IMG/VR virus record: IMGVR_UViG_3300037258_000301
Location: 64,001-128,000 of that record
DNA length: 64,000 nt
Direction: 5' to 3' (one strand)
Origin: a virus
The position numbers and the translations under genes were made by a program. Below, in pieces: positions 1-64,000 of this stretch. The stretch's first letter is position 1; the number at the start of each line of letters is the position of its first letter. Below the pieces are notes generated by a model. The model did no database searches, had not been told where the DNA came from, and was given only the letters and a program-made list of their open reading frames with translations.

Positions 1-459
1 CCCGTCGTGTGGCAAGGCGCGGGTGATGTGAACCGACAGGACGTCCGCCCCATCCCGGATGCCTTCCTGGAGTCGGTGGCGTTCCTACAGGCCGTGGAGA
101 ACGGCATTTTCTCCATCATCGATAGTGAACGCGACCGTACCGCCATTCAGGATGCGCACCGCCGGCAGTTCCAGGCCGCGCAGGAGCGTCAGCAGAGTGC
201 CGGTACCGAATACTTCGACTCCAAGCCGAACGAAGACATCATCGTCACCTCCTGCATCGGGCCGGCCGGCAAGACCGGCAAGCTCTGTGGTGAAACGGTC
301 ACGCTGACCGCCCAGCAGCGCGGCAACACCGTGCCGTTGTGCATCAAGCACAGCTACCTCAAGGTGCAGTTCATCCCGACCGAGACCGGCAAAGTCGTCG
401 ATGGCAAGCCCGAGGTGACGTGGTCGCGGCCCACGCTCGGCCAGCCTCTCGACCACTGA
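1..459 (+). CDS. hypothetical phage protein, probably 5'-truncated by the window edge
   Basis: Frame is open from base 1 (CCC GTC GTG...) to TGA at 459; GC3-rich codons; first gene of a co-directional virion block. Confidence 0.7.
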   Translation, partial: PVVWQGAGDVNRQDVRPIPDAFLESVAFLQAVENGIFSIIDSERDRTAIQDAHRRQFQAAQERQQSAGTEYFDSKPNEDIIVTSCIGPAGKTGKLCGETVTLTAQQRGNTVPLCIKHSYLKVQFIPTETGKVVDGKPEVTWSRPTLGQPLDH

Positions 460-478
460 TCCCTCAGAGAGGCTTGTC

Positions 479-910
479 ATGACCGAGGAGAAGGCTCGCG
501 ACTACCGCAACGCCGTCATCGCGGAGGTAGTGCCGGGAGTTGACCCGGTAGTGCACCAGGCTCACGCTGACTGGATGTCCGGCAACGTCGACACCTCCGA
601 CACGGCCGACCTCATCCAGAATCAGGTCGCGGCCATCTCCCCGGCATTCGCCCTACATCGACGCAACGCCGCTGTCCAGGCCGCCCGCGCACTTGACCCA
701 CATGACCTGGGTGTCTCTCGACGGGCGGTAGTGCTTCCTCACGATCACGAGGAGGCGCAGAAGGTACGTCAGGGCCTCGTCAGGGCGGCCGACTACGCCG
801 TGGATCACCCGATCATCCTGGGCGGTCCTGCCGGCGACAACAGCCTTATGGCCGCCGAGATGGTGCGCCTCACCAAGGATGACGGAGCAGCGCCCGAGGA
901 GGCTCGATGA
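479..910 (+). CDS. hypothetical protein (virion module)
   Basis: 143-aa ORF, GAGG upstream, ATGA overlap with the next gene. Confidence 0.75.
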   Translation: MTEEKARDYRNAVIAEVVPGVDPVVHQAHADWMSGNVDTSDTADLIQNQVAAISPAFALHRRNAAVQAARALDPHDLGVSRRAVVLPHDHEEAQKVRQGLVRAADYAVDHPIILGGPAGDNSLMAAEMVRLTKDDGAAPEEAR

Positions 911-1569
911 CGGCCAGCAAGACCCCGAATCTGGGGTTGATGAACCCGGTGGGATCCGATGACTTCGAGGTCGATGACTTCTCCACCACGTTCGGGATCA
1001 TCGACCAGAACCCCGGCAGTCTCACCGTCGCGAACCAGGCATCACGTCCACTGGGGTGGGGGTCGGCTCAGAACGGGCGTCACGTGTGGCAGGCCGACCA
1101 GAACATCGAGTGGGTGTGGTATCAGCCGAATCCCTCCATCGGAGGCGTCTGGCAGCGTACGTTCCCCAAGGGGTGGCTCGGCGGCGTGAGTGGTGGCAAC
1201 GCCTCAACCGGCAGCAACGCGTTGGGGCAAGGACCCGTCGTGCTCTCTCTGACCGTGCTGGTGCCGGGTGGACGTCCCATCTTGCTCATGCATGGTCACG
1301 GCGACGTCAACAACGACACCACGGGCACCACGGCCCTGTCGGTGTGGCAGAACGGTAGCCTGATTCGCTTCGACTACTCCATGGGTCGCCATGCGTCCTC
1401 CCCGCAGACGAACTCGGTCTATGGCATGTCGTACTTTCTGCTCAATCCGGCACCCACCACCCAGCAGTCGGTGAACTACCAACTTCAGCTCAACACGTGG
1501 ATCAACCTCCCATCCAATGCGGGCATCTCCTCTGTCGAGGCTGCCACGATGGACATTTTCGAGATGTGA
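907..1569 (+). CDS. putative virion fibre/decoration protein
   Basis: N-terminal TPNLGLMNP...F..ID segment resembles phage fibre anchors; beta-rich C-terminus; coupled to neighbours. Confidence 0.55.
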   Translation: MTASKTPNLGLMNPVGSDDFEVDDFSTTFGIIDQNPGSLTVANQASRPLGWGSAQNGRHVWQADQNIEWVWYQPNPSIGGVWQRTFPKGWLGGVSGGNASTGSNALGQGPVVLSLTVLVPGGRPILLMHGHGDVNNDTTGTTALSVWQNGSLIRFDYSMGRHASSPQTNSVYGMSYFLLNPAPTTQQSVNYQLQLNTWINLPSNAGISSVEAATMDIFEM

Positions 1570-1570
1570 C

Positions 1571-2464
1571 ATGACCACTCCGCTGATCGCCAATATCAAC
1601 GATCCCCAATACATCAACCAGTCGGCAACTGACGTATTGGCATTGCAGATCATTATTGGTGGAGTACCAGCCGATCCGGATGAGCAAGCCGTCAATGTCA
1701 CCATGACCAATCAGTCCACCAGTGCGGTGATCTTCTCTCGGGCGGCTGATCGGGTGGCCAATCAGACCGGCGAATACAACCTGACACTGTTGGTGTCCGA
1801 CACGGCCATCGTGGGCAACTACACCGTGCAGTGGGCGTATTCGATCAATGGCAGCGCGGTCACCTACGACACCTATATCACCGTCGGGCCCTACTCGCCG
1901 ACCTACGCGTCACTGGTGCCGGCGATGCGCGCCATCGTCGAGCAGGTCTGGATGCGCTTCGCCGATGAGTTCGACTCTCCGGCCGGCGGCCCGAACCTTC
2001 AGACCTACTACCAGTCCCGGTTCAACCGAGGCCGGATCGCCGAGCTACTCAAGATCGCTTGTGGGCGGTTGAATACCCAGTCCCAGCCTTACATGACCTA
2101 CACCATCGACGGACAGCAGGGAGCGAGCTTCCCGGTGGCCCAATGGGGTCCCCTGTTGGAGCAAGCCTGCTACGTCGAGACGATCAAGCATCTGCGTCGG
2201 TCCTACCTGGAGCAGCCCGACTTCCAGGGTGGTGGCATCACCCGCGTCGACCGACAGTCCTACTTCGATCGCTGGGGTGAGGTGCTCAAGGAAGAGCAGC
2301 AGAGCCTCAAGGACCAACTCGACGTGTTCAAAATTGCTCAGATGCGCCTCGGGCAACCCCGAGTCCTAGTAGCAGGCGGAGTTTTCGGCAGATATTCTCC
2401 GACCAGGTACAGTGCCGGCATGGCCGCAGCTCGGGGATACTTTCTCTGGTCTGCCGGGTACTAA
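1571..2464 (+). CDS. putative head-to-tail adaptor/neck protein with N-terminal Ig-like region
   Basis: ATG at 1571 directly after the upstream stop; beta-rich N-terminus, helical C-terminus; lies upstream of the tail genes. Function inferred from synteny. Confidence 0.5.
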   Translation: MTTPLIANINDPQYINQSATDVLALQIIIGGVPADPDEQAVNVTMTNQSTSAVIFSRAADRVANQTGEYNLTLLVSDTAIVGNYTVQWAYSINGSAVTYDTYITVGPYSPTYASLVPAMRAIVEQVWMRFADEFDSPAGGPNLQTYYQSRFNRGRIAELLKIACGRLNTQSQPYMTYTIDGQQGASFPVAQWGPLLEQACYVETIKHLRRSYLEQPDFQGGGITRVDRQSYFDRWGEVLKEEQQSLKDQLDVFKIAQMRLGQPRVLVAGGVFGRYSPTRYSAGMAAARGYFLWSAGY

Positions 2465-2466
2465 AA

Positions 2467-2485
2467 GTCCTATTTGTTATAGGAC
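2467..2485. terminator. hairpin between convergent genes
   Basis: GTCCTAT-TTGTT-ATAGGAC, perfect 7-bp stem where the + strand adaptor gene meets the - strand HNH gene. Confidence 0.4.
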
Positions 2486-3241
2486 CCAACCCCAGGTTAT
2501 TCTCGCTACTACCTTGCGCACCACTTCACGTTTGAGCCCGAGAGAATCGGCTAATCTCTGCTGACTGATGGTCTCCTCGGCATATCGTCGGCGGATGAGA
2601 CGTACCAGATCTTCATTGATCACTGCGTTGTAGTGATCAATACCTCGGGGCGCTCGTTGTCGCTTCTTGAATACCATATCGTCTGAATTGTCCTGATGTG
2701 TGCCCTTGAACCAGTGTGTCGGATTTTGACACGGTGGGTTGTCGCAGGTATGACAGACGATCTCTCCGGCGACTAGCTGATCATCTGGATTGGCAAAATC
2801 CCAGCCGAAGCGATGAGCGCGAGCAGTGACGGTCTTCTCGTCCTCCCGCCAAGACATAAGACCGTAACCGTCCCTGTCCCGAGATTGCTCTTGCCAAGGC
2901 CAGCAGTCATCGGGTCCGAGTACGGTGAACTTGGATCGGTAGAGGTCTGCCGGAGTGCGATCGAGATTGCGGCTCACCAAGACCCAGTGGTCCATGTTCT
3001 GACACGCCTTGAAGCCGCAGGTGTTGGAGAGCTTGTACCCCTCGGGAATGAAGTCGTGAGTCAATTCCCACCCGAATCGATGGGCACCCGTATCGATGTG
3101 TCGTTCACCTACGGTGTAGGTGAACTTGGCATTGCCGTACTTATCGACCTTCGCACTCCACCCGATACACCCCCGACTGCCGTCTGGTCCGAACACGAGC
3201 TTGGCAACGTAGCGCTGCTCAGAAGTCAGTGACGTAGACAT
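2477..3241 (-). CDS. HNH homing endonuclease, two tandem HNH modules plus C-terminal HTH
   Basis: CWPW..GYG..AHRFGW..VCHTCDNPPCQNPTH..N motif; degenerate first copy (AHRFGW..NTCGFKACQNMDH); SQQRLADSLGLKREVV HTH; TAAAGT -10 box 7 nt before ATG suggests a leaderless mRNA. Confidence 0.9.
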   Translation of the reverse strand: MSTSLTSEQRYVAKLVFGPDGSRGCIGWSAKVDKYGNAKFTYTVGERHIDTGAHRFGWELTHDFIPEGYKLSNTCGFKACQNMDHWVLVSRNLDRTPADLYRSKFTVLGPDDCWPWQEQSRDRDGYGLMSWREDEKTVTARAHRFGWDFANPDDQLVAGEIVCHTCDNPPCQNPTHWFKGTHQDNSDDMVFKKRQRAPRGIDHYNAVINEDLVRLIRRRYAEETISQQRLADSLGLKREVVRKVVARITWGWVL

Positions 3242-3280
3242 GGGCCGTACTTTACCGCGTGCCGAACTTACCGCCCGCTA

Positions 3281-3892
3281 CTAGCTCTCCAGCACATGGA
3301 AGTAGTCGACCTGCACCTGGGCTGAGCCGCTGACCGGACCTTTCGAATTGATCTGGAACGTCGGGTGCATGGGTCCCGACGGGATGTGGTCGGTGTAGGT
3401 GTGCCACGCGATGCCATCCACCGACAAGATGATGGACTTTGCGCTCCAGACCACCCGGTAGGCGTGCCACGCGGTCATGTCCAGCACGCGCTCACCGGCA
3501 TAGTCGGAGGTGTTCACTCCATTCACCGCGTAGTGGTTCCAGGACTGGTAGGACTTCCGGGTGGGGTCGTAGCACTCGACGTAGTCAATCTCACCAGCCA
3601 CCGGCCAGGACGAGTTCAGTTCGGGCCAGAAGAGTAGGACGGGTGCCAGGTTCGCATCCAGAGACGCGGGAAACCGAGCCCGAGTCTCGAACACCCCGTA
3701 GATGAACTGAGTCTTGCCGGCCACTCCGGCGACTCCCGTGGGACTCGCGTTCAGGTTGAGACAGCCGTTCCCCACCACCACCTGGTCGGTAACCCAGTCT
3801 TCTCCCGAGCCGACCCCGTTGTAGGTCCCCCACAGGTTTGTGTCGAGTTCGGCGCCGAGGAAGTCGTCACTTCCGGTGAGCATGGTGGTCAT
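3281..3892 (-). CDS. glycoside hydrolase family 16 (beta-glucanase-like), 203 aa
   Basis: WPVAGEIDYVE matches the GH16 ExDxxE catalytic motif; also DDF..LD..W, YGVFETRARF, WHAYRVVW, VDYFHV; ATG at 3892 with GGAG upstream. Confidence 0.88.
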   Translation of the reverse strand: MTTMLTGSDDFLGAELDTNLWGTYNGVGSGEDWVTDQVVVGNGCLNLNASPTGVAGVAGKTQFIYGVFETRARFPASLDANLAPVLLFWPELNSSWPVAGEIDYVECYDPTRKSYQSWNHYAVNGVNTSDYAGERVLDMTAWHAYRVVWSAKSIILSVDGIAWHTYTDHIPSGPMHPTFQINSKGPVSGSAQVQVDYFHVLES

Positions 3893-3908
3893 CGCGTCAT
3901 CTCCAGGA

Positions 3909-6900
3909 TCAGTGCCACGCCCCGATGTAGGGCATGGAATAGCTTCCGGTCTGCACCAGAGTCGGTACGGTGCCGGGAAGTGCCGTGAGGGCTGACCCGC
4001 TGCTGTTGGTGAACAAGCGTCCGGTAGGACTCGTGGCGGAGGCGTTGGAGCCGAACTTTTGACCACCAACCAGTGTCAGAGTTCCGCCTCCACCGATGGT
4101 GGTCAGGAAGCAAAGGTAGACGAGCCTGCCCACATTTTGCGCGGCGATGGTGGAGGTGAGGCTGACCTTCAGGATCTCCGAGGTTTGACTAGCCGGTAGC
4201 GAGGCAGAGAAGTCTGCCGTCTGACCCAGCAGATTGCCGGTGGCCACGTCATAGATCCCCAAGAACGTCGTGGTGATGGCCGCGCCTGAGCTGACCGCGT
4301 TTACCTCGATATCCATCGCGCTGATCGAGGTATAGGCCGCGATGTGGGCCAAACAGAAGTACGGGCGGCCGGTGGTGATGCCTGGAACCCCCGGGGCGCT
4401 CATCGGATCCATCGTCGCGGCCACGGCATTGATGGCTTGAGCCGCGAGTTGATCCAGGTAGGTCGGCGCTCCGTAGTTCAGCGACGCGTAGGCGGTGGCA
4501 CCATCGCCTACCTTCAACTGGTGCGTGTCGGTCTCGTAGCCGACTTCGCCAAGTCCGAGGGTGGGGTTGTTGGTCAGCCAGTTCGCAACCGTATCGCCCG
4601 GCAGACTGACCGAGCTACGGGGGCCCACGCTGCGTGATGCTGGTGCGTAGCCGACATTGTTGTCGAGGTAGCACGATGTCAGGGTGCCCAGTTGATTGAC
4701 GGCTCCCGTCAGGTTTCCTCGGAAGTCGTTGTTCGCGATGTGCGCGGTGGTGAGGGTGACTCCGCTGGCAACGTAGAGGCCGTATGCCTGCTTCTGGGTG
4801 CCACCGTCATCCCAGGCGCGACAGTCGGCGATTTGCAGGCCGGTGACGGAGGCGTTGAACATGATGCCGTACTTCGAAGTGCTGCTGGTCTGTCCGTTGG
4901 CGTTGAACTTGCAGTTACTGATCTTGATGTCGTTGGATACCTGCTGCACTTCGAGACCGGCCGCGTTGTTGGAGTACGCCTCGCATCCCAGATAGGTCAT
5001 GCCCGAGACGGGGTGTGAAGCCACCGAGTTGATATTGAAGCCCAGCGATGAGTTGCCGTATGCCTTACAGCCGCTGTAGGTGTGGTTGCCGGCCCCCGCC
5101 ACGCTTGTGGAGTTGGATGCGCTCGGCTGATAGCTGAACCCGTAGCGAGAGTTGCTGATGGCCTCACAGCCCACGTAGAGATCATTGCCACCGGGCTGTG
5201 CCGTCGCCCCGATGGTGCCATTGTCGATGGAGAATCCGTCGCTGTTGTTGGCGTAGGCGATACAGCCGGTCCATACCGCGCCGTTGCCCCCGGCGTCTCC
5301 GTAGCCATGGTTGAAGTTTGCCGTCGAGTAGCAGTTGGTGATGCGCATTCCGTAGGAGGTGGTACCGGTTTGAGATTCCATCATGATGCCGTAGCGGCCA
5401 TTGCCGCTGGCGACGCAATCGGAGACGACCCAGTCTTCGACGGCGTGTTGGCCGACCCCGATACCGATGCCATTGCTGCCTGCCCCCGAGCCACCACCCT
5501 GATTGGTGCGACCGTTGCCGATCGCCCGGCAATTGTGAATCGTGGTGCCGTTGGTCAGGAAGTCGGTGCCGATCCCGGTGGCGATACAGTTTTGAACGAT
5601 CAGATCGTCCAGGGTCATGTGGCTGGTGTACTGGATGAAAATTCCCTTGATCGAAACGCTGTAGGCGCCGGCCTGGCGGGCTCCGTCGATGGTCAGATGT
5701 GCCATGGTGAAGTTGGTCAATGGGTTGCCCGAGGTGGCCTGCAACAGGACTGCTGCCGTCGTTCCGAACGGCCATAGGGTGGTAGTGCCGATCCCGGCGC
5801 CGACCAACGAGACGTTGTTCGCCGGAGTGATCGTCGCGCCAAGCACGTAGCCGCCTGGCGGGAAGTACACCGTGGCCCCGGTGGTGCTTGCGGCCGTGAT
5901 GGCGGCGTTGATGGCGACGGTATCTGAGGTGCCGAACGCATATGTCGCACCCGAAACCGTCGTGCTCGCGTTGGCGTTCAAGGTCACCTGGGTGCCGGAC
6001 TGCACCGACAGGATCGTGGTGGAGAAGTCGATGCCGGCCGCTCCCGCACCCACCACCGTGATGTACTGCCCGACGGATCCCGCGCTGAACGCGCCATGGG
6101 TGGTGTCGGTGAAGATCGCCGTGCCGGTGGTGATCGCACCGGTTGTGCTGGTGGCGTAGTTGGCCAGCGCGCCGTAGTCCTTGACGTTGAGGACCAGCGA
6201 CCCCTTGGCGACACCGCCGAGATTGGTCAACGTGGTCGAGGTGCTCGCCACATCCGAGAGGTTGCTGGCTTTGGCCAGGGCAAGACCTTCAGCCGTCTGG
6301 GCCCGAGACTTTTCGACAGAGACGGCGTTGTCGGCGTAAGCCGTGGTCGCGATGTCCGTGTTGCTCGTGAGGGCAGTTTTGGTAGGGGCGGTGGGAGTGC
6401 CCGTCAGGGCAGCGCTGGCCAGTGGTGCGAGGAGCGCCTCAGCCGTTTCTGCCCGAGTCGTCTCAACCGCGACGGCCGTAGCCACGAAAGCATCCGTGGC
6501 GATCTTGGTGGAGGAGTCTCCCGTCGTCTGGGTGGGGGCCGTAGGGTTCCCGGTCAGGGCCGGGCTGGCCAAGGGAGCCTTGAGAGCCTCTGCGGCCTGC
6601 GCCCGGGCCGTTTCCGTCGATACCGCAGCATCCGCGTAAGCCGTGGTGGCCACCTGGGTGGTGTTGGTCAACGCGCCAGCCGTGGGGGCCAGCGGAGTGC
6701 CAGTGAGAGTGGGGGACGCTAGGGGAGCCAGCAGGGCCTCTGCCGTCTCTGCTCGCGAGATTTCGGCACTCAGCGTGGCAGAGGCAGCCTTGGTGGCCTC
6801 GACCCCCTCAGCACGAGTCGTTTCGGCACTTACCGCGTTGTCGGTGTAGGCGGTCGTGGCAATCGTCGTCGAGTTGCTGAGCGCACTCTGGGTAGGAGCG

Positions 6901-7505
6901 GTCGGGACGCCCGTCAACGAGGGACTGACCAGTCCGGCCTTGGCTGCCAGATCAGCGACAAGGCTGGCAATGTCTTCCTCGGTCAGAGTGACGGCACCAG
7001 TTCGGCCAGCGACCGAGGTGACAGGGCTGCCATCAGAGGTGAGGTCTTCGCCCGCCGGCCAACCGTCGAGGCTGTATGGGCCGTAGAAGACAAGGCTGGT
7101 CGTATCGATGTAGATGGACCCCAGCGGTATCGCGGTGCCGTCAGGGAGCGTGTCAGGGCCACCATCACCCGTCAGGATCGTGGGGAGCAACTTGACCTGC
7201 TCGCTGAACAGGGCATTCATGGGAGAGGTAGCGCCCGAGACACCCGCTACCCGTGCCCAGACCTGAGCGACGTTGCCGACCGGCCCGTAGAACTCCGGCA
7301 AGATCCCGCCGGTGTCAGTCTGGAGGGTGGAACCTGGAAGCGGATTGCCGTAAGGATCAACGATGTCGGCCAGTGTGGTGGCTGCCTGGTCGACGTAGAT
7401 CACGACCTGGGTCACGGGAGGTGTCAGGACCGGCATGTAAGCGCCCTGATAGATGATGAAGGATGTGCGATCTGATGGGAAGAGCAGGCGGTTCGTGGTC
7501 GACAA
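3909..7505 (-). CDS. tailspike / tail fibre with right-handed beta-helix (pectate-lyase-like depolymerase)
   Basis: TTG at 7505 follows AGGAG; fibre repeats; LNVKDYGA..DTVAINAAI..VYFPPGGY beta-helix cap; many N/G/C-rich PbH1-type repeats. Confidence 0.85.
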   Translation of the reverse strand: MSTTNRLLFPSDRTSFIIYQGAYMPVLTPPVTQVVIYVDQAATTLADIVDPYGNPLPGSTLQTDTGGILPEFYGPVGNVAQVWARVAGVSGATSPMNALFSEQVKLLPTILTGDGGPDTLPDGTAIPLGSIYIDTTSLVFYGPYSLDGWPAGEDLTSDGSPVTSVAGRTGAVTLTEEDIASLVADLAAKAGLVSPSLTGVPTAPTQSALSNSTTIATTAYTDNAVSAETTRAEGVEATKAASATLSAEISRAETAEALLAPLASPTLTGTPLAPTAGALTNTTQVATTAYADAAVSTETARAQAAEALKAPLASPALTGNPTAPTQTTGDSSTKIATDAFVATAVAVETTRAETAEALLAPLASAALTGTPTAPTKTALTSNTDIATTAYADNAVSVEKSRAQTAEGLALAKASNLSDVASTSTTLTNLGGVAKGSLVLNVKDYGALANYATSTTGAITTGTAIFTDTTHGAFSAGSVGQYITVVGAGAAGIDFSTTILSVQSGTQVTLNANASTTVSGATYAFGTSDTVAINAAITAASTTGATVYFPPGGYVLGATITPANNVSLVGAGIGTTTLWPFGTTAAVLLQATSGNPLTNFTMAHLTIDGARQAGAYSVSIKGIFIQYTSHMTLDDLIVQNCIATGIGTDFLTNGTTIHNCRAIGNGRTNQGGGSGAGSNGIGIGVGQHAVEDWVVSDCVASGNGRYGIMMESQTGTTSYGMRITNCYSTANFNHGYGDAGGNGAVWTGCIAYANNSDGFSIDNGTIGATAQPGGNDLYVGCEAISNSRYGFSYQPSASNSTSVAGAGNHTYSGCKAYGNSSLGFNINSVASHPVSGMTYLGCEAYSNNAAGLEVQQVSNDIKISNCKFNANGQTSSTSKYGIMFNASVTGLQIADCRAWDDGGTQKQAYGLYVASGVTLTTAHIANNDFRGNLTGAVNQLGTLTSCYLDNNVGYAPASRSVGPRSSVSLPGDTVANWLTNNPTLGLGEVGYETDTHQLKVGDGATAYASLNYGAPTYLDQLAAQAINAVAATMDPMSAPGVPGITTGRPYFCLAHIAAYTSISAMDIEVNAVSSGAAITTTFLGIYDVATGNLLGQTADFSASLPASQTSEILKVSLTSTIAAQNVGRLVYLCFLTTIGGGGTLTLVGGQKFGSNASATSPTGRLFTNSSGSALTALPGTVPTLVQTGSYSMPYIGAWH
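6285..6935 (-). repeat. about four ~50-aa stalk repeats in the tailspike
   Basis: Unit LASPxLTGxPxAPT...TxIATTAYxDxAVSxExxRAxxAE occurs 4 times; boundaries approximate. Confidence 0.8.
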
Positions 7506-7544
7506 CGTAATCTCCTGTCTCAACCGGTAGGTGAGTCCTGCCGT

Positions 7545-7573
7545 TTACTGCCGCGCTGAGATGCCCCCTACAG
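7545..7573 (-). promoter_or_regulatory. CTGT-N21-GTAA candidate late promoter for the tailspike cassette
   Basis: Minus strand reads CTGT AGGGGGCATCTCAGCGCGGCA GTAA, 40 nt upstream of the tailspike start; same architecture at 10319, 21199 and 40534. Confidence 0.6.
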
Positions 7574-7588
7574 CTCTACGGAGATGAC

Positions 7589-7861
7589 ATGACCCAGGCG
7601 ACGCACACCGCCAATGGACAGATCCAGATCGGTGCGCAGTACATGATTGACGCGCTCCGAGGAGAGGTCGGCTCTCTGCGAGAGCAATCCCTTCAGCTTC
7701 AGGCGATGTACTTGCAACTTCAGACCGAGGCCCAGCAGGAGATCTCGTCTCTTCGTGCGCAGGTGCAGAAGTACCAGGACGCGGAGGCGACCTCGACACC
7801 AGAGAGTCTCCCGGCCGAAGAGAACGAAGTAACCGACGCCCCCGTTAGTCCCGCACCGTAG
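7589..7861 (+). CDS. small coiled-coil protein
   Basis: GGAG RBS, Q/E/L heptads. Confidence 0.7.
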   Translation: MTQATHTANGQIQIGAQYMIDALRGEVGSLREQSLQLQAMYLQLQTEAQQEISSLRAQVQKYQDAEATSTPESLPAEENEVTDAPVSPAP

Positions 7862-7879
7862 TAGTGGGGAGAGTAGCCA

Positions 7880-8101
7880 ATGTCATTGCCAGTCGTAGGA
7901 ACCGCAGTCAACTATTATTGGAAGAGTGGACAGGCGTCAACACCTGCACTTGTTCACAACGTCGACGACATCAATGGCGTCATCATGGTCACTTACATTT
8001 CACCGGCCGTGTACTCTCCGAACTTTCCGGGTGCCCCCATCTTCACGAGTCCCTGGTCTTCGCAAGGAACGGGTGTGGGCCAATGGGAACCAATGTCGTG
8101 A
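7880..8101 (+). CDS. hypothetical protein, 73 aa
   Basis: GGAGAG RBS before ATG; fills the gap between neighbours. Confidence 0.65.
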   Translation: MSLPVVGTAVNYYWKSGQASTPALVHNVDDINGVIMVTYISPAVYSPNFPGAPIFTSPWSSQGTGVGQWEPMS

Positions 8102-8118
8102 GTGGGTGATCGGTCGTC

Positions 8119-8931
8119 ATGCCCTTTGTCATTCCCAATCCCAATCCCGAATCGGCTCCCACGCCCAATCAGCCGTTCTACATCAGGCAGACCCAAAATT
8201 GGGCGATTGAGCAAGAGCGCCAAAGGCATGATGAGGCAATTTATTGGGTAGGCGAGTATGCCTTCATCGCGTTGATGTGGCATACCGTCGACTTTGAATT
8301 GGGACTCGTCGGTCGGTGCTACACCTGCTTCAATACCGGCGATACCATCCAGGATCGGGTCACCGCTGTCTACAAGCAGCCAACGAAGTTCTTGTGTCCG
8401 GACTGCTACGGCACCACCTACGAGGGTGGTTACCGAGCGTTGCTCGTGCGTCCCTTCATCTTCGTTGACGCCGACGAGTCGGAGAGGCAGGACCGACGAG
8501 GGTCCGTGCACCCGATGTCGCTGACTGCCGAATCCACCTGGGATTTCCGTAGCTATGAGGGCGACTATCTCTTCCGACGAGACGGGTCGCGTTACCGAGT
8601 GACGATGCAGCCATCGCGCACCATGTTGCGTACCGGCTTCGCACATCCTTCTCAGCAGGCGACGACGTTGGGATATGGCCGGATGACCATCGGATACGAA
8701 GAGGTTGACACGGTCGCCTACACCATCGCGCCCAACGGTGTCGCCGTCTCGAACATCCTCAACGTCAGTAGCCCCGAACAGCCCGCTGACTTCTCCTCGG
8801 TCGAGGTCATCAACGGACCGCTCATCACCGGCGACGGCATCTACAGCACTACCCCGAGCGGGGGTACCAACCCCGGTGATGGCACCTCTCCTGGCACGGT
8901 CACCATGACCGGTAGCGGATGGGGTGATTGA
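8119..8931 (+). CDS. putative head-closure/neck protein with two CxxC motifs
   Basis: RCYTC and CPDCYGTTYEGGY motifs; lies before the tail completion and sheath genes. Confidence 0.6.
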   Translation: MPFVIPNPNPESAPTPNQPFYIRQTQNWAIEQERQRHDEAIYWVGEYAFIALMWHTVDFELGLVGRCYTCFNTGDTIQDRVTAVYKQPTKFLCPDCYGTTYEGGYRALLVRPFIFVDADESERQDRRGSVHPMSLTAESTWDFRSYEGDYLFRRDGSRYRVTMQPSRTMLRTGFAHPSQQATTLGYGRMTIGYEEVDTVAYTIAPNGVAVSNILNVSSPEQPADFSSVEVINGPLITGDGIYSTTPSGGTNPGDGTSPGTVTMTGSGWGD

Positions 8932-9649
8932 GCTGCCCGACCTGATCGCGCCCCAACTCCAGTACGGATCCGGCACACCGGACCGCATGGTGATGTTCGC
9001 TGACGTATCCGAGCAGGATGCGCACTACCTGGCAATCGACGCCACCGAGCATGCCCGGCTGACCATACCGCGCGTCAGTGGTGCAACGGCCCGCCGACTT
9101 CAACCGATCTGGGCTCGGGGGTACTTCGGGATCTACTTCCCCGACCCGCAGACATGGTTCATGGAACACGGAACCAACCCTCGCACCATGCGATCGCTGG
9201 CTGGCAAGGTCATCCCGATGTGGGTGTCCGACCAGGATGGCTCAATTCGCGCGAAGAGCCCCAAAGCCGAGACGCGACGTACCGAGGATGGCCGCTTGCA
9301 GGTGCTCATCTTCCGGCGTGCCGCACGCATCGGGCAACGCAAGACCGTCCGACGTCCTAACCGCTTCACTGGCGCCATGGAGACCGTATCGGTGCCTGCC
9401 AGTTATCCCGGCGCTCCCGGTCGCATCAGTCGTCGTGTTCCGGCCGGCATAGGCCCTTCTGGGGGTCAGATCGCGGCCGGCAACGTCGGTGTTCGGTGGC
9501 GTCACCCTGGCCTGCGGGCCATGCAGTTCCTCAACGGGGCGCTGGCCTCCACCGCGTTCAGCGCGAGCCTGTTCATCGGTGAGGTGTATGCCACCGACGG
9601 TGCCAGTCTGGAAACGCTGGTCGAGCAGCAACAGCGAAGGGAGGGGTGA
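8924..9649 (+). CDS. basic virion morphogenesis (tail completion-like) protein
   Basis: Arg-rich; W(F)MEHGT and WRHPGL motifs like neck/tail-completion proteins; overlaps the upstream stop. Confidence 0.5.
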   Translation: MIELPDLIAPQLQYGSGTPDRMVMFADVSEQDAHYLAIDATEHARLTIPRVSGATARRLQPIWARGYFGIYFPDPQTWFMEHGTNPRTMRSLAGKVIPMWVSDQDGSIRAKSPKAETRRTEDGRLQVLIFRRAARIGQRKTVRRPNRFTGAMETVSVPASYPGAPGRISRRVPAGIGPSGGQIAAGNVGVRWRHPGLRAMQFLNGALASTAFSASLFIGEVYATDGASLETLVEQQQRREG

Positions 9650-9652
9650 TTC

Positions 9653-10312
9653 TTGTACCTGACCTATCTCAAAGCTGCCGTGGTGGAAGCACTGAGTGCC
9701 ACCTTCACGAGCACCTACCCCAATCCTGACTTCCGTACGGTTTACGCATCCATCGAGTATCCGGCGGACAAGGCCAACTATCCCGGCATTTGGGTCCAAT
9801 ACGAGGATGGCGCCGAACTGTCGGTCGCCGGTATTGGACATATTGAAAGCACCATCGTTCCCGCATCCAGTGGGACGTCCGCCCAATACGAACAATGGAC
9901 TCGTTGGCACTTCTTCGGCACGGTCACATTGACCGTTGTCGCCTTGTCTTCACTGGAGCGTGATCGACTTTACGACGAAGTGGTGCGTACTTTCGCTTTC
10001 GCCAAGCAGAACCGTGAACTGTCACCGTTCCGAACGAAGATCGAAAAGAACGACTTCGTTGCGATGAACGCAAATTTCGACAACTTGCGACCGTTCGGAG
10101 ACAACGCGGGACCTGGGACGCCCTGGAGCACCGACGAGATCCTCTACGAGAAGTCGATCTCCTTCAACCTGCAAGGCGAATTCACTGGCGACGTCAGCGC
10201 GATCGAGTACGTCGAACTGAGCAAGGTCGAGGTCCAGGACTACATCGCAGGCGCCCCCTACCCGACCTGGCCGGATCAGTCTGGGGGCTTCGACCCCACC
10301 CAGTGGCACTGA
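9653..10312 (+). CDS. putative tail terminator
   Basis: TTG after GGAGG; 219 aa; immediately before the sheath gene (synteny). Confidence 0.5.
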   Translation: MYLTYLKAAVVEALSATFTSTYPNPDFRTVYASIEYPADKANYPGIWVQYEDGAELSVAGIGHIESTIVPASSGTSAQYEQWTRWHFFGTVTLTVVALSSLERDRLYDEVVRTFAFAKQNRELSPFRTKIEKNDFVAMNANFDNLRPFGDNAGPGTPWSTDEILYEKSISFNLQGEFTGDVSAIEYVELSKVEVQDYIAGAPYPTWPDQSGGFDPTQWH

Positions 10313-10318
10313 GGGGCG

Positions 10319-10348
10319 CTGTCCGCGCCCGAGCATCGACGGGGGTAA
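10319..10348 (+). promoter_or_regulatory. CTGT-N22-GTAA candidate late promoter for the sheath operon
   Basis: Intergenic CTGT at 10319 and GTAA at 10345, before the GGAGGAG RBS of the sheath gene. Confidence 0.55.
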
Positions 10349-10379
10349 TTCGTGAGTCGATCCGGGTGGAGGAGTAGCG

Positions 10380-11900
10380 ATGACGGGACCTTTCGGGCAG
10401 TATCTGCCGCCGGGTGTCTACGTAGACGCCGGGCCCAACCCGACCGTCGCGCCAGTGGGTGTCAATCCGACCATCGTGTGCCTGATCGGCAACGGCGTCG
10501 GCTATCACACGTTCAGCGAGAGTGACTCGTTCGCCTCGTCAACCTCCGTCACCTTGCAGCAGACCGGCGTCGATCCGACCTCCGTCGTGGTCACCGGCTT
10601 CGTCGCGGATCCGAACGCCAGTGGGAACTCGATCTCGACAACCTTCGTGCAAGGCGCGAGTGGCACGAACGTGGGCGACTACTACGTCACCATCACGACG
10701 CCGCCCTCCGGTGGACCGCAGAACACCATCGCCGCCGTGGTCAAGACCTCCGGATCCGCGATCAGTTCGACCTACCCACAGGTCACGATCAACTACCACT
10801 ACACCGATGCCACGTACTACCAGCTCAACGCCTTCACCGACTTCACCACCTTCCAGGACGTCTACGGGCCGGCACTCGATCCGGCCACGGGAGCCGTTTC
10901 CTCCCCGTTGTCACTGGCCGCGCAGTACGCGATCCAAAACGGCACCAACAAGCTCTATGCCCTGGCCTTGTCGGGGACCGGTTCCGTCCAGCAGCAGTTC
11001 GCCGCCGCGTACGCCACTCTCTCGGGCCTGAACACTGACGCCAACATCGTGGTGCCGCTCTGGAAAGATGTCACTGATCCGGGGCAGTTGGCTGGCATGA
11101 TGGCCACTCTCAACGCGGCACTGACCGCTGATGCGAACGATGGTGTGCTGCGGGTGGGCATCATCGGCCTGAGCAAGAACTACAGCCAGGCCACCTCCGT
11201 CACTCAGGCGCTCGCCACGACGATCGCGTCAGAACGCATCGTGTTGGCGTGGCCCAATCAGCTTGCCCTCTACAACGGCGTCACCAACTCCACGGTCACG
11301 ATCGGCGGCTACTACCTGGCCGCTGCCTATGGTGGACTGCTCTGTGCCCAGGCCCCCAACATGCCGTTGACCAAGAAGCAGCCCCTGGGCTTTGCCGGTC
11401 TGCCGGCTACGGTCGCCATCGCCATGACCACCACGGTCAAAAACGCGCTGTCCTCCTCGGGCATCTCCGTCACCGAGCCCGCTCGTACCGGTGGGCTGAG
11501 CGTTCGACAGGGGTTGACCACCAACTATGCCGGTGGCCAACTCACCCGAGAGATTTCGCTGGTGCGTCAGGCTGACGCGCTCTACGACCTGGTGCAGACC
11601 ACCCTCGACGCGGCGCAGCTCATCGGTCAGCCGATTACCTCGACCACGGCTCTGTCGGTCAAGGCGATCGTCACCAATGCTCTGGAGACGGCTGTCGCCG
11701 GCAACCTGATCATCGGCTATACCGGGCTCGCGGTCCGCGAACAGGCACCTCCCAACGGCGACCCGACGGTGATCGAAGTCCAGTTCGCGTGGCAGCCCAC
11801 CTATCCGCTGAACTATGTCTTGGTCAACTTCACGGTCGACACCACCACCGGCGTGACCACGGTGAACGCGGCCAACATCACCGGCACGACGAGTGCCTGA
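10380..11900 (+). CDS. tail sheath protein
   Basis: N-terminal YLPPGVYV; C-terminal VRQGLTT..REISLVRQAD..IEVQFAWQPTYPLNYV sheath signature; 506 aa. Confidence 0.92.
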   Translation: MTGPFGQYLPPGVYVDAGPNPTVAPVGVNPTIVCLIGNGVGYHTFSESDSFASSTSVTLQQTGVDPTSVVVTGFVADPNASGNSISTTFVQGASGTNVGDYYVTITTPPSGGPQNTIAAVVKTSGSAISSTYPQVTINYHYTDATYYQLNAFTDFTTFQDVYGPALDPATGAVSSPLSLAAQYAIQNGTNKLYALALSGTGSVQQQFAAAYATLSGLNTDANIVVPLWKDVTDPGQLAGMMATLNAALTADANDGVLRVGIIGLSKNYSQATSVTQALATTIASERIVLAWPNQLALYNGVTNSTVTIGGYYLAAAYGGLLCAQAPNMPLTKKQPLGFAGLPATVAIAMTTTVKNALSSSGISVTEPARTGGLSVRQGLTTNYAGGQLTREISLVRQADALYDLVQTTLDAAQLIGQPITSTTALSVKAIVTNALETAVAGNLIIGYTGLAVREQAPPNGDPTVIEVQFAWQPTYPLNYVLVNFTVDTTTGVTTVNAANITGTTSA

Positions 11901-11943
11901 TGACAGTCACCGCCGAATCCGGACATAAGGAGCAATGAGGTAG

Positions 11944-12432
11944 ATGCCCGATACCCAAGTACGCGTGGTCGGCTCCGGGTTCTCTTCCTTCAGTTATCAG
12001 GGGCAACCCATCGCATTTTTGGAAGGTGTCGACGACTCAGGACAGCGCGCGTTCTCCGACGCGGGCCAGGGCTACCAGTTCATCCACCCGCTCGGTCAGC
12101 GCCATCCCGTCGAGATTGCGACCTCGCGTGTGCTCGCCGGAGGCACGCTGAACCTGACCATTCGCGAGTTGTGGTCGGGCTGGGTCTGGGAGCAGCTTCA
12201 GGGCTTGGCCGGTACCAACAACATCGTGGACGTGTTCGATGTACTGGCGGCAAGCCCGGCCTACGTGACTTGCCAGACGGTGATCCAGCCTCCAGGCAAT
12301 GCAGCCCCCAGGGGTAAGAACTACATGAATTGCACCATTGTGGACATCTCTGACAACGACACCATCACCGTCGGGGCACTGGCCGTGACAAAAGGGATAG
12401 TTGTCGCATATACACACTCAACGGCACTTTGA
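11944..12432 (+). CDS. tail tube protein
   Basis: 162 aa, beta-rich, directly after the sheath gene. Confidence 0.8.
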   Translation: MPDTQVRVVGSGFSSFSYQGQPIAFLEGVDDSGQRAFSDAGQGYQFIHPLGQRHPVEIATSRVLAGGTLNLTIRELWSGWVWEQLQGLAGTNNIVDVFDVLAASPAYVTCQTVIQPPGNAAPRGKNYMNCTIVDISDNDTITVGALAVTKGIVVAYTHSTAL

Positions 12433-12464
12433 GTTGATCTTGAGCCATTGATTGAGGAGACCTG

Positions 12465-12995
12465 ATGCCCCAGTTCAGCGCCGATGAGGCTCAGGTCGCT
12501 TCGGCCATGGCCGGTGTACGTTCACCCGCGACCCCACAGAGCGCCCCCGAGCCACCCGTAACGCTTCCGGAGCCCGAACCGGTCTTGGACTACCGAGAGT
12601 TCGATCCAAAGCACAGGGAAGCGTTCACGGGCCTGCTCTACGTCGGGCATCTCGATCATGAATTCCAGCTCTACGGCCACACCTTCCGGATCGCCACCCC
12701 GACCCAGACCGAACGGTTGCAGGTTGGGCCGGTGGTCAAGGAGTTCCGAGACACGATCACCAACGAGATCGCTTATCAGGCGGCCGTGGTCGCACTGTAC
12801 CTGGTGTCGATCGACGGTCAAGCATTGCCGCAGCCGATCCTGGCCAACGCCAAGGACGCGGCGGTACGTGACCGGTTCAACTGGGTGACCGAGAACATGC
12901 GCCGACCCGTGATCAACGCGGTGTTCGACCAGTCCATGATCCTGGAGGACGTGGTCGACGAGACCCTGGAGGCCATGGGAAAAGCGTCGGCCTGA
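12465..12995 (+). CDS. tail assembly chaperone (short form)
   Basis: Between tube and tape measure; ends ATG GGA AAA GCG with a slippery site. Confidence 0.85.
   Translation: MPQFSADEAQVASAMAGVRSPATPQSAPEPPVTLPEPEPVLDYREFDPKHREAFTGLLYVGHLDHEFQLYGHTFRIATPTQTERLQVGPVVKEFRDTITNEIAYQAAVVALYLVSIDGQALPQPILANAKDAAVRDRFNWVTENMRRPVINAVFDQSMILEDVVDETLEAMGKASA
12977..12983 (+). other. programmed -1 ribosomal frameshift site G GGA AAA
   Basis: The -1 frame from 12983 (AGC GTC GGC CTG ACA GGA GTC GAC GAC TGG ATG) is open into the ORF ending at 13465. Confidence 0.85.
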
Positions 12996-13465
12996 CAGGA
13001 GTCGACGACTGGATGTCAGGCGAAATCAGGATGGCTGCCGACATGGGGCTGCTCGTCGGCGTTTACCGTTCGCCCGTGCAGTTCAAGGCGCTGTTCATCA
13101 AGGGCTACCTCGACATCATCCGAGATATCTCGACCAGGCGAGACCAGCGGGTGGAGGCTCTCAAGTTCGCCATGGGGGCCTCGGGACACTGGACGTTCGA
13201 ATCGCTGTTCCCCGAGGCGTTCAAGGGGGTCTCGGCTCAACAGTCCACGTCGGTTGCCGCTGCCCCGGTTGAACAGGTGGTCGATTCCGAATCGTGGTCA
13301 GCTGATCAGAGGTGGGACTACTCGGCCGTCGAGTGGAAGACTCCCACCACGGCCAAGGCGGAGTATGACGAGATCATGCGCAAGCTGGCGGCCAAGAGTA
13401 CCGGCACGATGAACGGCACCCAGATTACGACACCGCAGTGGCCGCACATGGGCAAGTGGCGATAG
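12983..13465 (+). CDS. tail assembly chaperone, frameshift extension
   Basis: -1 frame continuation of 12465..12995; the ATG at 13013 lies in this frame. Confidence 0.8.
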   Translation, partial: SVGLTGVDDWMSGEIRMAADMGLLVGVYRSPVQFKALFIKGYLDIIRDISTRRDQRVEALKFAMGASGHWTFESLFPEAFKGVSAQQSTSVAAAPVEQVVDSESWSADQRWDYSAVEWKTPTTAKAEYDEIMRKLAAKSTGTMNGTQITTPQWPHMGKWR

Positions 13466-13474
13466 GAGGACCGG

Positions 13475-16162
13475 ATGCCTCGTGAAGGACGACATCGCGC
13501 TGAACGCGGGGATCAGGCTGCCCAGGCCCAGCGTGACCGCATGCAGCAGATGGCCGCTGGTCTTCCCAGCAACGGCGGTATCGGGGGCGGTGGTGGCAGT
13601 TACAACACCAAGAACCCGATGCCGGTCAACGTCGTCACCGGCCAGCAGGACTTCTTCGACAAGCTGTCCAAAGCGCTGGGGATCTCCGACGCCGAACATG
13701 GTCTCACCGGCGGGGGTGGTCTTGGCCTGGGCAATCTCAGCAAACAATTCCAGGCCATGGTCACTGAGCAGCGTGCCCAGACGCAGGTGCTGAATCAGTC
13801 TCTGCGCGAACAGCAACTCACCAACCAGATCCTCATCAGCATGCGGAGTGGAGTGGGTGGAGTGGGTGGAGTGGGTGGAGTGGGTGGCACACCTCCCATT
13901 CCTGGGATGCCCCCGATGCCTCGGGGCGGCCCTCGTGGCCCGTATGGTTACACACCCTTCGGCGGCCCTGCTGGATCCTCGACCGGCTCTCCGGCCAGCG
14001 ACCCGTCGTTGCGTCGACAGGTGAACAACCACTACTACAACAACGGGGGCGCTCCCGCTCAGCACTTTCGGTTCGGTGCGGCCGGCGGTCGTGCCCCACA
14101 GAGCATGGGGACGCTGCAACACCGGGCAGCACATGCCATTCACAACCAGTGGGGTGCGGGGCAACAGCCGGTCCTGCACAGGATTCCGGCCTTTGATGCT
14201 GGCGGTAATCCTTACACCAAAGCGATCCGTGAAGATCCCGACGGTACATTCACCGACATCACCACCGACGACGCGCAAGTGGATGCTCTGGCTGGGGGAC
14301 CTAGCGCCGGCAGGATGGCCGCCTCGGGATTTGCCAGCGGGTTCGCTGAAGACGGCGTCATGGGTGGCTTGCGGGCGACGCCGGGTCTCGGTCTTATCGT
14401 GGGTGCCGCCGAGGGAGTCAACAGGGGTGCCGAGTGGCTGACCAACCAACGTGCGGCGAACGCTCAATACCAGTCCATCTACAACCAAGGAAACGTCGGA
14501 AACATCTTCGGCGACATCGGCTCGTTCCTCAACGGAGGCGCGGGAGGATCCACTAGTGGTCTCGGCAACCGGATGGGCGAAGAAGGCTTCGTTCTGTCCA
14601 ACCGCTTCTCCGCAGGAGGGCTGGACTCGCAGAGTGCCCGTCAGCTCTATCAAGGAGTGGCGAGTCTCGGTTTCTCCGGTAGTCAACAGTCGCAGGCACT
14701 CCAGCTCGGCCAGCAAGGCTATGCCTCGATGGGCATGCCGGTGGACCAGTGGCTGCAAGCGGTTTCGCTCTCCGCGCAGAACCTGAACGGTGACCTCTCC
14801 AACCTTTCCCAGCAGATGACTACCGTGTCTCAGGCGGCCGTCTCGACCGGGCAAAACGCCAATACCCTCCGAGAATCCCTGATTGGCAACTACCAAGCCG
14901 TTGGTTCGATGGTGACCGGGGCTGGGCAGTCCTCCCTTGCGGGAGCACTCACCATGGCCAACCTGGGTACCAGCCGTGCCTTCGCGGGCATGAGCGAAGC
15001 CGGGATGATCAATAACCCGGTCACTCTCAATATGGCGGCATCCAGTCAGGGCATGACCGCCAACCAGCTGCTCACCCAGGCCAACAACGGCAACGTCGGT
15101 CCACTGGCCACCGGCATCCAGAGTACTGAGACGTCACTGCTCGGCAACCTGGTCAGCCCTACGATGCGTGCCGCACTCAACCAGTTCGTCTCGGCTCACG
15201 GCGGAGCAGCCAACGTTCTGAATAGTCCCAACACCCTCCAGAACGCCGGCCAGGCGATGATGGCCGCGTCCAACATCCCTCCCGCGATGATTCCCCAGTT
15301 CATGCAGCAGATCGGCATGACGCCAGGCGCAAACATCGAGGACGACTACGCCAAGATCGCGCAGACGATTCTGGGTTCTGGTGTAGGAGGGGCAGCGGCG
15401 GCGAATAGTGGAGTCACTCCACTAGGCAGTTCACAACTGGCCGGAGCGGGCCAGATCAACGCGAACCCCACCGGGTATCAAGCCGTCACCACCGGTGGGA
15501 TCGCTGGCGCCGCACAGGCAGCCAAGGGGGCGAACGGAGGCTGGATCGCCTCCTCGATCGGACAGTCCGGGACAGCGGCCGACAAGGGGCTGGCGAGCTG
15601 GTTCGGCTCGAACACGAACGCCTCCTCAACGGCAGCCATCGCCGCGTACGGGCAGACCGAATCGAAGTACAAGGTCTCCGACCCCGCCATCTCGACGTTG
15701 ATCCAGTCCATCGGCAATGACCCCAACGTCGGTATCGCGGTCACCACGTCCAAGGGGGATGAGGTGGTCTCCCTGGACAACGCCATCCGACTGTTCCCCG
15801 ACCAGATCGCCAACGGGTCCGCCAAGATCGTCGGCGGTCCGAATGATGGCAAGACGGTCGGGCAGGTCGCAGGTCAGGACCAGGGTAAGAACCCGTATGG
15901 CAACAGCACCGGCAAGGCCCCTGCGTCTGGCGGCATCCAGGGGTCGGGCAAGACGACGGCCGAGCAGGCATGGGCCAAGCAACACCCCGACTCTGACACC
16001 CAGACCTCCGGACAGAACGGCTCCGGCTCCTCGGGCACCGTCACCATCGGCCTTACCGATGCTGCCTCACAACTACTGACCATCGCCGGCTCCACCGGCA
16101 ACGTCAACACCGCCAACGCCGCCGGTGGAGTTCCGGTGCCCACCTCGGGGGTGTCGCACTGA
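13475..16162 (+). CDS. tape measure protein, 895 aa
   Basis: AGGAGG RBS; G/A/Q/N-rich; follows the chaperone pair. Confidence 0.8.
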   Translation: MPREGRHRAERGDQAAQAQRDRMQQMAAGLPSNGGIGGGGGSYNTKNPMPVNVVTGQQDFFDKLSKALGISDAEHGLTGGGGLGLGNLSKQFQAMVTEQRAQTQVLNQSLREQQLTNQILISMRSGVGGVGGVGGVGGTPPIPGMPPMPRGGPRGPYGYTPFGGPAGSSTGSPASDPSLRRQVNNHYYNNGGAPAQHFRFGAAGGRAPQSMGTLQHRAAHAIHNQWGAGQQPVLHRIPAFDAGGNPYTKAIREDPDGTFTDITTDDAQVDALAGGPSAGRMAASGFASGFAEDGVMGGLRATPGLGLIVGAAEGVNRGAEWLTNQRAANAQYQSIYNQGNVGNIFGDIGSFLNGGAGGSTSGLGNRMGEEGFVLSNRFSAGGLDSQSARQLYQGVASLGFSGSQQSQALQLGQQGYASMGMPVDQWLQAVSLSAQNLNGDLSNLSQQMTTVSQAAVSTGQNANTLRESLIGNYQAVGSMVTGAGQSSLAGALTMANLGTSRAFAGMSEAGMINNPVTLNMAASSQGMTANQLLTQANNGNVGPLATGIQSTETSLLGNLVSPTMRAALNQFVSAHGGAANVLNSPNTLQNAGQAMMAASNIPPAMIPQFMQQIGMTPGANIEDDYAKIAQTILGSGVGGAAAANSGVTPLGSSQLAGAGQINANPTGYQAVTTGGIAGAAQAAKGANGGWIASSIGQSGTAADKGLASWFGSNTNASSTAAIAAYGQTESKYKVSDPAISTLIQSIGNDPNVGIAVTTSKGDEVVSLDNAIRLFPDQIANGSAKIVGGPNDGKTVGQVAGQDQGKNPYGNSTGKAPASGGIQGSGKTTAEQAWAKQHPDSDTQTSGQNGSGSSGTVTIGLTDAASQLLTIAGSTGNVNTANAAGGVPVPTSGVSH
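13850..13885 (+). repeat. tandem repeat (GGAGTGGGT)x4 encoding GVG repeats
   Basis: Four perfect 9-bp units read directly. Confidence 0.95.
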
Positions 16163-16851
16163 TGGCTATCGCCACCATCGGCGGAGTTCCCTTCAGAATC
16201 AACCCGAGCCAGGTGTCCTGGACCTATGACGTGGACACCAACGTCATCCCCACCATCGGTGGGCGAGTGGTGCAGATCCTCGGGATCACCCTCGGCGATA
16301 TGACCATTCAAGGCATGTACGGCGTCGATCGAGCCAACCAGCAGGAGAGCTGGGTACTCGCACAGAACTTCACCGACTCGATCGCCAACCTGGTCGAGAT
16401 CCAGTCCGCACTCCCCTCGGCCGCTCAACTTTCCGGCGTCGACACGACCCCGATGCAGCCCACCCACCGGTTCTTCTTCGACGACACCGCCGACACGCTG
16501 CCGGGCTACCCGAGTCATCACTGGGACTTCCAGGTCTACGTCAAGGGGCTGATCGACCTCGACGAGGATGGCAGCTACGTCATCGGGCATCGCACCGGTA
16601 AGTACAGCTACCGCTACCAGCTCACCCTGTTCATCGTCGAGGACAACACCGGGACCCTGGCCAAGGTCGCCCAGGACGCCTTCCTGGATCGGCTTGCCAC
16701 TGGTGTGGGTTGGAAGCAGAGTGACTATAACGGTCCGATGACCCTCAATGACCTTCAGACCTACCTGACCCAGAACAGTCCAGACTCCACCATCCACGGG
16801 CTCGTGCTTCAGGAGTTCGAGAATGCTTCACAGGGGCCCACTGCGCCCTAA
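16162..16851 (+). CDS. putative tail-tube initiator / baseplate hub-associated protein
   Basis: FRINPSQVSW..TIGGRVVQ resembles tube-initiator proteins; follows the tape measure gene. Confidence 0.55.
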   Translation: MAIATIGGVPFRINPSQVSWTYDVDTNVIPTIGGRVVQILGITLGDMTIQGMYGVDRANQQESWVLAQNFTDSIANLVEIQSALPSAAQLSGVDTTPMQPTHRFFFDDTADTLPGYPSHHWDFQVYVKGLIDLDEDGSYVIGHRTGKYSYRYQLTLFIVEDNTGTLAKVAQDAFLDRLATGVGWKQSDYNGPMTLNDLQTYLTQNSPDSTIHGLVLQEFENASQGPTAP

Positions 16852-16870
16852 GGAGAGGAAGGAGGGTGTG

Positions 16871-17065
16871 ATGGCGACCAAGAGCTGGGGCACCGACACC
16901 ATTATCTCGATGCCGGCCCCGTTGCGTCCAGGCCAGACTCCCCTTGTCGATATGGGGATGTTCGCGATGACTGATACCGGTCTCGCCCATAATTTGTCGG
17001 TTACCGACCTGGAGGCGTATCTCAATCCGACCTACCAGCCACCCAAAACTCCGCAGGTGTTCTGA
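16871..17065 (+). CDS. small hypothetical protein
   Basis: AAGGAGG RBS; TGATG overlap with the next gene. Confidence 0.6.
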   Translation: MATKSWGTDTIISMPAPLRPGQTPLVDMGMFAMTDTGLAHNLSVTDLEAYLNPTYQPPKTPQVF

Positions 17066-17772
17066 TGGTCGCATCGGTCGATGGAGTCGCAAACGCCAAC
17101 TGCACCCTGTCCTACACCACCAATACTGACGCCTACTCTTTCGGTACCAAAGTGCGGGGAATATCGTCGGGCTGGACAGTATTGGCCACGGAGTCACATG
17201 CACGGCTACATCGAGCGATGTATCCCATGCAGAAGACCGAGGGTCCATTCCAGCTCACGATGGAACTTAATGGCTATACCGAGTTCCACAAACTGATGAC
17301 GTTTCTGATTAACTATGCTGGTGCGTTGCTGGGTACGGCTGCCAACCCCGCCGGGACACCTCAGACTTCGGCGATGACCGTGCTCGCTGAACAGCCGGAC
17401 GGCTTGGGAAGCTTCTTCCAGATCGGCATCCCCTTCACCGGCATGTACGACGATGATCATGTAGGCAGCATGGTGTTCAACCCCACCGTCGTGTTCATGC
17501 CGGTCCTGGACCCCAGCAGTCCCACCATCTACAACAATGCCACCGGCGCGGGCGGGATCTCCTGGGAGAACTTCGTCAACACCGACAACGGAGATGCCAG
17601 TCAGTTCTACTATCCACGTTCCGTGGGGGAGTCCGATCCGACTGGCGTTTCCCAAAGCTTGTACGACATTCCCCTCACCACCGCGTCCAACTCCCAGACG
17701 CCCACCAGCTCGAACTCCAGCAGCCCCATTCAGGTTCCGTCACTGCCAGGCCCCATTGGCGCTAGCTACTAA
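17065..17772 (+). CDS. minor tail/baseplate protein
   Basis: 235-aa ORF in the baseplate cluster. Confidence 0.55.
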   Translation: MVASVDGVANANCTLSYTTNTDAYSFGTKVRGISSGWTVLATESHARLHRAMYPMQKTEGPFQLTMELNGYTEFHKLMTFLINYAGALLGTAANPAGTPQTSAMTVLAEQPDGLGSFFQIGIPFTGMYDDDHVGSMVFNPTVVFMPVLDPSSPTIYNNATGAGGISWENFVNTDNGDASQFYYPRSVGESDPTGVSQSLYDIPLTTASNSQTPTSSNSSSPIQVPSLPGPIGASY

Positions 17773-17861
17773 GGGGGTCGATTCCAGCGAGCACTCTGGT
17801 ATACAATCCTCGCGTTCAGGCGCACGTCCAAATTACCGACAAACAAGGCAACACTCAGATA

Positions 17862-20438
17862 TTGGATCTCAGCGAAGATCTGGTGCAGGGCAGCCTTGCG
17901 ATCCGGTCCAATGCGCTGCACACATTCCAATTTCAACTTCAGAACACCCAGCGCAAGTACGACGGCCTGCTCCGACCCATGGACAAAATCGTCGTCACGA
18001 TGACTCGTATTGGTGCCCCAGCTCGGGTGTTCAGCGGTTACCTGAACAACGGACCGGTCTTCTCCGTCTGGCCGCGCGTCATCTCCATTTCTGCCACCTG
18101 CACTCTCAAGCGGCTGGCCTACTGGTCCTGGGACTCCACCTCTCCGGCGGCCAGCACCCTGTTGTCCGAGTGGAATACCACCACCAACGCGGCAGCCCCG
18201 AGCGGAACGCCCACTGTTGGTAGTCAGTCTTCCGCTGCCGACGGCGGCCTTCGTGACCTGGTGATCGACCTGCTCACCAAGGTGTGCAACTGGCCCCAGG
18301 GACAGATCCATGTCGGCTCGATCCCGCCGGCTTGGTTCTCTTTCGCTCAGGCCATCGGTGACGAGATCGTCGCGGCGGCTGACGAGTCGAATCTGATCGG
18401 CAACCTCGGCGGTACCGCATCGGTCGGCGGCAACAGCATCGCCTCCGGTGCCCAGCTCCCGGCCGGCAACTACGGCGGCGTCACACTCAGCACCGAGCAG
18501 GCCCAGAACGCTTCGATCATCTATGCGGTCGCGGCGAGCATGAACCTCACCGCACACGACGCGTCGCTGGGCATCGGATGTGCGATGCAGGAAGCCGGCC
18601 TCATCAACCTCACCACCGGTAATGCTGACTCCGTCGGTCTGTTCCAGCAGCGGCCGAGCCAGGGGTGGGGCACTGTGGCCCAATGCGAAGATCCCACGCA
18701 TGCTTCAACCCAGTTCTTTCAGCATCTCACCCGCGTCCCCAGTTATGAGACTCTCCCGTACACCCAGGCCATCCAGGCGGTCCAGCGCTCGGCCTTCCCC
18801 TTCGCGTACGCCAAGTGGCAGCAATTCTCCGACGCGGCAGTGGCCAAACTCCAAACCCTCAACGTCAACAGTTCCAATGCACAAAGTTTGCTCAACACCA
18901 CCAGCAACTCCGGTCTGGGTGCGGCGACTCCATCCGGCGCGACCGGTCGTAACGTTGCCGCCTACGGCTACAACCTGATCACTAGCCACGCCAGCAACCC
19001 GATCCACTACACGCTGGGCGGTGACAGCCCCGACACAACGGCCGCTGCGCAGGTTCAGCAGCTCGACTGCTCATCGTTCGTACAATGGGCCTACTACCAC
19101 GCCAGCAACGTCCACCTGGTGCGTACAGCGGCTCAGCAGCAGGCCGCGTGCAGTCGGCAGCTTCCCGCTTCGGTCGGCCAGTTCATCAAGGGTGCCGTAC
19201 TGTTCTCTGAGCCGGGTCATATCGAGTTGAGTTTGGGCAATGGCTACACCGCCGCCGCACATTCCTCCAGTTTTCCGCTCGGCGAATTCGGTCAGTGCCA
19301 GGTATCGATCGCCTACAACGGCCCCAGCTTCACCACGGCGGGCCTACTGCCCGGGATCGACTACACCGACGCGGCCACCACCCAGGCCGCCGCAGACGCC
19401 CTCACGGCCCTCACCGGTACTCAACACACCGTGTCCAACCCCGCCGAGTTTCCCGGAGATGGCAGCGGCGCCACCACTCCCGGTGCGGCCGGATCAGCGA
19501 GTAGTGGTGGAGATAGCGCGGCCTCGGTTTTCAACGCCTTGATCAACGTCTACACGTGGGGTTACACCCCCTCCGTGGAAGGGCAGGTACTAGCCGGTCC
19601 GCGCGCCCTGATGAACGACGACCCGATCCTGCCCTTCGTCGCCAACCTGATGCAGGCCAGTATGCGATCGTGGTGTTCGGCCCCCAACGGCGACTTCATG
19701 GCCTGGTTCCCGGACTACTTCAACATCTGGAACTACGCCGGCATCATGACCATCCAGCCGATCGAGTTGATGGACTTCACCGTCGACTGGGAAGACACCA
19801 ACATCGTGACCCATCAATACGTGATTGGGTCGATCCCCGGCATGGGCACCGTCGTCGATCAAGGATCCGGCAACCTTACGTCGACCACCAGCATCGGACT
19901 GCTCCAGGAGCTGGACAGTCAGGGCATCGCCACCATGGACTTCCCTCAGATCTTTCGAGCGATCTTCGGGCAGGATGCCACCCAGGACTTCCTCACCGAA
20001 TACCTCAATCGCTTCGGCGCCCGCCCCGACATTCAGCAGGTGCCTTCCATCCAGCAGGGTCGGCCCGAGTTCTTCCTGGCCCTCTACTTGTTCATGCAAC
20101 ACTGGGCCAACCAGTTCACCGCAACGGTGCCGATGACCTTCATGCCCGAGCTGTGGCCCGGCATGATCATGCAGATTCCGGCCTTCTCGTTTCAGTGCTA
20201 CACCGTCAACGTCTATCACAGCTTCGTGTTCGGCCCGAACGGATCATTCACCACCAATGCCGACATCTGCGCTCCGGCCCGCATGGGGGACGCCGACAAG
20301 ATGAGCGTGTTCGGCATGCTTCCCGTCGGCGGCCAGAGCTATCTCGGCACCCAAACCGGGCAGGACCCCTCGGTACCCACCACGGGCGCGCCGGTCACAC
20401 CCACGGGACATGGCCTACTGAGCCCACTGACGGAATGA
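17862..20438 (+). CDS. baseplate hub with inserted lysozyme-like and NlpC/P60 peptidoglycan hydrolase domains (true start may be near 17787)
   Basis: AMQEAG..DSVGLFQQRPSQGWG transglycosylase-like motif; YTLGG..LDCSSFVQWAY..GHI NlpC/P60 Cys-His; hub-like C-terminus FMPELWPGM. Confidence 0.82.
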   Translation: MDLSEDLVQGSLAIRSNALHTFQFQLQNTQRKYDGLLRPMDKIVVTMTRIGAPARVFSGYLNNGPVFSVWPRVISISATCTLKRLAYWSWDSTSPAASTLLSEWNTTTNAAAPSGTPTVGSQSSAADGGLRDLVIDLLTKVCNWPQGQIHVGSIPPAWFSFAQAIGDEIVAAADESNLIGNLGGTASVGGNSIASGAQLPAGNYGGVTLSTEQAQNASIIYAVAASMNLTAHDASLGIGCAMQEAGLINLTTGNADSVGLFQQRPSQGWGTVAQCEDPTHASTQFFQHLTRVPSYETLPYTQAIQAVQRSAFPFAYAKWQQFSDAAVAKLQTLNVNSSNAQSLLNTTSNSGLGAATPSGATGRNVAAYGYNLITSHASNPIHYTLGGDSPDTTAAAQVQQLDCSSFVQWAYYHASNVHLVRTAAQQQAACSRQLPASVGQFIKGAVLFSEPGHIELSLGNGYTAAAHSSSFPLGEFGQCQVSIAYNGPSFTTAGLLPGIDYTDAATTQAAADALTALTGTQHTVSNPAEFPGDGSGATTPGAAGSASSGGDSAASVFNALINVYTWGYTPSVEGQVLAGPRALMNDDPILPFVANLMQASMRSWCSAPNGDFMAWFPDYFNIWNYAGIMTIQPIELMDFTVDWEDTNIVTHQYVIGSIPGMGTVVDQGSGNLTSTTSIGLLQELDSQGIATMDFPQIFRAIFGQDATQDFLTEYLNRFGARPDIQQVPSIQQGRPEFFLALYLFMQHWANQFTATVPMTFMPELWPGMIMQIPAFSFQCYTVNVYHSFVFGPNGSFTTNADICAPARMGDADKMSVFGMLPVGGQSYLGTQTGQDPSVPTTGAPVTPTGHGLLSPLTE

Positions 20439-20445
20439 GGGACGC

Positions 20446-21198
20446 ATGGCCACCGCCGGAGGACCCAACGTCCCAGGCACGACAAGTCGAGGATCGACAC
20501 AGCTCGGGGTGACGGTGATGTCCGTCGATGGCCCAATCGCCGTGGTGCTCGATCAGACAGGACGCCAACTCCAGGTGCGACGCGACTTTCTGCGTGCCAA
20601 GGGGTACCTGCCACAGCCAGGTGAGCAGTGGCTCATCGACAAGGCACTCAACAACACCTGGACCTTCGCGTTGTGCTTGAGCGCGAGCAACAGCGTCGAC
20701 ACGGACGTGCAGGCACTTCAGAAATTTCAGGATGACACCGACAACGCCATCTGCATCCTCACGCTTGTCTCTCCCCAATCGATCATTTCTGATACCGATA
20801 CCTTCGCGACGATCGGATGGCAGGTCGAGTCCGACGCCTTGGGCATGGCCACCCTCAGCACCTCCGGAGGTACCCAGAGCTTCGTCACTACCGCCCGAGA
20901 GGGTCTCTACCGCCTTTCTCTACATGCCACGATTGGCTCGGTCTCAGGGGCGGCGATGGCCGCCTTCATCACCTACCAGACCCCCTCGGGGGCCGCATCG
21001 ATTGCCCGAGACAACCGCGTGTCAGTTCCGGCAGGTAGCGATGGCACCTGGGTGAATCCGGACCGCGAGGTCTACCTGGGGGCAGGAGTGAAGCTGTACT
21101 GGGGCTTCTGGTGCTCGGCCACCTCCACCCTGAACACCTCCGCGCTGAATCAGCCCACCGAGCTGGAGGTGCGCTGCTCGGTGCCGGCCCCGAGCTGA
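20446..21198 (+). CDS. putative baseplate spike-type protein with beta-sandwich C-terminus
   Basis: OB-like N-terminus (LPQPGEQWLI); lies between hub and wedge genes. Confidence 0.5.
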   Translation: MATAGGPNVPGTTSRGSTQLGVTVMSVDGPIAVVLDQTGRQLQVRRDFLRAKGYLPQPGEQWLIDKALNNTWTFALCLSASNSVDTDVQALQKFQDDTDNAICILTLVSPQSIISDTDTFATIGWQVESDALGMATLSTSGGTQSFVTTAREGLYRLSLHATIGSVSGAAMAAFITYQTPSGAASIARDNRVSVPAGSDGTWVNPDREVYLGAGVKLYWGFWCSATSTLNTSALNQPTELEVRCSVPAPS

Positions 21199-21227
21199 CT
21201 GTCTCGACGATGAAGGGCCAGCAGTAA
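21199..21227 (+). promoter_or_regulatory. CTGT-N21-GTAA candidate late promoter for the baseplate wedge operon
   Basis: Intergenic CTGT at 21199 and GTAA at 21224, before a GGGAGGT RBS. Confidence 0.6.
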
Positions 21228-21249
21228 CTCGGAAGGGAGGTGACGGTCC

Positions 21250-21699
21250 ATGATTCAACTCGGCCTCGTTCACGGCGATCTGATGATCGGTACCGACGGT
21301 AGCTATTTGGTCGTTACTGGGGCCCAACGTATCCAGCAAGATCTCACTTTGGCCCTGTCCGATGTTTATGGCACCGATCGCTTCCATCCATCCTGGGGAT
21401 CAATCCTGCCCGAGTACTTGGGCAACATTAACAACTCCACCATGCAGGCTTTGGTCAAGGCCGAAGTCAATCGCGTCCTCCAGAACTATTTGACCATTAC
21501 CCAAAGTGGCGTTATCCAACAGTCGATGACGAACGTGACCAATAACAACAATCCAGGTGCGTCCTACACCACTGCGGACGTTGTGCGTTCCGTCGATGCC
21601 ATTAACGTCTCCATGACCCTGGACACCATTTACGTCTCGGTCCAACTGACCACCCTGGCCGGCCAGAGCATCACCATCGGCCAGAAGGTAGGAAGCTGA
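21250..21699 (+). CDS. baseplate wedge protein, gp25/GPW-like
   Basis: IQQDLTLAL..GTDRFHPSWGSIL motif; 149 aa. Confidence 0.8.
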   Translation: MIQLGLVHGDLMIGTDGSYLVVTGAQRIQQDLTLALSDVYGTDRFHPSWGSILPEYLGNINNSTMQALVKAEVNRVLQNYLTITQSGVIQQSMTNVTNNNNPGASYTTADVVRSVDAINVSMTLDTIYVSVQLTTLAGQSITIGQKVGS

Positions 21700-21700
21700 C

Positions 21701-23536
21701 ATGCCCACCCAGTCGGACTATGCCGCCAACCTGGTGGCCGCCCTGGCCGCGTCCGAGCCCGACCTGGACACCTCCATCGGTACCCCGATCCGCAAGATCA
21801 TCGACGCCTTCGCCGAGCAACTCGCGGAAACCTCGGTCGACGCCAACCTGGTCACCTACCAGTACGACATCGACTCGAAGTCCGGCGGAGATCTCGACTC
21901 GTTCTGTGCGCTGTTCGGCATCACGAGGATCCCGGCCCAGCGGGCCCAGGGTGTCGTCACCTTCACTCGTCCCGATGACGCCTATGCCGCGACCACGATC
22001 TGCGTCGTCGCCTCAGGTACCCAGGTCGTGGCCTTCACCAACCCCTACATCTACGCCCAGACCACTCTGGCAGCGTCCCTGGGTGTCGGTCAGACGAGCG
22101 TCGACGTTCCGGTACAGGCCGTCATCGCGGGCTCGGCGGGCAACGTCGCGGCCGGCCTGCTCAGCACCATCGCTTCCAGCGTTTCTGGAGTGACCACCTG
22201 CGTCAACAACGACCCCCTCACCAATGGGTCCGATGCCGAGACCGATGCGGCGCTGCGGGCCCGCTTCAAGCAGACCGTCTTCCGATCCTTGGCCGGCACG
22301 AGCGCCATGTATGAGGCCGTAGCCCAGAGTGTGCCCACCGACCCCAGCACTCCCAGCACCTTCGCCGTCAGCGCGGTGAACGTGCTGGGCAGCTCGAAGC
22401 GTTACCGGGAACAGATCCAGGTCATCAGCGGTACCGCAACCTCCACCGTCACCAATGCGGCCTACATTTACGCCGATAACGTCTACTGCGGAACGGATAT
22501 CGACGCTGGCGCATTCCTTCAGCTCAGCACCGACTACACCTTCCAGCCCACCAATCCGTCGAATCGGTCCAACGCCACCGTCGTGATCACCTCAGCCAGC
22601 TCGAACATGCCCGACGGCTTGTACGACCTGGACTTCGAGTATGTACCCCAGTCCTCGCGCAATGATCCGGGCAACACTCGATTCGGCAATGGTGGCATCA
22701 ACAATCGAATCGACGTGTGGTGTGACGGTTCCATCCCCAGTGTGGCCACTCAGTCCGTCGTCTTCGAGAACAGCCTGACCTTCTCCAACCTGACGACGTC
22801 GCCGTACTACACCGGCTATTACACCAGTTCCAACTCCGCGTCGGGCACACCCACCACCGGAGCGATCTTCATTCCGCTGGTGTATGGGCCCATCACCAGC
22901 GTGCCCACCACGCTGAACATCGGCAGTACCGTCTACACCTACGGGACGGACTACTGGATCGTTTCGCGTAACGACTGCTTCGGTGGCGCACCCAACTCCA
23001 CCAGAGGAATCTTGTGGACGACCAATCCCTCCCGCATCCCGTCCAATGGCACCGCCTTCAGCATCCAGTACAACTACAACAGCGTCGCCTACGCGGTGCA
23101 GCAATCTATTCAGCAATGGCGGCTGGTCGGTACCGATGCGTGGATCCATGCCGGCGTGCAGGTTCCGATCAAGTTCAACCTCGCTGTCGTCTACAACCGA
23201 TCTTTCGACCCCACGGCAGTGAACACCTCGATCAACACAGCGCTGGCCACACTCTTGACCGGCTTGGGCTTCGATGCCGAACTGACGGTGTCCTCGGTAC
23301 TCAATGCGGTCTCCAACGTGCCCGGAGTACTGAACGTGCGCTTCTTGACGAGTACTGACGACGGTACGAACTACGCGATGCAGCAGATGTCGGTCTGGAG
23401 TTCAAACACCATCGTGAGCACCTACGCCTCGGCGGGCCGGGCCCAAGACGTCTTCTTCGCCGACAACCAGTACCCCGTCTTCTACGCGGCCAACCTTGTG
23501 CAGCGAGCGCCCAACTCGTTCTTGGTGGGGGCATGA
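21701..23536 (+). CDS. baseplate J-like protein
   Basis: LDSFCALFGITR..AQGVVTF; AGSAGNV; NGSDAETDAALRARF. Confidence 0.92.
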   Translation: MPTQSDYAANLVAALAASEPDLDTSIGTPIRKIIDAFAEQLAETSVDANLVTYQYDIDSKSGGDLDSFCALFGITRIPAQRAQGVVTFTRPDDAYAATTICVVASGTQVVAFTNPYIYAQTTLAASLGVGQTSVDVPVQAVIAGSAGNVAAGLLSTIASSVSGVTTCVNNDPLTNGSDAETDAALRARFKQTVFRSLAGTSAMYEAVAQSVPTDPSTPSTFAVSAVNVLGSSKRYREQIQVISGTATSTVTNAAYIYADNVYCGTDIDAGAFLQLSTDYTFQPTNPSNRSNATVVITSASSNMPDGLYDLDFEYVPQSSRNDPGNTRFGNGGINNRIDVWCDGSIPSVATQSVVFENSLTFSNLTTSPYYTGYYTSSNSASGTPTTGAIFIPLVYGPITSVPTTLNIGSTVYTYGTDYWIVSRNDCFGGAPNSTRGILWTTNPSRIPSNGTAFSIQYNYNSVAYAVQQSIQQWRLVGTDAWIHAGVQVPIKFNLAVVYNRSFDPTAVNTSINTALATLLTGLGFDAELTVSSVLNAVSNVPGVLNVRFLTSTDDGTNYAMQQMSVWSSNTIVSTYASAGRAQDVFFADNQYPVFYAANLVQRAPNSFLVGA

Positions 23537-23537
23537 G

Positions 23538-24848
23538 ATGACGACTCCCGCGAGTGGCAGCTCCTCGGTGACGGCGCCGATCCTCCTCGACTCCGATCAG
23601 TCCTCCATCTTCAACGGTCTGCTCACTACCGCATCAACCGACCTCATGACTCTCCAGCTGGAGAGCACTGCGGTCGAGGCGGCCAGTCCTACGCTCATCA
23701 CCACCACCAATCCTCTGCTGCCGGATCGGCTCATCACTTCTCGCTTGTCCCACATGGACCCCGACATCTACGACCTGTCCCCGAGCAGCCACTTGATGAA
23801 GCTACTCAAGGTCTTGATGGGCAACGCGGGTGCCGGAGCGCTGCGCAGGCAGTTCACCCAGAGCCGCATGGCCAACTCCTTCAGCGGCATGCACTTCTTG
23901 GACCTGGATCACTTCTACGGCGCGCTGTTCGGGATCCAACGCACCAATGTTGAGCTTCAGATCGATACCGGCTTCAACCCTTACGTTGATGCCACCGACG
24001 GCGCCACCTGGGACGACATCCACTCTCGGGATGCCTCCTACCGTGACCGCATCCAGAAGTTCGCCAACGCGATCTACCTGGGTGGCTCATACGCGGGCTT
24101 GCGAGCAATGGTGTCGGCGCTCACCGAGGCTGACTGTGAGATCTACGAGAGCTGGGAGTGGATTGACGAACAGGACGCGGGAATCGGTGTCCTGCCTCTC
24201 CAGAACTACACCTACACCTTCCTCCAGACCAACTTGACCTATGGAGCGATGCAGCCTCAAACCTGGGGTTTCTGGGGTGGTGGCAGCAGCAATATCTTCT
24301 CTGGTCGTACCGGACAGAAGAATCGCTCCGAGATCATCATTCAGCCACATCGCATCCTGACCGCCGATGAGACCTACGAGATCGTTCGGGTCATCGACGT
24401 CTTCAAGCCGGCCGGCACCAACTTCACGATCAACTCCAGCGGGATCGGAATCCAGACACCATTGGAGATCCGGGATGTCGCAGCAAGCAGTGAGTATTGG
24501 GACATCACCGTCAGCCTCATCCCCAACCCCGATCTTGCGCTAAGCCCTTATCCGGCGCAAACCTCACCGTGTGTACGACCGGCATTCTCCCAGTACCAAG
24601 GGGGCAGCTGGAATTACAACGCTGACCTGTCCACAGTGAGCAGTTACACGATGGAAAATGGCGTAGTGACGGGATCGCCTGACGACGAGACGATAGTTTT
24701 CACCGATGGCACCTCTCGGGTCTACGGCTCCAGCAACGCGGTGATGACGGCCGCACAGGCAGCTTCGGCCGAACTCGTCTCCGACGGTGTCCTCTCAGCA
24801 AGCCCCTATGCCCCGGCCCGATCGGTTGCGGGAGTGAGCGCTTCATGA
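23538..24848 (+). CDS. baseplate wedge protein (P2 gpI-like)
   Basis: DLDHFYG..DASYRDRI..GGSYAGL and FKPAGT motifs; follows baseplate J. Confidence 0.65.
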   Translation: MTTPASGSSSVTAPILLDSDQSSIFNGLLTTASTDLMTLQLESTAVEAASPTLITTTNPLLPDRLITSRLSHMDPDIYDLSPSSHLMKLLKVLMGNAGAGALRRQFTQSRMANSFSGMHFLDLDHFYGALFGIQRTNVELQIDTGFNPYVDATDGATWDDIHSRDASYRDRIQKFANAIYLGGSYAGLRAMVSALTEADCEIYESWEWIDEQDAGIGVLPLQNYTYTFLQTNLTYGAMQPQTWGFWGGGSSNIFSGRTGQKNRSEIIIQPHRILTADETYEIVRVIDVFKPAGTNFTINSSGIGIQTPLEIRDVAASSEYWDITVSLIPNPDLALSPYPAQTSPCVRPAFSQYQGGSWNYNADLSTVSSYTMENGVVTGSPDDETIVFTDGTSRVYGSSNAVMTAAQAASAELVSDGVLSASPYAPARSVAGVSAS

Positions 24849-27800
24849 CAAGCCCGAGTACGCTGCCTACGCCCTGGACCGGCTCTGTGCCGCTGAGCAG
24901 CCTTCTCCAGGCCATCAGCGTTGAGCCCAGGCTTGCGCTATCCAATCAGCAGGCAGACGACCCTCAGCGCTTCTGGGCCACCAACAACCGGCCTGCCACC
25001 TCCCAGGTCACCGAAGTCCTCCAGATCACTCTGGGGGTGCAGCGGCTCATCAACCATATCGTCTTCGACGTCAGTCACTTCCCCTGTGACGTCCAGGTTG
25101 AATACTGCGATCCAGAAACCAACATCTGGTTGCCGTGTCTGGATGCCCAAGCCATCGGGCCCACCCCCATCACCGCCGGCCTACGCGACTCCATCCCCTC
25201 GGTGCTACCGCCCATCAGCTCCATCGGCGGACACCTCCACCCGCAACACTCCTTCTCCGGTCACTGGCAGCATCTCGAACTGGCCATTCAGCCCGTCTTC
25301 ACGGCCAACATCAGGCTCCTGCTGATCCGGAACTCCACGGGACAACCCCCCACCGACAACTTCCAGAACCCCGTCGACTACTCGCTTGCGGTACGCCGCC
25401 TGAACCTGCAATACGTCGTGACGTCACTGTTGGACGTCCCCTCCACTCCCGGAGCGTTTGCCTCCACCACCGACCTATTCGGCTCGCCGGTCAGCTACAG
25501 CCTGCGCGTCAATGCGGCAGAAAATGTTCTTCGCAACACCAGCGCGACCGGCGGGACGCAAAGCGGTCAGCAGCTGATCTGGAAGTGCGAACCACAGCCA
25601 GTGCCATGGGCCGTCATCAACTTCTACCTCGATGTACGAAACATCGAGGGCGATGCACAGGTGATTGATCGCGTCTACGTGGACCCGCTCTACACAGGTC
25701 CTGCCATGAATCTCTACTACTCCGTCGACGATCCGAACGGAGTCTTCGTTCCCGGATTCGACCCGCTGCCTGATGGCGTCATCCAGGTCAACGACACCGA
25801 TGCCATCGGTGGCAACATTCTCTACTCCGGACTCGCCGGTGTCGGTGACATCGCTTTCGTCGACATCAACAACGTCGCCGTTGGATACGACCCGACTCAC
25901 TCTTGGTGGTTCGGCGGCCTCATCAATGCCAAGTATCGACACGACGGCACTGAAACGATCGACCATCCGATCATCGACACTGGCGATTGGCAATGCTGTC
26001 TGACCCCCTTCGGGTTCCTCTTCTCTACTTCGGGTGGCGACTACCTGTCGCTGCCGATCGCCAACTTCGATCCCGCTACGCCAGTGAACTTCCTGTTGTC
26101 TTATGACAGTTCCACGAACACCGTTACGGTGTGGATCCAGGTAGGTCCCACTTCCTACACCGGATCGGTGACGCTCACGACTATCCCGGTGGCGGTCACC
26201 AACATCCGGGTGGGCGGATTCCAGACGGAATACCCGGGTACGTCCGACATAGACTTCACCGAACTGCTGCTCAAGGTGGACGACGTTCCCGACACGGCGA
26301 CAGTCCTTGCCTTCCTCGCCAATCCAGACCCCTACGTCCTCAATGATACCTATCTGGGTAGCCAAGATCCTCGCGTGAACAACGCACTATTGCGTTATCA
26401 CATCGAGTTCTTCGACGGGATCAACAACCCGGCCGGCTTCATCGGTGGCCCACCCGACCGATACGCCGACCTGTCTTGGACGCCGATCACTCGGGACTAC
26501 ACCCTACAAAAAGGCTTCTGCAACTTCCTGCCGACGGCGGCCAAGTACATCAAGATGGAGTTCTCCGGTCTCGTCCCGGAAGCCTACGAACTCTACGAAC
26601 CGATCCAACGCACGGTGTTGACCTACCCCACGGCGTTGGGGGGCACTGGCGGCAACTCTCCGGCTCCGGTCGACCAACAACGTCCTGGCACCACCGCGAG
26701 CTGGAAAGTCAACCTGATGCTGTCCGCCAATCAGTACACCGGCGGTGTCAATCCCATCATTGGTACGGGCGGACTGCCAGGCAAGAACTACACGGCGACG
26801 ACCGCTCGGGCCATCACCAATCTCGAACAGCAGGCCCAGCTCGCCCTGAACAACTGGACCTGGCGCTTCTTGCCCAGTTCGTCTCCCACGGTGATGCCGT
26901 CCTTCTCCACGACCGGACCGCACAACTACGAAGAGGTCGACATCACGCCGACCACCAAGGTCGGCTACTTCGTGGGCCTGAAGTCGGTGGGTGCTTACCG
27001 GCTGGATTATTCGACCACGGCCGACACCGATCAGTACATCGACCTGTTTTATGACACCTCGAACTTGGCTCCAGCAACGAACTTCCTGCTTCCCCAACCC
27101 CATGCACTCACCTCCGGCGCCGCAGATTACGCCGAAGCTCAGTCGGTGGTGTTCAACTCTCAACGTGTGGTCTCGGCCATCCAGTTCGCCACCACTCAGT
27201 CCGATCCAACCCAGCTGCTACCCGACGACGGCTTCGACGATCCGACTCACACCTCATGGAACGTGGTGGGGGACGCGTCTTTCGCGCCCGGAGTGGAAGT
27301 CAACCAGATCGTTGGTTCGACCCTCCAGATCAGTCGTAACGCAACTGGAGTCACCTGGTCACAATTGACGTCCACCTATCAGACCTATCAGGAGATCATT
27401 AACCTCTCCACCATCACGTACTCGTCCATCATGCAGGGATTCTCGGTTCCGATGGACTCCGGCGGGGTGTCGAGCGGAGTGATCACATCGCCCCCGGGTG
27501 GTCGTGTGTACGCGGCCGGTCGGGTCGTGGCCGGCACAAACCTTTCTTCTCCGCTCTACGTTCAGATCGTTGACAACGATACGGGTGCCCTCCTGTCCGA
27601 AGAGGCCGTTACGGTACCGGCCAATTCGGTCGTTGAGTGGTACACCGGTTACCACATCGGAGATGGTGTCGATCCGCGTCCGATGCTGTGGAGTGACTTC
27701 TCGACACCCATCACCGCGCTTCCGATGCAGGACAACTTCACTCGTCCCAATGCCACCGTGCTCGGGGCGATGAACACCACCCAGGTCTGGGCCTACGATC

Positions 27801-30097
27801 TGGACAACAACGGGCTGCCGCTGTCCCTTCATATCGTTTCCGACAACGCCGAAGTCACGCTCCAGGGGCAAAAGAACTACGTCAACACCGGAAGTTTGTG
27901 GGGGTCCGTCGAGTTCAGCGTCCCCAACGCGATCAGTAACACCGCCGTCACCGGACCGAACATTTTGGCCAACGGAACCTTCGAGAACGCGACTATCGCC
28001 CCCTGGTCCGTCTCCGGCGGCACTCTATCGGCGTCGGCCTCTGGTACCGCGCATACCGGCTCCTACTCGCTGAAGGTGACGCCTGGTGGGGGAGCGAACG
28101 TCAGCATCGCTGCCGAGCAGTACATCAGCGTCACCGTGGGCGCGTCCTACTCCCTGGGTATGTGGAGCTGGTTTACCAACGCCGTCACGAGCAGCCACTT
28201 CGTCATCGGCATTTTCTGGTTCGACGCCAACCACAACGCGTTGACCAATCCCACCACGTCACTGAATGCCTCCGCTACGACGTGGACCAACAGCACCCTG
28301 ACGGCGGTTGCTCCGTCAGGAGCCGCTTACGCATCCGTCGGCGCCTCTCTTATCGGCACTCCGCCCACATCCGACATCTGGTACCTCGATGACGTCACGT
28401 TCACCACCAACGCCGAGGCGTACCTGATCAAGCTCGGTCCGACCGCGATGGACATGGCGGGCGAGCTGATGATGACTTCCGGTGCCGCTTTCGAGGCCCC
28501 CAACGCCTCGGTGCTCGTTCCCGGCGGCTCCGGTACCCAGTCGGTGGTCGGGGGCGATGACATCCGCATCGACTCGATGCCGACCATCCTGGTGCCGAGT
28601 GCTCAACGGGATGTCACTCAAGCCAGCGTTGATCCAGTAGCCACGCCGTACTCCCTGGTGATCTACCGCAACGGTAGTTGGGTTCGTACCGTCTCCCACG
28701 ACCGAGGCGCCCAGCCACTCGTCGGCATCAAGGGCAACCAGGGCCAGGAGTGGGCCAGTTATGCCTACACCCCCCTGAAATACGGTTCACCCCCCACCGA
28801 GACCATCTCTGGCATCCCCAGCGGCACCAATGGCGGTTGGGCCGCCGGCCAGAGCGGCAACTCTCTCTGGGTCACCAAGAGCGACCAGGACTGGCTCGCC
28901 ACCGGCACCTGGAACACCTCCGCAGCGCCTCGGCTTCCCGGTCGGGATGACTGCGGCTACCCCCTGATCGCCACCAGCAACGAATCAACCTTCGTCACCG
29001 ACGTCGAGTCCTATTACGGGGCGATGACCACCCACGTATCCACGCTGGCCGGTGCCGCCACCGGTACCAGCCCGCACGGCAATGTCCTGGTGCTCGACTA
29101 CGACCACGACATGTACATCGACGTCAACGGCAACATTCTGGTCAACGGCACCAGCTACGGGAACCTGTTTCCCGGCGGTATCCCTACTGGCAAGTCCATC
29201 ACGGTGCAGTGGGCCCAAACCTCCCGGCTGTCTTCGGCCACGCTGGGCGGTATCAGTCCGGCCCAGTTCCCTGACATGCTCATCGGCAAGGTGGCCGGCG
29301 TCATCGTCGGCCGCTTCGCCCACGGCAATCTCTCCATCTGGCGAGGCACTAAACGCGGAGTTGCTGGAGATGCCTACGCCGGCACGCCACCGAGTTGGTA
29401 CGGCCCCATCCAATCCGGCACCTGTTTCCGGGCCTGGGTGTGGGCGCCGGACGCCTCCAACATCGCACTCGACCCGACCATGCCGACCTGGAATACCGTC
29501 ACCCAAGACGGCTCGCTGACCTATGACCAGGTGGAGGGAGAGCAGCAGCTCACCTTCCCCAACCTGCGGGCCCAGTTGGTGCAGTACGGACCCTCACAGG
29601 ACGTGTGGGAGGTCGACGCGCTCTCGATGTTCGTCGATCCGATCGTCTGGAACTTCTCCACTGACGGCGGCTACACCTTCTACCCGGCCTATGAGATCCG
29701 CAACAACCCGCAGGGCGTCCTGGCCTTCCCGACCTCCATCGACGTCACGGAGCTGGGCCAGCTACCCGGCACGGGCCTGGTGTGGAGAGTTGTCAGTTAC
29801 GCTCCTGATTCGGTGATTTCCTCACTGGTGATTCGCCCGTGGTACGCGGGCCTGCTCTCCGGTAACAGTCAGCGGGTAGGGCTGGCCACCCAAGGTCCCA
29901 ATGTGATGCCCTACGATCATTTTGGCGACATCAATGCCGACGCTTCATTCCAGTTGTGGGACAAGCCCATTCCTCGCGAATGGTTCTTCGCGTATCGACC
30001 TTTGGCGACCACGACGACTTTGGGCACAGCGACGGGAGGGACCTTCCCCAGCAGTACGACCTACCCCGGACCCAGCCTCTACCCCGGTAACAGCTAG
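24845..30097 (+). CDS. large baseplate/receptor-binding protein, 1750 aa, with carbohydrate-binding-like modules
   Basis: ATGA coupling; CBM4/9-like NILANGTFE..AHTGSYSLKV..YLDDV segment; W/T/G-rich beta structure. Confidence 0.7.
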   Translation: MTSPSTLPTPWTGSVPLSSLLQAISVEPRLALSNQQADDPQRFWATNNRPATSQVTEVLQITLGVQRLINHIVFDVSHFPCDVQVEYCDPETNIWLPCLDAQAIGPTPITAGLRDSIPSVLPPISSIGGHLHPQHSFSGHWQHLELAIQPVFTANIRLLLIRNSTGQPPTDNFQNPVDYSLAVRRLNLQYVVTSLLDVPSTPGAFASTTDLFGSPVSYSLRVNAAENVLRNTSATGGTQSGQQLIWKCEPQPVPWAVINFYLDVRNIEGDAQVIDRVYVDPLYTGPAMNLYYSVDDPNGVFVPGFDPLPDGVIQVNDTDAIGGNILYSGLAGVGDIAFVDINNVAVGYDPTHSWWFGGLINAKYRHDGTETIDHPIIDTGDWQCCLTPFGFLFSTSGGDYLSLPIANFDPATPVNFLLSYDSSTNTVTVWIQVGPTSYTGSVTLTTIPVAVTNIRVGGFQTEYPGTSDIDFTELLLKVDDVPDTATVLAFLANPDPYVLNDTYLGSQDPRVNNALLRYHIEFFDGINNPAGFIGGPPDRYADLSWTPITRDYTLQKGFCNFLPTAAKYIKMEFSGLVPEAYELYEPIQRTVLTYPTALGGTGGNSPAPVDQQRPGTTASWKVNLMLSANQYTGGVNPIIGTGGLPGKNYTATTARAITNLEQQAQLALNNWTWRFLPSSSPTVMPSFSTTGPHNYEEVDITPTTKVGYFVGLKSVGAYRLDYSTTADTDQYIDLFYDTSNLAPATNFLLPQPHALTSGAADYAEAQSVVFNSQRVVSAIQFATTQSDPTQLLPDDGFDDPTHTSWNVVGDASFAPGVEVNQIVGSTLQISRNATGVTWSQLTSTYQTYQEIINLSTITYSSIMQGFSVPMDSGGVSSGVITSPPGGRVYAAGRVVAGTNLSSPLYVQIVDNDTGALLSEEAVTVPANSVVEWYTGYHIGDGVDPRPMLWSDFSTPITALPMQDNFTRPNATVLGAMNTTQVWAYDLDNNGLPLSLHIVSDNAEVTLQGQKNYVNTGSLWGSVEFSVPNAISNTAVTGPNILANGTFENATIAPWSVSGGTLSASASGTAHTGSYSLKVTPGGGANVSIAAEQYISVTVGASYSLGMWSWFTNAVTSSHFVIGIFWFDANHNALTNPTTSLNASATTWTNSTLTAVAPSGAAYASVGASLIGTPPTSDIWYLDDVTFTTNAEAYLIKLGPTAMDMAGELMMTSGAAFEAPNASVLVPGGSGTQSVVGGDDIRIDSMPTILVPSAQRDVTQASVDPVATPYSLVIYRNGSWVRTVSHDRGAQPLVGIKGNQGQEWASYAYTPLKYGSPPTETISGIPSGTNGGWAAGQSGNSLWVTKSDQDWLATGTWNTSAAPRLPGRDDCGYPLIATSNESTFVTDVESYYGAMTTHVSTLAGAATGTSPHGNVLVLDYDHDMYIDVNGNILVNGTSYGNLFPGGIPTGKSITVQWAQTSRLSSATLGGISPAQFPDMLIGKVAGVIVGRFAHGNLSIWRGTKRGVAGDAYAGTPPSWYGPIQSGTCFRAWVWAPDASNIALDPTMPTWNTVTQDGSLTYDQVEGEQQLTFPNLRAQLVQYGPSQDVWEVDALSMFVDPIVWNFSTDGGYTFYPAYEIRNNPQGVLAFPTSIDVTELGQLPGTGLVWRVVSYAPDSVISSLVIRPWYAGLLSGNSQRVGLATQGPNVMPYDHFGDINADASFQLWDKPIPREWFFAYRPLATTTTLGTATGGTFPSSTTYPGPSLYPGNS

Positions 30098-30116
30098 CCA
30101 TACCGGCGAGAAGGCT

Positions 30117-30158
30117 TTGCTCCTCCTCAGCGGCACATGCAATAATGCACATGTGCCG
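30117..30158 (+). promoter_or_regulatory. sigma-A-like promoter overlapped by an inverted repeat
   Basis: TTGCTC-N18-AATAAT, with the -10 box inside CGGCACATG..CATGTGCCG (30131-30158). Confidence 0.45.
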
Positions 30159-30196
30159 GATTTTGTGGTGTCTACCCATCGGGAGATCTCACCATC

Positions 30197-30520
30197 GTGA
30201 GGAAGGAGAGGCCCGTGTTGGAACAGGCCGTCTCTTCCGCTTTGTATCGACTCACCCTCCTGGAAAAGGCCCTTCACTCCACCGAATCGTGGTCCCTGTC
30301 CGTCGGTGCCGAGCGGGTACCGGCCACCCGCATCGTCACCGATGACGGCGTGACCTTTCGGGCCACGCTCTCCTCGCTGTGCGCGGCCGACCTGCCGATC
30401 GTGTCGTTGTGGTGCGGTGACGAACTCAGCGGCACTCGGGCACTCCCCTACGCGGATCACGGCGACGGCCTGGATGTCGAGTGGGGCATCAGCATGGGGA
30501 AAGGCGCGGTAGCGGCATGA
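30197..30520 (+). CDS. hypothetical protein (start may be 30215-30218)
   Basis: ORF ends in an ATGA overlap with the helicase start. Confidence 0.65.
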   Translation: MRKERPVLEQAVSSALYRLTLLEKALHSTESWSLSVGAERVPATRIVTDDGVTFRATLSSLCAADLPIVSLWCGDELSGTRALPYADHGDGLDVEWGISMGKGAVAA

Positions 30521-32898
30521 CAACTCTGGAGCAAGCCCCGCCCACGACGGCGGGGCTTTTCCATACTCCCTGGTCGGGACTCCTCGACTTCCAGGCTGAA
30601 GGGGTCGCCCAGTGCTTCTACGGCACCGACCCCGAGAGCGGCGCCGACGGTGGCATGTTCTTGCTATTCGACACCGGCTGCCTCTATGGTGACGCCGAGA
30701 TCATGGTCAATCGAGGTGGGAAGGGGTTCCGGGTAGCGATCCGAGACGTTGTTCGCAAGTTCAACGGCGGCAAGACGCATGGCCCAAAGTGGGATCTGTC
30801 CATCCCCACCTTCGTCACACGAGAAGTTGATGGCGTTGTACGCCTGGGCCGTCTCACGGGCGCCTGGGAGAGCGGCGTCAAAATCACCTACACCGTCACT
30901 ACTGACACGGGTCGGACTATCCGTGCTACCGACGAACACCCCTTCCTGACCGAGCGCGGGTGGCTCCGTCTGGACCAACTCGTCGTGGGTGATGAAGTGC
31001 ATGTCCGAGGCTCTCAAGCAACCGGACACGCACGGAAGCCCAAGCCGCGTTATCGATCAACAGCTGGGCTTGTCCATCACCCTTACGCGACCCACCGCAG
31101 GGCGAAAAACAGTCCTTATCGCGTGGTAGAGCACCGCCTGGTGGCTGAGGCTGCGATGAATCACCTCGCCTATGAGAGGTACGTCGAGCGGCTCCGAATT
31201 GGACAAATTGACGGCCTGTGCTTCCTTGATCCTGACATTTACGCCGTACACCATATTGATCACAATCATCTCAACAACGAGCTGGTCAACCTCAAGATCA
31301 TGACACACTCGGAGCATCAAGCGCTCCATGCTGACGAGGGCAAGACCAACAGCGTCCTATACAAGATCGTGACGGAAAAGATCACTTCTGTGGAGCTCTT
31401 CGGAGAAGAGTCCACTTACGACCTTGCTGTTGAGGATGATCCACACAACTTCCTGGCCAACGGCTTCGTCGTACACAACACCGGTAAGACCGTCTGCTCG
31501 ATCGCGCTGGCCTGTCTCCTCATTGAGGACCAGAAGATCGACCGGGTCATTGTGGCCTGCGAGAAGAGCAAGCTCACCGACTGGGTGAGCGACTTTCAGA
31601 GCTTCTCCGAGTTGAGCGTCCGGAAGTACCACGGATCCAGTCGCAAGACGATGCTGACCAAGCACGACCCCCTGGTGGTGGTCAGCACCTACGAGACGTT
31701 GCGGGCCGACCTGATGGCCTTCCAGAAGAACCCCGGCAAGCGCGGTCGAGGTTCCCGCGTCGACGGGCCGCTGATGGACGATCTGGGGCTGCGATCCAGT
31801 CGCACCCTCTGGATCTTCGATGAGGTCACGAAGCTGAAGGGCCGTGGCAGCCAGATCCATCGGGCGTTCGACTACGCGCTGGGGCAGGCCCGCAAGCACA
31901 CCCATCAGCGCGTGATCGGTCTGACCGCGACGCCGGTCGAGCGGGACTTCGAGGACTTCTACAACCTCGGCCGCCTTGTCGTACCCAGCCGGATGCCTAC
32001 CGTCGAGGAGTTTGAGAAGCGCTACACGCGGGGCAAGGACATCCTCGGCCGCTACGTCTTCGTTCAGTACCGGGCCCGTGAGTTCGCCGCCCTGTTCTCT
32101 CCGGTGCTGATCCGTAAACGCAAGACTGATCCGGATGTGATCGAGCAGTTCCCGAAGATGGTCGAGCAGACCATCGGGGTCGACCTGCATCCGCAGCATC
32201 GCCAGTTCTACGACGCGACGCTGAGCCTGTTCGACGACCCGGAGGATCTTCGCGCGTTCGGTATCGCCCGGATGACCGCCGGCCACCCGTGCTCACACCT
32301 GCACGCCGACAACCCGGTCTCGCGCTCCATCGTGGAGACCGTCGGTGAGGAGTTTCTCCGTTCGGTGCCCTCCTCGAAGTCGATCGAGCTGATCAATCGG
32401 CTGACCCCCCTGGTCAAGGGACAGGGGGCGCAGGTGATCGTGTTCACCTTCTACGGCCGCTCCGTGCTCGTCGAGCTGGCCAAGGATCTGCGGGCAGCCG
32501 GGTTCACCGTGTCGACCTTCGCCGGAGGTATGACCACCGCCGAGCAGGACAAGGCCAAGACGGAGTTCACTTCCGGCGCCACCGAGGTGTTCCTGGCTTC
32601 TGACGCGGGCGCCCGGGGCCTGAACCTCGGCAACGCCTCCTACGTGATCGAGTTCGAGTCGGCGATGAACTACGCCATGCGCACCCAGCGGTTCAACCGG
32701 GCTAGCCGACTCTCTTCTACCGCGACCTCGGTGACCTGCTGGACGATGATCTGCCAGGCCACCATCGAGGTGCCCCTGTTCGAGCTGTGCATGCGTCGCA
32801 ACGCCGATCATGACATCGCGGTGGGGGACGAGGCTGACGACACCGCGTTCATCCCGGCCAGTGAGCGTCGCCGGATGCTGACGATTGGGCGCGGATGA
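30517..32898 (+). CDS. SNF2-family helicase/ATPase containing an intein
   Basis: Walker A split as DTG|intein|TGKT; WIFDEV; GLTATP; motif V SDAGARGLNL; QRFNRASR. Confidence 0.9.
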   Translation: MTTLEQAPPTTAGLFHTPWSGLLDFQAEGVAQCFYGTDPESGADGGMFLLFDTGCLYGDAEIMVNRGGKGFRVAIRDVVRKFNGGKTHGPKWDLSIPTFVTREVDGVVRLGRLTGAWESGVKITYTVTTDTGRTIRATDEHPFLTERGWLRLDQLVVGDEVHVRGSQATGHARKPKPRYRSTAGLVHHPYATHRRAKNSPYRVVEHRLVAEAAMNHLAYERYVERLRIGQIDGLCFLDPDIYAVHHIDHNHLNNELVNLKIMTHSEHQALHADEGKTNSVLYKIVTEKITSVELFGEESTYDLAVEDDPHNFLANGFVVHNTGKTVCSIALACLLIEDQKIDRVIVACEKSKLTDWVSDFQSFSELSVRKYHGSSRKTMLTKHDPLVVVSTYETLRADLMAFQKNPGKRGRGSRVDGPLMDDLGLRSSRTLWIFDEVTKLKGRGSQIHRAFDYALGQARKHTHQRVIGLTATPVERDFEDFYNLGRLVVPSRMPTVEEFEKRYTRGKDILGRYVFVQYRAREFAALFSPVLIRKRKTDPDVIEQFPKMVEQTIGVDLHPQHRQFYDATLSLFDDPEDLRAFGIARMTAGHPCSHLHADNPVSRSIVETVGEEFLRSVPSSKSIELINRLTPLVKGQGAQVIVFTFYGRSVLVELAKDLRAAGFTVSTFAGGMTTAEQDKAKTEFTSGATEVFLASDAGARGLNLGNASYVIEFESAMNYAMRTQRFNRASRLSSTATSVTCWTMICQATIEVPLFELCMRRNADHDIAVGDEADDTAFIPASERRRMLTIGRG
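30679..31479 (+). mobile_element. intein, 267 aa, with HNH-type homing endonuclease
   Basis: Starts CLYGDAEI; block B IRATDEHPFLT; ends TYDLAV..HNFLANGFVVHN followed by +1 Thr; internal EHRLVAE..VHHIDHNHLNNELVNL..H..H. Confidence 0.93.
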
Positions 32899-32919
32899 AC
32901 GCCACCAGGTCGTCTTCGG

Positions 32920-33183
32920 TCACTTTGCCTCCAGCGCGGTCGTGATGGCCCGCGCGGTCGGGCATGGCCACGGCTCGTCGCAGGTCGGACAGAACTCGCC
33001 TTCCCGTTCCTCGCCGTCGGCGTCGCGACCTTCCACATGCTCAGGCGAGTGCAGGTCGAGCACGGCGCGGAGCGCGGCGAATGCCGCCGAGGCGCATTCC
33101 TCGCGCAGGTACGCCTGGCCTTCGTAGCCGTAGGCGCCCGCGCCGTAGGCGTAGTCGTCGAGCAACTTCAGTGGATCACTCAT
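32920..33183 (-). CDS. small phage protein with CxxC..WPC motif
   Basis: LRAVLDLH..FCPTCDEPWPCPT, a motif common in small actinophage proteins. Confidence 0.7.
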   Translation of the reverse strand: MSDPLKLLDDYAYGAGAYGYEGQAYLREECASAAFAALRAVLDLHSPEHVEGRDADGEEREGEFCPTCDEPWPCPTARAITTALEAK

Positions 33184-33286
33184 CGGCTGCACCGTCCTTG
33201 TTGGCGAGGTAGGCGACGCGCGCCTCTGGAGTGTCGTCGATCCAGCCGCCGTTCGGGAGTGGACGAACGTAGTCGGGGTCGGTCAC
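33176..33286 (-). CDS. 36-aa microprotein MTDPDYVRPLPNGGWIDDTPEARVAYLANKDGAADE
   Basis: GAGGAG RBS, GTG start, overlaps both neighbours; too short for the ORF track. Confidence 0.55.
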   Translation of the reverse strand: MTDPDYVRPLPNGGWIDDTPEARVAYLANKDGAADE

Positions 33287-33522
33287 GTGGTCTCCTCAGT
33301 GGCGGGGAAGGGTGGTACCTCGATCTTCGTGACGCGGTACCCAAGGTTGACCAGGACGTTCAGGAAGGTACCCACACCATGCGCCTGCGTTGAGTGGCGC
33401 ATGAACTCGCGGTGCTCCCCCAGGGCGGTGTGGACGGCTTCGTACAGCTCGTCGAACTCACCGAGTTCCTGCCAGGGGATGTCATCGATATCGGGATCTG
33501 GGGCCTCGACGGGATCGGTCAT
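33283..33522 (-). CDS. small acidic hypothetical protein
   Basis: ATGA and GTGA overlaps with neighbours. Confidence 0.65.
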   Translation of the reverse strand: MTDPVEAPDPDIDDIPWQELGEFDELYEAVHTALGEHREFMRHSTQAHGVGTFLNVLVNLGYRVTKIEVPPFPATEETT

Positions 33523-33950
33523 GACGACACCTTCTCCGCAGAGACGCCGAAGCCACGATCCACCTTGACCACGTAGCCACGCTTCTTCGCGCAGCACCCG
33601 CACAGCCGGATCTCTTCCTCGTCATCCTGCTCCCAGTTCACCCAGGCCAAGCCCTCGTTGTAGAACAGCACTCCGCAGTCGTCGCATCCTTGCTGGGAAA
33701 CCAGGTCGGAGACTCCCCCGAAGCGCCCGAGCCAGAACCACTCCAACGACTCACAGTGCTCGTCGTGCTCGTCCCACTCCTTGCGGATGTGTGGGAACAG
33801 CGTGTCGTAGCACCACGGTTCGACCTTCACGTAGTGCTTCGGCGCGATGCTCGGTCCAGGCCACCAGCCGAAGTAGTGGGCCCAGCGTTTGAACCACACC
33901 ACCGAGAGGTCATGTGGATTGGGACAGAAGTGGCAGTGACGTTCCTTCAC
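33519..33950 (-). CDS. Cys/His/Trp-rich hypothetical protein (possible zinc binding)
   Basis: CHFC, CDDC and CGCC motifs; GGAGG RBS. Confidence 0.65.
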   Translation of the reverse strand: MKERHCHFCPNPHDLSVVWFKRWAHYFGWWPGPSIAPKHYVKVEPWCYDTLFPHIRKEWDEHDEHCESLEWFWLGRFGGVSDLVSQQGCDDCGVLFYNEGLAWVNWEQDDEEEIRLCGCCAKKRGYVVKVDRGFGVSAEKVSS

Positions 33951-34441
33951 GACCCCTCCACCAAGGCCCGTAGGGCGGTTACGTACTTCTCCAGGCCCTC
34001 AGCGATCTCAGCGAGGGTCAGGGCCTCCTCCGGGGGATGGGGTACTCCCACCCGCGTTCGGGTCTTGGAGGCCAACTGGTGCCGCAAGGGGACAGCCTTC
34101 TGAGGTCGATCTCCTTCCTTCGGTGCCAGGTCGGGCATTTCGTTGGAGTAGGAGTTGATGTAGAAGGTCTTGCGGAAGATGGCGCCAGCCTCCGTCCCGA
34201 CGTAGATCGTGTCGTTCTGGCTCAACCAGACGTGCATCGGCTCGTTCTGGCGACCCCACCGGACCATGACCAGTTCCTGGTCGGGCTTCATGATCTTCCG
34301 CGCCTTCGCGATGACCTCTCGATCATGCGAGACGGACTTGATCATTTCTTCTCGGAAGGTCACCATCTTCTCGCTCGGTTGATAGATCATCATGATGATG
34401 TGCTGTAAGCCGGTGGACCCGGCGGGCGACCCGTCAGACAT
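33947..34441 (-). CDS. hypothetical protein
   Basis: GAGG RBS; overlaps both neighbours. Confidence 0.65.
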   Translation of the reverse strand: MSDGSPAGSTGLQHIIMMIYQPSEKMVTFREEMIKSVSHDREVIAKARKIMKPDQELVMVRWGRQNEPMHVWLSQNDTIYVGTEAGAIFRKTFYINSYSNEMPDLAPKEGDRPQKAVPLRHQLASKTRTRVGVPHPPEEALTLAEIAEGLEKYVTALRALVEGS

Positions 34442-34688
34442 CGGTCTTCTTCATCGGCGTGTCGTTGGAAAATGCGGAGGAGAAGATCTGGAAGGTATCC
34501 GAGGAGGTCCTGGGCGCGATCGTGTCGAGGACCAGCACTACGGGTTCGCCGGGGGCGAAGCAGTCGGGCATGACGTCCCGAAGGATGCCGTCGCTGGTCT
34601 CGTCCCAATCCGGGGCAAGTAGCACCACCTCGTAGTCCAACCAGTCCGGATGGGCTTGCAGTTGAGCGAGCAGTTCATGGCCGTTCAC
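34434..34688 (-). CDS. hypothetical protein
   Basis: GTG at 34688 in a GTGA overlap, GGAG upstream. Confidence 0.6.
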   Translation of the reverse strand: MNGHELLAQLQAHPDWLDYEVVLLAPDWDETSDGILRDVMPDCFAPGEPVVLVLDTIAPRTSSDTFQIFSSAFSNDTPMKKTDV

Positions 34689-35053
34689 GCGGAAGACTCC
34701 GTTCCGACCCCCTGAGGGGTCCACTGGGCAGTGTTCGGAAGAGTGGGGGGATCACTTTCTCGGGTCGCGCGCAGATCGTTCAGGAGATCTCTGACGAGCT
34801 GTTCGACCTGCTCGCGAAGAGCGAACGGCGGGAGAAGTCCCCGGGTAGAGACGACCGTGGGGTTGGTCTGCCCGTCCTTGCCGGTGAGCGGCTTACCGTC
34901 GATCATCAACTCGATGGCCATGAACCCGACGAATTGCCCGTCACCGGCCGGTTCTGGCAAGACTCCCAGGGTGACATCCCATGAGGTGTCCTCAGGCTCG
35001 GCCATCAGGATCTCTTCGACCCACTGGCTCCACTGTGCGGAGATACGTTGCAT
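34685..35053 (-). CDS. hypothetical protein
   Basis: 122-aa ORF in the coupled reverse-strand block. Confidence 0.65.
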   Translation of the reverse strand: MQRISAQWSQWVEEILMAEPEDTSWDVTLGVLPEPAGDGQFVGFMAIELMIDGKPLTGKDGQTNPTVVSTRGLLPPFALREQVEQLVRDLLNDLRATRESDPPTLPNTAQWTPQGVGTESSA

Positions 35054-35058
35054 GGATG

Positions 35059-35241
35059 TCAGTCTGGCACGACGTCGTAGAACTCATCGGGCGTGTTGGC
35101 GGTATCGGCGATGGCCTGAGCCATCACTCGGTTCATGACAGCACCGGGGAAGCCCGGTATGGGAATCAGCTCGTCAAGGACGACGGCGAGCTTCTTCTTC
35201 CGGTGCTGACGACGGACCTGTTTCGCCTGACGGTTACTCAT
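35059..35241 (-). CDS. small basic hypothetical protein
   Basis: ATG at 35241 with GGAG upstream, ATGA overlap. Confidence 0.55.
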   Translation of the reverse strand: MSNRQAKQVRRQHRKKKLAVVLDELIPIPGFPGAVMNRVMAQAIADTANTPDEFYDVVPD

Positions 35242-36173
35242 TGTGTCTCCAGGGAGATGAGGGCACGACGGTAGGAGATCATGGGAGGATTCGGACGAAG
35301 TAGCATGCGGTTGAACCACCGAGCATGCATCCTCTTGCGGAAGTAGATGTCAGCGCAATGGGTGACGTTCCCGTAGGTACGGATGAGCTGCCGAACAGCC
35401 TTGCGCAGGAGATACCAGCGTTGAGGCACTGGTGGTGGCGCTGTGTCCAGGATGGCTTTACGCAGGACGGCGTTAGGCGTGATCCGGACACCCAGTTCGC
35501 CCTGAGGCGTGGACGGTACCTGCATGGCTAGGTGGAATAGCCGTAATGCCAGCTCCGAGGAGGGAATCAGGACCGCGTGTTCGGCAGCACTGCTTCGGGG
35601 GGACTGATAGGTCGTGACCAGGCTGGAAGGGGCATCGTCGGCAGTCCCGGTGGGGAATGCCACCGCTGTCTCACCGAGCTTGGCGTGGTAGTTGCTCTGA
35701 TTACCCGCCTTGAGCTTGGTCGTCGAGATCAGATACACCGGTCGATCTGCCGCGATGAACCCGCGTAGCTGCTCCTCCGCGATCTTGGCAGCATGGAACG
35801 GCTTGCCGTGTTCACATGTTCCCCGGATGCAGGTGGCGTGACGGGTTTGCGCATGTCCAGTTCGTGACGTTAGTGAGGTCAAGGTGATGGGATTCTCGCA
35901 CTTGGCTCCAGTTTTCCTGACCAAGGCACTAGCTGCGCTATGGATGATCCTTATGTCTCTTGCCCAGGAGTTCTGCTGTTCAGGAGTGAGAGAGTACTGG
36001 AATTCCGCATGCTCCCCCGAAGTCCTGCCAGCAAGATTGGAGGCTTCCCTCGCTCGGTCCACCCTCGCTGCGCTCGGGATTCCTCGCTCGGTCATCCTCC
36101 AATGACGACGAGCTGCGCTCGTGGGAGGGTTGGTCGACGAGCTGGATTTGCCATGAAGGCGCTGGTACGGCAC
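35238..36173 (-). CDS. basic 311-aa hypothetical protein with Cys/His cluster
   Basis: AAGGA RBS before GTG; many A/T-ending codons; C..CIRGTCEH cluster. Confidence 0.55.
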   Translation of the reverse strand: MPYQRLHGKSSSSTNPPTSAARRHWRMTERGIPSAARVDRAREASNLAGRTSGEHAEFQYSLTPEQQNSWARDIRIIHSAASALVRKTGAKCENPITLTSLTSRTGHAQTRHATCIRGTCEHGKPFHAAKIAEEQLRGFIAADRPVYLISTTKLKAGNQSNYHAKLGETAVAFPTGTADDAPSSLVTTYQSPRSSAAEHAVLIPSSELALRLFHLAMQVPSTPQGELGVRITPNAVLRKAILDTAPPPVPQRWYLLRKAVRQLIRTYGNVTHCADIYFRKRMHARWFNRMLLRPNPPMISYRRALISLETQ

Positions 36174-36200
36174 AATCAGTCCTTAGTCCGATGTCGTTTT

Positions 36201-36250
36201 GGGAATTGATGACCTTCAGCTCTGATCAGCTGGAGGTCATTCCCCTTTTT
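36201..36250 (+). terminator. intrinsic terminator-like hairpin, + orientation
   Basis: ATGACCTTCAGCT/AGCTGGAGGTCAT 13-bp stem with one G-U pair, then TCCCCTTTTT. Confidence 0.55.
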
Positions 36251-36275
36251 GGGGACAAACCGGAACGGTAGCGGA

Positions 36276-37331
36276 TCAGGGTGTCCCTACGCCAGCCAGG
36301 GCTTGCTGGTAGGCCGCGACCCAGCGGTACGCGTTGGCCTCGGTGGTCCGACCCAGTACCCACTCCCGGGCTTCCTTGCCGAGCTTCTGCCGCGTCTCGG
36401 GTTCCTTGATCAGATGCGTGAGACACTCCGTCCACTCCCGGGGATTACCGGCCAACCAGTAGCCCCGGTGCCCCTCGTCGAAGGCCCGAAGATAGGGCCC
36501 CACCGGGGAGGCGATCACGGGGATACCCAGGGCGCCGAGTTCCAGCAGCCTGATGTCCGATTTGCTCTCGTTGAACGGGAACGGGTAGAGCGGGGCCAGC
36601 CCGATGTCGAAGTTGATCGCCCGGTAGTAGTTCTCCACCCCGTTCACCCAGGCCGTGTGGTGGGTCCGCCCTCGGATCGAGGCCACTCGCTCGGTGTAGT
36701 CGACCGGACAGATGCAGTGGAAGATCGTCTGCGGGTGGGCCTGGATGACCCGCTTCACCGAACGAGCGCACTCACCGAAGTCCCGGTTGTGGGTGGAGCT
36801 ACCCGCCCAGCCGATCACCAGGTCGTCCTCTCCGATGACCTGTCGGCCTTCGGCGTCGGCTACGGCGTGGGAAGGAACCAGCTCCGTCAGGAACTGCGGG
36901 ACGGTGTTGGGTAGCACCACCACCGGGACCGAGGCGTGCTCGGTCACCACGTTGGCCAGGTGCTCGGTGGACACCGTGATCAGGTCGGCGACCGCTACGT
37001 TCTCCTTCAGTCGTCGGAGCCGCTCCGGGTCGAAGAAGGCGTGGGCGTCGTTGGACCGGTCGATGTTCCACAGATCGTCGTCGAGATCCATGACCAGGGC
37101 GAAGTCTCGCCGGCCATGGCGAGCCAGGGCTTGCCACAGGGCGGTCGGGGACGGTTCGACGAGTCGCTGCCCGACCAGGACATTCAGACCCTGCTCCTGG
37201 CAATTCTCCAGGGTGGGCATTGAGGTGCCGTGCGTGCAGGCGTGGCCGATCAGGGACATCCGGGACAGGGGAAGATAGCCCCGGTAGTACCCAGGACCGT
37301 GCATGTCGGCCAGACAGAAGTGAACGCGCAT
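36276..37331 (-). CDS. glycosyltransferase, GT-B fold (GT4-like)
   Basis: YYRGYLP; MDLDDDLW; ADLITVSTEHL; IGWAGSSTH; FDIGLAPL..FNESKSDIRLLE..GIPVIAS. Confidence 0.9.
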   Translation of the reverse strand: MRVHFCLADMHGPGYYRGYLPLSRMSLIGHACTHGTSMPTLENCQEQGLNVLVGQRLVEPSPTALWQALARHGRRDFALVMDLDDDLWNIDRSNDAHAFFDPERLRRLKENVAVADLITVSTEHLANVVTEHASVPVVVLPNTVPQFLTELVPSHAVADAEGRQVIGEDDLVIGWAGSSTHNRDFGECARSVKRVIQAHPQTIFHCICPVDYTERVASIRGRTHHTAWVNGVENYYRAINFDIGLAPLYPFPFNESKSDIRLLELGALGIPVIASPVGPYLRAFDEGHRGYWLAGNPREWTECLTHLIKEPETRQKLGKEAREWVLGRTTEANAYRWVAAYQQALAGVGTP

Positions 37332-37369
37332 GGTTCGCAGCGTCTCACGCGAACATGCCACTCACCATC

Positions 37370-37398
37370 TTGGTCGACTCAGGGCAATGACGGACACT
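37370..37398 (+). promoter_or_regulatory. TCAGGG-box promoter copy
   Basis: TTGGTC GACTCAGGGCAATGACG GACACT, 17-nt spacer. Confidence 0.5.
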
Positions 37399-37436
37399 GG
37401 TCAGCAGAGAGATCACTACCCATCCTGGAGCGCGTC

Positions 37437-37943
37437 ATGTACGACCTCGACCAATTCGACGACGGGGACAACCCCGAGTTCAGATACCCCCTGTTCACCC
37501 ACGAGCAGCTCATGTCGGTGCCGACCGAGCCGATCCCCACGCAGTCCCTTCCGACTGTGCGAATGTCACCACCTCTCGCCCCGGCGATGGAGGTTTACAC
37601 CGGTCAGGACGCTCAGCTTTCCACTCGTGAGCTGATGTGGGGCCTGATGGTGCTGGGGACGATTGCGCCACTCGTGGGGGTGCTCGCCGATGGCTTCCTG
37701 GGCTTCCTCGTCGGCACCCTCGTGGGCTTCGCGCTGGGGAGCGGTGCCACCATCGCCCGTTACCTGCGGATCAAAGCCATCCGGGCCGGCCGTACCGACC
37801 TGGAGTTCAGTCAGGCCGAGGTCAAGACGGAGACCGTCCTGGGGGTTCTCGTGCTCGTCTTCAGCATCCTGTCCGTGGCCAGTTATGTCGAACGCCGCCA
37901 TGTCCGCCTGATCGCTCGTGAGATCCAGCGTGGTGGCCGGTGA
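37437..37943 (+). CDS. membrane protein, about 3 TM segments
   Basis: ATG after GGAG; hydrophobic segments. Confidence 0.7.
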   Translation: MYDLDQFDDGDNPEFRYPLFTHEQLMSVPTEPIPTQSLPTVRMSPPLAPAMEVYTGQDAQLSTRELMWGLMVLGTIAPLVGVLADGFLGFLVGTLVGFALGSGATIARYLRIKAIRAGRTDLEFSQAEVKTETVLGVLVLVFSILSVASYVERRHVRLIAREIQRGGR

Positions 37944-38383
37944 CCGCGCGCATGAGGTTCGTGCTGTGTACCGGTGGAATATTCCTGCTGGTACTGGCGG
38001 CGGTCGTACTCGCTCTGTTGCTGCCGATCCCTGCTGCCACCCCGAGCACGCCCCCGCTGGCTCAGACCGCGACACCCACACCGACCCCGACCAGCACTTG
38101 GGGGCTCATCGAAGATCTCGACACGGCGGGGCTTCCGCTGTTGAGTACGAAGGCCACCGTGACCGAGTATCAGCGGGAGACCTACACCGAGGCCGCCGTG
38201 GCCAAGGCGCCGTGCACGGTGGCCGCCGAGGGCGGTTCATGGTCGATCATTCTCAGTCTGGACGAAGAGCTGCCGGTGGGGCCTACTCAATACGGTCAGA
38301 TGGTGGCGATCGGCATCCGGGACGAGTGTCCGCGCTATCTGGCCGTGGTCCCGCCGGACTGGCTACCGTCTCCGACGTCGTGA
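37940..38383 (+). CDS. membrane-anchored or secreted protein with P/T linker
   Basis: N-terminal hydrophobic helix, TPTPTPT linker, two Cys in the C-terminal domain. Confidence 0.65.
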   Translation: MTARMRFVLCTGGIFLLVLAAVVLALLLPIPAATPSTPPLAQTATPTPTPTSTWGLIEDLDTAGLPLLSTKATVTEYQRETYTEAAVAKAPCTVAAEGGSWSIILSLDEELPVGPTQYGQMVAIGIRDECPRYLAVVPPDWLPSPTS

Positions 38384-38387
38384 CCCC

Positions 38388-38416
38388 TTGGTGGTGTCAG
38401 GGTGGGTTGGTAGTCT
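38388..38416 (+). promoter_or_regulatory. TCAGGG-box promoter copy
   Basis: TTGGTG GTGTCAGGGTGGGTTGG TAGTCT, 17-nt spacer. Confidence 0.65.
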
Positions 38417-38462
38417 CTGGTGTGTCACCAACTCCTCATCCCCAAACCAAGGAGTGATCCCC

Positions 38463-40466
38463 GTGTCCTGGACCGACGCGCAAGAGGCATTCCGGACCAG
38501 CCTCCCGGGTTACGAAAACCGGGTCGAGCAGACGCGGCTCGCGCAAACCATCGAGAAGGCCCTGGCCAACGGCAAGCACCTGACCGCGCAGGCCGGCACT
38601 GGTGTCGGCAAGAGCTACGCCTGTCTCGTTCCGGCCATCGACCATGCTCAGGTCACTGGCTTGCCGGTCATGGTGGCCACCGAGACGAAGGCATTGCAGG
38701 CGCAATACGCCAAAAAGGATGTTCCGTGGCTCCAGGAGCACCTGGGTGTGCCGTTCACCGCCGCGCTACTCAAGGGCCGCAGTAACTACCTGTGCCGTGC
38801 TCGCCTGGCCGAGGCCACCCCTGCTGAGGTGTTCAACATCGAGGCGCTCCGGGAAGAGGTCGCCTCGGTGCCGGACATGAATGGCGACATGGAAGACCTG
38901 ATCACCGAGGTTGACCTGGCCCAGCGCCGGGCGTTGACCATGAGTTCCGAAGAATGCCCCGGCAAGTCCGACTGCCCCTTCGGCGGTACGTGTTTCGCTG
39001 AGCAGGCCAAGGCGCGAGCCAAGACCGCCGATGTCGTGATCATCAACCATCACCTGCTCGCCACCGAGGCCGCCCTGCGCGAGGCAACCCACACCGATGA
39101 GATGCCCGACGGCATCAGTTTCCTCCCCGATTTCAGTGGACTGATCATCGACGAGGCGCACGGGTTCCAGGACGTGGCCACCGACATGCTCGGCGGCGAG
39201 TTCGTCGAGCGTCAGCTCCTGCGCTTCGCCTCCGACGCCGGGTCGCTGCTGGGAGACCGGCAGCTCACCAAGGGTCTGGAAGCCTGCGCGCACAGCCTGT
39301 TCCTGAACCTGGGGAACTGGATGACGCAGGAGAACCGTCGCAACCGCAGCCGGGACACCTCGATGGCATTGCCGCACTCGGTGATCGAGGAGTATGCCGA
39401 CGAGTTCGTCATGGTCACCGATGAAGTGCGGTTGATCAGGCAGCACATCAAAAAGATGGACACCTTCGGTAACGACCAGGCTGCCGCCCGCAAGAAGCGC
39501 ATGATCAAGCGGGCCGAGAACCTGTTCAATCGCATGGCCAGGTTCGTCACCGCGTCCTCCGATGACCTGGTTCGCTGGATCGAGCTGGCTTCTGATCGCC
39601 GTGGCGACACTCTGAAGTTGCACTTCGCGCCCCTGGACGTGTCTCCGGTCCTGGAGCAGTGGTTGTGGTCTCGGCACACCACCGTGCTGATGTCCGCCAC
39701 CCTGGCCGTCGGCAGCGACTTCGGCTTCATCACCAAGCAGCTCGGCGTGCCCGACCCGATCACCTTCGACGCCGGTACCCCGTTCGACTACCCGAATCAG
39801 GCCGCGTTCTTCTGCCCGCAGACCAAGTGCGACCCCACTTCCGGTAGCGAATGGCAGGCTCGGGTGGCCATGGTCATTCGCAAGCTGGTCGCGGCGGCCG
39901 ATGGCCGGGCACTGATCCTGTTCACCTCGCGCCGGGAACTGGAGGCCGCCTGGGTGGCCTGTGCCGAGACGATCGAAGACCTGGGCATCACCGTGCACAA
40001 GCAGATCGAGGGTGGCAACAACCGGGCGTTGGGCGAGGAGTTCAAGACCGATGAGCGGTCCGTCCTGTTCGCGTTGAAGTCGTTCATGACCGGCTTCGAC
40101 GTGCAGGGCAGCGCCCTGGAGCTGGTCATCCTGAACAAGCTGCCCTTCGCCAACCCCGGTGACATCATCCTCAAGGCCCGCTGTGACGCCCTGGACCGCG
40201 AGGTGGAGCGCACCCGCCAGAACAAGTGGGCGAACGGCTCTTTCTCGAAGATCACCGTCCCGTCGATGACCCTGGTCCTGCTCCAGGCGTTCGGGCGCCT
40301 GATCCGCACCAAGAACGATCGTGGCGTCGTGGTGCTCCTGGATGACCGGATCTACACCAAGAACTACGGCAAGAAGATTCGGGCCGCGATGCCTCCGGCG
40401 CAGGTACTGACCACCCTGGCCGATACCGAGGACTACCTGAGCGCCTTGCGCACTACGGTAGGGTGA
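38463..40466 (+). CDS. dinG: DinG/XPD-family Fe-S helicase
   Basis: AGTGVGKS; LKGRSNYLC; CPGKSDCPFGGTC; IIDEAH; MSATL; QAFGRLIR; AAGGAG RBS before GTG at 38463. Confidence 0.9.
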   Translation: MSWTDAQEAFRTSLPGYENRVEQTRLAQTIEKALANGKHLTAQAGTGVGKSYACLVPAIDHAQVTGLPVMVATETKALQAQYAKKDVPWLQEHLGVPFTAALLKGRSNYLCRARLAEATPAEVFNIEALREEVASVPDMNGDMEDLITEVDLAQRRALTMSSEECPGKSDCPFGGTCFAEQAKARAKTADVVIINHHLLATEAALREATHTDEMPDGISFLPDFSGLIIDEAHGFQDVATDMLGGEFVERQLLRFASDAGSLLGDRQLTKGLEACAHSLFLNLGNWMTQENRRNRSRDTSMALPHSVIEEYADEFVMVTDEVRLIRQHIKKMDTFGNDQAAARKKRMIKRAENLFNRMARFVTASSDDLVRWIELASDRRGDTLKLHFAPLDVSPVLEQWLWSRHTTVLMSATLAVGSDFGFITKQLGVPDPITFDAGTPFDYPNQAAFFCPQTKCDPTSGSEWQARVAMVIRKLVAAADGRALILFTSRRELEAAWVACAETIEDLGITVHKQIEGGNNRALGEEFKTDERSVLFALKSFMTGFDVQGSALELVILNKLPFANPGDIILKARCDALDREVERTRQNKWANGSFSKITVPSMTLVLLQAFGRLIRTKNDRGVVVLLDDRIYTKNYGKKIRAAMPPAQVLTTLADTEDYLSALRTTVG

Positions 40467-40494
40467 AGCACGGTGAACACAGTTTGACCCCCTG

Positions 40495-40530
40495 ACGACG
40501 ACCTCGCCTACCCGCGAGGTCGTCGTTTTT
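40495..40530 (+). terminator. intrinsic terminator
   Basis: ACGACGACCTCGC-CTACCC-GCGAGGTCGTCGT perfect 13-bp stem followed by a T run. Confidence 0.9.
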
Positions 40531-40533
40531 GCG

Positions 40534-40562
40534 CTGTGTCCGTACCGGCGTCGCCCCCGTAA
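40534..40562 (+). promoter_or_regulatory. CTGT-N21-GTAA candidate late promoter for the holin unit
   Basis: CTGT at 40534 and GTAA at 40559, immediately after the terminator. Confidence 0.6.
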
Positions 40563-40590
40563 TCAGCGACATCACACTTTTCCTGGAGGA

Positions 40591-40956
40591 ATGATGACCG
40601 ACCCCACCCCCGTCGAGGCCACCCCCATCGACTCTGACGAGGCCCGGAGTGCACTGCACACTGCCCTGGAGGATGTGGAGGCCGCGTTCCAGAACCTCTA
40701 CGGCAAGGTCAGCAGCAAGGTAGCCGCGCTCCTTTCGCACCTGCACGGCCAGGCCGAAAGCCTGACCGATGAGGCCGAGACTGACGCCAAGGAAGATGCC
40801 TCGGAGGTCGCGGCCGACGTCAAGACCATCACCGTGACCGGCCAGAGCGCCCTAGGTGGCGGTGTCAACCCCAACGCGGTGCACCCCACCTCGCCGCCGG
40901 CCAACGTCCCGGTGCAGACGGAGACTCAGCAGGTCGTTCCGCCGGTGCAGGGATGA
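40591..40956 (+). CDS. acidic hypothetical protein
   Basis: GGAGG RBS; ATGA coupling to the holin-like gene. Confidence 0.7.
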   Translation: MMTDPTPVEATPIDSDEARSALHTALEDVEAAFQNLYGKVSSKVAALLSHLHGQAESLTDEAETDAKEDASEVAADVKTITVTGQSALGGGVNPNAVHPTSPPANVPVQTETQQVVPPVQG

Positions 40957-41282
40957 CCACCTCGGTGCCGGCCACACCGACTTCGTCTTTCGTGCAGCGC
41001 GAACCCGCCCTGACTTACGGAGGGGGCCTCACTGGCGCATCGCTGATCATTGATGCGATCGTGGGGGTGGGGATTCCCCTCACGGACACCACCAGAATCG
41101 TGATCATGCTGGTGGTGTCCGTGGTGGGGCCGCTCATCGGTACTCTGCTGACGCGACAGAAGGTCTTCAGCGCCGCCACCGTCGCCACGCTGAAGAAAGA
41201 CGCCGAAACCATCCTGGGCGACGTAGCACATCCCGAGGTCACCCCCACCCCCGACGACACGGGGAAGCACTCCGCGCCCTGA
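40953..41282 (+). CDS. putative holin, 2 TM segments
   Basis: REPAL N-terminus, two hydrophobic helices, then TRQKV, as in actinophage holins. Confidence 0.65.
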   Translation: MTTSVPATPTSSFVQREPALTYGGGLTGASLIIDAIVGVGIPLTDTTRIVIMLVVSVVGPLIGTLLTRQKVFSAATVATLKKDAETILGDVAHPEVTPTPDDTGKHSAP

Positions 41283-41298
41283 CCGTGAAGGTGACCTC

Positions 41299-41327
41299 TT
41301 GGTGTTGTCAGAGTGACTCGCTACACT
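41299..41327 (+). promoter_or_regulatory. TCAG(A)G-box promoter copy
   Basis: TTGGTG TTGTCAGAGTGACTCGC TACACT, 17-nt spacer. Confidence 0.65.
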
Positions 41328-41366
41328 GAGCCAGTCACCAGCTCCACCCCCATCACGGAGGTCATC

Positions 41367-42089
41367 GTGCCCGGCACCTTCATCGAAAAATCCCAGGTCG
41401 CGTCCATCGCGGGCGGTCTGCTCCGCAAAACCGGCGCCACCGCGTCCCAGCTGGTCAAGGCCATTGCCGTGTTCAAGAGCGACCTGGCCACGCGGCCCGT
41501 CACCCCGTTGCCGGACCGCAAGATCCTGGAGCTGCCCGCAGAGCAGGCCAAGGCCCTGGGGATGCTGGCCCGGATCAGCGCGTCTCTGCCGGTGCCGCTC
41601 AAGCGCCGGGCGCTGAACGAGACCGAGATGGCCCAGTACATCGAAGCTCGGGAGGCGTTCCTTCTGGCCAAGAAGGCTCTGGAGCGTTTCGACGAGAACA
41701 CCAAGGCCGTCTTGCACAACCACTTCGACGCCAAGGTCGAGGCCAACGGCTCGATCGACGACTCCACGCCCTTCCACGCGAAGAACGGCTGGTTGTGTGT
41801 CGAGGACAAGAGCAGCGGCGCGGCCGGCGGCGAGAAGAACAAGATCACCCGCGAGCTGTCCGGGGGCGGCCCGTCCTTCGGTGAATCGCACCTCGCCGCC
41901 ATGCGCGACGACGGTGTCATCACCGAGCGGGAGTACCAGTCGCTTACCCGCATCCCGCGCTACCGCGAGCTGAACGACGACGCGGTGATCGCCAAGGTCG
42001 CTGCCGACTCGGAGTTTGCCGCGCGGGTCCTGGAGTACTCCACCGAGATCGCGCCGACCCCCTCGATCCAGCTCCGGCCGGCGAAGTGA
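41367..42089 (+). CDS. hypothetical protein
   Basis: GGAGG RBS before GTG at 41367; strongly GC3-biased codons. Confidence 0.75.
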   Translation: MPGTFIEKSQVASIAGGLLRKTGATASQLVKAIAVFKSDLATRPVTPLPDRKILELPAEQAKALGMLARISASLPVPLKRRALNETEMAQYIEAREAFLLAKKALERFDENTKAVLHNHFDAKVEANGSIDDSTPFHAKNGWLCVEDKSSGAAGGEKNKITRELSGGGPSFGESHLAAMRDDGVITEREYQSLTRIPRYRELNDDAVIAKVAADSEFAARVLEYSTEIAPTPSIQLRPAK

Positions 42090-42454
42090 GCGAGTCCTAC
42101 GGTCGCCGCACACTCTCGCGGGAGGCCCGCGTCATCCTGTTGGATGACGCGGCGCCCGTTGAGGGGCAGTACTGGACCGCGCCTGACGACGCACCCCCGT
42201 GGTACTCGATCGGTGAGGTCAGCTCGTTCTTCCTCGGCTACCACAAGCGCTGGCTGACCGACATCCTTGACGAGGACCCGTCCATGGCCCTGTACGGGTC
42301 GCTGATCAACGGTCAGCGCCGGTACCGCCTCTACGACGTCGAACGCACCGTGCACGCGCTCACGGCCGCTCAGCGCCTCTCTCCGCACCGTGCTCGGCTG
42401 GCACTCCTGCATGTCCGCCTAGCTGCTGTGCAGTACGGCTACCTCGATCTCTGA
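42086..42454 (+). CDS. MerR/excisionase-like HTH DNA-binding protein
   Basis: YSIGEVS and NGQRRYRLYDV winged-helix pattern. Confidence 0.65.
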   Translation: MSESYGRRTLSREARVILLDDAAPVEGQYWTAPDDAPPWYSIGEVSSFFLGYHKRWLTDILDEDPSMALYGSLINGQRRYRLYDVERTVHALTAAQRLSPHRARLALLHVRLAAVQYGYLDL

Positions 42455-42467
42455 CTAAGGACGCCCC

Positions 42468-42794
42468 ATGACCAGTCCCCCATCCGGTAGCGACGGAGTG
42501 CCCGTCAATGGTGGTCCGTTCATCGAAGGGTCTTCCATGCCGATGCCCAGCAACTCTATGTGGAACGATCTCTCTCGCTTCGTCGACAAGAACGCCGTCG
42601 AGACGGAATCCCGGCTCGGTGAGATCAGCGATGTTCTCCTCGATGCTCGCGAAAAGATCTCTGAGGCTCAGAAGTACATCGCTGAGGCGCAACAGAATCT
42701 GGCGCAGCTCAGGAAGTTCGTCATTGGACAGGTGTTGGTGATACTCGTCCTCCTAGGACTGTTGATGATCATTTTTCTTGCGTTTCGACTCTGA
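42468..42794 (+). CDS. coiled-coil protein with C-terminal TM anchor
   Basis: Heptads followed by VLVILVLLGLLMIIFLAF. Confidence 0.7.
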   Translation: MTSPPSGSDGVPVNGGPFIEGSSMPMPSNSMWNDLSRFVDKNAVETESRLGEISDVLLDAREKISEAQKYIAEAQQNLAQLRKFVIGQVLVILVLLGLLMIIFLAFRL

Positions 42795-42806
42795 GAGGAC
42801 CTCTTC

Positions 42807-43046
42807 ATGGCACTGAACCCGGAGCAGATCCGCTCTCTGGCACGAGAGGACTTCGTCGAGGCTGTCTACCTGTCGTTGGGCGCCGCACAGGAGCAGGGGC
42901 TCCTCAGCTTCCCCACTTCGATCGAACGGCGTGCGGCGGCGACTCTGGTGTTCGACCAACTGACCATGCATGTCATGATCAAAATGTTGGTCGGCATGGC
43001 CCCCTCCATGAATCGGTCAGCGGAAAGCCAGGAGCGTTTCGGATGA
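42807..43046 (+). CDS. hypothetical protein
   Basis: GAGGA RBS; ATGA overlap with the next gene. Confidence 0.65.
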   Translation: MALNPEQIRSLAREDFVEAVYLSLGAAQEQGLLSFPTSIERRAAATLVFDQLTMHVMIKMLVGMAPSMNRSAESQERFG

Positions 43047-43924
43047 GCAAGGTCCTCTACATCGACGGGCCAAACTTGACCATGCGTGCTCTGCATGCCG
43101 GCTTGCACGGTCCGATGTTTTCCAACGGCGCCGACACCGCAGCTCTCACGATCTTCATCAACTCGCTGGGCAAGCTCGTTCGTGAAGAAGGTCCGAGTTA
43201 CCTGGGTATTGCGTGGGATTCCCCCCATAAGGGTTTCCGTCATACCCTCTACGAGGGCTACAAGGCCAATCGGGCTGAGGCTCCAGTATTGGACGCCAAG
43301 GCATCCACCTTCGCGCTGGTGCGCGAGTTCTGCGACCTCGCTGGCATCCGTAGCCTGTCGTGCCCCACCATGGAGGCCGACGACATCATTGCGCGGCTGT
43401 GGTATGTCGCGGTGCAGGGACCGATCGTTATCGCCAGCTCCGACCACGATTTTCTCCAACTGGCCGGGCCCAATCCCAGCGGTGTCTCCACCGAGGTCCT
43501 GCGTTTCGGCAAGGAGAATGACCGATGGGATGCGGCCAAGGTCAGTGAGTACCACGACTCACCTGAGCACTATCCCCTGATCGCCGCCCTGGCCGGTGAT
43601 CCCAGCGACAATATTCCCGGCATCAAGGGGATCGGCCCGAAGAAGGCCGTCAAGCTCCTGGAGAAACACGATTGGGACCTGGAGTCCGCTCTGGATGAGT
43701 ACCCCGAGGAGCGGGAGCGGGTACGGACCTTCTTCCAGATGATCGATCTTCGGAACTCGAACTTCTTTCCGCTTCTGGCCGATGCCGCGCCGGTACCAGT
43801 TGGTGAACAGGCGCGTACTGCGTCACCTGAGCTGATGACATTCCTGGAGGACTACGAGCTGAAGGGAGCTTTGGCCAAGTTCCGCGCGGGCACTTTCTGG
43901 CGCGCAATCCCTTACAGACGCTGA
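43043..43924 (+). CDS. 5'-3' exonuclease / flap endonuclease (PolA N-terminal-like)
   Basis: YIDG; YKANR; EADD; SSDHDF; GDPSDNIPGIKGIGPKKA. Confidence 0.93.
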   Translation: MSKVLYIDGPNLTMRALHAGLHGPMFSNGADTAALTIFINSLGKLVREEGPSYLGIAWDSPHKGFRHTLYEGYKANRAEAPVLDAKASTFALVREFCDLAGIRSLSCPTMEADDIIARLWYVAVQGPIVIASSDHDFLQLAGPNPSGVSTEVLRFGKENDRWDAAKVSEYHDSPEHYPLIAALAGDPSDNIPGIKGIGPKKAVKLLEKHDWDLESALDEYPEERERVRTFFQMIDLRNSNFFPLLADAAPVPVGEQARTASPELMTFLEDYELKGALAKFRAGTFWRAIPYRR

Positions 43925-44090
43925 TATTTCGATAGGTGACCCGTCTTGTAGTGGATCATCCGAGGGGTTTAGAGTCTCCCCTCGACGGTCCGTCCGTCAT
44001 CGGTTCGCTCCTCCGCTCGCCTAGGCCCTCATGGCCCACGGGAAGGTCGGGCGGAGGGCGTACCTCATCCCCGTCTCGGAGGTTTCTTCC

Positions 44091-44648
44091 GTGTCCCAGC
44101 AAGAACTGTCTCGCCCCTCCGCTCCGTCGTCCGGAAGCCGACGTCAGCCCTATCGACCCCCGACCCCGGAAGAGGAGGTCAGGCGAGATCTGGCCTTTTC
44201 GATCTCTCTCCAGCGCCTCGGCGAGTCCATCGAGCACGGTTGGAAGATCAGTTTCAAAGAGTTCGACGGCGAGATCACCACGGGCTATCTCGCTGGCATG
44301 GACAGTGAGTACTTCTTGGTCTACGTCCCCGACCCGGACTACACCGTGGTGACCGATGACCCCCATGACGGGTTCTTCGAGAAGGGCATCGCGCGAGGTC
44401 TGAACCCCACCTTCGAGCTGCACCATCACAACACCTTCGAGGACGAGCTGTCGCATCCGAAGATGGTCGGTCAGGTCGAGGACTGGCGTCAGTGGTACGC
44501 CCAAGCCCGATCGGAAGAGGCCGCCGTCCCCGCTCAGGTTGAACGGGGGCGTACCGACATCGCGTCCGTCGGCGATATGCCCCGCAACGGGAAGTCGCAG
44601 CCCAGCATCACCGCGAAGCCACCCCACCCTCAGTTCAAGGGAGCTTGA
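44091..44648 (+). CDS. hypothetical protein
   Basis: GGAGG RBS before GTG at 44091. Confidence 0.65.
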   Translation: MSQQELSRPSAPSSGSRRQPYRPPTPEEEVRRDLAFSISLQRLGESIEHGWKISFKEFDGEITTGYLAGMDSEYFLVYVPDPDYTVVTDDPHDGFFEKGIARGLNPTFELHHHNTFEDELSHPKMVGQVEDWRQWYAQARSEEAAVPAQVERGRTDIASVGDMPRNGKSQPSITAKPPHPQFKGA

Positions 44649-45049
44649 TCATGTTCACCATGTTGCCAGACTCCGATGTGGCTCTGATCGAAGATGTCAT
44701 CCCTCGGGTCACCGAAACGGTCACCGTACGTCCGACCTCACGTGTCACGAAGGTCGAGAAGGGGCGCACCTTCGTCGGCACCGCGTCGAGCACCTGGAGT
44801 GCCGAGCAACTGCTGAGCTACGTCGCCACCCAGATCCAGCAGCTGCATGGCCCCTTCCCGCGTGACCCGAAGAAGGAGGTCGCGATCATGCGATCTTTCG
44901 CTGGCCGTTGGGCCGAACAGGCAGGCCCGATCGCTCAGTACGCCTTTGAGGTGGCCGGCGGGATGTGGCGCAAGGCTCCCATCAGCATCACCCGCTTCTG
45001 TCTCAAATCCGATCCCTACTTCGCCGAGATCATCGCGAAGGAACTCTGA
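44645..45049 (+). CDS. hypothetical protein, possibly replication initiation
   Basis: Directly upstream of the loader, helicase and primase genes; role inferred from position only. Confidence 0.55.
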   Translation: MIMFTMLPDSDVALIEDVIPRVTETVTVRPTSRVTKVEKGRTFVGTASSTWSAEQLLSYVATQIQQLHGPFPRDPKKEVAIMRSFAGRWAEQAGPIAQYAFEVAGGMWRKAPISITRFCLKSDPYFAEIIAKEL

Positions 45050-45068
45050 ACCCTCTTTGGACGGTGCC

Positions 45069-45896
45069 ATGTTGTCCCTCGCGGACCACTACCCCGTCCC
45101 ACACTTCATCCCCACGCTGACCAATGACGAATTTCGACGATTCACCCCCACCGCCGTATGTCCGACGTGTCGTGGGGAGGGGAGCTTCCTGTGGGACTAC
45201 GACGAGAATGGGCCAGTCGCCGCGCCAATACGGTGGCAATGCGACTGCCTGAGCCAAATCATCCTGAACAACTATCTGATGCGCTGCGGCTTGAACCCTC
45301 ATCTATATTGGCGCACCGCCAAAGATCTGCTCGCCTTCGAGCGGGGTGAGGCCGAGCTGGGTGAGTACGTATCCAGTCCCAACGAGTATGCCCAGGCCGG
45401 CATCGGGTTGAGCCTTACCGGCGATCCGGTCAACGGGAAGTCGACCTGGGCGACGTTCCTGATGAAGGTCTTCATCGCCGAACAGTGGGACGTGCAGTGC
45501 ATGAGTCTGGATACCCTGGCTGACTCCTACACTGCCACTTGGGCCCGCAAGGGCAAGACCGAACAGCATCAACAGACCAGTACGGATTGGTTCACCGACC
45601 GCATCCTCAAGGTGCCCGTTCTGCTGATCGACAATATTGGCCGCAATGACAAACGCAATGATTTCAGTACGGTGCAGCAAGCGTTTCTTCGTATCACCAG
45701 CGAACGCCTGGAAACTGGTCGCGTCACTCTCATGACTTTCTCGGGCAAATCCGAGACCTCTCCGGTCCCGCTCGATCACCTCACGGCCACCACGTTGACC
45801 GTGAACCTGCGCGGACCTGATCTTTCCACCGCTTCCCGGCAACGCGTCATTGCCGACATCCAAGCTGGCATCCATCGCCCATTGAGACTGATCTGA
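45069..45896 (+). CDS. DnaC/IstB-like AAA+ helicase loader
   Basis: CPTCRGEG..CDC zinc motif; GDPVNGKST Walker A; LLIDNIG Walker B. Confidence 0.8.
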   Translation: MLSLADHYPVPHFIPTLTNDEFRRFTPTAVCPTCRGEGSFLWDYDENGPVAAPIRWQCDCLSQIILNNYLMRCGLNPHLYWRTAKDLLAFERGEAELGEYVSSPNEYAQAGIGLSLTGDPVNGKSTWATFLMKVFIAEQWDVQCMSLDTLADSYTATWARKGKTEQHQQTSTDWFTDRILKVPVLLIDNIGRNDKRNDFSTVQQAFLRITSERLETGRVTLMTFSGKSETSPVPLDHLTATTLTVNLRGPDLSTASRQRVIADIQAGIHRPLRLI

Positions 45897-45908
45897 GAGG
45901 GAGGGGCC

Positions 45909-47237
45909 ATGCGAGAATCCGAACGCGTCCTACTCTCCCACCTCACCGAGACGGCGTCGTTGGAGCTGCTCTCCGCCGAGGGCTTCGCGACCGAGCAGGG
46001 CTGCGAGGTGCTCTCCTCGGAGATCGTTCGGTCGATCGTGCGTTGGGCGATCGCGTTGTACTTCGAGTCCGGCCGCGACGTGCCGATCACTCGACGCATG
46101 ATCGAGGAGACCTGGGAGCACGAGCTGGAGCAGCTCGACGTCCAGATCGACGACGAGCATGAGTTGGAGCCGGTCGAGTGGGTGATCGATGACCTACGGG
46201 CCGCCTACGCCGGCAAGATCGCTCATGACTTCGCCACGAAGCTCGCCGTGGCCGTCGGCGAGGAAGCCCATGCCCCCGATCGCGTGAAGGTGCTGTTGGA
46301 ATACAGCCACGAGTTGTTCGCTATCACCCGCACGCTGGTGTCTCGTCGGCAGGAGGCAGACCTGGGGCAGGGCGTGGACATGGCCCTCACGAGCTACTTC
46401 CAGCGGGTTGAGGCCAACACCCATCTGGAGGGACTGACCTTCGGCCTGCCCTCCATCGACAACCACACCAAAGGTATCCACCCTGGCGAGGTGGCCGTGT
46501 TCGCGGCCCCCTCGGGTGAGGGCAAATCCTGGGTGGGACTCAAGGCCACCTTCGAGGAATGGCGCCGGCACCGTAAGTCAATCCTGTTCACCCTGGAGAA
46601 CTCTCTGCCCATGACGTTCGACCGGCTCGTCTGCGTGGGTGCGGGAGTGCGGTATGAGGCATGGCAGGAAGGGTCTTGTACCGAGCCGGAGATCTTGCGG
46701 GTTAAGCAACTCCTGGAAGAAATGCGCGACACTGACTGGTGCCCGCTGGTCATCATGCCCGGCCGGAACGAGCGCACCATGACCGCGATGGTGCGCAAGA
46801 CGTTCACCGAAAACGCTGTCTCGCTGATCATCGACCAGCTCTCCTTCGTTGAAGAGACCATCAAGGGTGCCAAGCAGCGCAACAGGTGGGGCGCTTTTGG
46901 CGACATGATGCACGAGTTGCATGACGAGGTGGCCGAGGGCAAGGAAAAGCTCTCGGCTTTCGTTTTGCATCAGATCAACCGCAAGGGCATCGAGGAGGCA
47001 GCCAAGACCGGCCGCTTCCACATGGAGCATTTGGCCGAGGCCAGTGAGATCGAACGCACTGCCGACTTCATTTATGCGGCCTACCGCTCCGATTTCGACA
47101 AGCAGAACAATCTCGCCACCTGGCAGCAACTCAAAGGTCGTCGGGTACGACCACATGATGACTGGCCGATGGTGTGGGACCTTGCGCGCGGTCACATCGC
47201 CGTACGTGGCGACGAACCTTCTCGGAGGGCGGCATGA
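45909..47237 (+). CDS. dnaB: DnaB-like replicative helicase
   Basis: APSGEGKS; FTLE; IIDQL; LHQINR; IERTAD. Confidence 0.88.
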   Translation: MRESERVLLSHLTETASLELLSAEGFATEQGCEVLSSEIVRSIVRWAIALYFESGRDVPITRRMIEETWEHELEQLDVQIDDEHELEPVEWVIDDLRAAYAGKIAHDFATKLAVAVGEEAHAPDRVKVLLEYSHELFAITRTLVSRRQEADLGQGVDMALTSYFQRVEANTHLEGLTFGLPSIDNHTKGIHPGEVAVFAAPSGEGKSWVGLKATFEEWRRHRKSILFTLENSLPMTFDRLVCVGAGVRYEAWQEGSCTEPEILRVKQLLEEMRDTDWCPLVIMPGRNERTMTAMVRKTFTENAVSLIIDQLSFVEETIKGAKQRNRWGAFGDMMHELHDEVAEGKEKLSAFVLHQINRKGIEEAAKTGRFHMEHLAEASEIERTADFIYAAYRSDFDKQNNLATWQQLKGRRVRPHDDWPMVWDLARGHIAVRGDEPSRRAA

Positions 47238-48262
47238 GCACCTTCATTCAGGGGCGCCTGCCGACCACGCAGAAGAAGATGCTTTGTCGCGATCTGCTCG
47301 CCGAGTTCGGGGCCCGCAACATCACCGAGCACTCCAACGGCGAACTGATCCACTCTTGCTGTCTGCCGTTCGGTCAGCATCGCAACGGCGACAGCAACCC
47401 CTCGGCTTCGTTGAACTATCAGAAGCTCACCTACTCATGTCTCGGATGTGGAAACTCGGGCGGCCTGTTGTGGTTCCTGGCCGTATGCCGGGGCGAGGAA
47501 CCCCTGGAGGTGCGCAAGTGGCTGGAGAACGCCACCGGCACCGAGGGTGGGGTGCTCGACCTCCAGAATCTGCTTCGACTTATCGACGAAATCTTCGAGC
47601 CCAAAACTTCGGTCTACCAACCGATGCCAAAGTACGACCCGTCGATATTGGACGCATGGCGGCAACCCAACTTCCATCCTCTCCTCACTGAGGGCGCGCC
47701 CGATCTCGATATCGAAGGATGGCACATGCCCGAAGAGACATTGCGTCACTTTGATATTGGTTACGATCTCACCACCGACCGCATCACCATCCCAGTGTGG
47801 TGGAAGGGGAAACTGGTCGGTTGGCAGGCCCGTGCGGTCTGTGACGATGAGGAGAACAAGTACAAGTCCTCTCCTGAGCTACCGCGTCGGTCCATTATGT
47901 ACAACTACAGCCAACGTGACCACTACATCGTCGTGGAGAGCCCAAAGTCCGTGCTGCGCCATTATCATCACCAGCCGACCATCGCGGCTACCTTCGGCGC
48001 CAAGGTGGAGCAGGCACAGCAGGCTCTCCTGCACAGTGCCGGCCGGGTCGTGTTGTGGTTCGACAACGACCCGGCGGGCTGGTCGGCCACCCGCAAGGTT
48101 GGTAATCGGCTGACCGCCTACACCTCGGTCTACGCCGTGCTCAGCCCCTGGAAAGGAGGACCGGAGAATCTTCCCGATGGCGTCATGGATCAGCTCGTCG
48201 AGCAGGCAGTGCCCTACGCTGTGTGGCACTTACCAGATCAACTGCGACGTTGGAGACCCTGA
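47234..48262 (+). CDS. dnaG: DnaG-like primase
   Basis: C..H..D..PS..CLGC zinc finger; RITIP; VVES and WFDNDPAG TOPRIM motifs. Confidence 0.88.
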   Translation: MSTFIQGRLPTTQKKMLCRDLLAEFGARNITEHSNGELIHSCCLPFGQHRNGDSNPSASLNYQKLTYSCLGCGNSGGLLWFLAVCRGEEPLEVRKWLENATGTEGGVLDLQNLLRLIDEIFEPKTSVYQPMPKYDPSILDAWRQPNFHPLLTEGAPDLDIEGWHMPEETLRHFDIGYDLTTDRITIPVWWKGKLVGWQARAVCDDEENKYKSSPELPRRSIMYNYSQRDHYIVVESPKSVLRHYHHQPTIAATFGAKVEQAQQALLHSAGRVVLWFDNDPAGWSATRKVGNRLTAYTSVYAVLSPWKGGPENLPDGVMDQLVEQAVPYAVWHLPDQLRRWRP

Positions 48263-48426
48263 TGGCTATCCGCAAGTTCGGCATCCAGGAAGCGATCCTC
48301 ACCACCGAGGACGCCGACGACGACCTCATTCGGAAGGAGGCAGCCCGCGCATGGACCCCCGAGGACGCGGCCCAGTTGGCTCAGGAGAACTCGGACTCGT
48401 CATTCGGGGACTCGGACCGCTCCTAG
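48262..48426 (+). CDS. small acidic protein, 54 aa
   Basis: TGATG coupling to the primase stop, GGAG upstream. Confidence 0.5.
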   Translation: MAIRKFGIQEAILTTEDADDDLIRKEAARAWTPEDAAQLAQENSDSSFGDSDRS

Positions 48427-50168
48427 CTTCCACGTGCCGTCAGTTGGCCACCTGGACCGTTTGGGATGTCAACGGCTACTACGGGAGCTTGGGTTTTCGC
48501 TTCGGTGATCGGCCGAGTAAGCGTCAACTGCGGCATGCCTTCGAGCGTCTACGCGGGCACGACAATGCACGCCTGACCGAGATCCTGCACGTCCTGTTGC
48601 GCCAACGGGCTGAGTACGACCGCTGCGCGTTCGGAGAGCCTTTCTACGACCGAATGTTCACCGAGTTCATCAAACGGGTCGCCGAGCGTCTGGCTGGGGC
48701 AGCAGGCCGTGCCCAGCGTGACGTCCTGGACGACTGGGGTTTCCGCGACCTGCCAGAGGACTTCGACGAACTGGAACGAGAGTTCCTGGCTGACCCCTCT
48801 TCCCCTCGCCGATCCTCATGGGCTACCGTGGTCTGGCCGTGGTCCTGGTACGCGGACCGAACCGAGAGTGTCGACTTGGTTCGGCTATCTGTTTGGCAAC
48901 AAGCCCTGGTCCGTCATCTTCGCGTCGCTCGTTTTTCTGTCGGCCTCTCCGGCTACGGTGATCCCGTCAGTGCCCGCGTGATCGGTGGGGACTGGGTGGT
49001 CTTCCTCCGGGACGACCAAATACCTGACGAAGGTCGGGCACGACAAGCCGCACGACAAGTACATACGAGCGCCACTTATGCGCTCCAGGACAATAACCGT
49101 ACAAGGAGAACCATGAAGTACATTGGTGGGTCTGCCGCAGTCAAGATTGTTGAGGCGGAGACCAATTCCGGTTTTGGCGGTGGCCGTAAGCACCCCTACA
49201 TCTCGTCAGTCCTGAAGAACAAGGACGACTCGGTGATCCTGCGCTTCCTCGACAACCCGGAGATGGGCGTCGACGAAGAGAACTTCTGGATTACGTTGGC
49301 AACGCACGACTACGTGCCCGTCAAGCCGGCACCCGCCTCCATGGACGCAGACAAGAAGAAGAAGTGGCCGGAGACCATGACGGCCATCTGCCGGACGCAG
49401 CAGCAGCTCCAGGGTGAGTACGACAACTGCTACATCTGCGAGAACCTCACCAAGGACGATAAGAACGGCAAGCCGCGTCCCTGGAGCAAGTCGGGTACCA
49501 CCTTCGCGCGAGCGATTCACCGCGAACGAGTCAAGATCACCCAGGCCGATGTGGATGCCGGCAACGCTCCCGCCGAGGCGTTGGGCAAGTGGGCCATGCG
49601 TGACGTGATGGTCGAGATGGATGAGCTTGATGACAAGGGCGACCCTACTGGCCGGAAGGTATCGGTACCGGAGATCTTCCTGGTGCAGCAGAAGTGGTCG
49701 AACTTCTTCCAGCAGATCTCGATCATGTCCGAAGAGTACGACGGGACGATTCTGGATCGGGACATCAAGATGACCCGGACTGGCGTGAAGCTGGAGACTG
49801 CCTACACGCCGACGCCGCTGAACCAAACTCCGAACTTCGACCTGAGCGACCCGGAAACTCGCGCTCCGTTCGACAAGGTGTTCCCGTGGAGTGATCTGAT
49901 CGAGTTCATCGACAACCTGCACTCCGACCGGTACTTCGGCCGCTTCTTCGACCCGAGCTACATCGACCCCGACGAGGAGAAGAAGTCGAGTCGTCCCGCG
50001 AGTTCCACCAGCGTCGTCTACGAGGATGTCGACGAGGCGGCTCCGGCCCGGCCGACGAGCAACGGCATCTCCCAGGAGAAGATGGACGCGCTGAAGGCGC
50101 GCATGGGTGGCGCGAAGAAGTCTGAACCGTCGGTCGAGACTGACGACGGGGCTCTCGCGAACGCGTAA
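48351..50168 (+). CDS. J-domain-like protein reading through in frame into the SSB
   Basis: AAGGAGG RBS before ATG at 48351; WDVNGYYGSLG..RAEYD J-domain pattern; no stop before 50168. Confidence 0.55.
   Translation: MDPRGRGPVGSGELGLVIRGLGPLLASTCRQLATWTVWDVNGYYGSLGFRFGDRPSKRQLRHAFERLRGHDNARLTEILHVLLRQRAEYDRCAFGEPFYDRMFTEFIKRVAERLAGAAGRAQRDVLDDWGFRDLPEDFDELEREFLADPSSPRRSSWATVVWPWSWYADRTESVDLVRLSVWQQALVRHLRVARFSVGLSGYGDPVSARVIGGDWVVFLRDDQIPDEGRARQAARQVHTSATYALQDNNRTRRTMKYIGGSAAVKIVEAETNSGFGGGRKHPYISSVLKNKDDSVILRFLDNPEMGVDEENFWITLATHDYVPVKPAPASMDADKKKKWPETMTAICRTQQQLQGEYDNCYICENLTKDDKNGKPRPWSKSGTTFARAIHRERVKITQADVDAGNAPAEALGKWAMRDVMVEMDELDDKGDPTGRKVSVPEIFLVQQKWSNFFQQISIMSEEYDGTILDRDIKMTRTGVKLETAYTPTPLNQTPNFDLSDPETRAPFDKVFPWSDLIEFIDNLHSDRYFGRFFDPSYIDPDEEKKSSRPASSTSVVYEDVDEAAPARPTSNGISQEKMDALKARMGGAKKSEPSVETDDGALANA
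49113..50168 (+). CDS. single-stranded DNA-binding protein, T4 gp32-like
   Basis: AAGGAG RBS before ATG at 49113; ILRFL, H..C..CYIC zinc ligands, RDIKMTRTG..TAY, acidic C-terminal region. Confidence 0.8.
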   Translation: MKYIGGSAAVKIVEAETNSGFGGGRKHPYISSVLKNKDDSVILRFLDNPEMGVDEENFWITLATHDYVPVKPAPASMDADKKKKWPETMTAICRTQQQLQGEYDNCYICENLTKDDKNGKPRPWSKSGTTFARAIHRERVKITQADVDAGNAPAEALGKWAMRDVMVEMDELDDKGDPTGRKVSVPEIFLVQQKWSNFFQQISIMSEEYDGTILDRDIKMTRTGVKLETAYTPTPLNQTPNFDLSDPETRAPFDKVFPWSDLIEFIDNLHSDRYFGRFFDPSYIDPDEEKKSSRPASSTSVVYEDVDEAAPARPTSNGISQEKMDALKARMGGAKKSEPSVETDDGALANA

Positions 50169-50179
50169 GCTCCCCTCCA

Positions 50180-50240
50180 CCACCGGGTCGACGAATCCCC
50201 GGCGGAGGCACCCTCAGCGCCTCCATCGTCGGCCCGGTGG
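50180..50240 (+). promoter_or_regulatory. long two-tier stem-loop between the SSB gene and dnaE
   Basis: 15-bp outer stem with one G-U pair plus a GGAGGC/GCCTCC inner stem. Confidence 0.6.
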
Positions 50241-50267
50241 CCACGCATCTCACCCCCTGGATACCGC

Positions 50268-53200
50268 GTGCATACTCTCATCGAGTCCTACAGCCCCTCC
50301 GCGACCGTCACCATCGCGGATCAAACCTTCCCCGAGCGGTGTCTGCTCGAAGACGAGGACGGCCAACGGCTGATGCTCGTCCGCGACACCATCAAGGTCG
50401 CCGACTACACTCACGCCGTTTCTCATGGCGCCGGCATGATCGTGCGCACCGAGCCCCGCCTTGCGTTCGTACTCAATGAGACGTTCAGCGAGAGCGTCCA
50501 TCCCGATACGGGCGATGACACCTACTTCCTCGACTCCCGATACTGGACGGCGCACGAGAACTTGCCGACCTTCTTTGAGGCATTCCAGGCCCGCTATGCC
50601 CCAAAATCCGAAAACTCGAACTTCGTTCACCTCCATGCACACTCGGAGTACAGCCCACTGGATGGCCTCAGTACTCCCGAGGAGATGGTCAACGCGGCCG
50701 TCCGCATGGGGCAGAAGGCCATGGCCATTACTGATCATGGAACTTGTGCAGGCCAGCCCGCGTTCCAGATCGCCTGTGACAAGGGTGGCATCAAGCCCAT
50801 CCTGGGTATCGAGGCGTACTTCGTCGACGACCGGTCCGTACGCGAGAATCGCTACGACTACTGGCACCTGATCTTGTTGGCCCAGGATCAGGAAGGACTG
50901 CGCAACCTGTGGGCGATGTCCACCGAGAGCTTCCGGGACGGCTACTACGACCGCAAGCCTCGCTTGGACTGGGAGACCCTGGAACGCTACGCCGAGGGCG
51001 TCCTGTGTTCCACGGCGTGCCTGCGAGGCCCGGTGGTTGACCCATACCTCAAGGGCGACACTGAGCGCGCGGTGAGCAACCTGGGGCGTCTGAAGGCCAT
51101 CTTCGGTGACCGGCTCTACGCCGAGATCCACGCCAACCAGATCCCCGATCAGATCAAGGCCAACCGCTGGCTCACCGAGACCGCCCGCACCTACGACGTA
51201 CCTCTGGTCGCCGTGTGCGATTCGCACTACCCCACGTCAGCTGACGCTGACGCCCATCGTGTCTGGCTGTCGATCACCACGAACAAGGACGTCACTGACG
51301 ATTCCAGTCTGTTTCAGGGGCAGCAGGACTACTCCCTGCGGGATGAGGTTGATGTCCGGGTGGCCCTGAGCTACCTCGCCCCTGACGAGGTCGACGAAGC
51401 GGTAGCCAACACCTCGGTTATCGCTGAGCGGTGCACCGCCCGTATCGAGAAGCGCCTGCACATGCCGGTCTACTCGCGTCGCAGTGCCGAGTACCCCGAT
51501 CCGGTAGCTCGTGACAAGGAGCGCCTGTTCGAGCTGTGTATGCAACGGTGGGAGGAGCGCACCACCGGCAAGACCAAGAGTCAGGACGTCTACCTGGCTC
51601 GGTTCGAGCGCGAGTTCAACCTCATCGTGGAGAAGGGGTTCCCGGGCTACTTCTTGATCGTGTGGGACATCATCTCCCACGCGAAGCGCAATCGAGTCAT
51701 GGTCAGTCCCGGCCGTGGCTCAGGTGGTGGATGCCTCTTGGCCTACCTATTGGGCATCACTGAACTGGATTCCGTCGAAGACGATATTCTGTTCGAACGC
51801 TTCATGACCAAAGGCCGTACCGAGCTGCCCGACTTCGACCTGGACTTCCCCTCCAGCAAGAAGCAGTTCATGTTCGACTACATCGCTGGTCGGTGGGGCC
51901 GAGACAATATGGCCATTGTCGGGACTCACATGCGATTGAAGAACAAGAGCGTCTTCAAGGACGTCTCGCGCGCGCTGAAGTCGCAGCTGCCTGAGGGCTA
52001 CTACCTCGATATCGAGAACATCTGCAAGATCGTCGACAACGCCGAGGCAGACACCGCCGGCCTGGGCCTGTCCTACGAGCAACTCTTCGCCAAGGTGGGC
52101 GAGGAGCTGGAACCCTATCGTGAGAAGTACCCCGAGGTCTTCCGCTGGGCCGACTTGCTCAACCACCGGCTGAAGACTTACGGCACCCATCCGGCCGGCA
52201 TCGTCATCGACACTGAAGCGCCGCTGACCGAGAACCTGCCGTTGCGGGCCGGCGACAACGGGATGGTCACCCAGTTCGCCCTGGAGGCTCTGGAGTCCCT
52301 GGGTTACGTCAAGTTCGACCTGCTCAACCTGCGCAACCTCGACACCCTCCAGATCTGTTGTGATCTGATCAAGGAACACACCGGGCGCGACATCGACCCC
52401 TACTCCTTCACCAGGGAAGAGCTGTCCGACCCGATGGTGTTCGAGCGCATCGGGGCGGGCTGGACGCTGGGCATGTTCCAGATCAACACCCACCAGGGCA
52501 CGCGCCTATGTACGCGGTACAAGCCGCAAACGCTCGTCGAGCTGGCACACGTACTCACCCTCGTTCGGCCGGGTCCTTCCCGCTCAGGACTGACTGACCT
52601 CTACCTGCGGCGCCGAGAGACCGGTGAGGAGATCACCTATCCCGACGAGCGGCTGCGCTCCATCCTGGGCCACACCGAGGGCATCATGCTGTTCCAGGAA
52701 CAGCTCATGCAGATCTGCCTGGTGATCGCCAACTACACCGACGTGGAAGCGGACAAGGTCCGCAAGATCCTCGGCAAGAAGAAGGTCGAGCTGGCCAAAG
52801 AGGAAGGTCGGAAGTTCATTGCGGCAGCTGTCGACAATGACACCGACGAGAAGGTAGCCATCCAGCTATGGGAGCAGATGGAGGAGTTCGCCAAGTACTC
52901 CTTTGGCTACGCCCACGCAATGGGCTATGGCACCTTCACCTATTGGACCGGCTGGCTGATGTGCCATTACCCGCTGTACATGTTGTGTGCCGCGCTCTCC
53001 TCAGTCAAGGCGGAAGAGATTCCCACTTTCGTGGAAGAGGCGCGACGCATGGGGTATGCCGTCCTGCCTCCGGACATCAATCTGTCCCGGCGAGGCTTCA
53101 CCGTGGATCCGGCCAACATGGCCGTCCGATATGGCCTGGAGTCCGTAGATGGTGTCGGCCCGGTTGCGGTGGATGCGCTTCTGGCGGCGCAGCCCTTCGC

Positions 53201-53933
53201 TGACTGGGAGGACTTCGTCGAGCGGAAGACCTCCAAGTGCAACTCCGGGCACGTCGCCGTCCTCAACAAGATCGGTGCGTTCGAGTCCATCACCGGGCAC
53301 CGGCGCTGGCTGGAGCTGAAGCTGGAGTTGGAGGCCGTCCCCTCTTCGGGTGCCTGCGTGAACCACTCCGAGGACCTCGACGAGCACGAACTGCCCTGCT
53401 CGTTCGACTGGAGTTCACTGCCCCCGGCGCTGGGCAAGACCGGCAAGTTGCTCGCGAAGCAGCCTGGCCCTCCGAAGAAGTGTTCGCGCGCCTGCAAGCA
53501 GTTCCAAGCCCGACAGCCCGAACCCATCGACCTGGTGGCGCCTTACACCGCCGAGGACATTCGCCGGATCGAGGACGACGTGCTCGGTGTGTTCCTCTCC
53601 TCGACCCCGTTCGACCGATTGGACCCTGCTGACCGCGAAGAGTGTCTCACCGCCGAGGAGGTACTCACCGCCGAGCCAGGCCGCTACCTGGTGGCCGCGA
53701 TCATCAAGAAGATCAAGAACCACTGGGACAGCTCCGGTTCGGCGATGTGCTTCCTGGAGGTGGCCACCGAGCGAGGCCAACTGCCGGTGACGGTGTTCGG
53801 CTCCGCCTACGCGGAGATCCGCGATCAACTCGTCCGGGGCTCTCTGTGCCTGCTGCTGGTCAAGCACGACAGCCGAGGTCAGATCCTGGACGAGATCATC
53901 AACCTGGACATGATGGAGAGCACTGATGCCTAA
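50268..53933 (+). CDS. dnaE: DNA polymerase III alpha subunit
   Basis: FVHLHAHSEYS and AITDHG PHP motifs; PGRGSGGG; PDFDLDF; HPAG; KFDLL; YSFGYAHA; C-terminal OB fold. Confidence 0.96.
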   Translation: MHTLIESYSPSATVTIADQTFPERCLLEDEDGQRLMLVRDTIKVADYTHAVSHGAGMIVRTEPRLAFVLNETFSESVHPDTGDDTYFLDSRYWTAHENLPTFFEAFQARYAPKSENSNFVHLHAHSEYSPLDGLSTPEEMVNAAVRMGQKAMAITDHGTCAGQPAFQIACDKGGIKPILGIEAYFVDDRSVRENRYDYWHLILLAQDQEGLRNLWAMSTESFRDGYYDRKPRLDWETLERYAEGVLCSTACLRGPVVDPYLKGDTERAVSNLGRLKAIFGDRLYAEIHANQIPDQIKANRWLTETARTYDVPLVAVCDSHYPTSADADAHRVWLSITTNKDVTDDSSLFQGQQDYSLRDEVDVRVALSYLAPDEVDEAVANTSVIAERCTARIEKRLHMPVYSRRSAEYPDPVARDKERLFELCMQRWEERTTGKTKSQDVYLARFEREFNLIVEKGFPGYFLIVWDIISHAKRNRVMVSPGRGSGGGCLLAYLLGITELDSVEDDILFERFMTKGRTELPDFDLDFPSSKKQFMFDYIAGRWGRDNMAIVGTHMRLKNKSVFKDVSRALKSQLPEGYYLDIENICKIVDNAEADTAGLGLSYEQLFAKVGEELEPYREKYPEVFRWADLLNHRLKTYGTHPAGIVIDTEAPLTENLPLRAGDNGMVTQFALEALESLGYVKFDLLNLRNLDTLQICCDLIKEHTGRDIDPYSFTREELSDPMVFERIGAGWTLGMFQINTHQGTRLCTRYKPQTLVELAHVLTLVRPGPSRSGLTDLYLRRRETGEEITYPDERLRSILGHTEGIMLFQEQLMQICLVIANYTDVEADKVRKILGKKKVELAKEEGRKFIAAAVDNDTDEKVAIQLWEQMEEFAKYSFGYAHAMGYGTFTYWTGWLMCHYPLYMLCAALSSVKAEEIPTFVEEARRMGYAVLPPDINLSRRGFTVDPANMAVRYGLESVDGVGPVAVDALLAAQPFADWEDFVERKTSKCNSGHVAVLNKIGAFESITGHRRWLELKLELEAVPSSGACVNHSEDLDEHELPCSFDWSSLPPALGKTGKLLAKQPGPPKKCSRACKQFQARQPEPIDLVAPYTAEDIRRIEDDVLGVFLSSTPFDRLDPADREECLTAEEVLTAEPGRYLVAAIIKKIKNHWDSSGSAMCFLEVATERGQLPVTVFGSAYAEIRDQLVRGSLCLLLVKHDSRGQILDEIINLDMMESTDA

Positions 53934-54984
53934 GAACGCGGTCGAGAGCGCCCTGGAGAAGTTTCAGGCCCAGTTCGACAAGAGCTTCGGCGAGGGGGTC
54001 ATGCGTCGAGCCACGCAGATGCCCGGCTACGACGTGATCCCCACCGGCTCGCCCTCTCTGGACTATGCCATGGGCAGCGGTGGTTACATCCGGGGGCGTT
54101 TGACGGAATTGTGGGGGATGCCCGGTTCTGGCAAGACCACCATGTCGTTGATCGGGATGGCTGAGGCGCAGAAGGCGGTGCCGGATCGCATGGTGGCCCT
54201 GGTGGACGTCGAAAAGACCTATGACCAGGACTGGGCGGTCGCGCATGGCATTGACACCACTCGTCTCATGGTCATCACCCCCACTACGGCCGAGGACGCC
54301 GCCGACCAGATGAAGAGCCTCATTGAGTCCAACTTGTTCTCGGCGATCACTCTCGACTCCATCGGTGCCATGCTGCCGGCCAAGGAGGCTGAGAAGGATG
54401 CTGGAGACGCGGTGGTGGGAATGGGGGCCAAAGTGGTGACGCGCATGGTCAAGACTGCCACCAACAAGGCCACCGAAAACCATGTCGCGATCATCCTGAT
54501 CAATCAGGTCCGCGCCGCCATCGGGTCGTTCGTCGGTCCCGACACCACTACGCCCGGAGGTTTCGCTCTTCGACACTGCACCACGCATGTCCTGAAGCAC
54601 CGACGTACGCGGGAGACCCCGAAGTTCATCGGAACGAAGGAGTACCAGGTACAGGTCGGCCATCAGATCGCGATCAACGTAGAGAAGAACAAGGTCGCCC
54701 CGCCCAAGCGCACGGCCTACCTATGGATGTTCAACCAGGCCACCCCCGAATACGGGCCCGTCGGCATCGACAAGGTCACCGACGTGTTCAACCTGGCCAA
54801 GCAGCTGGACCTCATGCACCGATCCGGCGCTATGTACACGCTGCCTGACGCATCCAAGCACAACGGGGAACCAGCCGTCATACCGTACCTGCGGGCCCAC
54901 CCCGAGGTCTGCGACATGCTCCGCACCAAGGCTCTGTCGTTGGCTGCTGACACCCTCGCCGACGAGCCTCTCCAGGAGGGATGA
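53926..54984 (+). CDS. recA: RecA-like recombinase
   Basis: IPTGSPSLD; GMPGSGKTT; DSIGA; INQVR; TTPGGFAL; KNKVAPP. Confidence 0.95.
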   Translation: MPKNAVESALEKFQAQFDKSFGEGVMRRATQMPGYDVIPTGSPSLDYAMGSGGYIRGRLTELWGMPGSGKTTMSLIGMAEAQKAVPDRMVALVDVEKTYDQDWAVAHGIDTTRLMVITPTTAEDAADQMKSLIESNLFSAITLDSIGAMLPAKEAEKDAGDAVVGMGAKVVTRMVKTATNKATENHVAIILINQVRAAIGSFVGPDTTTPGGFALRHCTTHVLKHRRTRETPKFIGTKEYQVQVGHQIAINVEKNKVAPPKRTAYLWMFNQATPEYGPVGIDKVTDVFNLAKQLDLMHRSGAMYTLPDASKHNGEPAVIPYLRAHPEVCDMLRTKALSLAADTLADEPLQEG

Positions 54985-55337
54985 TGCTCGGCATTGGCAT
55001 CGTGATCGGGGCAGTCTTCCTGATCCTGATCGGCATCGTCTTCTTCGCTACCCGTCGAGACCACCCCCCGACCCCTCAACGGGTCCCTGAGCCGCCGAGC
55101 CCGGCAGAGCTGACCGATGTCATCGCTCCGCTCCCGTGGCTCTACGGGCGCCCGATCAGGCACCGTTATGACCCCGAGGAGTTCACGGAGTCGCTGAGCT
55201 GTCTCACCTGCGCACAGCCGATCCTGCCGCAGGCCGAGTTCTGGGAGGTTCCTCTCCTCAATCAAGGCCCCGACGTGCTGATCGCGATCTGTCTTCAGTG
55301 CGACAGCCGCAGTCCTTACGACAAGCTGGAGATTTGA
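54981..55337 (+). CDS. membrane-anchored protein with two CxxC motifs
   Basis: N-terminal TM segment; CLTC and CLQC. Confidence 0.7.
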   Translation: MMLGIGIVIGAVFLILIGIVFFATRRDHPPTPQRVPEPPSPAELTDVIAPLPWLYGRPIRHRYDPEEFTESLSCLTCAQPILPQAEFWEVPLLNQGPDVLIAICLQCDSRSPYDKLEI

Positions 55338-55696
55338 TGGTCAAGCCACTGACGACTCGGGCTATGAGCGACAAGCATGAAATCTTCCTGGCGGACCTGT
55401 TCGATGGCCGGCGTTCAGTCGGTAGTGGGAACCAGTTCAACGATGCTGCCGACGGTCGCAACGACGTGTTCACTCCTCACGCAGCAGCCTGGGACGGCAA
55501 GGCCACCCTTGGCAAATCCCACTCCGTCTCGTTGGACACTTGGGACAAGCTCGTCGAGCAGTCCCACGGCTTGATCCCGGTGCTCGCCCTGCGCTGGTAC
55601 GCCAACGAGCGACTGCATATCACTCGTGACCTCGTGGTGCTGGACGTGCACGACTTCGTCACGATCCTGGAAGCCGCCCGCAATGTCCACCAGTAG
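55337..55696 (+). CDS. PD-(D/E)xK nuclease, Holliday-junction-resolvase-like
   Basis: HE..LA..GSG..DG..DGKAT; WDKLVEQ..IPVLAL. Confidence 0.65.
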   Translation: MVKPLTTRAMSDKHEIFLADLFDGRRSVGSGNQFNDAADGRNDVFTPHAAAWDGKATLGKSHSVSLDTWDKLVEQSHGLIPVLALRWYANERLHITRDLVVLDVHDFVTILEAARNVHQ

Positions 55697-56420
55697 CGCG
55701 GTGCTTCGCGGCATCCTACGAGAGCATCGCGACAAGAAGGTGCTCTCGCCGATCATCCGGGCCGCACTGCACGACCCGAACTTCAAGGGCTTCCCGCTAC
55801 AGGTGGAGGGCTGGACGGCGCGTCCATACGACGGCTGGTTTCATCCGTCCACTCACGCCACCAAGACGGTTGACGAGTTGATCGACTACCTCACGCACCC
55901 CGAGAACCACCAGCCTGAGGAACACCCGCCGCTCGTCTTCGTACTCGCGGTGACCCAGGGCAAGTTCTGGCATACGTTCATCCAGCGTCTCCTTCTGGAC
56001 CATGGCATCCTGCTCCAGGATGAGGTTCCCCTGATCGATCCCACCCGACGACGCAGAGGGCACACCGACGGTCTTCTGGCCAATGGTGAACTGCTGGAAA
56101 TCAAAACTTCCTCCTCTCGCTCCTTCCGGAAGTTCACCAACTGCGCCGATCTCATCGCCAATGAGCCCGGCTACTACGCTCAAACTCAGGACTACCTCGA
56201 CATGGCCGAGGCCGAATACATGCGTTACCTCGTGATGTGCATGGAGAGCCCTTACGAGTTCTCCGAGTTCCTCGTGCCGGCTGATGGGCTCTTCCAGACC
56301 GCTCAGCGCCGCAAGTACCGGGAGGCCGTCGAGACCGCCGCTCAAGGACAGATCTATCACATTCCCATCCCCACGCCCGAGCAGTCTTCCGCGCTGCTCT
56401 ACGGCACTCCACTGCATTGA
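55683..56420 (+). CDS. PD-(D/E)xK exonuclease (RecB/Cas4-like)
   Basis: FHPS; GKFWH; GHTDG..LEIKT; YYAQTQDY. Confidence 0.8.
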   Translation: MSTSSAVLRGILREHRDKKVLSPIIRAALHDPNFKGFPLQVEGWTARPYDGWFHPSTHATKTVDELIDYLTHPENHQPEEHPPLVFVLAVTQGKFWHTFIQRLLLDHGILLQDEVPLIDPTRRRRGHTDGLLANGELLEIKTSSSRSFRKFTNCADLIANEPGYYAQTQDYLDMAEAEYMRYLVMCMESPYEFSEFLVPADGLFQTAQRRKYREAVETAAQGQIYHIPIPTPEQSSALLYGTPLH

Positions 56421-56426
56421 GGAACC

Positions 56427-57050
56427 ATGAACACTGACGCTCTCACCGCGCTGCGCATCAACGCACGGACGAAAGCTGCCGCGCTTCCCGTCTGGCGCGC
56501 GCCTCTTCTGATCGACCTGCATCCTGGTCGTGTGTTGGCCTTCGACCAGTCCCTGGCCGCCTGTGGAGTGGCCGTGTTGACCTTCGACGGTCAGACGCTA
56601 TTTCTGCGTGATGCTCATGTCATGCAGGTCCCCGCAACTGATGCCAAACGCAGCCGTGAACACGGCCTACGACGAGCTGAGCTATTGGTTGATGCGATCA
56701 TCAACTGGTATCAACGTAGTGTGCCAGACGATCAATGGTCGGTCGTCTACGAAGCGGTACCTGAGGGTGGATCTATCCATGCACCCGAGTCATCACTGCT
56801 GGGGGCTATGGCGGTTCGCATGGCCACTCGGACCTTCCGGGGTGCACCGCCCCTACTAGATCCAGTTCCTGCCCAAAGCCACAAGAAGTTCGTTTGTGGC
56901 AATCGTAATGCCACCAAGAAAGAACACCACGCCGCGCTGATGGAGTTGACGCGCGCCTTGGGTGTCCGTGGCGCCGAACTCTTGACCAATGAAGGCAAGC
57001 GTGACGCTTTCTCAGTTGGGCTCTACGCATTGGCCCAAAGTCATGGCTGA
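56427..57050 (+). CDS. RuvC-like resolvase
   Basis: LAFDQSLAACGVA; VVYE; GNRNATK; RDA. Confidence 0.8.
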   Translation: MNTDALTALRINARTKAAALPVWRAPLLIDLHPGRVLAFDQSLAACGVAVLTFDGQTLFLRDAHVMQVPATDAKRSREHGLRRAELLVDAIINWYQRSVPDDQWSVVYEAVPEGGSIHAPESSLLGAMAVRMATRTFRGAPPLLDPVPAQSHKKFVCGNRNATKKEHHAALMELTRALGVRGAELLTNEGKRDAFSVGLYALAQSHG

Positions 57051-57723
57051 CCCGCAGAACATCCGCAAGTCAGGGAAGACCACCGCCGAAGAGGTGACCA
57101 AAGAGGAGTGCACCGAGGAGAAGCTCACCGAGCCTTTGGGCACTGTCGGTATGGAGGTCGAACCTCATCGAGATCGTCTTGTTCGGCCGTACTTCCAACG
57201 GATGCGCACCGAGTGGAACTCCGATCAGAAGATGGTTCTCCAACGTGTCCATCATCGTGTCGAGAAGCAGATCCAGGAGGTTTTCGCTGAAGCCTTCGAC
57301 ATCATGATCGAGCTTTACGACGTGGTTCGCACTCGGGTGGTTGACGTTGACGCTGACGACGTCTGGGAGAAGACCTCTTCGGGTGCCTACCGCGAGGACT
57401 GGGGCAAGCTCACCCACAAGCAGCGGGAGCGGTTCCTGTTCCTGATCACGACGCGCCTGTTCACCTGGGAGCAGCAGGCGGCCGGCCTGAACTTCGAGGC
57501 GGTGTTCGCCAAGGCCGAGTGGGAACAGAGCTTCGCCACCGGTTACGAATCACTTCCCGGTACCCGACCGACCATCGAGGACCGCACCTCCCGGGCCCGG
57601 CTCACGTCGCAGGACGACTACTACTTTGCCTTGATGCGAACGTATTTCTCTCGCCGAGCTGACGCGGTGGTCCGCAGCATGAGTGGTTTAGCTCAGCGGT
57701 TAAAAGACGTACACACCGTCTAG
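57043..57723 (+). CDS. helical hypothetical protein
   Basis: ATG at 57043 overlaps the upstream gene; 226 aa. Confidence 0.7.
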   Translation: MADPQNIRKSGKTTAEEVTKEECTEEKLTEPLGTVGMEVEPHRDRLVRPYFQRMRTEWNSDQKMVLQRVHHRVEKQIQEVFAEAFDIMIELYDVVRTRVVDVDADDVWEKTSSGAYREDWGKLTHKQRERFLFLITTRLFTWEQQAAGLNFEAVFAKAEWEQSFATGYESLPGTRPTIEDRTSRARLTSQDDYYFALMRTYFSRRADAVVRSMSGLAQRLKDVHTV

Positions 57724-57750
57724 CTGCTCAAATGACGTCTAGGTCGTGAC

Positions 57751-57849
57751 TTGCCAACATCGACAAGTTCGACGCATCATGTGCACATCAGCCTCAACGC
57801 TCACTCCGGGGTGTGGGATCGGAGGTGAGTTCCTGGTGTGCACATGATG
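57751..57849 (+). promoter_or_regulatory. candidate promoter plus long leader hairpin
   Basis: TTGCCA-N18-CATCAT; 17-bp stem between 57775-57791 and 57833-57849. Confidence 0.65.
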
Positions 57850-58544
57850 GGACGCTGCCTGTGAGAAGAACCGCATCTCGTGCTGGCGTGGCGGAATTGA
57901 GAAGCCTCTTCCGTCATCTTGAAGAGTTGCGGTCGCTCTATGAGGCCAAAGGTACTGACGAGATCATCACTCCAGATGGAAATCATTGGTCTCTCTGGGA
58001 TCTCGAATACCTTTATCGGGAATCGCAGAAGCTGGATAATCTCACTCTTCGCCAATCTCAAGCCATTCAACTGTGCTTAGTCGACGGTCTGTCCGAACGA
58101 GAAGCATCTCATGTCATCGGTACTCGTCCGACCAATCCCGTAGCGATCTATGCAAACCAGGGCTTGGCTCGACTGTTGGAGTTGATCGACAATGGTCGTC
58201 TTGCTCGTTTCCGCCCGCTGCCCAATGAAGATGAGTTGCTCCGTCAGCGTCGTCAGGTCACTTTGGAGCGTCTAGCTGGCCAGATCAAGTCCAGCGTCAC
58301 CATCGAGACGAACGGCTGTTGGATCTACCCACTCTTTCATCCCCGGATCAATCCGGTTATTGCATTGCGTGCATCTCACTCTCCGAATGGTGTCGTTTAC
58401 GTTCATCCTCTCTGGGTCATGTATGAGGCCCTCGTCGCCCCGGTTCCTATTGGGCAGCGAGTTACCCATCATGACCTTTTTCAGTTCTACTATCGAGGCT
58501 GTGCCAATCCGGAGCACGCCATTCTTGTTGAGGAGTCGCAATGA
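57813..58544 (+). CDS. sigma-70 region-4-like HTH protein fused to a degenerate HNH-like domain (start uncertain: 57813, 57825, 57861 or 57888)
   Basis: LTLRQSQAIQLCLVDGLSEREASHVIG; ETNGCWIY..VMYEALVAPVP..VTH..CANPEH. Confidence 0.65.
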   Translation: MGSEVSSWCAHDGTLPVRRTASRAGVAELRSLFRHLEELRSLYEAKGTDEIITPDGNHWSLWDLEYLYRESQKLDNLTLRQSQAIQLCLVDGLSEREASHVIGTRPTNPVAIYANQGLARLLELIDNGRLARFRPLPNEDELLRQRRQVTLERLAGQIKSSVTIETNGCWIYPLFHPRINPVIALRASHSPNGVVYVHPLWVMYEALVAPVPIGQRVTHHDLFQFYYRGCANPEHAILVEESQ

Positions 58545-58849
58545 GGGTGAGGTATGGAGTTCACGGTCCATTGGAAGAAGCAGCCAACGAATTCATACGT
58601 CAGTCCCTACTCACGGTGAAGAGTCGTGAGGAGAAGTCAGACATCCTCACGCCGTGGAAAGAGCATCATCGTCGATCCGTCGAGGTCTATTCCTCGATGG
58701 GGGTCCCCGACTCGGCTTTCCGGCAAGGCATCTTCAGGCGGGCCCGCAACAGGACCAAAAGCTATCTGAACTCCTGTGATGGAGTCATACAAGGTCGACG
58801 TGGTGAACATGAGGGCTTCGCTGACTTCGCCGCCGACGAGGAGTACTGA
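58541..58849 (+). CDS. hypothetical protein
   Basis: GAGGAG RBS; coupled to both neighbours. Confidence 0.7.
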   Translation: MRVRYGVHGPLEEAANEFIRQSLLTVKSREEKSDILTPWKEHHRRSVEVYSSMGVPDSAFRQGIFRRARNRTKSYLNSCDGVIQGRRGEHEGFADFAADEEY

Positions 58850-59553
58850 TGGGTGGACGTGGCCTGATCGCTCCGATACGCAATTCGTTGGTACAGATCC
58901 GGATCGGCAATCAGATCTACGATGCCGTTCGCGAGCCCCGCTGCAAGACCTGCATGCATCCGGCTCGCATGGACATCGAGACCATGATCGTTGAGAACAC
59001 AGCCTTCACGACCATCGCCGAGCGGTGGTCGGACGTGGAGTACACATCCTCCTCGGGCGGCCTCGTCGTACTGCCTACGATCAGCGCCTCGTCCATTCGC
59101 AACCACTACAAGGCGCATCACATCCCCCTCCAGGCCGCCGTGCAACGCCAACTCGCCGAGAAGCGCATGCAGGAGATCGGCTACCAGCTGGAGGAGGTCG
59201 GCGGTACGTTCGTCGATCACGTCACGTTCAACCAGGTGGTTCTTCAGCAGGCTCAGCAGCGGCTGGTGCGGGGTGAGATCCGGGTCGAGGTCAAGGATGG
59301 TATCGCCGCCGCGAAGTTCCTTGCCGACGCCGAGGCGGCCACCGGTAGCGACATCAACGCCGAGGCGTGGTCGCAGGCCATGGAGGTCTACTTCGCGGCA
59401 GCTCAGAGCATCATGAATCCGGCTCAATGGACCCAGTTCGTGCGCTCTCTGCGCAACAACCCCATCCTCAAGGCGCTGGAGGCTCGAATCAGTGGCCAAC
59501 AGCCCCCACCCGAGGCCATTCCTGCTGGCCGCGACCCCTATACGGAGGGATGA
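58849..59553 (+). CDS. putative terminase small subunit / DNA-binding protein
   Basis: CKTCMHP..SIRNHYKAHH zinc/HTH pattern; upstream of the large terminase. Confidence 0.5.
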   Translation: MGGRGLIAPIRNSLVQIRIGNQIYDAVREPRCKTCMHPARMDIETMIVENTAFTTIAERWSDVEYTSSSGGLVVLPTISASSIRNHYKAHHIPLQAAVQRQLAEKRMQEIGYQLEEVGGTFVDHVTFNQVVLQQAQQRLVRGEIRVEVKDGIAAAKFLADAEAATGSDINAEAWSQAMEVYFAAAQSIMNPAQWTQFVRSLRNNPILKALEARISGQQPPPEAIPAGRDPYTEG

Positions 59554-59756
59554 GCATGCTGGTGTGGGTGGTGGGTGTGAACGTCGTGGAGGATTGGGCC
59601 ATCTGTGGCGCCTTCTCCACCAGGGAGAAGGCGGTGGCATGTTGCACCACGGAATATCACTACGTGTTCCCCTTGATGCTTGACGACTGGCTGGGTGATA
59701 AGCACACCCCCGCACCGGCCGAGTATCCGCTACTGGAGAGGAACTCCGAGACATGA
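59550..59756 (+). CDS. small hypothetical protein
   Basis: GGAGG RBS; ATGA overlaps on both sides. Confidence 0.6.
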   Translation: MSMLVWVVGVNVVEDWAICGAFSTREKAVACCTTEYHYVFPLMLDDWLGDKHTPAPAEYPLLERNSET

Positions 59757-60127
59757 TCGACGTCAACGATGAGGAAATCCTACGCATCGAGAGAGGACCT
59801 TTTGCCTGGATGCGCGCGAAGCAGGCCACCTCGATGTCTCTGGAGGACTTCCGGCGCACAGCTGAGAACAAGTTCGCTGATGTCGGGTTCCGAGCCAAGG
59901 TGACCGCCTACACGACCACTCAGGAGGGCGTCTACGCCTTCGACGTCGAGATCCAGGGGCGCATGGCCGGCGCCGGCCAGTTCGACCCTGACCAGCTCGC
60001 TCACGAGGTCCAACACAACCTCCTGGAGCTGCCCGGCAAGCACGAGGGCGCGATCAAGACCGACAAGGGGGCGGTCCGCGCTCTGCTCTCTGGTGATCGC
60101 CCGGGTCCAGGTGGTCATCACCACTGA
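59753..60127 (+). CDS. hypothetical protein
   Basis: 124-aa coupled ORF before the terminase. Confidence 0.7.
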   Translation: MIDVNDEEILRIERGPFAWMRAKQATSMSLEDFRRTAENKFADVGFRAKVTAYTTTQEGVYAFDVEIQGRMAGAGQFDPDQLAHEVQHNLLELPGKHEGAIKTDKGAVRALLSGDRPGPGGHHH

Positions 60128-60129
60128 CC

Positions 60130-62100
60130 ATGAGCCTGCTACTTCCTACTGACTTCACGGCATTCACCGGCGTCGACATCCCCGACCCGGTGACTTTCGT
60201 CGTGGGAGAACACTGGCTGAACCGGCCGATGCTCTATCCCCGCCAGGCCACCGTGGTCAAGCTGGTGTTTCTGCGTACGGACTTACTCACCGACTATGAC
60301 CACCAGGTCATCGACGAGTGGGAGGAGTCCTTCCGGCGTACGGGCAACCGAGGCATCGTTCCGGACATCCGACAGCGGGCCGACCAGCTCCGGGAGATGG
60401 GCTACCAGCACTTCCGTGAGGTGCTGCTCGTTCTCGGACGTCGAGCCGGTAAAGGCTATCTCTGCGCCCTGCTCATGGCCTACGTCATCTGGCAGTACAT
60501 GGCCCTGGGTGATCCGCAGGGCTACTACGGCATCGACCGGGACAAGCAACTCGCCGCGTTCCTCTACGCCGGCAAGAAGCAGCAGGCACGCGTCAACCTC
60601 TGGCAAGACCTCGTTCACATCATCCAGGGCAGCGAGTGTTTCCAGCCCTATATCTCGCGCTCCCAGGGCGAGTCTCTGACTATCTACGCACCCTACGACC
60701 TGGTGCGAATGAACAAGCTGGCCCATCGAGGATTCCAGACCACGATGGATCAGGCGACGTTCCTCATCGAGCCCAAAGAAGCCACGATGATGTCCGGTCG
60801 TGGACCGGCTTCCTGCATCCAGGGCTACGACGAGATGGCGCACATGGTCACCGCCGGGGGTGCGTCCCGGTCAGCCGAGGAAGTATGGAACGCGGCTACT
60901 CCGTCATTGGACCAGTTCCGCAAGGATGCCTTCATCGTGGAGCCGTCTTCACCCTGGCAGATGATTGGTCAGTTCTATCAGAACTGGCTCAACTCGTTGC
61001 TCCTCGATGAGGACGGCGTGCCCGCGTATCCGAACATCTTCATGCTTCAGCTGGAGTCGTGGGACATCTATCAGGACTGGGAGTTGGCCCATGTACTACC
61101 ACTGTTTCCGCACGACTTCGAAGGAGACCTGAAGGAGTACCAGGGGAATCCTCATCCGAAGCTGGAGAAGCTCAAGGGCGCCGTGCAGACGTACGACTCC
61201 GAGATGCAGAAGCTGGAGATGGCCAACCCCGAAACCTTCGCTGTAGAGCGTCGCTCTCATTGGCAGTCGGTTGTTGATGCCTACCTCGACCCGAAGAAGA
61301 TCGAGGCGATGTTCAACCCCGCATTGGAGATGAAGACCGAAGGTACCCTCAGCATGTTCTACAAAGGACATGCTGACCCGTCGACCGTCAACGCCAACTA
61401 CGGCGTAGTCATTGGGCACCCAGAGACGCGGGACGGCATCATCCACGCCGTCATCGATCATGTGCACTTCTGGCGCCCCAGCGACTTTCCCGACAACATT
61501 ATCGATTACATCATGGTCGATGAGTCACTCTGGAAACTCATCTATGGATTCAAGTGTGATGAGTTCACGTTCGACCAATACAACTCGGCCGGTTCGATTC
61601 AGCGTCTCCAACAACATGTGCGCGAGTCGCAAGTCCCCAAGCGCATGCAGATCTACGAACTGACGGCCACCGCCGCCCATAACTGGGAGCGGGCCGAGAA
61701 CTTCAAGGTGGCGCTCAACCAGGGGTGGATCGAGTGTCCGCCGCATGAGCAACTTCAGCTTGAGCTGAAGTTTCTCCAGCGCAAGGACACCGCAACCACC
61801 CATAGAGTGGACAAGCAGGACACGGGACCCGTAACAACCAAAGATATTGCTGACTGCATCATGGAGGTGGTCTGGACGCTGCTCGGTGACCAGGTGCATT
61901 CCTACACCCACGGCGCCCTGAGCAATTTCCAGCTGCAAGTGGGCCTTCAGGGTGGCATCAATCCGCATGCCCGGGAGATGAGTGCCGCCGACAGCCACAC
62001 CTTTGACCAGCTCGGAGGACTGTCCGGCCGGCAACGCAACGCGGTCATGCGGGGTGGGGGCCTTAACGCCGCTCGCAACGCCTATCGTCGCCGGTCATGA
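60130..62100 (+). CDS. terL: terminase large subunit
   Basis: LYPRQ; LGRRAGKG Walker A; GYDEMAH Walker B; nuclease motifs HADPS, FDQYNS, KDIAD. Confidence 0.88.
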   Translation: MSLLLPTDFTAFTGVDIPDPVTFVVGEHWLNRPMLYPRQATVVKLVFLRTDLLTDYDHQVIDEWEESFRRTGNRGIVPDIRQRADQLREMGYQHFREVLLVLGRRAGKGYLCALLMAYVIWQYMALGDPQGYYGIDRDKQLAAFLYAGKKQQARVNLWQDLVHIIQGSECFQPYISRSQGESLTIYAPYDLVRMNKLAHRGFQTTMDQATFLIEPKEATMMSGRGPASCIQGYDEMAHMVTAGGASRSAEEVWNAATPSLDQFRKDAFIVEPSSPWQMIGQFYQNWLNSLLLDEDGVPAYPNIFMLQLESWDIYQDWELAHVLPLFPHDFEGDLKEYQGNPHPKLEKLKGAVQTYDSEMQKLEMANPETFAVERRSHWQSVVDAYLDPKKIEAMFNPALEMKTEGTLSMFYKGHADPSTVNANYGVVIGHPETRDGIIHAVIDHVHFWRPSDFPDNIIDYIMVDESLWKLIYGFKCDEFTFDQYNSAGSIQRLQQHVRESQVPKRMQIYELTATAAHNWERAENFKVALNQGWIECPPHEQLQLELKFLQRKDTATTHRVDKQDTGPVTTKDIADCIMEVVWTLLGDQVHSYTHGALSNFQLQVGLQGGINPHAREMSAADSHTFDQLGGLSGRQRNAVMRGGGLNAARNAYRRRS

Positions 62101-62101
62101 C

Positions 62102-62130
62102 TTCGTCGACTCAGGGATTTCTTCTACCCT
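62102..62130 (+). promoter_or_regulatory. TCAGGG-box promoter copy, probably leaderless
   Basis: TTCGTC GACTCAGGGATTTCTTC TACCCT, with ATG at 62138 seven nt after the -10 box. Confidence 0.6.
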
Positions 62131-62137
62131 GATCGCC

Positions 62138-62623
62138 ATGACTACCCACAGTCCACCCACCCCGCTGGCTGACTACGCCTACGTGCCGGTCGCCCACTAT
62201 CTGTCCCAGCCACTGCGCATCCATGTGCTGGGCTCTCACGGCCCTGATCACTCCGACGTCCTGGTATATCACCCGGACGCACCTCCGGAGACAAAGATGC
62301 TGGCCAACGTCCTCATCACTGACGAGTGGTTCGCCCGTCCCGGGCACGCCATGTGGCCCGGATATCAGGGGGAGCGCAGCTGGGCCCAGATCGCTGAGCA
62401 GACCTACCAGCAGGTGCAAGAGGAACGCGATCTGGCTCGACGCCTGACTGACCTCGGCATCTCTCGTCGGCTTCGTCATTATGCTGGCGTGGGTGGCACC
62501 TCCCACGAGGCCGGCGAGGCCGATACCCAGCTGACCTTCAGCCATGACGAACTGGACTACCTCCTGACCCTGGCCGAACGCGGTAAGGAGGGAGGCACCT
62601 CGGCGACTCAGGAGAGCACATGA
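62138..62623 (+). CDS. hypothetical protein
   Basis: ATG positioned for leaderless translation; ATGA overlap with the next gene. Confidence 0.65.
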   Translation: MTTHSPPTPLADYAYVPVAHYLSQPLRIHVLGSHGPDHSDVLVYHPDAPPETKMLANVLITDEWFARPGHAMWPGYQGERSWAQIAEQTYQQVQEERDLARRLTDLGISRRLRHYAGVGGTSHEAGEADTQLTFSHDELDYLLTLAERGKEGGTSATQEST

Positions 62624-63597
62624 ACCACCTTCGGCAAGCATGGGCAGCCAAGACTGCCGCACACCGCTTTCAGCACGTATGGCTCCCCGAGAACCCCGAT
62701 GAGGCGCATGATCTCCTCCAGGGCCTCGCTGGGGGCCATCTCGCCCATCTGCGGGTGGTCGGTGAGCAGGCCGCTCCATACGACAAGGAGCGCCTGCACG
62801 ATCTGATCAACAACGGTGGCTTCTCTCACCACCCAGGTCACGGCGCGGCCCCCTCGACTGGCTACATGGCCAGCTACGAACTCTCCTCGCCGAGCCAGGC
62901 CGCCGTGCACGACATGTCCACGCTGACGCCCGAGCACATCGCGGAGCATCGTTCGGCCATCGGTGAGCACCTGGCCAAGCCAGACAGCTACCAGGGCGGC
63001 TGGCTCGACCGAGGCGAGAACAAGGTATACCTGGATGCCTCCCGCCACTTCCACGACGAGGGGAAGGTCCGGGACTTCTCCCTGAAGAACAAGCAGCTCG
63101 CCTACTACGACCTCGGCAAGGGCAACGAGTACTACCTCGATCCGCATCGCGACGAGCTGGCCCACACCGACCCCTCGGCGCACCACGAGAAGTACTCCGG
63201 CATCACCAAGAAGTTCGGTCCCGGCACCCCGCTGGAGTACGAGAGCTACCGACACCTCTACGAGGGTGGTGGCGAGAAGACCGCGTCCCTTCAGTACGCG
63301 GTGACCGAGCAGCCGCCGGCCAGTGGGTTGCCCTACCTGATCCGCGTGGCCAGGGGCAACCAGGTCATCGCGCACATCGGGGTGCGTCCGGATGGCACCT
63401 GGCGCTACCTTCGGGCCGAGGCCGGCCGGACCGCCACCCAGTCCTCGGTCGACGAGATCCGGGACGGAATCAACGCCATCGTGGGCGCCTTGTTCGAGGG
63501 CACCCAGGCTCGCCCCGAGTGGCTCGACGGCCGGCCGATCGGCCCGTGGCTCAACGACCACGTGGACGAGATCGAGCGCCGGAAGCGGCAGCCGTGA
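62620..63597 (+). CDS. His-rich multidomain phage protein, possible internal head protein
   Basis: AGGAG RBS; GGFS..P..GYM..YQGGWLD..VYLDAS..QLAYYDL block; KTA linkers. Confidence 0.65.
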   Translation: MNHLRQAWAAKTAAHRFQHVWLPENPDEAHDLLQGLAGGHLAHLRVVGEQAAPYDKERLHDLINNGGFSHHPGHGAAPSTGYMASYELSSPSQAAVHDMSTLTPEHIAEHRSAIGEHLAKPDSYQGGWLDRGENKVYLDASRHFHDEGKVRDFSLKNKQLAYYDLGKGNEYYLDPHRDELAHTDPSAHHEKYSGITKKFGPGTPLEYESYRHLYEGGGEKTASLQYAVTEQPPASGLPYLIRVARGNQVIAHIGVRPDGTWRYLRAEAGRTATQSSVDEIRDGINAIVGALFEGTQARPEWLDGRPIGPWLNDHVDEIERRKRQP

Positions 63598-64000
63598 CGT
63601 GGCCCCCGAGTGCTACTCATGAGGAGCTGAAGGATCTGATTCCTGGCTTCGATCAGGATCGTCATGTGGGGCACGAGCATGAGGTGTACGACTACCACCC
63701 CGCCTATCCCATCAAGGGCGGCATAGTCGGGCTACACAAGGGCAAGTCGCCCTGGGGTTTCTACTCCGAAGACAGTCGTGCTCGTGATGACGACCTCGAT
63801 CGTTGGAGTGATCTCCAGGACCGCATCAAGAGAACTCCCGGTGACGTACACCCTCTCGTTATTTCCGGTGGGCACCTCCTCGACGGATTCCATCGCGCAA
63901 GCTTGGCTCTCAATGCCCGGAAAAATACCTTCCATGCCTACGTTGCTCGCTCGGAGAGCGCACAGAAGGAAGGTCGATCTCAAGGGTCACGCGACTCTGC
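63594..64000 (+). CDS. ParB/Srx-like nuclease-domain protein, 3'-truncated by the window edge
   Basis: GTGA overlap; translated by hand: PLVISGGHLLDGFHRASLAL..FHAYV (DGxHR motif); open to the window end, absent from the ORF track. Confidence 0.7.
   Translation, partial: MTWPPSATHEELKDLIPGFDQDRHVGHEHEVYDYHPAYPIKGGIVGLHKGKSPWGFYSEDSRARDDDLDRWSDLQDRIKRTPGDVHPLVISGGHLLDGFHRASLALNARKNTFHAYVARSESAQKEGRSQGSRDS

Follow-up and report, generated by a model that had tools for sequence, protein, structure and literature searches.

In a large, uncultured, high-GC soil phage with a genome of 151.6 kb, three minus-strand genes, coding for an HNH endonuclease, a GH16-family glycoside hydrolase and a tail spike, break a virion module that is otherwise on the plus strand. 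The likely explanation for the whole is a variable slot which here holds an inverted operon of spike and GH16 together with a separate, selfish HNH gene, and the arrangement is an ordinary if tidy case of known phage mosaicism. The window, i.e. the whole stretch of DNA analysed, is 64,000 nucleotides long and all positions, including negative ones in front of it, are given in its coordinates. The features of the locus are:

1571–2464, plus strand, left flank: conserved virion gene for a head-to-tail adaptor-like protein, 297 aa (phrog_2791, E 7e-50)
2468–2486, minus strand: hairpin GTCCTAT-TTGTT-ATAGGAC, with a 7-bp stem and a 5-nt loop, overlapping the HNH stop codon
2477–3241, minus strand: free-standing homing-endonuclease-like HNH gene, 254 aa (PHROG HNH families, E 2e-30 to 1e-18)
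3281–3892, minus strand: GH16-family glycoside hydrolase, 203 aa (PF00722, 40.9 bits against a cut-off of 22, E 1.9e-10)
3909–7505, minus strand: tail spike or fibre, 1198 aa (PF12708, PF13229 and PF18454 above cut-offs)
7506–7588: divergent intergenic region of 83 bp, bounded by the spike start and by the first plus-strand gene that follows
7545–7573, minus strand: CTGT-N21-GTAA, a promoter-like element located 39 nt before the start codon of the spike
7589–7861, plus strand: small gene, 90 aa, coding-like (GC3 0.72) and part of the slot cargo
7880–8101, plus strand: doubtful small ORF, 73 aa, in a lower-GC stretch (GC3 0.59)
8119–8931, plus strand, right flank: conserved virion-module gene, 270 aa (phrog_2806, E 1e-14), proposed as a candidate for 'head-closure' by a first, sequence-only reading of this DNA

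All three minus-strand ORFs are supported as coding by their GC content at the third codon position (GC3), and a crude GC3-based gene call placed the structural region outside the slot, from about -24.7 kb to +33.5 kb, on the plus strand. The interruption described in the sequence-only reading was borne out by these ORF positions and GC3 values, and the element and the hairpin that it had noted at opposite ends of the cassette are both present. No significant RNA structure was found on either strand of the divergent intergenic region (z -1.4 and -1.0). The product of the small gene at 7589–7861 gave weak family matches and was not found by tblastn (E<=0.01) in the related loci compared, and the ORF at 7880–8101, which had no match to families or in related loci, may be non-coding slot filler. 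Megablast of positions 1–12000 against 50,697 phage records gave no match. Among cultured phages, Rhodococcus phage E3, Gordonia phage Pupper and Mycobacterium myophages come closest, all below 36% identity, and their hosts (Mycobacterium, Gordonia and Rhodococcus) together with one spike homologue labelled Pseudonocardiaceae bacterium by its source indicate that the host is probably an actinomycete.

The genome was metagenome-assembled from a single sample, a circumstance that would favour reading the inversion as an assembly artefact. This is almost certainly not the case, as a second assembly contains a Logan contig of 14,708 nt which spans positions 1400–8700, and thereby both junctions, with zero differences and zero joints, and as the gene ends at the junctions are sensible, with a promoter-like element at one and a hairpin at the other. 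The Logan contig comes from one run, probably of the source sample, and within that run neither an alternative orientation nor an HNH-free form was found, at the level of contigs, which hide rare variants.

Searching with the tube protein identified 28 related loci, and in the 16 where both flanks are visible the interval between the adaptor and the next neck gene ranges from 285 to 5685 bp (5654 bp here). Its cargo is unrelated from locus to locus and comprises, among others, a Gp80 fibre, a tail-collar protein, CBM_4_9, a ConA-like lectin, a GDSL esterase and a pectate-lyase beta-helix. Rhodococcus phage E3 is without the slot, its homologues of the adaptor and the next gene abutting, and Gordonia phage Pupper has one extra gene at the slot position. 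The swappable host-range module suggested by the sequence-only reading thus agrees with what relatives carry between the adaptor and the presumed 'head-closure' gene, where both length and cargo vary, and judging from these sequence comparisons the interval is supported as the variable slot of this phage group for host-surface genes. This would locate the host-recognition genes in a group of uncultured large soil actinophages. Cargo on the opposite strand is not unique to the present phage, since the slot of one relative (L038) contains a minus-strand gene for a small membrane protein. The slot of another (L052) may hold a minus-strand ORF of 109 aa. Minus-strand slot ORFs in L035/L036 (204 aa) and L054 (330 aa) were rejected as antisense shadows, being without Pfam match and opposite to plus-strand ORFs of higher GC3.

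The hypervariable tail-fibre segments of T4-related phages show a resemblance, as described in the review PMC2993671: mosaic fibre genes likewise break the conserved virion gene order, and homing-endonuclease genes are unevenly distributed in these segments, the free-standing ones coming and going between close relatives. The present case differs in belonging to another lineage, in having its slot between neck-module genes and in the inversion of its spike gene.

Translation of the spike gene starts at a TTG codon (7505) preceded by AGGAG, and homology to relatives begins at residue 3–6. Besides the matches to PF12708 (44.2 bits against a cut-off of 27) and PF13229 (39.4 bits against 25.9), the protein matches PHROG tail-fibre families with E-values down to 9e-30. 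It consists of an anchor domain (residues ~1–100), fibre repeats (~160–440), a pectate-lyase-like beta-helix (~445–960), a Mtd_N-like motif (~970–1004) and a C-terminal domain (~1005–1198), and an alignment of 21 homologues showed that the beta-helix is conserved while the ends are variable. The body of the spike is a putative beta-helix glycan depolymerase. The same build, with an N-terminal anchor, a fibre region, a right-handed beta-helix and ends swapped between homologues, is found among phage beta-helix tailspike depolymerases, from which the present one differs in being paired with a separate GH16 gene and encoded in the neck module instead of with the baseplate genes. A viral scan with the spike alignment revealed five loci with the same beta-helix, and in L064 and L067 the likeness extends to the C-terminal domain; neck genes, GH16 and HNH were not found near any of the five. 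The spike was also considered as a target of a diversity-generating retroelement (DGR) of the Mtd type; this was rejected as no template repeat matches the variable 3' end, the last 692 nt of the gene matching the genome elsewhere at a single place, over 54 nt at 78%. The Mtd Pfam match of the spike covers the Mtd N-terminal domain alone.

The first ~100 residues of the spike match slot genes in all nine related contigs compared (11 genes), and these anchor-domain genes all lie downstream of the adaptor and are read from the plus strand, the first of them starting within 35 nt of the adaptor match in six of the nine contigs. Identity to the homologues in relatives is 29–42% for the anchor domain and 43–56% for the adaptor, and a language-model look-up of the N-terminal domain pointed weakly to clusters named 'head-binding domain' (score 0.85). 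This region is a candidate virion-anchor domain of the lineage's own, through which the protein would be attached to the virion. Since the anchor-domain gene is a plus-strand gene in relatives, the spike operon would have arisen by inversion of a resident module, or by its replacement with an inverted copy, and not by import of an alien one.

The G segment of Mu and the C segment of P1 are invertible host-range segments, and the orientation of the fibre gene, opposite to that in all relatives, is a likeness to them, as is an imperfect inverted repeat of 24 nt (3741–3764 and 7515–7538). That the present segment is a programmed switch of this kind, seen in one of its two orientations, is nevertheless very improbable. 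The repeats are at the estimated chance level and do not bracket the segment, and a search for inverted repeats found no pair at 2465 and 7588, the best pairs (70–83% matches, also at estimated chance level) lying elsewhere. Neither PF00239 (resolvase/invertase) nor PF00589 (tyrosine recombinase) had a match in the 151.6-kb genome, with positive controls, and unlike in Mu and P1 there is no alternative fibre end on the other strand. The one run examined contained no alternative joint in its contigs, in which rare forms would be hidden.

The promoter of the inverted operon of spike and GH16 is probably the element at 7545–7573, a copy of a motif which this phage also has in front of other genes. 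CTGT-N21-GTAA is matched exactly at three places in the window, where 0.59 would be expected and where that number was reached in 2 of 100 shuffles. In the whole genome there are four exact matches, or seven when N20–22 is allowed, of which five end 15–60 nt upstream of a co-oriented start, a location for which 2.5% of the strand positions qualify. This bias in position was the best of 144 within-half letter permutations tested (mean 0.24). Further matches precede the genes at -6627, 10380 (sheath, N22), 21250 and 40591. The relatives have a cognate motif, CTGTCC-N~19-GAAGxGGTGA, with 26 matches on the plus strand against 4 on the minus strand, which is found in the sheath upstream region of 14 of the 28 relatives and just before the slot fibre genes in four (L032, L033, L037 and L056). 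Judging from its position the motif is real and its role as promoter is putative, making it a candidate gene-upstream signal for the virion genes of these phages. What was claimed earlier about a wiring into the late programme holds for the recurrence upstream of virion genes including the sheath, the 'late' timing being presumed. A sigma-70 region 2, as candidate reader of the motif, was not found in the genome. One sub-threshold region-4-like match lies at 58032–58133.

At the other end, transcription of the operon probably stops at the hairpin and its U-tract (2468–2486). Read as minus-strand RNA the hairpin is followed by UUUU and folds with -17.3 kcal/mol (z -2.6, 1 of 200 shuffles being as good), whereas as plus-strand RNA it gives z -1.9 with no U-tract after it. 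It looks like a terminator of the cassette, although a consensus terminator scan did not list it.

The GH16 gene, with its start corrected from a longer ORF, begins 17 nt past the spike stop codon and is preceded by GGAG. Its product contains the motif E101-I-D103-Y-V-E106, where E101, D103 and E106 are invariant in eight homologues, in agreement with the ExDxxE type (E-x-D-x(x)-E), which we take to be the GH16 catalytic motif of the CAZy literature. A profile of the homologues matched the GH16 structures 6t2s, 6t2n and 6t2o as well as laminarinases (6jh5 and 4crq), the best E-value being 7.7e-12. The protein is predicted to be a catalytically intact small glycanase, and the two glycan-degrading enzymes claimed for the cassette thus both look intact, as predictions. 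In its score above the Pfam cut-off and its catalytic motif it resembles other GH16 enzymes, from which it differs in its minimal length of 203 aa without carbohydrate-binding module. The clade is small and phage-borne, with eight proteins in a near-length search of 5.8 billion, and all seven homologues carry precomputed PF00722. The nearest cellular GH16 relatives among 185,579 species genomes are at most 39% identical.

Homologues of GH16 and of the spike appear to occur together on three other metagenomic contigs, judging indirectly from equal contig sizes of single-contig protein clusters (108787, P0004 and P0014; 150796, P0006 and P0022; 12663, P0007 and P0015), and the two genes probably travel together. 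The two enzymes would probably act on one and the same glycan of the host envelope. GH16 is not a general feature of the phage group, as it had no match in 37 related loci nor in the whole records of five near relatives (two of them complete), in a search where the positive control on the phage's own genome worked. A viral scan with GH16 alone returned the window's own record only, and a metagenome scan with the GH16 alignment returned seven distant loci (25–32% identity) in which no protein of the window was matched, and did not recover the contigs with the close homologues. A limited literature search, which makes no claim of absence, found no report of a phage pair of beta-helix and GH16.

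It is possible, though not the likelier reading, that GH16 is a soluble lysis or release enzyme which cuts wall or matrix glycan at burst and merely shares the operon of the spike. Its 203 aa hold neither an anchor domain nor a signal peptide, one homologue (P0008) has a signal-peptide-like N-terminus like a secreted cellular enzyme, and the contig-sharing spike homologues keep only the beta-helix, so that no common docking domain accompanies the pair. Against such a role, GH16 recurs with spike homologues on the three other contigs, the cargo of relatives in the same slot consists of fibre and surface-enzyme genes, and no recognisable lysis gene adjoins it in the stretch examined. The recurring pair of beta-helix and GH16 enzyme might be tried as a tool against actinomycete envelope glycans.

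The HNH protein has Pfam matches below the cut-offs (HNH_3 18.8 against 24.8, zf-His_Me_endon 20.6 against 27) and consists of a degenerate HNH_3-like repeat (aa ~6–86), an intact HNH_3 repeat (aa ~96–190) and a C-terminal region, which is matched by HTH families of some homologues. The 'double HNH' of the sequence-only reading stands in so far as there are two HNH_3-like repeats, which align to one another at 32% identity (E 6e-11), but only the second keeps the catalytic His: H164, C166, D167, C171, N173, H176 and N185 are invariant across 16 full-length homologues, and the first copy has N73 at the position of H164. The gene has a GC3 of 0.63 against 0.72–0.84 in its neighbours, the GC content is 0.54–0.55 across 2251–3000, and no Shine-Dalgarno sequence was seen before its ATG. 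A paralogue is found elsewhere in the genome (-5817 to -5455, minus strand). In seven of the 28 relatives homologues are located between sheath and tube, on the minus strand, a position that is without HNH here, while at the present junction HNH is absent in all related loci. A 30-nt imperfect inverted repeat flanking the gene (2361–2390 and 3260–3289, 77%) was dropped, as ~0.7 such pairs are estimated by chance.

According to the sequence-only reading the cassette was possibly spread by the adjacent endonuclease, i.e. HNH, GH16 and spike would be one mobile unit in which HNH cuts cassette-free alleles and repair copies the whole module. The position of HNH right at the edge of the slot, where 12 nt separate it from the stop codon of the conserved adaptor, and the common strand of the three genes between one promoter-like element and one hairpin fit such a unit. 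So does the reported ability of free-standing endonucleases in T4-type phages to move flanking DNA by intronless homing and co-conversion, as stated in PMC2993671, where intronless homing is cited for SegF and SegG. We consider this improbable, because the HNH gene is of foreign composition compared with its two neighbours, because none of the best 120 of 149 HNH homologues shares a contig, by size, with GH16 or spike homologues, and because members of the family are found at other sites, also antisense to late genes. Moreover, copying of 4.3 kb needs homology on the far side, where relatives are 36–58% identical in protein. HNH behaves instead as an independent selfish insertion, which does not seem to travel with GH16 and spike.

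The probable target of HNH, in relatives without the endonuclease, is the conserved end of the adaptor or the junction; the relatives for which DNA exists are all distant, with adaptors no more than 65% identical, and offer no endonuclease-free allele of the junction for comparison. The gene resembles free-standing HNH and Seg/Mob endonucleases in its intergenic place beside a conserved gene, its foreign composition, the HNH (His-Me finger) motif, its sporadic distribution and its weak translation signals. It differs in the tandem arrangement with a His-less first HNH_3-like repeat in all 16 full-length members aligned. A limited literature search found no report of endonuclease-driven fibre transfer in actinophages, with no claim of absence. 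An endonuclease gene can lie next to a host-range module without being the vehicle of that module, and composition and homologue positions tell the two apart. HNH is without visible upstream terminator and may be co-transcribed with the operon, in which case 'separate' would hold for its evolution and not for its expression.

The adaptor-like protein of the left flank, 34% identical to the 'structural protein' gp107 of Rhodococcus phage E3, begins with an Ig-like domain, which is followed by a helical domain and a disordered C-terminal tail. In a predicted model (pLDDT 74.9) the helical domain (residues 116–272) aligns to T4 gp13 (9lu4_D, Z 9.2) and to chains of the Pa223 tail, the A4 and P-SCSP1u portal-tail, the KHP30 and SU10 tail and the P1 connector. 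These alignments (seven entries, Z 8.3–9.3 over 109–118 residues) are of a size, under Z ~13, that can reflect a common helical arrangement. Foldseek with the same model gave only Ig-like matches, to the N-terminal domain, and PDB sequence searches with profiles of both flank proteins found nothing. The name 'adaptor' from the sequence-only reading is moderately supported by the fold, with Z values middling for a helical domain.

The pre-neck appendages of phi29 (gp12, an enzymatic beta-helix) and the fibritin whiskers of T4 have genes that neighbour those of the neck, and the proteins sit on the neck or collar. In the present phages fibre and spike genes lie directly behind a gp13-like adaptor with an extra Ig-like domain, and it is a tentative and rather unlikely idea that the slot codes for enzymatic appendages on the neck of a contractile-tailed phage. 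The conserved N-terminal domain of ~100 aa of the slot fibres and spikes would then dock at the neck. The likeness to phi29 gp12 and T4 fibritin is in gene position, from which the neck attachment is guessed. If so, actinophages would carry exchangeable depolymerase 'collar spikes' far from the baseplate, here a beta-helix with a GH16 partner, which would grip or clear the outer glycan layer of the host before the tail engages.

The protein of the right flank is 36–58% identical to its homologues in 25 of the 28 loci found through the tube protein. Its model (pLDDT 49) was too poor for a structure search, and C67, C70, C93 and C96 are invariant in ten sequences.

When the ORF listing and the codon-position GC of the window were analysed, three minus-strand genes appeared within a long plus-strand run, between an adaptor-like gene (1571–2464) and a conserved right-flank gene (8119–8931); this interval is from now on referred to as the slot and the three genes as the cassette. 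The cassette and the signals at its ends are:

2468–2486, minus strand: hairpin overlapping the HNH stop codon, followed by UUUU on the minus-strand RNA (z -2.6)
2477–3241, minus strand: HNH endonuclease (PHROG HNH families down to E 2e-30; Pfam matches below cut-off)
3281–3892, minus strand: GH16 (PF00722 at 40.9 bits, cut-off 22)
3909–7505, minus strand: spike (PF12708, PF13229 and PF18454 above cut-off; PHROG tail-fibre families to E 9e-30)
7545–7573, minus strand: element CTGT-N21-GTAA (sequence match)

The spike starts with a TTG codon at 7505, with AGGAG ahead of it, and its homology with the proteins of relatives begins at residue 3–6. On plus-strand RNA the hairpin is weaker and has no U-tract. 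A second assembly, of the one sequencing run in which this DNA occurs and from which it probably derives, covers 1400–8700 by a single contig without differences. The sequence-only reading had described three minus-strand genes amid a plus-strand virion module, with the element and the hairpin at their ends, and this is confirmed. Its interpretation, a self-promoted host-range cassette possibly spread by the adjacent HNH, is half right: a swappable slot and an operon equipped with a signal of its own are upheld, whereas the endonuclease is judged to be a bystander rather than the carrier. All cassette components belong to already known kinds and the finding is therefore of modest interest.

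The window covers bases 64,001–128,000 of a viral record that is 151,624 bp long and rated complete. A search with the adaptor-like protein gave homologues in 223 phage records, none of them reaching 60% identity, from phages of Mycobacterium (209), Gordonia (9), Rhodococcus (4) and Mycolicibacterium (1), the top match being gp107 of Rhodococcus phage E3 (34% identity). Downstream of the slot lie sheath (phrog_2839, E 1e-65) and tube genes, and from these together with the actinophage matches the phage is classed as a large contractile-tailed actinophage.

Alignment searches with the tube protein gave 28 related viral loci (tube identity 60–87%), and tblastn with proteins of the window revealed a preserved gene order of adaptor, slot, next gene, two further genes, sheath and tube. 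The slot spans 285–5685 bp in the 16 loci with both flanks visible and 5654 bp in the window. Large slot ORFs in the relatives are on the plus strand, with a cargo of Gp80 fibre, tail-collar, CBM_4_9, ConA-like lectin, GDSL esterase and pectate-lyase beta-helix, and in other cases DMFA2_C, glycosyltransferase domains or proteins without known family. The homologues of the two flanks are directly adjacent in phage E3; Gordonia phage Pupper has one additional gene between them. This range of sizes and of fibre, lectin and enzyme cargo agrees with the proposed host-range slot and marks the interval as variable and swappable.

In Pupper (locus L003, genes 109 and 114) the gene at the adaptor/next-gene junction is annotated 'ParB C-terminal domain' and an 'endonuclease' gene is located directly after the sheath, the two insertion points being those of uncultured relatives. 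Minus-strand cargo is also found outside the phage of the window, as a small membrane-protein gene in the related locus L038 (2143–2427, minus strand); on the plus strand this gene occurs at L032:3589–3864, L037:416–712 and L045:5944–6153 and also in L056. It changes place within or beside the slot, and L038 is a second strand reversal at the locus.

The first ~100 residues of the spike, the putative anchor domain, align with slot genes of the relatives and contain invariant R6, P10, D12, R13, a P70-E71-F72 run and others. Scanning with the anchor-domain alignment revealed 11 genes on nine contigs (three of them new), all of them plus-strand genes located downstream of the adaptor, and in six of the nine contigs the first of these genes starts at most 35 nt from the adaptor match. 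Identity to homologues is 29–42% for the anchor domain and 43–56% for the adaptor. By these alignments the spike is best read as a resident slot gene turned round; no invertase, integrase, bracketing repeats or DGR-type repeat was found for its phage. Beyond the anchor domain the spike is a mosaic, its 31 homologues (7997 candidates scored) sharing the beta-helix and differing at both ends. The C-terminal ~200 residues have two adjacent paralogous copies past the window end, at 130,891–131,798 (plus strand) of the phage's own genome (36–41% identity, E 6e-24 and 2e-9), so this domain exists outside the spike too. Two anchor-domain genes per slot were seen in the related loci L156 (8001–8249 and 10862–11152) and L157 (4770–5060 and 8001–8300), and these phages may therefore have two different appendages.

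Exact matches to the element number three in the window, versus 0.59 expected, and four in the whole genome. When the spacer was set to N20–22, seven genome matches were obtained. Five of them end 15–60 nt ahead of the start codon of a gene in the same orientation, as only 2.5% of strand positions do; these genes are the spike, the sheath (10380), one in the prohead-protease region (-6627 in window coordinates) and two more at 21250 and 40591. When 144 permutations of the letters within each half were tested for comparison, the real element came first (5 versus a mean of 0.24), and its occurrence is beyond chance. A cognate motif, CTGTCC-N~19-GAAGxGGTGA, was found by regular expression in the related loci (L029–L056) with 26 plus-strand versus 4 minus-strand matches. 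It is present in 14 of the 28 sheath upstream regions, about 60–110 nt ahead of the sheath homologues, and, in L032, L033, L037 and L056, directly before fibre genes of the slot. Besides the sheath regions, sites of this family-wide bipartite motif, which stands upstream of sheath and other virion genes, are:

L032:3922
L033:1578
L037:2708
L045:5130

The phage of the window carries a GTAA variant of this motif. The element and its cognate are consistent with a phage-specific promoter of virion genes, and the bipartite motif is a candidate promoter consensus for the phage group; no match to sigma-70 region 2 was found in the genome. The position bias ahead of genes in the same orientation supports the proposal of an operon with its own signal. 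In the 39-nt spacer ahead of the HNH start (3242–3280, minus strand) GTAA occurs twice, together with a one-mismatch element, ATGT-N22-GTAA, which could be the endonuclease's own weak promoter or chance.

GH16 consists of 203 aa without signal peptide and retains E101, D103 and E106, invariant in seven homologues at 52–80% identity. A profile of its homologues matches solved GH16 enzymes (E 8e-12 and weaker), and cellular relatives show at most 39% identity. No homologue was found in 37 related loci, nor any GH16 in the whole records of five near relatives (two complete), with the window's own genome as positive control. Three single-contig homologues each of GH16 and the spike have the same three contig sizes (108,787, 150,796 and 12,663 nt) and the pair therefore probably recurs elsewhere, as matched through equal contig sizes.

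The two halves of HNH are 32% identical to each other (E 6e-11). The second keeps H164, a Cys/His set and N185 in 16 full-length homologues, and the first has N73 where the second has histidine. Its GC3 is 0.63 versus 0.72–0.84 in the neighbours, and among 120 of the 149 HNH homologues none is on a contig of 108,787, 150,796 or 12,663 nt. A minus-strand paralogue (-5817 to -5455 in window coordinates, outside the window) lies within an open plus-strand frame, between its prohead-protease part and a domain further downstream, and seems to be an insertion that separates two portions of a gene for capsid assembly. This paralogous gene encodes 189 aa (phrog_1872, E 3e-25; L071, the own genome, 1366–1935, minus strand; genome 58,048–58,617, about -5950 to -5380), and the surrounding frame of ~1083 aa matches head maturation protease at its N-terminus and phrog_3842 in its later part. 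Minus-strand homologues (30–34% identity) are situated between sheath and tube in seven of the 28 loci (L030, L035, L036, L041, L050, L053 and L055); no such gene is present in the window, where the gap is 43 nt (11901–11943). The deviant GC3, the paralogue, the sheath-tube homologues and the lack of shared pair contigs together give the pattern expected of an independent selfish gene, and the suggested role as carrier of the cassette is not borne out. HNH may in principle still co-transfer adjoining slot DNA, because intronless homing with co-conversion is described as established in T4-type phages (PMC2993671).

The model of the adaptor-like protein (pLDDT 74.9) combines an N-domain of Ig-like type with a helical domain, the latter aligning to T4 gp13 and to chains of six further entries for phage tails, portal-tails and connectors (Z 8.3–9.3), which gives moderate support for a head-to-tail adaptor-like left flank. 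In the right-flank protein C67, C70, C93 and C96 are invariant in 10 sequences, suggesting a zinc-binding site, and its homologue forms the C-terminal third of a 670–715-aa ORF in L048, L051, L054 and L055.
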